The notes beneath the pieces were generated by a model that was given only the letters and a program-made list of their open reading frames with translations, did not search any database and had not been told where the DNA came from. A DNA stretch of 4,882 nucleotides from a virus (taxonomy: Duplodnaviria > Heunggongvirae > Uroviricota > Caudoviricetes), in the IMG/VR virus record IMGVR_UViG_2602041586_000004. The stretch is one strand, 5' to 3'. How positions within the stretch are numbered: position 1 is the stretch's first letter; each line of letters begins with the position of its first letter. This document shows, piece after piece, positions 1 to 4,882 of the stretch. Both the position numbers and the translations under genes were made by a program.

Positions 1-42
1 TATCTGAACATAAAACACTATCAATAAGTTGGAGTCATTACC
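1..42 (+). mobile_element. IS1 right terminus: last 42 bp of the element, including the insB 3' end (1..27, ...YLNIKHYQ stop) and the right inverted repeat
   Basis: Window starts with tatctgaacataaaacactatcaataagttggagtcattacc, which matches the recalled 3' end of IS1. Reverse complement of 20..42 is ggtaatgactccaacttattg, the IS1 right IR. Flanking DNA begins at 43. Confidence 0.85.
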
Positions 43-170
43 AGGCTCCTGATACAAATAGTTTTCTTCTAACAAATAAAGAATACTTATATGGTAAATT
101 TGGTATAAACGGATGGCAAAAATATGTACGATTCTTACGTGCATTCGTTGATGCGTATAAAAATTCCGAC

Positions 171-596
171 ATGATTTATACATATTTGCCTGGTGGTGAT
201 AATTGTACGCTTTCGGCAGACAATAGAATATTCATACCTATACTTGGTCTTGGGCTGATTAATGCAGTAAATGAAAGAGATGTTATAATTGTTAAGCAGT
301 GGCGAAAGCATGAGGGATATAGATATCTGCCATGCTTTGATATATTAAAAATACAGAATAAATTCTATGTAAAAATTAAATATAAAGAAGATGTTTTCTT
401 CCTCAGAAAAAACAAAGATCTTTTACAAGAACTTTCTGGGACAATAGATGTCATCGTAGGTTCTAGGTTTATAAAAGAACTGAAAGAAAGCAGGTCTTTC
501 TCTCGTGTAGAGATAAGCGAGTCAGAGTTATGGGGTATATCAAATAATCCTGTAAACCACGCTCACCAACGAAATCCAAACAAAAAGTGGTCATAA
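171..596 (+). CDS. Hypothetical protein, AT-rich; probably the 3' portion of a larger gene interrupted by IS1 (frame open from 45 to the IS1 junction)
   Basis: 141-codon ORF from ATG 171 to TAA 594..596. The same frame has no stop between 45 and 170, and the other two + frames hit stops at 50 and 70. There is no start codon between 43 and 171 and no clear Shine-Dalgarno before 171. GC is visibly much lower than in the lambda-like block. It sits where lambda carries ral, but has no resemblance to Ral or any family I recognise. Confidence 0.55.
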   Translation: MIYTYLPGGDNCTLSADNRIFIPILGLGLINAVNERDVIIVKQWRKHEGYRYLPCFDILKIQNKFYVKIKYKEDVFFLRKNKDLLQELSGTIDVIVGSRFIKELKESRSFSRVEISESELWGISNNPVNHAHQRNPNKKWS

Positions 597-619
597 CCCG
601 CTCAAGCGGGTTTCATTTT
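597..619 (+). terminator. Rho-independent terminator directly after the AT-rich ORF
   Basis: cccgc (597..601), loop tcaa, gcggg (606..610), followed by tttcatttt (611..619). The T-tract is only on the + strand. Confidence 0.6.
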
Positions 620-648
620 CACGCAAACAAAAGAATAAACACTGCACT

Positions 649-676
649 GTGTATTCATTCCAACGAGTGAATACAC
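649..676. repeat. Perfect 9-bp inverted repeat with 10-bp spacer (GTGTATTCA-N10-TGAATACAC); candidate operator or RNA hairpin
   Basis: 649..657 gtgtattca and 668..676 tgaatacac are exact reverse complements. Lies in the intergenic region between the AT-rich ORF and ea10. Confidence 0.4.
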
Positions 677-783
677 GGAGCAATGTCGCTCGTAACTAAA
701 CAGGAGCCGACTTGTTCTGATTATTGGAAATCTTCTTTGACCTCTAATGTGAGGGCGATTTTTTTCTGTGAGGATATGAACAG

Positions 784-1152
784 ATGTCAAACATCAAAAA
801 ATACATCATTGATTACGACTGGAAAGCATCAATAGAAATTGAAATCGACCATGACTTAATGACAGAGGAAAAACTTCACAAGATTAATAATTTCTGGTCA
901 GACTCTGAATACCGACTCAATAAACACGGCTCTGTATTAAATGCTGTATTAATCATGCTGGCGCAACATGCTCTGCTTATAGCAATTTCAAGCGACTTAA
1001 ATGCATATGGTGTTGTGTGTGAGTTCGACTGGAATGATGGAAATGGTCAGGAAGGATGGCCTACAATGGATGGTAGCGAAGGAATAAGAATTACCGATAT
1101 CGATACATCAGGAATATTTGATTCAGATGATATGACTATCAAAGCCGCCTGA
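784..1152 (+). CDS. ea10: Lambda Ea10-like early protein (122 aa)
   Basis: 369-bp ORF with GAGGA 9 nt upstream of ATG 784. Length and the 72-bp spacing to cIII match recalled lambda coordinates for ea10. Confidence 0.8.
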   Translation: MSNIKKYIIDYDWKASIEIEIDHDLMTEEKLHKINNFWSDSEYRLNKHGSVLNAVLIMLAQHALLIAISSDLNAYGVVCEFDWNDGNGQEGWPTMDGSEGIRITDIDTSGIFDSDDMTIKAA

Positions 1153-1177
1153 GCGCGGCGTTACCGCATACCAATAA

Positions 1178-1198
1178 CGCTTCACTCGAGGCGTTTTT
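1178..1198 (+). terminator. Possible hairpin plus T-tract (attenuator or weak terminator) between ea10 and cIII
   Basis: cgcttc (1178..1183), loop actc, gaggcg (1188..1193) with one G-U pair, then ttttt (1194..1198). Sits just upstream of the cIII Shine-Dalgarno at 1214..1218. Confidence 0.3.
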
Positions 1199-1224
1199 CG
1201 TTATGTATAAATAAGGAGCACACC

Positions 1225-1389
1225 ATGCAATATGCCATTGCAGGGTGGCCTGTTGCTGGCTGCCCTTCCGAATCTTTACTTGAACGAATCACCCGTAAAT
1301 TACGTGACGGATGGAAACGCCTTATCGACATACTTAATCAGCCAGGAGTCCCAAAAAATGGATCAAACACTTATGGCTATCCAGACTAA
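1225..1389 (+). CDS. cIII: cIII, lambda-type inhibitor of host FtsH protease (54 aa)
   Basis: Translates to [54 protein letters not shown], which matches lambda CIII as I recall it. AGGAG at 1214..1218. Not in the supplied ORF track because it is short. Confidence 0.9.
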   Translation: MQYAIAGWPVAGCPSESLLERITRKLRDGWKRLIDILNQPGVPKNGSNTYGYPD

Positions 1390-1501
1390 ATTCACTATCG
1401 CCACTTTTATTGGCGATGAAAAGATGTTTCGTGAAGCCGTCGACGCTTATAAAAAATGTATATTAATGCTGAAACTGAGATCAAGCAAAAGCATTCACTA
1501 A
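1358..1501 (+). CDS. kil: Kil, lambda host-killing / cell-division inhibitor protein (47 aa)
   Basis: Internal ATG 1358 of the 1232..1501 ORF gives [52 protein letters not shown] at 1344..1348. Overlaps the cIII 3' end by 32 bp in another frame, as in lambda. Confidence 0.85.
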
Positions 1502-1576
1502 CCCCCTTTCCTGTTTTCCTAATCAGCCTGGCATTTCGCGGGCGCTATTTTCACAGCCATTTTCAGGAGTTCAGCC

Positions 1577-1873
1577 ATGAACGCTTATTACATTCAGGAT
1601 CGTCTTGAGGCTCAGAGCTGGGCGCGTCACTACCAGCAGATCGCCCGTGAAGAGAAAGAGGCAGAACTGGCAGACGACATGGAAAAAGGCCTGCCCCAGC
1701 ACCTGTTTGAATCGCTATGCATCGATCATTTGCAACGCCACGGGGCCAGCAAAAAAGCCATTACCCGTGCGTTTGATGACGATGTTGAGTTTCAGGAGCG
1801 CATGGCAGAACACATCCGGTACATGGTTGAAACCATTGCTCACCACCAGGTTGATATTGATTCAGAGGTATAA
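1577..1873 (+). CDS. gam: Gam, RecBCD nuclease inhibitor, short form (GamS, 98 aa)
   Basis: [21 protein letters not shown]...[10 protein letters not shown] matches lambda Gam residues 41..138 from memory. AGGAG at 1565..1569, 7 nt before the ATG. Confidence 0.93.
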
Positions 1874-1878
1874 AACGG

Positions 1879-2664
1879 ATGAGTACAGCACTCGCAACGC
1901 TGGCAGGGAAGCTGGCTGAACGTGTCGGCATGGATTCTGTCGACCCACAGGAACTGATCACCACTCTTCGCCAGACGGCATTTAAAGGTGATGCCAGCGA
2001 TGCGCAGTTCATCGCATTGTTGATCGTCGCCAACCAGTACGGCCTTAATCCGTGGACGAAAGAAATTTACGCCTTCCCTGATAAGCAGAACGGCATCGTT
2101 CCGGTGGTGGGCGTTGATGGCTGGTCCCGCATCATCAATGAAAACCAGCAGTTTGATGGCATGGACTTTGAGCAGGACAATGAATCCTGTACATGCCGGA
2201 TTTACCGCAAGGACCGTAATCATCCGATCTGCGTTACCGAATGGATGGATGAATGCCGCCGCGAACCATTCAAAACTCGCGAAGGCAGAGAAATCACGGG
2301 GCCGTGGCAGTCGCATCCCAAACGGATGTTACGGCATAAAGCCATGATTCAGTGTGCCCGTCTGGCCTTCGGATTTGCTGGTATCTATGACAAGGATGAA
2401 GCCGAGCGCATTGTCGAAAATACTGCATACACTGCAGAACGTCAGCCAGAACGCGACATCACTCCGGTTAACGATGAAACCATGCAGGAGATTAACACTC
2501 TGCTGATCGCCCTGGATAAAACATGGGATGACGACTTATTGCCGCTCTGTTCCCAGATATTTCGCCGCGACATTCGCGCATCGTCAGAACTGACACAGGC
2601 CGAAGCAGTGAAAGCTCTTGGATTCCTGAAACAGAAAGCCACTGAGCAGAAGGTGGCAGCATGA
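1879..2664 (+). CDS. bet: Bet (Red-beta), single-strand annealing recombinase (261 aa)
   Basis: [38 protein letters not shown]... is essentially lambda Bet over its full length. Starts 5 bp after the gam stop, as in lambda. Confidence 0.96.
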
Positions 2665-3341
2665 TACCGGACATTATCCTGCAGCGTACCGGGATCGACG
2701 TGAGAGCTGTCGAACAGGGGGATGATGCATGGCACAAATTACGGCTCGGCGTCATCACCGCTTCAGAAGTTCACAACGTGATAGCAAAGCCCCGCTCAGG
2801 AAAGAAGTGGCCTGACATGAAAATGTCCTACTTCCACACCCTGCTGGCTGAGGTTTGCACCGGTGTGGCTCCGGAAGTTAATGCTAAGGCGCTGGCCTGG
2901 GGAAAACAGTACGAGAACGACGCCAGAACCCTGTTTGAATTCACTTCCGGCGTGAATGTTACTGAATCCCCGATCATCTATCGCGACGAAAATATGCGCA
3001 CTGCCTGCTCTCCCGATGGTTTATGCAGTGACGGCAACGGCCTTGAACTGAAATGCCCGTTTACCTCCCGGGATTTCATGAAATTCCGGCTCGGTGGTTT
3101 CGAGGCAATAAAATCGGCTTACATGGCCCAGGTGCAGTACAGCATGTGGGTGACGCGAAAAGATGCCTGGTACTTTGCCAACTATGACCCGCGCATGAAG
3201 CGTGAAGGCCTGCATTATGTCGTGATTGAGCGGAATGAAAAGTACATGGCGAGTTTTGACGAGATGGTGCCGGAGTTCATCGAAAAAATGGACGAGGCAC
3301 TGGCTGAAATTGGTTTTGTATTTGGGGAGCAATGGCGATGA
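2661..3341 (+). CDS. exo: Exo (Red-alpha), lambda 5'-3' dsDNA exonuclease (226 aa)
   Basis: [40 protein letters not shown]...GFVFGEQWR is near-identical to lambda Exo, with a few substitutions relative to my recollection. ATGA overlap with the bet stop. Confidence 0.96.
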
Positions 3342-3357
3342 CGCATCCTCACGATAA

Positions 3358-3771
3358 TATCCGGGTACCGCCTGTAAAGTGTTGCGTGATCAAATAGGCA
3401 AGCATCACAAATGGGTGTTTGTACATACCAAGGCGGCTAAGCGAGCAGATGGAACATCAACGCCTGCGGTCAGGAAGATGCGCATCGACAGCAAGACATC
3501 ATGGCTATCAGCTTGTCGTCGTGCAGGAATTGAAGATTTCCGTTTCCATGACCTCAGACACACCTGGGCAAGCTGGCTGATTCAGTCAGGCGTCCCATTA
3601 TCAGTGCTTCAGGAAATGGGCGGATGGGAGTCCATAGAAATGGTTCGTAGGTATGCTCACCTTGCGCCTAATCATTTGACAGAGCATGCGAGGAAAATAG
3701 ACGACATTTTTGGTGATAATGTCCCAAATATGTCCCACTCTGGAATTATGGAGGATATAAAGAAGGCGTAA
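3358..3771 (+). pseudogene. Tyrosine integrase, C-terminal fragment only (about 130 codons); no start codon, N-terminal and core-binding domains absent
   Basis: Frame opens at 3358 immediately after an in-frame TAA at 3355..3357. The ATG-less translation carries the H-x-x-R box ([11 protein letters not shown]) and the catalytic Tyr (VRRYAHL) but not the upstream box-I Arg region. The supplied ORF begins at GTG 3379, which is an ORF-finder artefact. It ends 15 bp before the argU 3' end, convergent with the tRNA as expected for a tRNA-targeting integrase. Confidence 0.85.
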
Positions 3772-3786
3772 CTGATTGAATTGTAA

Positions 3787-3863
3787 TGGCGCGCCCTGCA
3801 GGATTCGAACCTGCGGCCCACGACTTAGAAGGTCGTTGCTCTATCCAACTGAGCTAAGGGCGC
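3787..3863 (-). tRNA. argU: tRNA-Arg, anticodon UCU (77 nt including encoded CCA)
   Basis: Reverse complement is GCGCCCTTAGCTCAGTTGGATAGAGCAACGACCTTCTAAGTCGTGGGCCGCAGGTTCGAATCCTGCAGGGCGCGCCA. It folds as a cloverleaf: 7-bp acceptor stem, anticodon stem ACGAC/GTCGT, loop CTTCTAA with anticodon TCT, T-loop TTCGAAT. Confidence 0.92.
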
Positions 3864-3894
3864 GTTGATACCGCAATGCGGTGTAATCGCGTGA

Positions 3895-3922
3895 ATTATA
3901 CGGTCAACCCTTGCTGAGTCAA
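3895..3922 (-). promoter_or_regulatory. Sigma70 promoter for argU: TTGACT-N16-TATAAT
   Basis: On the minus strand, -35 TTGACT is at + coordinates 3917..3922 and a perfect -10 TATAAT at 3895..3900, with a 16-nt spacer. The -10 ends 31 nt upstream of the mature tRNA 5' end, consistent with a short processed leader. Confidence 0.6.
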
Positions 3923-4105
3923 TGGCTTTTGATCTGGTTGCTGAACAAGTGAACGACCGCGTCTGATTTTCTGATTTATTTCGCTATAGTGGCAAACAAA
4001 CGCACACCGCTGCGCGTCTGAATCAAGAAAACCCGTATTTTCATGTATCAAAGTACAATTTACCGCCCTAACGGAAAATTGTCCGCTCCTATGAGACTGG
4101 TAACT

Positions 4106-4738
4106 ATGAAACCAACGTCGGTGATCATTATGGATACTCATCCTATCATCAGAATGTCTATTGAAGTTCTGTTGCAAAAAAACAGTGAATTGCAGATTGT
4201 CCTGAAAACGGATGATTACCGCATAACCATCGATTATCTCCGAACCCGTCCTGTTGATTTAATCATTATGGATATAGACTTGCCCGGAACAGACGGTTTT
4301 ACCTTCCTGAAAAGGATCAAACAAATCCAGAGCACAGTGAAAGTGTTATTTTTATCATCGAAATCAGAATGCTTTTATGCTGGCAGAGCGATACAAGCTG
4401 GTGCTAACGGTTTTGTCAGTAAATGCAATGATCAGAATGATATTTTTCATGCCGTTCAGATGATCCTCTCCGGATACACGTTTTTTCCTAGCGAAACGCT
4501 TAACTATATAAAAAGCAATAAATGTAGTACGAATAGTTCAACGATCACTGTGCTATCTAATCGTGAAGTGACCATATTACGTTATCTGGTTAGCGGATTA
4601 TCTAATAAAGAAATTGCCGATAAGTTATTACTTAGCAATAAAACAGTTAGTGCGCATAAATCTAATATTTATGGCAAGCTAGGTTTGCATTCAATTGTAG
4701 AGCTTATCGACTACGCCAAATTATACGAATTAATATAA
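4106..4738 (+). CDS. fimZ: FimZ, NarL/LuxR-family response regulator of fimbrial expression (210 aa)
   Basis: From ATG 4106: MKPTSVIIMDTHPIIRMSIEVLLQKNSELQIVL... with a receiver domain (phospho-acceptor Asp in IIMDIDLPG) and a C-terminal LuxR-type HTH (SNREVTILRYLVSGLSNKEIADKL...SAHKSNIYGKLGL). fimZ lies next to argU in E. coli K-12. The in-frame ATGs at 4043 and 4091 are probably not used. Confidence 0.88.
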   Translation: MKPTSVIIMDTHPIIRMSIEVLLQKNSELQIVLKTDDYRITIDYLRTRPVDLIIMDIDLPGTDGFTFLKRIKQIQSTVKVLFLSSKSECFYAGRAIQAGANGFVSKCNDQNDIFHAVQMILSGYTFFPSETLNYIKSNKCSTNSSTITVLSNREVTILRYLVSGLSNKEIADKLLLSNKTVSAHKSNIYGKLGLHSIVELIDYAKLYELI

Positions 4739-4760
4739 TATTAATTATAATTGATCATAA

Positions 4761-4882
4761 GGTGATGCTGCCAACTTACTGATTTAGTGTATGATGGTGT
4801 TTTTGAGGTGCTCCAGTGGCTTCTGTTTCTATCAGCTGTCCGGTGATGCTGCCAACTTACTGATTTAGTGTATGATGGTGTT
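4761..4882 (+). mobile_element. IS1 left terminus: left IR and insA start (GTG 4816), truncated after 81 bp, followed by a second IS1 left end running to the window edge
   Basis: 4761..4841 matches recalled IS1 positions 1..81 (ggtgatgctgccaacttactgat...cagctgtcc). 4842..4882 restarts with the same 41 nt. The insA frame from GTG 4816 reads MASVSISCP, then runs into the second copy and stops at 4861..4863. Confidence 0.85.
4761..4882. repeat. Head-to-tail direct repeat of the IS1 left end, 81-bp unit, 1.5 copies
   Basis: 4842..4882 is identical to 4761..4801. The first unit is exactly 81 bp. Confidence 0.8.

Follow-up and report, generated by a model that had tools for sequence, protein, structure and literature searches.

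A lambdoid prophage stub, argU and fimZ between direct IS1 repeats in the Escherichia coli chromosome, probably assembled in place by separate IS1 insertions and IS1-linked deletions

Gene content of the locus

The analysed stretch of 4882 nucleotides (the window) is native E. coli chromosome from the argU-fimZ-sfm locus, in which a defective lambdoid prophage has left a stub of its left arm (ea10, cIII, kil, gam, bet, exo and int'). Gene calls follow the PGAP annotation of genome L001, whose corresponding region is near-identical (a single mismatch over 4760 bases), and Pfam matches in GCA_041228035.1 (L009), a public contig of 4.7 Mb in which all 4882 bases of the window matched at 100%. Of the IS1 copies, the window holds only the ends, and it is from this 100% match that we infer the identity of its source with L009.

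The first reading frame, of 141 aa (171..596, + strand), is what remains, at the C-terminal end, of a lambdoid gene of 289 aa located downstream of N; this gene was truncated by the left IS1 and is intact in genome L003 (3685-4554). On the same strand follow a DUF2528/Ea10-like gene (784..1152), cIII (1225..1389), kil (1358..1501), gam (Red gamma, 1577..1873), bet (Red beta, RecT family, 1879..2664) and exo (lambda exonuclease, YqaJ family, 2661..3341), all of them called by PGAP in L001 and by Pfam in L009. In this order (ea10-cIII-kil-gam-bet-exo) the genes are collinear with phage 434, to which the early region is about 98% identical, and with the prophage that is intact in L003. Comparison with L003 placed the joint of a 2208-bp deletion at 3366..3367, where L003 position 7325 is joined to 9534 with a 2-base overlap. 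This deletion took the xis region together with two thirds of int from the N-terminal side, and the C-terminal integrase fragment int' remains as a pseudogene (3367..3771, + strand).

The tyrosine integrase fragment lies 15 bp from argU (3787..3863, - strand; PGAP in L001), the tRNA-Arg(UCU) gene that serves as prophage attachment site, and, together with the collinear early-left genes, marks the remnant as that of a lambdoid prophage at the argU att site. Further downstream, fimZ (4106..4738, + strand; PGAP in L001, Pfam in L009) encodes an intact response regulator. The Red module, argU and fimZ of the original prediction were thus all confirmed by annotation. The Red genes belong to a dead prophage without immunity, replication and late regions and without the N gene; its pL promoter was presumably lost as well.

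IS1 ends and target duplications

Positions 1..42 (+ strand) form the right end of the left IS1 with its IRR (IS1 nt 727-768) and are identical in 42/42 bases to the full IS1 of L001; the complete 768-bp copy lies at 9105-9872 in L009. On the other side, 4761..4841 (+ strand) corresponds to nt 1-81 of a second copy, IS1-a, comprising IRL and the start of insA, with 81/81 bases identical to the same reference. IS1-a is cut here by a third full-length copy nested in it, IS1-b, whose nt 1-41 occupy 4842..4882 (+ strand) and form an exact 41-nt direct repeat of the IS1 left end at a spacing of 81 nt. Beyond the window, the L009 contig continues with the whole of IS1-b (nt 1-768, 14672-15439) and the remainder of IS1-a (nt 73-768, 15440-16135), all on the + strand, so that full 768-bp IS1 sequences are present at both borders.

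The 23-nt IS1 end motifs were found exactly, the right one at 20-42 and the left ones at 4761-4783 and 4842-4864, and were absent from 200 shuffles. The terminal inverted repeats are present as IRL GGTGATGCTGCCAACTTACTGAT and as IRR, the complement of which ends in ...GGAGTCATTACC. An IS1 family transposase with programmed frameshift (InsA, InsAB') was annotated by PGAP in L001, L002 and L005, with Pfam matches to Zn_ribbon_InsA, HTH_Tnp_IS1 and DDE_Tnp_IS1. The predicted right end at 1..42 and left end from 4761, both on the + strand, are therefore correct at 100% identity to IS1. A right border made of a single copy was not upheld, the break at nt 81 by the third IS1 having been overlooked.

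IS1 generates target duplications of 8 or 9 bp, and two copies of it enclose cat in Tn9 (PMC12428005). At the present locus a 9-bp duplication, which the original prediction had proposed to look for, was found for each copy, for the left one in genome L013 only. The sequence TGATCATAA (4752..4760) is repeated after IS1-a in L009 and in the complete genome AB66, and its presence on both sides of the element reads as a simple insertion; the empty target is seen at 9478-9486 in L001, within sfmF and 20 bp from its 3' end. IS1-b is likewise bordered on both sides by CAGCTGTCC (left copy 4833..4841), which is IS1 nt 73-81, as for a nested insertion in IS1-a. For the left IS1, AGGCTCCTG (43..51) is the right-hand copy. 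The left-hand one survives solely in L013, where AGGCTCC... stands directly left of IS1, so that this duplication depends on one error-prone assembly with an indel at the junction; in the other genomes it was lost to leftward deletions. The 289-aa gene is uninterrupted in L003.

Both edges of the window lie in a repeat with many copies, the kind of sequence at which short-read contigs end and chimeras arise, and at least 39-40 places in related genomes, mostly IS1, match the window. The arrangement, or at least the doubled left end of 81 nt + 41 nt, might accordingly be an assembly artefact joining unrelated IS1 borders. Such an origin is very improbable in view of the independent match of L009 over all 4882 bases and of AB66, in which the same fimZ|IS1 junction is followed by IS1 and then by IS1[73-768], the expected remainder of the nesting. 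In addition, the IS1(81)|IS1(1) junction occurs in 3 other complete genomes, 2 of them with matching duplications. Complete flanking copies, the presence of which was to be checked, are found with their full 768 bp in L009 and AB66; misassembly or copies in opposite orientation were to speak against the original prediction, and the full L009 match with copies in the same direction shows neither. The arrangement is thus taken as genuine, and the window edges are plausibly contig breaks at the IS1 repeat.

The k-mer size of a de Bruijn assembly was considered as the source of the 42-nt and 41-nt repeat overhangs and was rejected, as no single k would also let the contig cross the 81-nt IS1 stretch. 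An apparent right-hand IS1 in seven genomes (coverage of 1-4841) was also discarded: it came from attaching the 81-nt piece to the left IS1 within one record, and sfmF is intact in these genomes.

Deletions at the left IS1 and sister genomes

The left junction 42|43 with a full IS1 was found in 9 complete genomes. Among 14 genomes, 9 classes of left flank were distinguished, of which 8 map to the same strand and are collinear, with endpoints at approximately 0, 1.7, 2.6, 4.9, 6.4, 12.8, 13.0 and 13.4 kb; the remaining class (L012) abuts IS3 and has no match to any reference. These deletions were probably promoted by IS1, through transpositional adjacent deletion or IS1-by-IS1 recombination. 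Loss of target duplications by adjacent deletion or by IS-by-IS recombination has been described (PMC11708052).

Strain H2 represents the precursor state, because its left IS1 junctions are as in L009 while sfmF is intact. The sister genome AB66 is 100% identical to window positions 1046-4841 and has the same outer junctions as L009, but a further deletion of 1003 bp extends from the left IS1 into the segment, and the 81-bp repeat is lost. Of the events that the paired IS1 copies were expected to drive, deletion is thus borne out by the nested leftward series and the 1003-bp loss in AB66. Transposition of the segment is not, since every one of the IS1 copies made a 9-bp duplication of its own, the segment is collinear and no plasmid copy was found. 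Amplification of the segment is plausible.

Several forms of IS1 occupy the conserved left junction: the canonical sequence, a variant with 25 SNPs (H2), a mosaic with 9 SNPs (L009) and a form with 7 SNPs (strain 127). SNP patterns were set aside as a guide to crossover points, the variants differing only within nt 127-523 in any case. The differences among genomes show that the history has been obscured by recombination or conversion with other IS1 copies, and deletion by transposition cannot be distinguished from deletion by recombination. The mosaicism of IS1 suggests that at least some of the deletions were recombinational.

The variant with 25 SNPs could point to a causal link between the flanking copies, IS1-a having transposed locally from the left IS1 instead of arriving independently, with later sequence exchange by gene conversion. 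The 25-SNP variant of the left IS1 in H2 (nt 345-523) is the variant of IS1-a in L009 and AB66, the variant patch was found at >=99% identity in only 119 of 9245 IS1-bearing records, and the left IS1 of L009 retains 9 of the 25 SNPs as a mosaic. The variant is also carried at other loci in related strains (e.g. strain 127 and 13P484A), however, and the donor could have been elsewhere; a local origin of IS1-a is therefore a serious possibility, somewhat short of an even chance.

Repeated insertion of IS1 into IS1

Four chromosomal loci, unrelated to one another and from different E. coli genomes, share an identical IS1(81)|IS1(1) junction: the argU-fimZ-sfm locus and the yddG-porin, gspD-gspA and yadN-yadC regions. 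One of the four has a duplication of 10 bp instead of 9 bp, which indicates that at least two of the self-insertion events were independent, and the interrupted IS1 copies also differ in sequence. The exact junction was not found in GTDB species representatives, JGI metagenome contigs or plasmids. Tentatively, IS1 may prefer its own nt 73-81 as a target, inserting in the same orientation, although we consider this rather doubtful. The bending of DNA by IHF bound at the left end of IS1 would be a possible reason for such self-targeting. Self-insertion at nt 81 knocks out insA of the resident copy and creates 81-bp direct repeats able to collapse, as in AB66. The recurrence of this insertion is a minor curiosity.

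Origin of the segment between the IS1 copies

The geometry of direct IS1 repeats around 43..4760, predicted as Tn9-like, is real, and the full-length copies exist in L009 and AB66. IS1 pairs are able to mobilise the DNA between them (PMC12428005), and two copies of the same IS do enclose a cargo in L009, with the left IS1 on one side and IS1-a::IS1-b on the other. A composite transposon (IS1-Red-argU-fimZ-IS1) that had transposed to this site as a unit could be expected to have one duplication common to its outer ends. The outer-left flank reads ...ACCCGTTTC and the outer-right flank TGATCATAA..., with no common duplication, and each IS1 has its own. Moreover, genomes that lack the right IS1 have an identical, unbroken argU-fimZ-sfmF stretch, and an intact prophage found at the same att site is collinear with the stub. 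Rather than several contexts or a cargo foreign to the site, only the argU-fimZ-sfm locus was found, always collinear with IS-free genomes. A plasmid search gave no plasmid covering >=80% of the segment; lambda-like Red modules alone were matched, at <=69% coverage, and never argU and fimZ between IS1 copies. A genuine composite transposon is accordingly extremely improbable.

Very probably, the segment came to lie between direct IS1 repeats through assembly in place, by three separate IS1 insertions and several IS1-linked deletions. Direct observation covers the structure with its duplications, the series of deletions and the variants of the sister genomes; the order of the insertions and deletions would be as follows. 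IS1 would first have entered the 289-aa gene downstream of N, creating the duplication AGGCTCCTG, after which the DNA to its left would have been lost stepwise in events anchored at IS1, in the window lineage up to about 650 bp past the end of cusS. IS1-a would then have inserted in the same direction into sfmF, 20 bp inside its 3' end (duplication TGATCATAA), and IS1-b, again in the same direction, into IS1-a at nt 81 (duplication CAGCTGTCC). The outcome would be the 4.7-kb segment flanked by direct IS1 repeats in Tn9 geometry. All of this is ordinary IS-driven genome decay and known IS1 biology.

The product of a deletion of the whole segment, with the outer junctions and without the inner ones, was not present among 5426 complete genomes; the outer-right junction was found only in AB66 and the outer-left one only in H2 and AB66, and both have kept the segment. 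PMC4652775 names no E. coli tRNA gene other than argU as a reader of AGA. Loss of argU would probably be lethal, and loss of the whole segment may be selected against because it carries this gene. That the segment would be costly to lose may explain why direct IS1 repeats persist on either side of a tRNA gene that seems indispensable.

In practical terms, the results matter for annotation and assembly: repeats bound the window, which is part of a known locus and no new mobile element. The current understanding of IS1 is unchanged by it. A fixed IS junction and a graded series of deletion endpoints in different isolates make the locus a clear natural case of a prophage whittled away by IS1 expansion.

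Comparison with known systems

Like Tn9, the segment consists of a few kb of unrelated DNA between two direct IS1 copies, and deletion, amplification and transposition are possible in principle. It differs from Tn9 in having no common outer target duplication, in the native chromosomal order of its cargo, which includes argU, and in the nested double IS1 at one border. It is also confined to one locus and never found on a plasmid.

The left flank resembles the IS1-adjacent and IS-by-IS deletions described earlier (PMC11708052), in that IS1 and the junction 42|43 are kept while the other flank lies at many collinear points, and the duplication is gone in all genomes but one. The present genomes are natural isolates and not the product of a selection experiment, and we infer the mechanism for each deletion.

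A counterpart at the same position is the DLP12-type cryptic lambdoid prophage of E. coli K-12, located at argU, with fimZ, argU, intD and exoD' on the map. Both use the attachment site beside argU/fimZ, and both are defective lambdoid prophages with IS-mediated decay and a damaged int/exo region. Unlike in DLP12, gam, bet and exo are intact here and int is truncated by the 2208-bp deletion; phage 434 has an early region about 98% identical to the present one, and IS1 forms the boundary of the prophage.

Arrangement of the IS1 copies

Comparison with a full 768-bp reference IS1 (positions 4001-4768 of complete genome L001) confirmed the original prediction of an IS1 right end at window positions 1-42 and a left end from 4761, both on the + strand. 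Positions 1-42 correspond to IS1 nt 727-768 (left IS1) and 4761-4841 to IS1 nt 1-81 (IS1-a), each with 100% identity. A single IS1 had been proposed on the right; its left end at 4761 was correct, but the break at nt 81 was missed, where a second left end (IS1-b, 4842-4882, IS1 nt 1-41) directly abuts nt 81 of IS1-a. The doubled left end produces a 41-nt exact direct repeat (4761 and 4842) with a spacing of 81 nt. The 23-nt IS1 terminal repeat is present once as a right end (20-42) and twice as a left end (4761 and 4842); neither form occurred in any of 200 shuffles. The window edges lie 42 and 41 nt inside IS1 copies, which fits contig breaks at a multicopy repeat; at least 39-40 window-matching places were counted per related genome.

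A search for exact matches to the protein of the 141-aa ORF retrieved L009, a 4.7-Mb contig (JBGFED010000004.1 of GCA_041228035.1) matching window 1-4882 at 100% without gaps. On this contig cusS is followed by about 650 bp, the full left IS1 (9105-9872, + strand), the segment (9873-14590), IS1-a nt 1-81 (14591-14671), the full IS1-b (14672-15439), IS1-a nt 73-768 (15440-16135) and sfmF. Based on this layout, the predicted bracketing of 43-4760 by direct IS1 copies in the Tn9 geometry is real and involves full-length copies, and the doubled left end comes from one IS1 lying within another, not from an artefact.

The fimZ|IS1 junction was present in one of 5426 complete E. coli genomes, that of AB66 (NZ_OZ547461.1), which shows 100% identity to window 1046-4841. 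At this site (AB66 9025-10488) IS1 nt 1-768 is followed by IS1 nt 73-768, which is the nested structure minus one 81-bp repeat; the single repeat reflects either true loss or assembly collapse. In AB66 the outer-left junction is preserved and the left IS1 adjoins window position 1046 (AB66 5309/5310); a deletion of 1003 bp next to this IS1 has removed window 43-1045 from the segment. The IS1(81)|IS1(1) junction was also found at unrelated loci in three further complete genomes. The independent 100% match of L009, together with AB66, excludes a misassembly of unrelated loci as considered in the original prediction; with the three further genomes added, an assembly artefact is ruled out.

The full flanking copies, which the original prediction had proposed to examine together with their target duplications, are found in L009, and the duplications are separate for each IS1. 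IS1-a is flanked on either side by TGATCATAA, 20 bp inside the 3' end of sfmF, and the empty site ...ATTGATCATAA|ATATCGC... is present in genomes with intact sfmF. IS1-b is flanked by CAGCTGTCC (IS1 nt 73-81). The right junction of the left IS1 (42|43) is common to nine complete genomes and further assemblies; its target in the intact prophage, ...GTAGATA|AGGCTCCTG..., lies within a 289-aa gene downstream of N. In the related assembly L013, AGGCTCC... still stands directly left of this IS1, beside an indel error, and is its expected 9-bp duplication. IS1 duplications of 8 or 9 bp and the structure of Tn9 have been described (PMC12428005).

Gene content and prophage remnant

ARAGORN located tRNA-Arg(UCU) at 3787-3863 on the - strand. 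The region differs by one base from annotated complete genomes, for which PGAP calls a hypothetical 141-aa protein, DUF2528 (Ea10-like), CIII, Kil, Gam, Bet, lambda exonuclease, a partial integrase, tRNA-Arg and FimZ; precomputed Pfam matches concur (Lambda_CIII, Lambda_Kil, Gam, RecT, YqaJ, Response_reg and GerE). Phage 434 shares 98.2% identity with window 43-3367, and strain EM18-18-42 carries an intact prophage at the same site. Compared with the latter, the window lacks 2208 bp, and the two ends of this deletion meet at 3366/3367 with a 2-base overlap. The lost DNA comprised the xis region, the N-terminal two thirds of int and five small ORFs (kept in EM18-18-42, 7326-9533), and sequence immediately downstream of exo now runs into the C-terminal third of int. 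Given this gene content, the phage 434 identity and the prophage comparison, the segment comprises the early-left stub of a lambdoid prophage, defective and located at the argU attachment site, and next to it the native genes argU and fimZ.

Through IS1 insertion and deletions, window 43-1873 carries Red genes and kil without N and all upstream DNA. The native pL promoter was presumably lost as well, and any expression of these genes would have to arise by read-through out of IS1. The intact state of kil suggests that expression is low. An imperfect inverted repeat at 639-686, with 22-nt arms of 82% complementarity and a 4-nt loop, separates the truncated ORF from the ea10-like gene and may be a pL operon transcription terminator.

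Deletions and probable exchange between IS1 copies

The left-side duplication of the left IS1 is absent in all genomes other than L013. The 400 bp left of this IS1 were compared in 14 genomes and fell into nine classes. Eight are collinear and on the same strand, with endpoints at about 0, 1.7, 2.6, 4.9, 6.4, 12.8, 13.0 and 13.4 kb; the ninth (L012) adjoins IS3 and has no match to any reference. The endpoint in the window's lineage is the one at 13.0 kb, past all remaining prophage. A fixed IS junction opposite a collinear ladder of endpoints is the classic picture of IS-anchored deletion. Either transpositional adjacent deletion or recombination with another IS1 element could have removed the flank; each is recognised as a cause of absent target duplications (PMC11708052).

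Strain H2 (L019) shares the outer-left and inner-left junctions of L009, carries an intact sfmF and so represents the precursor state. Within nt 345-523, its left IS1 has about 25 variant positions, and this variant recurs as IS1-a in L009 and AB66. The left IS1 of L009 keeps only the first nine of these differences and is therefore mosaic. The variant patch was found at ≥99% identity in 119 of 9245 IS1-bearing records, and also at other loci of related strains. These data would fit an origin of IS1-a by local copying of the left IS1, with gene conversion afterwards. Across genomes, canonical, 25-SNP, 9-SNP and 7-SNP forms occupy the conserved left junction (compared: L009 9105-9872, H2 7025-7793 and L009 15440-16135, IS1-a having the 25-SNP form), which points to mosaicism by recombination or gene conversion among IS1 copies.

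Nested IS1 at other loci

Same-orientation insertion of IS1 into IS1 at exactly nt 81 was found at four unrelated chromosomal loci in different E. coli genomes: besides the window (4842-4882), at yddG-porin (ECZP248), gspD-gspA (ET734) and yadN-yadC (VL7S7), with coordinates L006 3944-5489, L007 3944-4791 and L008 3944-5488. The duplication is 10 bp in ECZP248 (TCAGCTGTCC, L006) and 9 bp in VL7S7 (L008) and L009, and the interrupted copies differ in sequence; at least two independent events therefore took place. IS1 nt 72-81 may thus be a hot spot for self-insertion. IHF binds at IS1 ends, and a link to this self-insertion is conceivable. Searches of plasmids, GTDB representatives and JGI metagenome contigs yielded no copy of the nested junction.

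In the window's lineage the locus is rich in IS elements. In related genomes, three more IS1 copies lie within or past the sfm operon, all with the orientation of the left IS1, kil contains one inverted copy, and one genome has IS26-like transposase genes flanking both sides (other IS copies near the segment: L012 17527-18294, L013 16983-17751, L016 19136-19903, L017 11303-12070, L018 4996-5700 and 13294-13998).

Comparison with composite transposons

The original prediction held that the IS1 pair can drive deletion or composite transposition. The first is borne out by the IS1-anchored deletions, while no sign of movement as a unit was seen. The predicted product of whole-segment deletion from IS1 to IS1 occurred in 0 of 5426 complete E. 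coli genomes, one plausible reason being that the segment carries argU. The argU tRNA reads AGA and AGG and argW only AGG (PMC4652775). Loss of the segment may be lethal.

A transposed Tn9-like unit is rejected on four grounds: the outer flanks (ACCCGTTTC versus TGATCATAA) have no duplication in common, each IS1 carries a separate one, the cargo keeps its native order, and the segment was found only at the argU-fimZ-sfm locus, with no plasmid carrying ≥80% of it. Nothing suggests that the segment moves as a unit. Ordinary IS1 insertions, together with deletions anchored at IS1, built the arrangement in situ within an E. coli lineage rich in IS1, and the locus represents known biology. The direct IS1 pair of the window matches Tn9 in geometry, but fails the tests for a transposed unit.

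Follow-up and report, generated by a model that had tools for sequence, protein, structure and literature searches.

The locus

The window (the whole stretch of DNA that was analysed, 4,882 nucleotides) is a segment of the E. coli chromosome in which the argU tRNA-Arg/fimZ site is occupied by a decayed lambda-like prophage. The first 42 bp (1..42, plus strand) are the right end of IS1, with the insB end and inverted repeat of that element, situated at the junction of an IS1-associated deletion. On the same strand there follows, at 43..596, a pseudogene remnant of the type of phage 434 gene 48 (phrog_12139), which comprises part of codon 106, codons 107-289 and the stop codon. Most of it is an AT-rich body (43..551, plus strand, ~33% GC) specifying residues 106-275. 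In the predicted model of the intact protein these residues form the later REC-like helices, the WED-like beta strands and helix (to ~217), and a low-confidence linker in which a conserved ELKESRSFSRVEIS motif sits. The final 14 sense codons (552..593, plus strand) specify VNHAHQRNPNKKWS, the same peptide as residues 96-109 of HK022 Nun, and TAA at 594..596 closes the frame of 45..596 that has been open since the start of the window. The first ATG, GTG or TTG in that frame is the ATG at 171, and the 141-codon ORF that it begins (171..596, plus strand) is the RefSeq ‘hypothetical protein’ WP_024167976.1.

The tail codons are also the start of a mosaic module (552..757, plus strand) common with nun phages at 93-97% identity. 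Within it, directly 3′ of the stop codon, there is a terminator-like hairpin (AACCCGC-TCAA-GCGGGTT) with an interrupted T-run (595..621, plus strand); the 7-bp stem, five pairs of which are G-C, occupies 595..612 and is followed by TCATTTTC. A terminator scan of 1..1300 called three sites where 0.7 were expected from shuffled sequences. What corresponds to the annotated terminator of phage 434 (L003 5011..5040) and of HK75 lies at 737..765 (plus strand); its stem has mismatches here, and it was not among the sites that the scan called.

Further 3′ come ea10, cIII, kil, gam, bet and exo, with the cIII thermoregulator RNA recognised by Rfam at 1212..1270. After exo there is a C-terminal integrase fragment, then tRNA-Arg(TCT) (3787..3863, minus strand), fimZ and further IS1 ends. 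The prophage around the remnant is heavily decayed, with int truncated and the immunity region absent. Several points made in an earlier note on this DNA are borne out here. The frame does remain open through the IS1 junction with no start codon before 171, and the genes from ea10 to exo are indeed lambda-like, being annotated as lambda-type in an identical locus. The remnant is, as had been stated, much more AT-rich than its neighbours (32.7% GC for 43..550, against 50-52% for gam, bet and exo and 37.7% for ea10).

Truncation by IS1

The identical locus is in E. coli (L002, 100% identical to the window), and there an IS1 transposase pseudogene ends just upstream of the remnant, with cusS beyond the IS1. 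The presence of cusS on the far side of IS1 shows that the deletion was an IS1-associated one. The window begins inside codon 106 of a 289-codon gene, so that 184 of the 289 codons are kept, and over the retained part the identity to an intact homologue of 289 amino acids is 99%. As intact copies have 289 codons and start 8 nt after N, IS1 took the first 105 codons, and what is left in the window is a pseudogene; this upholds the earlier proposal that IS1 had removed the 5′ part. The same end-point is found elsewhere, since IS1-truncated copies detected by megablast (H109-H111, for example, among the matches listed) start at nt 317 of the gene as the window does. What the deletion took was not only codons 1-105 but also N, the immunity region and the remaining prophage.

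The intact gene

The gene is carried by 93 of 5,426 complete E. coli genomes (~1.7%), and in 83 of them the megablast match covers at least 80% of its length. An intact E. coli prophage copy of 289 codons is at L001 5685..6554, and the product of phage 434 gene 48 (CPT_434_48, UMO75312.1) is 96.9% identical to it over 289 residues. In a tblastn search of phage genomes phage 434 was the sole match, with the gene likewise between N and ea10. Gene 48 is thus the same gene in the same position as the one in the window, the difference being that the window copy is without codons 1-105 and expression signals.

The earlier note had treated the gene as uncharacterised, and as regards annotation that does not hold: GenBank record OL657226 already labels the 434 gene ‘Nun C-terminal peptide-containing protein’. 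The 434 genome announcement does not discuss gene 48, and literature searches found no functional study of the long protein. Among PHROGs, the intact homologue matches phrog_12139, a family with no assigned function, over positions 1-289 of 289 (E 8e-203). Nothing of use came from scanning the intact protein against Pfam, NCBIfam and PADLOC, Pfam at E <= 10 yielding only a sub-threshold KH_SLS1. A D-Ala-D-Ala ligase that appeared in a sequence search of the PDB (E 0.04) was dismissed, as fold searches give it no support.

The C-terminal peptide

Nun is the textbook RNA polymerase stopper, a short peptide wedged into the elongation complex, and has been regarded as something peculiar to HK022-like phages. 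Though the earlier note recognised no motif in the product of the remnant, its final 14 residues, VNHAHQRNPNKKWS, are the RNA polymerase-arrest peptide of HK022 Nun, identical at 14 of 14 positions to residues 96-109 (PDB 6ALG chain N). The PHROG of ‘Nun-like transcription termination factor’ (phrog_5632) matches the protein at E 3.5e-5, and when the long family was aligned by hhalign with eight diverse short Nun-like proteins, the last 17 columns alone aligned, with a probability of 97.6%. HK022 Nun without its last 13 residues has no activity and fails to bind RNA polymerase. Cryo-EM with an elongation complex has identified N97, H98, H100, R102, K106, K107 and W108 as residues in contact with RNA polymerase, RNA or DNA; the N-terminal arginine-rich motif of Nun serves only to localise it to lambda nut RNA (PMC5386594). 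All seven of these contact residues are present in the tail of the long protein. H93 and R94 of Nun, which contact upstream DNA, are not conserved in the long family, where N/P, Q/A, K/A or S/I stand in their place.

Homologues retrieved with the body of the protein (35-68% identity; from E. coli, Morganella morganii and metagenomes, with individual values of 68, 47, 42 and 37%) all end in VNHAH.R...KKW(S). Among seven body-retrieved sequences, 9 of 14 tail positions are invariant as against 49 of 275 elsewhere (Fisher p = 2.6e-4), and no other stretch of 14 residues in the protein is conserved so strongly. The tail codons vary synonymously between lineages. The loci for the codon counts were picked by the search pattern and are hence a biased sample, so the argument for conservation rests on the homologues found via the body. 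Together these comparisons mark the tail as a family feature under selection.

A pattern scan of viral contigs showed the tail at the end of only two classes of ORF, short Nun-like ones (83-124 aa) and the 289-290-aa family, the latter being the commoner. In one prophage (L004) an N-like protein, the long form and a short Nun-like protein are encoded in tandem; the short one is an uncalled ORF of 102 aa and has an arginine-rich motif and the same tail.

The resemblance of the long protein to HK022 Nun goes somewhat beyond the 14 residues, identical as they are at every reported contact within the stretch. Both genes belong to the pL operon, where they are next to N or replace it, and have the same downstream DNA module, and in both proteins what leads up to the tail has a basic N-terminal part and a predicted flexibility. 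In the long protein there is a predicted helix from residue 16, and six or seven Lys or Arg fall within residues 9-34, a stretch that is Lys-rich and variable. However, with 289 rather than ~109 residues it has a large folded body (~215 residues modelled confidently), which Nun lacks, and, outside the tail, no homology to the arginine-rich motif of N or Nun was detected by hhalign, nor was there a match to the Pfam N-peptide models. Besides this and the lack of conservation at H93/R94, the long gene differs in that it mostly coexists with N instead of replacing it.

The protein body

An AF2 model built from seven sequences has a mean pLDDT of 63.7 and a pTM of 0.62, with most of residues 5-220 at 70-88 and residues 220-289 below 50 (an earlier model from four sequences, with a pLDDT of 46.8, was too poor for use). 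As modelled, the protein consists of an N-terminal helix pair that opens with a Lys/Arg-rich stretch, a folded part at ~70-220, a low-confidence linker of ~70 residues and the Nun 14-mer. When the model was compared with the PDB by Foldseek, the top 12 matches were to one superfamily (TnpB/Cas12); the best was ISDra2 TnpB in a structure where RuvC is unresolved and only WED and REC are seen. Against BFVD, the top matches were giant-virus TnpB/Fanzor-like ‘transposases’. The predicted order of elements, a strand at 72-77, helices at 80-146 and then strands and a helix at 153-217, is the WED-REC-WED order of the TnpB recognition lobe, and the model has a WED+REC fold over approximately residues 70-220. 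In TnpB this lobe binds the guide-target duplex and the TAM (PMC13639567).

At the sequence level the relationship is not apparent. None of 26 family members matches Pfam PF12323, PF01385 or PF07282 at E <= 10, and four hhalign runs against the TnpB N-terminal profile gave probabilities of 2-6%, none of them significant. The best local alignment in those four runs did pair the structurally equivalent first strand and helix, ..YIIEIRPTERQLFLLNSVF.., with those of TnpB. A RuvC/TNB lobe is absent, the confident part of the model ending near 220 with no Pfam match to RuvC or a zinc ribbon. As the sequence profiles are not significant, the TnpB link is taken at the level of the fold: what the model likely reveals is a resemblance between folds and not demonstrated membership of the TnpB/Cas12 superfamily. 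The likeness, which is to TnpB/Cas12 RNA-guided nucleases and to nuclease-dead derivatives of these such as TldR, Cas12k and dCas12f-like regulators, is confined to the strand, helical bundle and beta sheet predicted for residues ~70-220, where they would make up the WED+REC lobe, and beyond it the long protein has neither the RuvC/TNB lobe nor a Pfam OrfB/TnpB signal or significant profile match. Literature linking TnpB with Nun was not found.

There is a partial precedent in the TldRs, with which the long protein would share the property of being a TnpB-like scaffold that controls transcription in a prophage. TldRs, however, keep the RuvC scaffold and repress by guide-directed DNA binding, not by way of a Nun peptide (10.1101/2023.11.30.569447). 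For the long protein, Rfam found no guide RNA (undescribed guides are absent from that collection), and in three lineages a terminator-like hairpin comes straight after the gene. It is the absence of the RuvC/TNB lobe that sets the protein apart from TldR.

Relatives with another tail

A profile search of 1.84 billion cluster representatives yielded ~20 distant relatives of 213-473 aa (a word-indexed search with the 26-sequence alignment gave close relatives almost exclusively). Their matches are confined to profile positions ~75-220/280, the first 70 residues being absent, and in place of the Nun tail their C-terminus has ...YSRVDF..LEG+.V.GGLPSLGKRR. Their hosts include Dechloromonas, Paraburkholderia, Burkholderia and Crenobacter, and the genes are in accessory regions that are not prophage-like. 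The neighbours of the Betaproteobacterial relatives (an H-NS-domain protein, a YhcG nuclease, a Phd antitoxin, an HTH protein and a Clp-like ATPase) offer no functional lead, and a scan of viral contigs for a tail of the GGLPSLGKRR type returned nothing. As these non-lambdoid relatives keep a different conserved basic tail, an effector peptide at the C-terminus seems to be common to the family.

Proposed function

The reading towards which we lean is that 43..596 is the dead 3′ remnant of a gene whose intact product would arrest transcription elongation as Nun does, but as a longer factor equipped with a new targeting domain. The body and N-terminus would deliver the intact protein to particular nucleic acids or elongation complexes, after which the tail would enter RNA polymerase and block translocation in the manner of Nun. 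The likely purpose would be to exclude competing phages or to modulate N-dependent transcription; exclusion of other phages, tuning of the phage's own N-dependent transcription, or effects on host transcription may each be involved. A role in phage-phage exclusion is plausible by analogy with Nun, not on account of the position of the gene. It counts against this reading that an RNA polymerase jammer co-expressed with the phage's own N needs a mechanism of self-avoidance.

A more elaborate version is possible, though we hold it only tentatively. If the modelled fold is taken at face value, a TnpB/Cas12 WED+REC lobe without RuvC may have been fused to the Nun jamming peptide, giving a nucleic-acid-directed arrest factor, and the tails of the Betaproteobacterial relatives would then hint at a miniature TnpB-derived class of proteins with swappable ‘warheads’.

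The occurrence of the Nun peptide on a three-fold larger, folded and apparently TnpB-like scaffold, across Enterobacterales prophages and phage 434, suggests that it is a portable module which phages may couple to one targeting domain or another. Should the TnpB-like fold prove correct, this would be a further route by which transposon-derived recognition lobes have come into transcription control.

Coupling to N

In the intact E. coli locus (L001) and in phage 434 the gene starts 8 nt past the stop codon of N, has a GAGG ribosome-binding site and ends before ea10. A gap of 8 nt behind N leaves no room for a promoter of its own, so the gene belongs to the pL operon. Among all loci with the long form and enough upstream sequence, an N-type gene ends 1-22 nt upstream, the exceptions being L005 and L033, and the N proteins concerned have three types of arginine-rich motif. 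In L005 and L033 there is no N upstream and the long gene is the first after a cI-like repressor, in the slot usually occupied by N or Nun. Since the gene precedes the first terminator-like hairpin, it would be transcribed with N. Beside the gene Rfam recognised no RNA family, and the leader in L005 folds no better than shuffled sequences (z = -0.75), so that the idea of a put-like or guide-like RNA there was dropped.

There are also parallels with lambda N itself, as both are made early from the pL operon, are basic at the N-terminus and have a C-terminal part that is expected to extend into RNA polymerase, and their genes are adjacent. Sequence similarity to N is absent, however, and the tail of the long protein is of the Nun type (arrest) and not the N type.

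Such tight linkage raises an alternative in which the intact protein works with or against the N-modified elongation complexes of the phage itself, for instance as a pL brake or timer, and is not an anti-phage weapon. That N is so close whichever of the three types of arginine-rich motif it has, and that the long protein would be made together with it, is what such self-regulation would lead one to expect. Yet L005 and L033 have the gene with no N upstream, and the only characterised carrier of the tail, Nun, acts on a foreign phage (PMC5386594). We consider self-regulation of this kind unlikely, and prefer the arrest factor with a new targeting domain.

The mosaic joint

The DNA from 552 to ~757 is 43% GC and is 93-97% identical to the 3′ ends of nun and the DNA downstream of them in HK75, mEpX1, PA28 and Stx1a phages. 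In the E. coli/434 lineage this similarity to nun-phage DNA starts exactly at the first tail codon (window 552), which places the tail of this allele at a mosaic joint. A recombination origin for the tail allele of the E. coli/434 lineage is thus real. It also bears on the suggestion in the earlier note that the ORF ends in its own terminator. The hairpin and T-run are present as described, but the AT-richness stops at ~551 and both stop codon and hairpin lie in the nun-phage module, so that the hairpin belongs to the module and not to the AT-rich ORF. Equivalent terminator-like hairpins are directly 3′ of the homologues in L004 and L005.

It could accordingly be supposed that the Nun tail is a recombination scar, a foreign AT-rich gene having been fused in frame with what was left of a displaced nun, its last 14 codons, with the body acting alone and RNA polymerase uninvolved. 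The homology to nun phages extends from the first tail codon to ~165 nt past the stop codon, the GC content steps from 33% to 43% at the joint, and one in three such joints would be in frame by chance. However, lineages with a body identity of 35-47% and diverged tail DNA keep the peptide through synonymous changes, and that the tail should be the most conserved window of the protein is not what would be expected of a scar. Nor would a scar account for the different, equally conserved basic C-terminal tail of the non-lambdoid relatives. A functionless tail is thus rather improbable, and a Nun-type arrest factor remains the preferred reading.

The ral position

The interval between N and ea10 is in lambda that of sieB, orf28 and ral, all of which the gene replaces; the placing of the remnant at the ral position in the earlier note is therefore roughly right, the interval being correct and ral only one of the genes that are replaced. 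From that position, from its AT-rich composition and from the hairpin, the gene had been regarded as a horizontally acquired moron, and a defence or anti-defence role had been speculated upon. The term moron does not fit a gene with no promoter of its own, 8 nt after N and a member of the pL operon, the terminator being one common to nun phages. A role equivalent to that of Ral, in anti-restriction or anti-defence, is very unlikely: though the gene does occupy lambda's place for ral and is AT-rich, no Ral-type Pfam family matches at E <= 10, PADLOC and NCBIfam are empty, its expression is coupled to N, and the sole recognisable motif points to RNA polymerase and not to restriction enzymes. With lambda Ral the map position alone is in common. 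Two other outcomes that the earlier note had set against its own reading were also looked for; 171..596 is not a complete gene, and the product does not match a family of mundane function.

The copy in the window

The window copy has lost its first 105 codons together with the start codon, the ribosome-binding site and the promoter, and it lacks the N-terminal helices, first WED strand and first REC helix of the predicted model. There is no Shine-Dalgarno sequence upstream of the ATG at 171, nor any promoter-like site above chance. It is scarcely credible that the copy is still active through a 141-residue product from ATG 171 that carries the Nun tail and is expressed by read-through from IS1, for while the IS1 transposase frame does read toward the remnant, the tail and linker are intact and the same truncation is in several genomes (most simply by descent), the signals for initiation of either transcription or translation are wanting, the predicted fold is cut within the REC-like helices and the prophage around it is heavily decayed. 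With the predicted fold cut in half and the expression signals absent, the window copy is inert, a non-functional pseudogene fragment. For the window alone the message is a modest one: the remnant is a fragment of a pseudogene, and the 141-aa ‘hypothetical protein’ in RefSeq is an artefact, an annotation by-product of the truncation.

Gene order around intact copies

A lambda-type N gene lies upstream of the long Nun-tailed gene both in the intact E. coli prophage copy L001 (5353..5676) and in phage 434 (L003, 3669..3992). Over its last ~25 codons (...SEFGITCQGRQKVKGKSIPLA) this N diverges from lambda N, so the 3′ end of the N gene may contain a second mosaic boundary. In the L005 lineage a cI-like repressor gene is followed directly by the long Nun-tailed gene, with no N gene between them. 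The latter is preceded there by a 310 nt leader (2801..3110) that contains a boxA-like TGCTCACTAA, and the predicted folding of this leader is not better than that of shuffled sequences.

The L004 prophage has a further ORF. Downstream of its long Nun-tailed gene, and on the + strand, an uncalled ORF of 102 amino acids (9038..9347) specifies a short Nun-like product that contains the arginine-rich motif KGRRRALRMQQRR and carries VVNHAHQRRPNKKWS as its tail; 3′ of it is a terminator hairpin of its own. The prophage therefore has N, long Nun-tailed and short Nun-like genes in tandem.

Damaged copies and decay of the window prophage

Five viral contigs (L020, L023, L028, L030 and L043) carry further copies of the long gene, each damaged independently. 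The frame is open for only 276–284 codons in four of them, with start codons later, and the remaining one is a 46-codon stub that retains the tail alone. Loss of the 5′ part of the long gene seems to have occurred repeatedly.

At the other end of the window prophage (3342..3771), about 25–35 nts separate the end of exo from a DLP12-type integrase of which the C-terminal third is left and which RefSeq labels ‘missing N-terminus’. Deletion has taken the xis/b-region together with the 5′ portion of int, and the prophage is thus cut short on both sides. At 737..765 the window has a counterpart of the terminator annotated in phages 434 and HK75 (GCCCTC....GAGGGC and a T-run). Substitutions in the window copy, GACCTCTAATGTGAGGGC, weaken its stem, in keeping with the decay of an operon that is not expressed. 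Directly after fimZ is an 81 bp IS1 left-end fragment (4761..4841), and adjoining it a second, fresh IS1 left end starts at 4842. The arrangement is nested or tandem, and among complete E. coli genomes no more than three cover at least 80% of the 4761..4882 junction.

Central-domain relatives in Betaproteobacteria and metagenomes

Betaproteobacteria and metagenomes are the source of distant relatives of the central domain (proteins P0011–P0031; loci L063, 5234..6070, L065, 6882..7934, and L066, 5082..6026, all on the − strand, and L064, 6072..6920, on the + strand). These are without the N-terminal 70 residues and without the Nun tail, and their C-terminal end is a conserved ...DF..LEG+.V.GGLPSLGKRR motif. 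Judged by the neighboring genes, which encode an H-NS-domain protein, a YhcG nuclease, a Phd antitoxin and an HTH protein, their surroundings look like accessory islands rather than prophages.

Follow-up and report, generated by a model that had tools for sequence, protein, structure and literature searches.

Red recombination genes at argU in a probable recent remnant of a lambdoid prophage

Introduction

The pL operon of lambda and phage 434 is one of the closest described systems to the locus studied here. In phage 434 the operon contains pL, nutL, N, a Nun-like gene and a terminator, followed by ea10 through exo. In our study, a window of 4,882 nucleotides (the whole stretch of DNA that was analysed) was found to share with this operon the same genes, order and overlaps, as well as the cIII thermoregulator RNA and the intergenic terminator hairpins. 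However, the window was devoid of pL/oL, nutL, N and cI, its GamL was frameshifted, its Kil contained a W34C substitution, and the region from orf60a through xis was absent together with the 5' two-thirds of int.

The prophage DLP12 of E. coli K-12 occupies the same argU site beside fimZ, with an integrase of the intD family; like the remnant in the window, it is immobile and decays through deletion and IS activity. The late-region genes ylcI, ybcV, nohD, rusA, quuD, essD and rrrD of DLP12 are shared with the sister genomes of the window. The K-12-type remnant has kept intD and lost Red, whereas the window has kept Red and lost int and xis. Strain 7A, which is in the K-12-type state, contained only a piece of about 280 nt from the 3' end of exo, fused to a fragment of a replication gene; this piece presumably corresponds to exoD of K-12.

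A defective lambda prophage that was engineered for recombineering (cI857-pL-N-kil-gam-bet-exo, of the DY380 or CC4506 type) is likewise non-excisable and contains kil-gam-bet-exo in the native order (PMC3961180). It keeps cI857, pL, nutL and N, its expression is tightly inducible and prolonged induction is lethal through Kil, whereas the window lacks these elements. The recET genes of the Rac prophage are silent until sbcA mutations activate them. Rac, with recET and kilR, may be compared with the window as a defective E. coli prophage in which recombination genes and a small division-inhibiting toxin are unexpressed; the KilR of Rac has been described (PMC12482147). However, RecE and RecT belong to other families than Exo and Bet, the locus is different, and Rac keeps the repressor and promoter region that is deleted here.

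Results

Genes of the block

The region 784–3341 contained ea10, cIII, kil, gam (98-aa form), bet and exo, in this order, and they were 96–100% identical to those of lambda (Table 1). An earlier note on this DNA, made from the sequence alone, had counted five complete lambda-like frames. Their completeness and likeness to lambda were confirmed, whereas the count was found to be six, as ea10 at 784 had gone unnamed (cIII starts at 1225). The DNA of the region 43–3367 was 98.2% identical to that of phage 434.

Table 1. Position, strand and properties of the features found in the window.
Feature	Position	Strand	Properties
IS1 right end (IRR)	1..42	+	Read from sequence; IRR mapped; transposase frame enters the window and stops inside
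Nun-like gene, 3' part (~184/289 codons), cut by IS1	43..596	+	Phage 434 'Nun C-terminal peptide-containing protein'
Intrinsic terminator-like hairpin directly 3' of the Nun-like gene	595..612	+	7-bp stem with 5 GC pairs, then UUUCAUUUU
Strong hairpin, role unassigned	647..680	+	-23.1 kcal/mol, z -4.98; 0/200 shuffles fold as well
Terminator annotated in phage 434 upstream of ea10	737..766	+	Weak fold here, z -0.71
ea10 (DUF2528)	784..1152	+	Intact, 122 aa; Pfam PF10800, E 4e-46; 119/122 identical to lambda Ea10
Intrinsic terminator-like hairpin between ea10 and cIII	1176..1195	+	8-bp stem, then UUUUUCGUU
cIII thermoregulator RNA (translational control of cIII)	1212..1270	+	Rfam RF01804
cIII (FtsH inhibitor)	1225..1389	+	Intact, 54 aa; Pfam PF02061, E 1.5e-30; 54/54 identical to lambda
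kil (FtsZ/ZipA-directed division inhibitor)	1358..1501	+	Full length, 47 aa; Pfam PF06301, E 2e-20; 45/47 identical to lambda
GamL N-terminal extension	1456..1576	+	Out of frame with gamS through +1 T near 1563
gam, GamS form	1577..1873	+	Intact, 98 aa; Pfam PF06064, E 3.4e-65, profile 1-98 of 98
bet (Red-beta/RecT-family single-strand annealing protein)	1879..2664	+	Intact, 261 aa; Pfam PF03837, E 2.7e-33
exo (lambda exonuclease)	2661..3341	+	Intact, 226 aa; Pfam PF09588, E 6e-30; 221/226 identical to lambda
Deletion junction between post-exo sequence and 'intD 3' part	3366..3369	.	2-4 nt microhomology
intD C-terminal fragment, DLP12-type integrase pseudogene	3368..3771	+	Pfam PF00589, profile 79-171 only
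tRNA-Arg(UCU), argU: attachment site, right boundary of the remnant	3787..3863	-	ARAGORN; Rfam tRNA, 72.1 bits
fimZ, chromosomal, outside the prophage	4106..4738	+	Pfam Response_reg and GerE; PGAP fimZ in the identical locus
IS1 left end, 83 nt (4760-4842), then second IS1 left end (4843-4882)	4760..4882	+	Direct reading

The cIII thermoregulator RNA was intact and matched its Rfam family over the full length (88.5 bits against a gathering score of 50, E 2.3e-21). The Rfam search of the window for regulatory RNAs returned this RNA and the tRNA only; a Plastid-ycf2 match on the strand opposite the tRNA was under its gathering score and was treated as noise. Comparison of the DNA with lambda and phage 434 has shown that the long GamL frame (138 aa in the lambda reference) was broken in the window and that the 98-aa GamS alone was intact. 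The additional T at 1563 is visible against NT1F25, and the near-complete prophage of EM18-18-42, which is identical to the window there, shares the frameshift. GamS was identical to residues 41–138 of lambda Gam at 96 of 98 positions, and GamS alone is sufficient for the binding and inhibition of RecBCD (PMC5218532). Bet was identical to that of lambda at 260 of 261 positions and to that of phage 434 at all 261; its gene lies immediately 5' of exo, with an overlap of 4 nt. The translation of exo contained W24 and R28 as well as D119, E129 and K131, the PD-(D/E)XK catalytic residues of the lambda-exonuclease/YqaJ fold, where the numbering is taken to be that of the lambda Exo structure. By profile matches and by identity to lambda, Gam, Bet and Exo were each found to belong to the families of the lambda Red module. 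If they were expressed, the proteins of the block would very probably be functional; Kil W34C may be an exception.

Two substitutions, W34C (T at 1459) and I37M, were found in Kil in comparison with lambda. The C34 allele was present in 13 of 5,426 genomes, every one a carrier of the remnant, and in none of 50,697 phage records, and W34 was conserved in 73 of the 74 homologue clusters aligned at position 34. The W34 residue sits in helix 2 of the helix-turn-helix core, within the minimal active region 1–36 (PMC11762379). The kil gene had previously been called toxic, but the Kil encoded here is not wild type, as it is changed at a near-invariant residue. W34C is the sole fixed coding change and affects the toxic gene of the block; this, and the fact that all four rightward deletions next to IS1 end before cIII, might be a sign that the block is or was expressed and under selection.

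Left and right boundaries

At the left end, an identical locus contained the coding sequence of the IS1A transposase immediately upstream, on the + strand. The Nun-like fragment was 98.2% identical to phage 434 gene CPT_434_48 and had a GC content of 0.33. Nucleotides 43–51 (AGGCTCCTG) are the right copy of a 9-bp IS1 target duplication; the left copy of AGGCTCCTG survives in Res13, and EM18-18-42 has one copy only at this site. The left IS1 of the window has no left target duplication, as a result of adjacent deletions.

On the right side, alignment to EM18-18-42 showed that about 2.2 kb are gone at 3366/3367 (L004 23326–25533), comprising orf60a through xis and the 5' part of int. The exo/int' junction was found in 18 of 5,426 genomes, at a single place in each, and was not found in the GTDB species representatives or the JGI metagenome contigs. 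The integrase had been described as destroyed, which was borne out by the remaining C-terminal fragment of 130 aa (3379–3771); in identical genomes PGAP annotates it as partial, with the N-terminus missing. The region 3368–3771 aligned at 100% identity with genes annotated as intD in many genomes, over the C-terminal third only. The int fragment is directly followed by argU and then by fimZ, as in DLP12-type integration at the 3' end of argU. The remnant had also been called IS-bounded; IS1 does abut its left side, whereas the right IS1 lies past argU and fimZ, outside the prophage.

The fimZ/IS1 junction of the window, with two adjacent IS1 copies, was found in AB66 alone among the genomes examined and was missing from ten other genomes examined past fimZ. 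One further genome, EC2641, contained IS1B beside fimZ, at 90% identity only. No complete E. coli genome contained both the IS1/43 and the fimZ/IS1 junction. AB66 was 100% identical to the window over 1046–4841, yet contained a further deletion into ea10.

Hairpins and promoter-like sites

The hairpin behind the Nun-like gene was found to fold at -10.9 kcal/mol (z -2.98). The columns of the hairpin at 647–680 were invariant among the window, phage 434, lambda and NT1F25. The stem at 737–766, which we take to be at the position of lambda tL2a, was weakened by two substitutions in comparison with lambda (GCCCTC to GACCTC). The hairpin between ea10 and cIII, presumably at the position of lambda tL2b, was kept in every carrier still having cIII. 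The tL2a/b/c assignments are assumed to be those of Luk and Szybalski (1983) and of the Lambda II map. Two good terminator hairpins (595–612 and 1176–1195) are left, along with two weaker ones, and neither N nor nutL is present to overcome them.

The promoter consensus scan, which may miss promoters in the AT-rich region 43–783 that are weak, depend on sigma-S or are regulated by H-NS, returned 14 sites in the window against 9.6 +/- 3.5 expected, which is not above chance. On the + strand upstream of the block no promoter-like site exceeded 9/12, and three sites of 9/12 were located at 175–364. IS1 has an outward -35 box, and the activation of a neighbouring gene by IS1 needs a correctly spaced -10 box (PMC8764528). 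Hybrid promoters at the IS1 end, scored at five junction types, reached at most 8/12, and the junction of the window scored 7/12.

Sister genomes

The near-complete prophage of EM18-18-42 contains cI, N, the Nun-like gene, ea10 through exo and xis/intD at argU, and differs from the window at 3 of 3,325 nt (about 0.1%). The absence of pL, N and cI within the window, stated in the earlier note, was confirmed, and the upstream search that it had proposed was carried out. pL, N and cI were absent beyond the IS1 in all nine complete E. coli genomes with the IS1/nun' junction. Judged from these nine genomes, which share the left junction of the window, there is no ordinary complete prophage upstream, and the block would be truly orphaned. 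At least five different left flanks were found among the nine genomes sharing the boundary at 43, and the right boundary of IS1 among the carriers was located at window position 43, 193, 938, 1046 or 1101. Res13 and ES2 contained only a 5'-truncated N and no nutL, and their ninB'/'N fusion maps to L004 15190–19450. Deletions adjacent to IS1 without direct repeats are a known behaviour of IS1 (PMC9330008).

Comparison of the sister genomes shows the following order of events. A 2.2-kb deletion brought the 3' third of intD up against the end of exo and removed xis and most of int, followed by a 4.26-kb deletion from ninB into N, in which ren, P, O, cII, cro, cI, oL/pL, nutL and about 33 codons at the start of N were lost. 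The W34C substitution then arose in kil. IS1 entered the Nun-like gene, between N and ea10, with a 9-bp target duplication, and deletions adjacent to IS1 ate into both sides; the window keeps the original right junction of this IS1, everything leftward being gone. NT1F25, CH4784 and 300081 retain both junctions, yet contain clustered foreign alleles inside the block; the remnant exchanges DNA with other lambdoid phages.

Parts of the block were missing from several of the 18 genomes with the exo/int' junction. A dam'/'exo deletion in four of them removed ea10 through bet and the 5' part of exo, ea10 was partly or nearly lost in three to four, and one (S1-INA-02-B) contained bet Q32*. The Nun-like fragment was shorter by a further 150 bp in the two Res13 genomes. 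The new point mutations of the carriers comprised four nonsynonymous or nonsense changes against three synonymous ones, whereas the bet of NT1F25, imported from another phage, differed from the bet of the window by about 4 nonsynonymous and 16 synonymous changes. A lambda-type cIII–exo block was present in 58% of the complete E. coli genomes.

Discussion

In our study, the block was found to be, most likely, the early-left segment that survives from a lambdoid prophage at argU, and a recent, decaying remnant rather than a maintained system. It is likely that the ancestral prophage had the immunity of phage 434 together with an integrase and a late region of the DLP12 type. The frames are intact because there has been too little time to decay, the divergence from the near-complete relative being about 0.1%; this divergence, the deletions in the sister genomes and the nonsense mutation led us to reject the intact frames as a sign of selection. 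The earlier note had held the retention of the block to be noteworthy and had expected an unusual recombination proficiency from it. The first claim is not supported, given the recency of the remnant and the sister genomes that are losing the block, and the proficiency would hardly be unusual where more than half of the complete E. coli genomes carry such a block anyway.

The genes from ea10 to exo would have lost pL, their sole known promoter, along with antitermination by N and nutL. Because these are gone while the terminators of the Nun-gene and tL2 type remain, the best-supported state of the block would be transcriptional silence, with at most a weak, leaky read-through, as judged from the signals that are absent. 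No repressor would be needed, because nothing remains to repress. Among the marks of a lambda-type pL operon, the cIII thermoregulator RNA was present, and pL/oL, N and nutL were absent. Read-through across IS1, a moron promoter and silence had been offered as candidates, and silence fits best. A moron promoter is less likely because any promoter of the Nun-like gene would lie upstream of the IS1 cut, where the sequence is gone, and read-through is less likely because IS1 and then several terminator hairpins must be crossed without N or nutL.

A leaky constitutive expression, which would start in or upstream of IS1, cross imperfect terminators and yield low amounts of Ea10, cIII, Gam, Bet and Exo, with Kil made tolerable by W34C, is unlikely. 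Its candidate starting points are the ylcI–ybcV region, the IS1 transposase promoter and spurious promoters in the AT-rich fragment of the Nun-like gene. The co-orientation of ylcI, ybcV, the IS1 transposase and the block in EC190486, CH4784 and 13P484A is consistent with leakage, as are the three 9/12 sites, the weakened tL2a-like stem, the outward -35 box of IS1 and the change of a near-invariant Kil residue that is private to the lineage. However, the promoter-like sites do not exceed chance, the best hybrid promoter at the junction of the window has a low score, and two good hairpins stand in the way without N or nutL. IS1 insertions are also classically polar in both orientations, and the deletions and bet Q32* of the sister genomes show that the products are dispensable. 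It is highly improbable that the block, now or in the recent past, has been weakly transcribed from IS1, by read-through from upstream or from cryptic promoters in the AT-rich fragment of the Nun-like gene, and that W34C was fixed through this expression as an adaptive detoxification. The lineage would in that case carry a naturally domesticated Red system, with no repressor and a disarmed kil, and with a measurable gain in recombination at short homologies or with incoming lambdoid phages. The probability is also very small that selection by the host keeps cIII–exo as a domesticated module, for recombinational repair, DNA acquisition or interference with incoming lambdoid phages, W34C being the adaptive removal of Kil toxicity. 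In favour of domestication, 14 of the 18 exo/int' genomes keep full-length cIII–exo frames, barring the one bet nonsense mutation, W34C is private to the lineage at its near-invariant residue, and four independent rightward IS1 deletions end before cIII, an outcome with a probability of about 0.01 for endpoints spread uniformly over 43–3786. But these endpoints lie in the AT-rich part (GC 0.33–0.38 against 0.50–0.52 for gam–exo), and IS1 reportedly prefers AT-rich targets; the clustering was set aside as a sign of selection, since it coincides with the AT-rich stretch. The block was moreover lost in four genomes and bet interrupted in one, the ratio of 4 to 3 among the new mutations fits relaxed constraint, the lineage is too young for intact frames to carry meaning, and the scans found no promoter.

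The two IS1 copies at the ends of the window, 1–42 and 4760–4882, are in direct orientation, as would be expected if they made the intervening 4.7 kb, with the Red genes, argU and fimZ, a mobile unit. This composite transposon was rejected, its probability being close to negligible. In every relative the segment is at its normal chromosomal place, from the argU-linked prophage to sfmF, no second copy of it was found, and the junction is at one place per genome. The fimZ/IS1 junction was confined to AB66 among the genomes examined, and the left IS1 has lost its outer flank to adjacent deletions, together with the left target duplication. The reading of the block as a recent remnant that is probably silent is preferred over these alternatives.

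The finding is ordinary overall, as the genes, the type of locus and the processes of decay are already known. Deletion at microhomologies and next to IS1 is classical decay, the Red, cIII and kil genes of lambda are textbook genes, and there is little wider import. Its value is modest and lies in a clean natural time series, in which 18 genomes show how a prophage at one site was eroded step by step, the joint loss of the immunity region and pL being among the steps. The genomes also contain patches of gene conversion, so that remnants of this kind go on trading DNA with active lambdoid phages. If W34C is inactivating, it would mark a critical residue of Kil, a peptide that is now studied as an inhibitor of FtsZ and ZipA.

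Gene Content of the Remnant

The window was found to come from the argU/fimZ locus of the E. coli chromosome, and its features are listed in the table. The lambda-like cIII, kil, gam, bet, and exo frames were intact, as the earlier note had described, with a Pfam match for each and high identity to lambda (cIII 54/54, Bet 260/261, GamS 96/98, Exo 221/226, and Kil 45/47). However, the frames starting from 784 numbered six and not five; the frame at 784, left unnamed before, is ea10 (119/122), which was also supported by Pfam. The catalytic residues of Exo were present. The block ea10-cIII-kil-gam-bet-exo agreed with the lambda Red/cIII/kil gene set in every sequence criterion tested; in regulatory terms it did not qualify as a pL operon, as pL, oL, nutL, and N were tested for and found to be absent.

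Features of the 4,882-nt window
Feature	Position	Strand	Remark
IS1 IRR end	1-42	+	transposase frame runs into window
3' ~184 codons of phage 434 'Nun C-terminal peptide-containing protein' gene	43-596	+	
Terminator-like hairpin	595-612	+	-10.9 kcal/mol, U-tract
Strongly folding conserved hairpin	647-680	+	
Terminator 5' of ea10	about 737-766	+	from phage 434 annotation
ea10, intact	784-1152	+	Pfam
cIII thermoregulator RNA	5' of cIII		Rfam RF01804, 88.5 bits
cIII, intact	1225-1389	+	Pfam
kil, intact frame	1358-1501	+	Pfam
gam (GamS), intact	1577-1873	+	Pfam
bet, intact	1879-2664	+	Pfam
exo, intact	2661-3341	+	Pfam
DLP12-type integrase, C-terminal third	~3367 (end of lambda-like homology) to 3771	+	
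argU, tRNA-Arg(UCU)	3787-3863	minus	
fimZ	4106-4738	+	
Two tandem IS1 left ends	4760-4842 and 4843-4882	+	

The 138-aa GamL frame of lambda was broken by an additional T (+1) near 1563, and only the 98-aa GamS frame was intact. The frameshift in the GamL extension region (1456-1608) was absent from lambda, phage 434, and strain NT1F25 but was shared by E. coli EM18-18-42; since the prophage of that strain is near-complete, the frameshift is no sign of decay. GamS by itself is sufficient for RecBCD binding and inhibition (PMC5218532). Judging from the shared frameshift, some lambdoid phages seem able to do without GamL.

The truncated gene at the left (ORF 171-596) was the 3' part of the gene for a 289-aa phage 434 protein annotated with the HK022 Nun C-terminal peptide. 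Its frame ended in ...VNHAHQRNPNKKWS, and the gene occupies the position of lambda ral and sieB. No Pfam match was found for this ORF, and PGAP called a 141-aa hypothetical protein at the fragment.

The description of the region as IS-bounded held for the IS1 end at the left; the right-hand IS1 lay beyond argU and fimZ and formed no prophage boundary. At 4760-4882, an 83-nt IS1 left end was directly followed by a second one, which looks like an IS1 inserted into IS1 at position 83. Strain AB66 shared this fimZ|IS1 junction; there, a complete IS1 came first, and next to it lay a 696-bp copy without the first ~72 nt. No IS1 was found directly after fimZ in ten other relatives examined past this gene. 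A near-consensus (11/12) sigma-70 promoter was present 5' of argU on the minus strand (3922-3895; TTGACT, 16-nt spacer, TATAAT) and is presumably argU's own.

Decay History of the Prophage

The prophage of EM18-18-42, also located at argU, was almost complete and contained, in this order, cI (434-type), N, the Nun-like gene, ea10 through exo, orf60a, xis, and intD; only 3 of 3,325 nt differed from the window. In phage 434 the regulatory order is pL, nutL, N, Nun-like gene, terminator, and ea10 through exo. Relative to this prophage, a 2.2-kb deletion at 2-4 nt of microhomology first joined the 3' flank of exo to the 3' part of intD; this exo|int' junction was present in 18 of 5,426 genomes. 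A 4.26-kb deletion then produced a ninB'|'N fusion, which was seen in strains Res13 and ES2; lost with it were ren, P, O, cII, cro, cI, oL/pL, and nutL, as well as ~33 codons at the start of N. The promoter and antitermination of the block were therefore lost before the arrival of IS1.

A single IS1 insertion into the Nun-like gene followed. The left IS1 junction, ending in AGGCTCCTG, was kept in Res13 and the right junction, beginning with AGGCTCCTG, in the window; the site was single copy in EM18-18-42. Subsequent IS1-adjacent deletions occurred on both sides. The rightward boundary moved from 43 to 193 (Res13), 938 (ES2), 1046 (AB66), and 1101 (PCN061), and on the left, five or more different endpoints were reached. 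IS1 is known to produce deletions of this type, after which the element is no longer flanked by direct repeats (PMC9330008). A separate dam'|'exo deletion, with loss of the genes from ea10 to bet and of 170 nt at the start of exo, was found in four further exo|int' genomes (W21, GPEC206-621, 2015-01-2097, and BKQ37E). Near the remnant in carrier EC190486 (L001, 1831-12804), several chromosomal genes were pseudogenes (vgrG and nrfB were frameshifted, and nfrA contained an internal stop), and IS1/IS3 copies were abundant; general IS-driven erosion seems to be under way in the carrier lineage.

Transcription of the Block

Complete E. coli genomes contained positions 1-4760 at 99.9-100% identity, and the exact IS1|43 junction was present in 9 of 5,426. 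An ordinary complete prophage upstream of IS1 would, by the earlier note, have refuted its reading; all nine genomes were inspected, and in none was such a prophage, or any pL, N, or cI, found beyond IS1. The left flank contained ylcI-ybcV with packaging or tail remnants in three of the nine, IS3 in one, a truncated ninX in one, and chromosomal cusS at varying distance in four.

The promoter scan gave 14 sites where 9.6 +/- 3.5 were expected and was thus no better than chance, and the best + strand site 5' of the block scored 9/12. The outward -35 box of IS1 activates neighbours only with a properly spaced -10 box (PMC8764528). At the window junction, the best hybrid combination reached only 7/12. 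IS1 is classically polar, and a transcript from the left must cross it and then the terminators at 595-612 (Nun-like gene) and 1176-1195 (ea10-cIII); weaker sites were present at 737-766 and 1526-1543. We take the terminator positions to be those of lambda tL2a, tL2b, and tL2c, which pL transcripts pass only after N modification at nutL. The remnant retains neither N nor nutL. On these sequence signals together, the best-supported reading is that the block is silent, or at most weakly leaky. No source of transcription was detectable, and a repressor is not needed.

The left arm of the terminator 5' of ea10 (739-745) was GACCTCT in the window and EM18-18-42 and GCCCTCC in lambda, phage 434, and NT1F25; the variant of the window weakens the stem. 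A 14-bp hairpin (647-680) about 100 nt 5' of ea10 folded at -23.1 kcal/mol (z -5), with 0 of 200 shuffles as good, and its columns were invariant in lambda, phage 434, and NT1F25. It had no U-tract after it, no Rfam match, and no phage 434 annotation; it may act in the processing or stability of pL RNA.

Preservation of the Reading Frames

Over 2-4.7 kb, 0-3 substitutions separated the carriers from the window. With so recent an origin, almost no inactivating mutations are expected yet, hence the intact frames. New point mutations in ea10-exo were kil W34C, ea10 M117I, bet Q32*, and exo P71S, against three synonymous ones. In the lineage, bet Q32* of S1-INA-02-B (C>T, equivalent to window 1972) was the first point mutation seen to knock out the Red block. 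Change within the block looks unconstrained, and these mutations together with the deletions argue against selection for keeping it. All four rightward IS1 deletions ended before cIII; their endpoints coincided with an AT-rich stretch, where GC is 0.33-0.38 compared with 0.50-0.52 in gam-exo, and AT-rich DNA is the preferred target type of IS1.

Three carriers contained foreign alleles: NT1F25 (L013, 4290-6570) showed 47 differences clustered at 605-2882, CH4784 (L014, 5320-6700) showed 15 at 1640-3018, and 300081 had them in bet and exo. Both deletion junctions and identical flanks were kept in all three. The alleles are gene-conversion patches from other lambdoid phages, in line with the exchange documented for temperate phages with defective prophages (PMC3945230). 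The imported bet of NT1F25 differed from that of the window at about 4 nonsynonymous and 16 synonymous sites, a ratio that marks purifying selection as it acts in active phages.

The Kil Substitution and Comparison with Known Prophages

A T at 1459 (codon 1457-1459) makes residue 34 of Kil a Cys, where lambda, phage 434, EM18-18-42, and the NT1F25 patch contained Trp. With a 36-nt probe that matches only if 1459 agrees, the allele was found in 13 of 5,426 E. coli genomes, all of them remnant carriers, and in 0 of 50,697 phage records; it is private to the lineage. W34 was kept in 73 of the 74 Kil cluster representatives aligned there, including the divergent short '...AYRKWRSK' subfamily. In the predicted helix-turn-helix core this residue belongs to helix 2 (21-38), and it falls inside the minimal active region, 1-36 (PMC11762379). 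No other coding change was fixed in the remnant, and W34C sits in its sole toxic gene. For a substitution placed at random in the 3.3 kb of phage DNA, the chance of a nonsynonymous change in kil was estimated at roughly 3%; this is suggestive, but weak, as many targets could have counted as 'interesting'. The substitution may disarm the Kil toxin.

The locus belongs to the class of DLP12-type cryptic prophages. In the K-12-type state of the same site intD is kept and Red is lost, with a ~280-nt exo remnant in strain 7A, whereas the present lineage is the reverse, with Red kept and int and xis lost. Lambda-type cIII-exo blocks (coverage >=80%) were present in 3,122 of 5,426 complete E. coli genomes; thus Red genes in a natural isolate are the rule and not the exception. 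Objects of this kind are ordinary and already known, and the decay history of the remnant is well resolved; the sole lead of note is whether W34C disarms Kil.

Follow-up and report, generated by a model that had tools for sequence, protein, structure and literature searches.

A DLP12-type prophage at argU, probably grounded by a deletion that joins the sequence just past exo to the 3' part of the integrase gene

The loss of int, xis or the att sites has been reviewed as a route to 'grounded' prophages (PMC6379469), and DLP12 has been found in 74% of 638 Escherichia/Shigella genomes (PMC6379469). In E. coli K-12 this prophage keeps a full intD next to a truncated xis and excises at a frequency below 1e-5, that is, in fewer than 1 in 100,000 cells (PMC3105296). 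Excision of Qin and CP4-44, which have no active integrase, was undetectable in the same host (PMC3105296); Qin carries an inactive intQ, CP4-44 has no integrase, and in both the loss of recombination functions left the element trapped. The early-left operon of lambda runs gam-bet-exo-orf60a through to xis-int-attP, and in lambda-type phages about 1.2 kb of small genes (DUF1317, DUF1382, ZapA-like, TraR and DUF4222) lies between exo and xis, which is followed by int.

Here we analysed a stretch of 4,882 nucleotides (the window) from IMG/VR record IMGVR_UViG_2602041586_000004. We read it, with a probability of roughly 90%, as the attL (integrase-proximal) end of a DLP12-type lambdoid cryptic prophage at argU that was grounded by a deletion. 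Its features are as follows.

1-42: IS1 end
171-596: hypothetical-protein ORF of 141 codons next to the IS1 end, with no Pfam match; 'hypothetical protein' in RefSeq
between the 141-codon ORF and cIII: DUF2528 gene
1212-1270: lambda cIII thermoregulator RNA element (Rfam RF01804, 88.5 bits), preceding an intact cIII ORF
between the DUF2528 gene and gam: cIII, then kil
1577-1873, plus strand: gam (host-nuclease inhibitor), ORF of 98 codons; Pfam Gam 1-98/98, E=3e-65
1879-2664, plus strand: bet (RecT-family single-strand annealing protein), ORF of 261 codons; Pfam RecT, E=3e-33
2661-3341, plus strand: exo (lambda exonuclease family), ORF of 226 codons; Pfam YqaJ, E=6e-30
3338-3397, plus strand: ORF of 19 codons at the exo stop; first 10 codons of lambda orf60a/DUF1317, then integrase DNA out of frame
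3370-3771, plus strand: start-less integrase fragment (intD pseudogene remnant)
3772-3863, minus strand: attL region, a 15-bp spacer plus argU, arranged as in K-12 intD-argU-fimZ
3787-3863, minus strand: argU tRNA-Arg(UCU) (ARAGORN; Rfam tRNA, 72 bits)
4106-4738: fimZ
from 4761: second IS1 end

The three Red genes, gam, bet and exo, are all full-length ORFs with full-length Pfam matches, and RefSeq annotates them as intact CDSs in strain 13P484A, where bet is labelled 'phage recombination protein Bet'. This agrees with the initial annotation, which had placed an intact recombination module beside the integrase stump. The exo stop codon occupies 3339-3341, and among the matches listed the nucleotide identity of exo to lambdoid phage exo ranges from 97.7 to 99.6%. 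No pL/N region was found within the window, since upstream of cIII and kil it holds only the DUF2528 gene, the 141-codon ORF and the IS1 end; the expression of gam-bet-exo from a window-type prophage is therefore uncertain. The cIII thermoregulator element and the intact cIII ORF are kept in this window that has no pL/N. The best sigma-70-like site of the window (TTGACT-16-TATAAT, 11 of 12 positions, 3922 to 3895 on the minus strand) lies just upstream of argU, where the argU promoter would be expected, and fits that assignment. At the far end, 81 bases of IS1 (4761-4841) are followed by the first 41 of them again (4842-4882 repeating 4761-4801). In the closest complete genome, NZ_OZ547461.1, IS1 comes directly after fimZ without such a restart; misassembly or a nested IS1 may account for it.

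The assignment to DLP12 follows the arrangement known from K-12: the integrase gene ends beside the 3' end of argU with fimZ on the other side, and the 402-nt remnant differs from K-12 intD by a single base (3743, G/A). Insertion site, gene order and orientation (int-argU-fimZ) coincide in the two loci, their common parts are 99.5-100% identical in nucleotide sequence, and the left breakpoint is the same, 26 bp past the exo stop. They differ in what they have lost. K-12 DLP12 retains full-length intD and the last part of xis, which the window does not, so that the window has lost 853 bp more on the integrase side; conversely, exo in K-12 lacks its 5' 60%, and bet, gam and the immunity region are gone there, while exo, bet, gam, kil and cIII all persist in the window. 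SNP 3743 and the fimZ flank also differ between them, the latter being BL21-like rather than K-12-like in the window. A near-complete DLP12-type prophage at argU is present in the ST648 genome NZ_CP008697, with exo-bet-gam and intD modules like those of the window at 98-98.6% identity. It holds int, xis, DUF4222, TraR, ZapA-like, DUF1382, DUF1317, exo, bet, gam, the immunity region, O, P and ren, and further emrE, ybcK, the nin region with rusA, Q and the lysis genes; it also retains 2,209 bp that are missing in the window. Compared with lambda, exo and the next 26 bp are about 98% identical to those of lambda-type phages and the cIII thermoregulator is likewise present, but the window carries IntD, a P22-like integrase directed at argU, and nothing remains between orf60a codon 10 and int codon 254. 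The window resembles Qin and CP4-44 in the predicted outcome, and is distinguished from them by one clean deletion whose microhomology junction is mapped, and by the intact Red module directly beside the stump.

To locate the point where lambda-type sequence ends, we ran a megablast of positions 2600-3900 against 50,697 phage genomes, with matches in 278 records. The best 30 of these 278 all align over 2600-3367 and end at 3367 (97.7-99.6% identity); matched phages include a lambda isolate (98.2%), phage 434, Stx phages and SfI. Lambda-type sequence thus continues for 26 bp past the exo stop (3342-3367), whereas the initial annotation had the endpoint right at around 3367 with a length of about 27 bp. 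From 3368 onward, several E. coli strains share the sequence at 99.5-100% identity; it comprises the 3' part of intD and then the flank with argU and fimZ.

Pairwise alignment to K-12 MG1655 mapped both endpoints of a difference of 853 bp, with an overlap of TACC at 3366-3369. The left parental site in K-12 reads ...ATATCCGGGTACC/TCACAAC..., the right one ...GAACGATACC/GCCTGTAAAG..., and the window reads ...ATATCCGGGTACCGCCTGTAAAG... across the junction (the slash marking the breakpoint). This alignment had been proposed as the check on the deletion endpoints, and it delivered them, but with K-12 as an already shortened reference that is itself without most of xis and has the same left endpoint. 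We also took the extent of the deletion from comparison with intact alleles. Against ST648, positions 16870 and 19080 are brought together, 2,209 bp are missing from the window and the overlap shrinks to TA (3366-3367), so that the microhomology that had been suggested as worth looking for is present in both comparisons, as TACC with the K-12 sites and as TA with those of ST648. The deleted interval runs from codon 10 of DUF1317 (lambda orf60a) to codon 254 of intD and, with ST648 as reference, removes DUF1317, DUF1382, ZapA-like, TraR, DUF4222, xis and the first 254 intD codons. The earlier reading that xis and the integrase N-terminus had been deleted after exo was correct for both, and incomplete in that about 1.2 kb of small genes has gone too. 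The ATG of the 19-codon ORF at 3338-3397 is the one that opens the DUF1317 gene in intact relatives. The xis of ST648, an ORF of 122 codons, lies entirely within the deleted interval, which leaves the window prophage with no xis of its own; alignments to both K-12 and ST648 bear out the claim that no xis, integrase start or N-terminal domain is present. For the intact relatives, RefSeq calls the xis-like gene an 'incomplete' 66-bp helix-turn-helix pseudogene (ST648, L005 3869-4237; also L003, L004 and L009). The 122-codon xis-like ORF there is open and overlaps the int start, and the 'incomplete' label is probably an annotation shortfall.

Comparison with intact alleles shows that a deletion, which we read as illegitimate and recombinase-independent, joined the TA located 26 bp past the exo stop to a TA in intD codon 254; gone with it are xis, the early-left small genes and integrase codons 1-254. 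A 62-base probe centred on the junction was found complete in 18 of 5,426 complete E. coli genomes, independently finished and coming from pigs, dogs, humans, chickens and water. Two IMG/VR contigs carry the same junction, with the junction-proximal 1.9 kb identical. Literature searches returned no description of the window-type allele.

Two other explanations of the joint were weighed against this deletion. That it reflects a sequencing or assembly error, or a frameshift in an integrase that is really full length, has next to no chance of being correct. The window does terminate in IS1, the terminus of which recurs in the final 41 bases, so parts of the contig may carry assembly artefacts; the junction, in contrast, is identical in the 18 genomes and the two IMG/VR contigs and is therefore real. 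Moreover, intD lacks 761 bp outright, which is one base short of its first 254 codons, and xis is missing altogether, with no frameshift, and the full-length integrase or xis hidden by a sequencing error that the initial annotation had named as its own refutation is not there. Lambdoid phages are highly mosaic, and their exo-to-int region comes in many arrangement classes, which would favour a joint inherited from a free phage in which exo naturally sat beside integrase sequence. We give this origin only a small chance: none of the 50,697 phage genomes spans the joint (0 records cover at least 80% of the 2600-3900 query), one third of an integrase could not support phage integration at argU, and both flanks are 99.5-100% identical to chromosomal DLP12 alleles that still hold the missing DNA. 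We thus retain the deletion in a resident DLP12-type prophage as the origin of the joint.

The in-frame integrase remnant spans 3370-3768 with its stop at 3769-3771; of the 387 codons of the DLP12 integrase IntD it retains the final 133. In full-length IntD, residues 184-355 match profile positions 1-171/172 of Pfam Phage_integrase, while the remnant matches only 75-171 and so keeps approximately the C-terminal 57% of the catalytic domain. What had been described as the catalytic C-terminus of a tRNA-site integrase is accordingly the C-terminal part of the argU-site IntD, but not the whole domain (Pfam 75-171/172). The HDLRH and RYAHL motifs, holding the H-x-x-R and the tyrosine, are kept; the ATGLR segment, in which the first conserved arginine lies, is lost, and so are the hairpin that follows it and the arm-binding and core-binding N-terminal domains. 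Judged by what a functional tyrosine recombinase needs, that is, a whole catalytic domain (PF00589) with the first conserved Arg, the Lys hairpin, H-x-x-R and Tyr, and the N-terminal domains with a start, the remnant has neither. From this domain content we infer that the stump is a pseudogene, predicted to be unable to make an active recombinase, and in 13P484A RefSeq labels it 'integrase, incomplete, missing N-terminus'. The reading frame is open from a GTG at 3379 to 3771 and the two motifs survive, which would allow a stump of 130-133 codons to be expressed with a function of its own, for instance as a domesticated or dominant-negative fragment. This is very unlikely, given that no in-frame GTG, TTG or ATG of the remnant is preceded by a ribosome-binding site, that no promoter-like site lies on the plus strand just upstream (a promoter and terminator scan gave nothing relevant near it), that half of the catalytic domain and all DNA-targeting domains are gone, and that RefSeq treats the fragment as a pseudogene.

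Without its own Int and Xis the element would no longer excise itself and would be fixed, or grounded, in the chromosome. By the precedent of the K-12 prophages that have no active integrase, the window prophage is predicted to be unable to excise by itself. Grounding by such a loss is an already known kind of event, and the remnant is already annotated as a pseudogene. Going by its sequence, attL (argU plus the spacer) looks intact, and IntD and Xis supplied in trans, for example by another prophage, could in principle act on it if attR survives. A query with the whole of argU matches one place in most window-type genomes and two in K-12, and there are hints that the attR copy is gone from window-type genomes, where its presence is doubtful.

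The copies of the window-type allele bear on its history. Around the junction, 13P484A and both IMG/VR copies match the window base for base. Among the IMG/VR contigs, L010 (IMGVR_UViG_2585427739_000004) differs from the window at 45 positions, all within 605-2882 (the cIII-bet-exo 5' region), and is identical from 2883 on. This suggests that its Red region was exchanged by homologous recombination with another lambdoid prophage after the deletion. A second origin of the junction through L010 was considered and set aside in favour of that later recombination, its differences being confined to the left of 2883. A single origin of the window-type allele is the simplest reading.

The only informative SNP in the remnant is at 3743, where G or A gives Gly or Glu near the IntD C-terminus. 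It is A in all eight examined carriers of the K-12-type junction (K-12 and LD27-1 included) and also in the intact allele P13-6, and G in all window-type copies, in TB06053, in the other intact alleles and in the other deletion alleles examined. This pattern implies that the window junction is probably not a second deletion in a K-12-type prophage; on this one SNP, then, it probably does not descend from the K-12 allele. It is more likely to have arisen separately at the same left breakpoint, from an intact ancestor (with a TA overlap) or from a TB06053-type ancestor (with a TAC overlap). Homologous recombination could blur this history, which may have consisted of one 2.2-kb step or of two steps through a TB06053-type or K-12-type intermediate.

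The left breakpoint of the window recurs in other junctions. The TA at 3366-3367 (CCGGGTA/) is an endpoint of at least five distinct junctions, listed here with the slash at the joint.

window: GGGTA/CCGCC, into int
K-12 and LD27-1: GGGTA/CCTCAC, into xis
TB06053: GGGTA/CAGGCAAC, in xis, 41 bp further upstream
FG31-1: GGGTA/TAGGGG, into a different integrase at a different chromosomal locus; intact form in SK1144
PK8276: the same TA serves as the right endpoint
further coordinates of this TA endpoint: L001 5167-5168; L006 5706-5707; L020 2530-2531; L023 about 2457

Re-use extends to other sites. At least five partners are joined to the xis site TA/CAGGCAAC: the site just past exo, sites in P and in the ZapA-like gene, another GGGTA within DUF1317, and an unassigned sequence from an IMG/VR contig. 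A TACC site in gam (window equivalent 1764-1767) has four, and sites in exo, P and the ZapA-like gene have two each. For a single TACC in exo the partner is P in K-12 but ren in strain 41, a single GTACC in P has exo as its partner in LD27-1 and xis in SCZE5, and the junction of strain F11 links two sites already used in SCZE5 and strain 41; the window equivalents of the re-used exo sites are 2687-2690 and 3062-3065. An inverted repeat matching at 8 of 9 positions, TACCGGGAT (2687-2695) and ATCCGGGTA (3359-3367), brackets exo. Both of its copies are deletion endpoints, the left one in LD27-1 and the right one in K-12, TB06053 and the window. The left site and the xis site, but no others, are related by an inverted repeat of 7 bp (GTAGGCG/CGCCTAC), and inspection by eye of the re-used sites for an extended motif or inverted repeats gave nothing consistent beyond TA plus C(C) on the retained side.

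We scanned IMG/VR for re-use with a pattern of a non-native base plus the right flank at three re-used sites and at three controls 7-10 nt away. Contig counts were 3, 3 and 2 at the re-used sites, some of the partners being new, and 0, 0 and 0 at the controls. A query of the left flank plus a non-lambda base, run against IMG/VR, JGI metagenomes and GTDB species genomes for further left-endpoint alleles, gave only window-type and K-12-type joints and one SNP variant. Read outward from TA, 13 of 20 distinct site-sides have a retained flank that starts with TAC, and 10 of 20 one that starts with TACC, against a background after TA in the region of 0.22 and 0.086, respectively (binomial P ~5e-5 and ~2e-6; ~4e-4 and ~6e-5 once two ascertainment-biased flanks are left out), values that apply to a motif spotted post hoc and to a set of alleles some of which come from a search ranking G before TA higher.

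These observations raise an alternative to an arbitrary microhomology deletion, namely that the breakpoint is one of a set of preferred TA sites (in a GTA/TAC(C) context) that an enzyme or a fragile motif re-uses in DLP12 decay. We hold this possible, at clearly worse than even odds. The left endpoint common to the window, K-12/LD27-1, TB06053 and FG31-1, the last in another integrase at another locus, and found again as a right endpoint in PK8276, argues for it, as do the many partners of the xis, gam, exo, P and ZapA-like sites, the silent controls in IMG/VR, the excess of TACC flanks and SNP 3743, which argues that the window and K-12 junctions are independent. The alleles could instead form a chain of nested deletions, and three xis-site alleles share one IntD protein allele, hinting at descent; yet a nested ladder too needs each deletion to start exactly at an old joint, which random microhomology deletion does not predict. 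Against preferred sites also stand the post hoc nature of the TAC(C) motif and the search favouring G before TA, at least five junctions in the same loci with other overlaps (TCCA, CA, TT, T and CCGTT), and the fact that we found no enzyme of such specificity. Our tentative formulation, which we would not bet on, is that a small set of TA sites, with TAC/TACC flanks and products that often read GGTACC or GTAC, has been re-used with different partners in at least two prophage loci.

To our knowledge, none of the following fits the motif convincingly: the ends and targets of IS1, IS3, IS5 and IS630, Xer sites, Hin-type invertase sites, the gyrase consensus, the TTAC of IS200/IS605, the GTAG of REP/RAYT elements and restriction enzymes recognising GTAC. 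Literature searches found no description of a TACC hotspot. Candidate activities are YbcK, a serine recombinase encoded by DLP12 for which a 2-bp crossover would be expected, a transposase specific for TA that would act on cryptic ends, and the RusA resolvase of the prophage, which would cut 5' of CC. RusA is known to prefer cutting 5' of CC at the junction crossover (PMC1636454); no strand geometry could be built with it that yields these deletions.

For a very common prophage such as DLP12, the window-type allele would be one more way of being locked in the chromosome, unsurprising in itself and useful for annotation and strain typing. The allele retains an intact-looking Red module, and Red modules of defective prophages are reported to be able to swap DNA with infecting phages (PMC3945230). 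If the re-use of TA sites is real, lambdoid prophage decay at these loci would reflect a site-preferring break-and-join activity or a fragile motif rather than random microhomology deletion, and it could help to explain how prophages are pared back over time and whether one particular enzyme has a part in this.

Follow-up and report, generated by a model that had tools for sequence, protein, structure and literature searches.

A tandemly doubled IS1 left end beside fimZ, probably the left junction of one IS1 nested in another after nucleotide 81, and the recurrence of this junction in Escherichia coli genomes and plasmids

Standard IS1 (IS1A/IS1B-type, 768 bp, IS1 family) carries a single left inverted repeat (IRL), and its transposase genes insA/insB' are joined by a programmed -1 frameshift at an A6C motif. 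The ends of IS1 and a major IS1 hot spot in pBR322 are bound by IHF. In composite IS1 transposons of the Tn9 type, any pair formed by an IRL and a right end (IRR) of nearby copies can be used for transposition. In the case of IS30 and IS3-family elements, end-targeted insertion gives rise to head-to-tail IS pairs with abutting inverted repeats and an active IR-IR junction. Insertion of IS1 into IS1, recombination within the resulting nest and transposition of sub-segments were found to generate new variants by Kanai et al. (Nucleic Acids Res 2025, PMC12065110). That study made use of an engineered, inducible and enlarged IS1; self-insertion took place at chance frequency, and a site preference within the IS was left open.

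Here we describe a stretch of 4,882 nucleotides, referred to as the window, in which an IS1 left end is present twice in tandem. Gene coordinates were transferred to the window from the annotation of the complete genomes H2 and EC190486; fimZ was also contained in the list of open reading frames. The features of the window are as follows.

1 to 42, plus strand: right end of another IS1 copy (IS1 nt 727-768, including the IRR; BLAST, 100% identity), at the left boundary of window and contig
19 to 31: IHF-consensus match TATCAATAAGTTG in the left-edge IS1 (sequence match only)
171 to 596: hypothetical gene of a prophage remnant
784 to 1152: DUF2528 gene of the prophage remnant
cIII and kil of the prophage remnant, by transferred annotation
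1577 to 1873: gam
1879 to 2664: bet
2661 to 3341: exo
3367 to 3771: truncated integrase gene
3787 to 3863, minus strand: tRNA-Arg(tct)
4106 to 4738, plus strand: fimZ, intact, encoding a LuxR-type fimbrial regulator; its stop lies 22 nt before IS1
4741 to 4760, minus strand: last ~6 codons and stop of sfmF, convergent with fimZ; the remainder is severed by the IS1 insertion
4752 to 4760: chromosomal target TGATCATAA of the outer IS1, abutting the IRL in the window
4761 to 4841, plus strand: outer IS1 (A), nt 1-81 with IRL (BLAST and repeat search)
4768 to 4795: promoter-like sequence CTGCCA-16-TATGAT in IS1 A
4772 to 4784: IHF-like site (consensus match) in IS1 A
4816: insA start (GTG) in IS1 A, 8 2/3 codons before the junction
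4816 to 4863, plus strand: chimeric 15-codon open reading frame leading from insA codons 1-8 of A into the IRL of B (translation VASVSISCPVMLPTY, then stop), for which no function is claimed
4833 to 4841: CAGCTGTCC, IS1 nt 73-81, 9-bp target within IS1 A
4842 to 4882, plus strand: inner IS1 (B), nt 1-41 with IRL, where the window stops
4849 to 4876: second promoter-like site (CTGCCA-16-TATGAT), in IS1 B, whose left end has an IHF-like site (consensus match) as well

A repeat search of the window revealed an exact direct repeat of 41 nt (4761-4801 and 4842-4882) with a start-to-start distance of 81, which cannot have arisen by chance in 4.9 kb. When compared by BLAST with a full IS1 from the closed genome AB66, positions 4761-4841 corresponded to IS1 nt 1-81, positions 4842-4882 to nt 1-41, and positions 1-42 to nt 727-768 in the same orientation, each at 100% identity. 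Since both edges consist of IS1, the window represents a stretch with IS1 at either side; the right end at positions 1-42 had been missed in the earlier note. Membership in IS1 is further indicated by the left inverted repeat (GGTGATGCTGCCAACTTACTGAT...), the promoter region and the insA start, all of which are present in the window. The frame starting at 4816 translates into VASVSISCP and continues in the second left end with VMLPTY and a stop. Repeat search, BLAST and translation agree with the earlier statement that the first IS1 copy ends after 81 bp within insA codon 9, and the BLAST match of positions 4842-4882 bears out that a second left end restarts immediately. The left junction at 4841/4842 reads ...CAGCTGTCC/GGTGATGC..., with the interior of the host IS1 abutting nt 1 of the incoming IS1.

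Positions 1-4760 of the window are matched by H2 and EC190486 with two and one mismatches (99.96-99.98% identity), and the match covers the IS1 junction at the left edge. This left-edge junction of IS1 and flank is present in nine complete genomes. Positions 43-3863 comprise a lambdoid prophage remnant which adjoins tRNA-Arg(tct) (argU position) and whose bet/exo/gam block is ~98% identical to phage-lambda-like records. In H2 and EC190486 the stops of fimZ and sfmF are 3 nt apart and the site is uninterrupted, TGATCATAA being present in a single copy (...AATTGATCATAAATATCGC...); in AB66 it is found on both sides of the IS1 block. Given the empty site in both relatives, the IS1 at 4761 represents an insertion into the last sfmF codons at TGATCATAA. 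The last few codons of sfmF are lost with the IS1, and in AB66 this gene is annotated with 510 nt instead of 516 nt.

Both ends of the window stop 41-42 nt within IS1, in keeping with a de Bruijn contig of k≈43. One base is missing at the right end because the combination of 'C' and IS1(1-42) also occurs at the IS1 to the left of the same region in the relatives. The window thus looks like a complete short-read contig; as such a contig halts in a multi-copy IS1 repeat, the rest of the structure is not seen: the window ends 41 nt into B, before the remainder of B, the right junction and a second TGATCATAA. The link between junction and flank rests on the assembler and on the evidence from AB66. 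Contig ends of this kind would also be found if the doubled left end were an assembly artefact, formed either by chimeric reads or by mis-threading of a leader-bearing IS1 from elsewhere onto the IS1 next to fimZ. In addition, the 81-bp stretch exceeds k≈43 and is common to all IS1 copies, and read threading was needed to cross it. On the other hand, k-mers spanning the junction must exist in the reads, since assemblers do not invent them.

Occurrence of the junction in other genomes was determined with a query of 54 nt (27+27) in which every 28-mer spans the junction, and a coverage of at least 80% in a single piece was required. Queries of 70 nt were unusable for counts: their halves are joined within any single IS1, and thousands of ordinary copies matched at 100%. 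The junction was found in 143 records, corresponding to 136 of 5,426 complete E. coli genomes (~2.5%), and was located on 16 plasmids, including plasmids of Salmonella and E. fergusonii. Three records, none of them from relatives of the window lineage, were 100% identical to the window junction (GGTGATGC, GGTG type), while the other 37 of the best 40 of the 143 matches had a single difference, at base 4 of the second left end (GGTAATGC). In these best 40 of the 143 matches, the 54 nt of the junction are free of annotated features, and wherever a locus was read, the CDS of the transposase begins in the second IS1 copy only. Automatic annotation and IS typing therefore under-size junction-bearing elements by 81 bp. 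Exact junction scans of a one-genome-per-species collection, which includes few E. coli genomes, gave no matches. A metagenome scan yielded one contig (OBRH01000619.1) with a GGTA-type leader and an IS1F-like body. The leader-bearing element on this contig (L015, 2545-3603) is itself interrupted at nt 56 by another IS with the end GGCTTTGTTGAATAAATCG, presumably an IS903-like element, and displays a third level of nesting.

The finding of the same 54-nt junction in 143 independently finished records runs counter to the assembly artefact which the earlier note had listed as an option; the recurrence itself, like the mobile 849-bp derivative described below, had not been foreseen there. Further, among complete genomes the GGTG-type junction is confined to three, with AB66, H2 and EC190486 not being among them, and no alternative source copy for mis-threading is evident.

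An IS1 at the fimZ-sfmF site was detected in only one of the 5,426 complete E. coli genomes, namely AB66, a near-identical relative whose sequence is identical to window positions 1046-4841. The arrangement at this site is TGATCATAA - IS1(1-768) - IS1(73-768) - TGATCATAA. The second IS1 block begins with CAGCTGTCC (nt 73-81), and these 9 bp are found both within the first IS1 and directly after its right end; CAGCTGTCC also recurs after the right end of the inner IS1 in VL7S7 and in plasmid 1332KP. The right junction lies outside the window and is known at this locus from AB66, where it reads ...CATTACC/CAGCTGTCCCTCC.... Judged by its sequence, it is exactly the junction to be expected if IS1 B entered IS1 A and thereby duplicated 9 bp up to nt 81. 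In AB66, the IS1 bodies are 96.6% identical, the second being an IS1A/IS1F mosaic. Being different isoforms, they do not represent an assembly duplication; both are annotated as transposase with programmed frameshift. The reciprocal junction with the predicted 9-bp duplication at the same locus is a further argument against an assembly artefact, which we regard as very improbable, and the doubled left end is almost certainly a real IS1-into-IS1 junction. Nested insertion, another option of the earlier note, is strengthened by this right junction and by complete nested copies in closed genomes (see below). The caution expressed there that nested insertion, aberrant transposition and artefact cannot be told apart was justified as long as only the sequence was at hand.

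AB66 lacks the leading 81 bp, for which the simplest reading is a recombination between two identical 81-bp left ends. Further, a same-orientation IS1 abuts the equivalent of window position 1046 in AB66 (L004, 8397-8438) and positions 43-1045 are absent, which looks like an IS1-mediated adjacent deletion. With respect to both the leader and positions 43-1045, the window appears to hold the older state.

The best explanation, which we consider highly probable, is that IS1 B is nested in IS1 A after nt 81 at the end of sfmF and that the window contains the left junction of what is likely a full pair. IS1 A would have inserted into the last sfmF codons just downstream of fimZ, duplicating TGATCATAA. 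IS1 B (IS1A-type) would then have entered A, both facing the same way, through staggered cuts around nt 73-81, so that A was split after nt 81. As to the order of events, an already nested pair may alternatively have inserted at the site as one unit. The full structure, which is presumably still present in this genome, would likely be A(1-81)-B(1-768)-A(73-768), i.e., 1,545 bp flanked by TGATCATAA. No single assembly displays the complete nested structure at the fimZ-sfmF locus, and the closest closed genome is AB66 with its leaderless form. Recombination between the two 81-bp left ends would remove the leader and result in the 1,464-bp form of AB66. An 849-bp form consisting of leader and IS1 could arise if B recombined with the remainder of A, or if transposition paired the left end of A with the right end of B.

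The junction might also be real and yet be present here only in the 849-bp form, generated by recombination between B and A(73-768) or brought in as a unit by a pre-formed double-left-end IS1. Among carriers of the junction, the 848/849-bp form clearly predominates. Recombination within a nested pair should also be easier between its direct repeats of 696 bp than between those of 81 bp, and ET734 contains a GGTG-type leader with just one IS1 behind it, in this case a mosaic (848 bp in total). However, AB66 with the same insertion site and sequence keeps both IS1 bodies and cannot derive from the 849-bp form; the common ancestor was therefore the full nested pair, and the window is devoid of any sign of deletion. 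We thus consider it unlikely that this genome carries the 849-bp form only, and favor the nested pair.

Complete nested pairs whose left junction is identical to that of the window are present elsewhere. In VL7S7, the pair (81+768+696 bp) is located near yadN. In ECZP248, it resides inside a porin gene (81+768+697 bp) with the target-site duplication (TSD) TGCCATAAA, and the internal duplication comprises 10 bp (nt 72-81) as compared to 9 bp. The leaderless form of 768+696 bp (1,464 bp) is shared by AB66 and plasmid 1332KP.

IS1 copies were also seen in close proximity without nesting. Plasmid pSJC33-3 (L017, 768-2311) carries two full head-to-tail IS1 copies 8 bp apart (CATGCCCA), and the unit is flanked by the 9-bp duplication GCAGAGAGA. 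Among the records retrieved with the 70-nt junction query, many others have IS1 nt 73-107 within ~150-600 bp of an IS1 right end on the same strand, frequently with two annotated transposases. Such spacing would fit closely spaced direct IS1 pairs; of these, the pSJC33-3 locus was read. These observations hint at frequent insertion of IS1 next to copies already in place and at joint movement of the resulting pairs.

Most carriers of the junction contain an element of 849 bp that consists of an IS1A-type 81-bp leader and an IS1F-like IS1 of 768 bp. The body is IS1F-like over its full length (~98% identity to K-12 IS1F, 91.5% to IS1A), and the leader is 87.7% identical to the first 81 nt of the body. 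Identical 849-bp copies with TSDs of 8-9 bp occur at five or more distinct sites, including the following.

mqsR: 849-bp element, TSD ACACATACC
melB (three strains): 849-bp element, TSD AAAACGATC
cbpA-yccE: 849-bp element, TSD GTAATATAC
SC516 locus: 849-bp element, TSD AAAAACCT
Plasmid p20171101CC-1: 849-bp element, TSD GAAAAAAT

As the TSDs flank the outer left end, the 849-bp element transposes as a unit from this end. We infer that the common 849-bp element was formed when an IS1F-like copy had inserted into an IS1A-type host and its IRR was used together with the outer IRL of this host; a source in recombination with the host copy is disfavored by the body, which is IS1F-like to its very end. 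The second copy in the window starts with GGTGATGC as opposed to GGTAATGC in the common 849-bp family. In this family the leader would be stable because of its limited identity to the start of the body, while identical 81-bp repeats, such as those of the window lineage, would easily be lost. No annotation was present for the 81-bp leader under the junction in the records inspected. In the papers searched, no description of an 849-bp IS1, an 81-bp duplication or an IS1 self-insertion hot spot was found; a prior description, for instance in ISfinder, is possible. A candidate in which IS1(1-81) acts as a mobile mini-element landing beside IS1 was rejected, as no target duplication flanks the 81 bp alone.

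The loci of the H10407 chromosome (L006, 977-3295) and of plasmids L009 and L010, which contain the 849-bp element and a gene for a hypothetical protein of 166 amino acids (WP_000148192.1), share their left flank. In two of the three loci, i.e., the H10407 chromosome and plasmid L010 (the third being plasmid L009), an inverted IS1 is present as well, which suggests a larger IS1-bounded composite unit carrying the WP_000148192.1 gene.

Plasmid L009 (1947-2876; strain Res13-Lact-EB12-05) contains three tandem IS1 left ends (81+81+768 bp). The middle one is chimeric, starting with the IS1F-type body start and continuing with the IS1A-type leader, as expected for unequal crossing-over in an identical stretch of 35 nt. 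This third leader indicates that unequal exchange acts on the structure once it is present, and might be taken in favor of a scenario in which replication slippage or unequal exchange doubled IS1 nt 1-81 in place and a second IS1 never inserted. Yet the boundaries of the 81-bp duplication show no microhomology, and the right junctions of IRR and nt 73 with their 9-bp duplication would be left unexplained. In the common 849-bp family, moreover, leader and body belong to different IS1 isoforms (IS1A-type leader versus IS1F-type body start, 87.7% identity), and slippage was rejected on this ground. For the window, we regard such a duplication as scarcely credible, and retain the nested insertion as the origin of the doubled left end.

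The natural junction is always located at nt 81 and in the same orientation. Inner copies differ between occurrences (IS1A-like, IS1F-like or mosaic). These differing partners, and the 10-bp duplication in one nest, suggest that the same phosphodiester bond was hit independently, and with the same orientation, at least two or three times. With uniform targeting, each coincidence of bond and orientation would have a chance of ~1 in 1,500. Two points speak against a hot spot. First, a single old event followed by spread and gene conversion could also account for the pattern, as nested pairs can move as units and IS1 copies readily exchange sequence. Second, an IS1 inserted at nt 81 in inverted orientation could only have arisen independently, but a search for such copies returned only cross-matches to the direct junction and gave no support for an orientation-independent hot spot. 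The target at nt 73-81 is located ~50 bp inward of the IHF-like site in the IRL (consensus match). It is conceivable, albeit doubtful at present, that nt 73-81 of IS1 form an orientation-specific hot spot for self-targeting, which is perhaps set by IRL-bound transposase or IHF. Independent insertions would then repeatedly create double-left-end elements, one of which (849 bp) would now be a stable, spreading isoform with two tandem promoter/repressor-binding ends. If true, the nt-81 hot spot would offer a simple, testable example of an IS that directs insertion to its own end region.

The unusual end of the contig is therefore trustworthy: it documents that, in an E. coli lineage rich in IS1, one IS1 really did insert into another beside the fimZ/sfm fimbrial genes, and the IS1 insertion costs sfmF its last codons. 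IS typing and short-read assemblies will mis-size the 849-bp double-left-end IS1 or break on it. The kind of structure is ordinary, as nested IS elements and their derivatives have already been demonstrated experimentally for IS1; added here are the repeated occurrence of the junction at nt 81 and a double-left-end IS1 that is widespread and whose 81-bp leader is unannotated in the records inspected.

In comparison with standard IS1, the locus shows the same IRL, promoter region and insA start, the outer element is flanked by a 9-bp target duplication, and insAB' with programmed frameshift is annotated in the relatives. It differs in that the left 81 bp, present once with a single IRL in standard IS1, occur twice in tandem, one copy being interrupted by another. 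As in IS30 and the IS3 family, the IS inserts in fixed orientation beside or within the end region of a copy already present; here, however, the insertion is ~50 bp inside the IRL and leads to a direct IRL...IRL order, and the targeting mechanism is a candidate only. As in Tn9-type composites, where nearby copies provide the ends, the 849-bp element makes use of such an IRL-IRR pair, namely the outer IRL together with the only IRR; unlike these composites it lacks a passenger gene, its 'cargo' being 81 bp of another IS1 left end. Finally, the natural forms of 1,545, 1,464 and 849 bp map onto the variant classes of Kanai et al. (PMC12065110), and natural genomes hold all forms derived in laboratory evolution, i.e., the nested pair, both recombination products and the self-transposing sub-segment. 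Unlike in that study, all natural junctions fall at nt 81, and one of the derivatives has become widespread.
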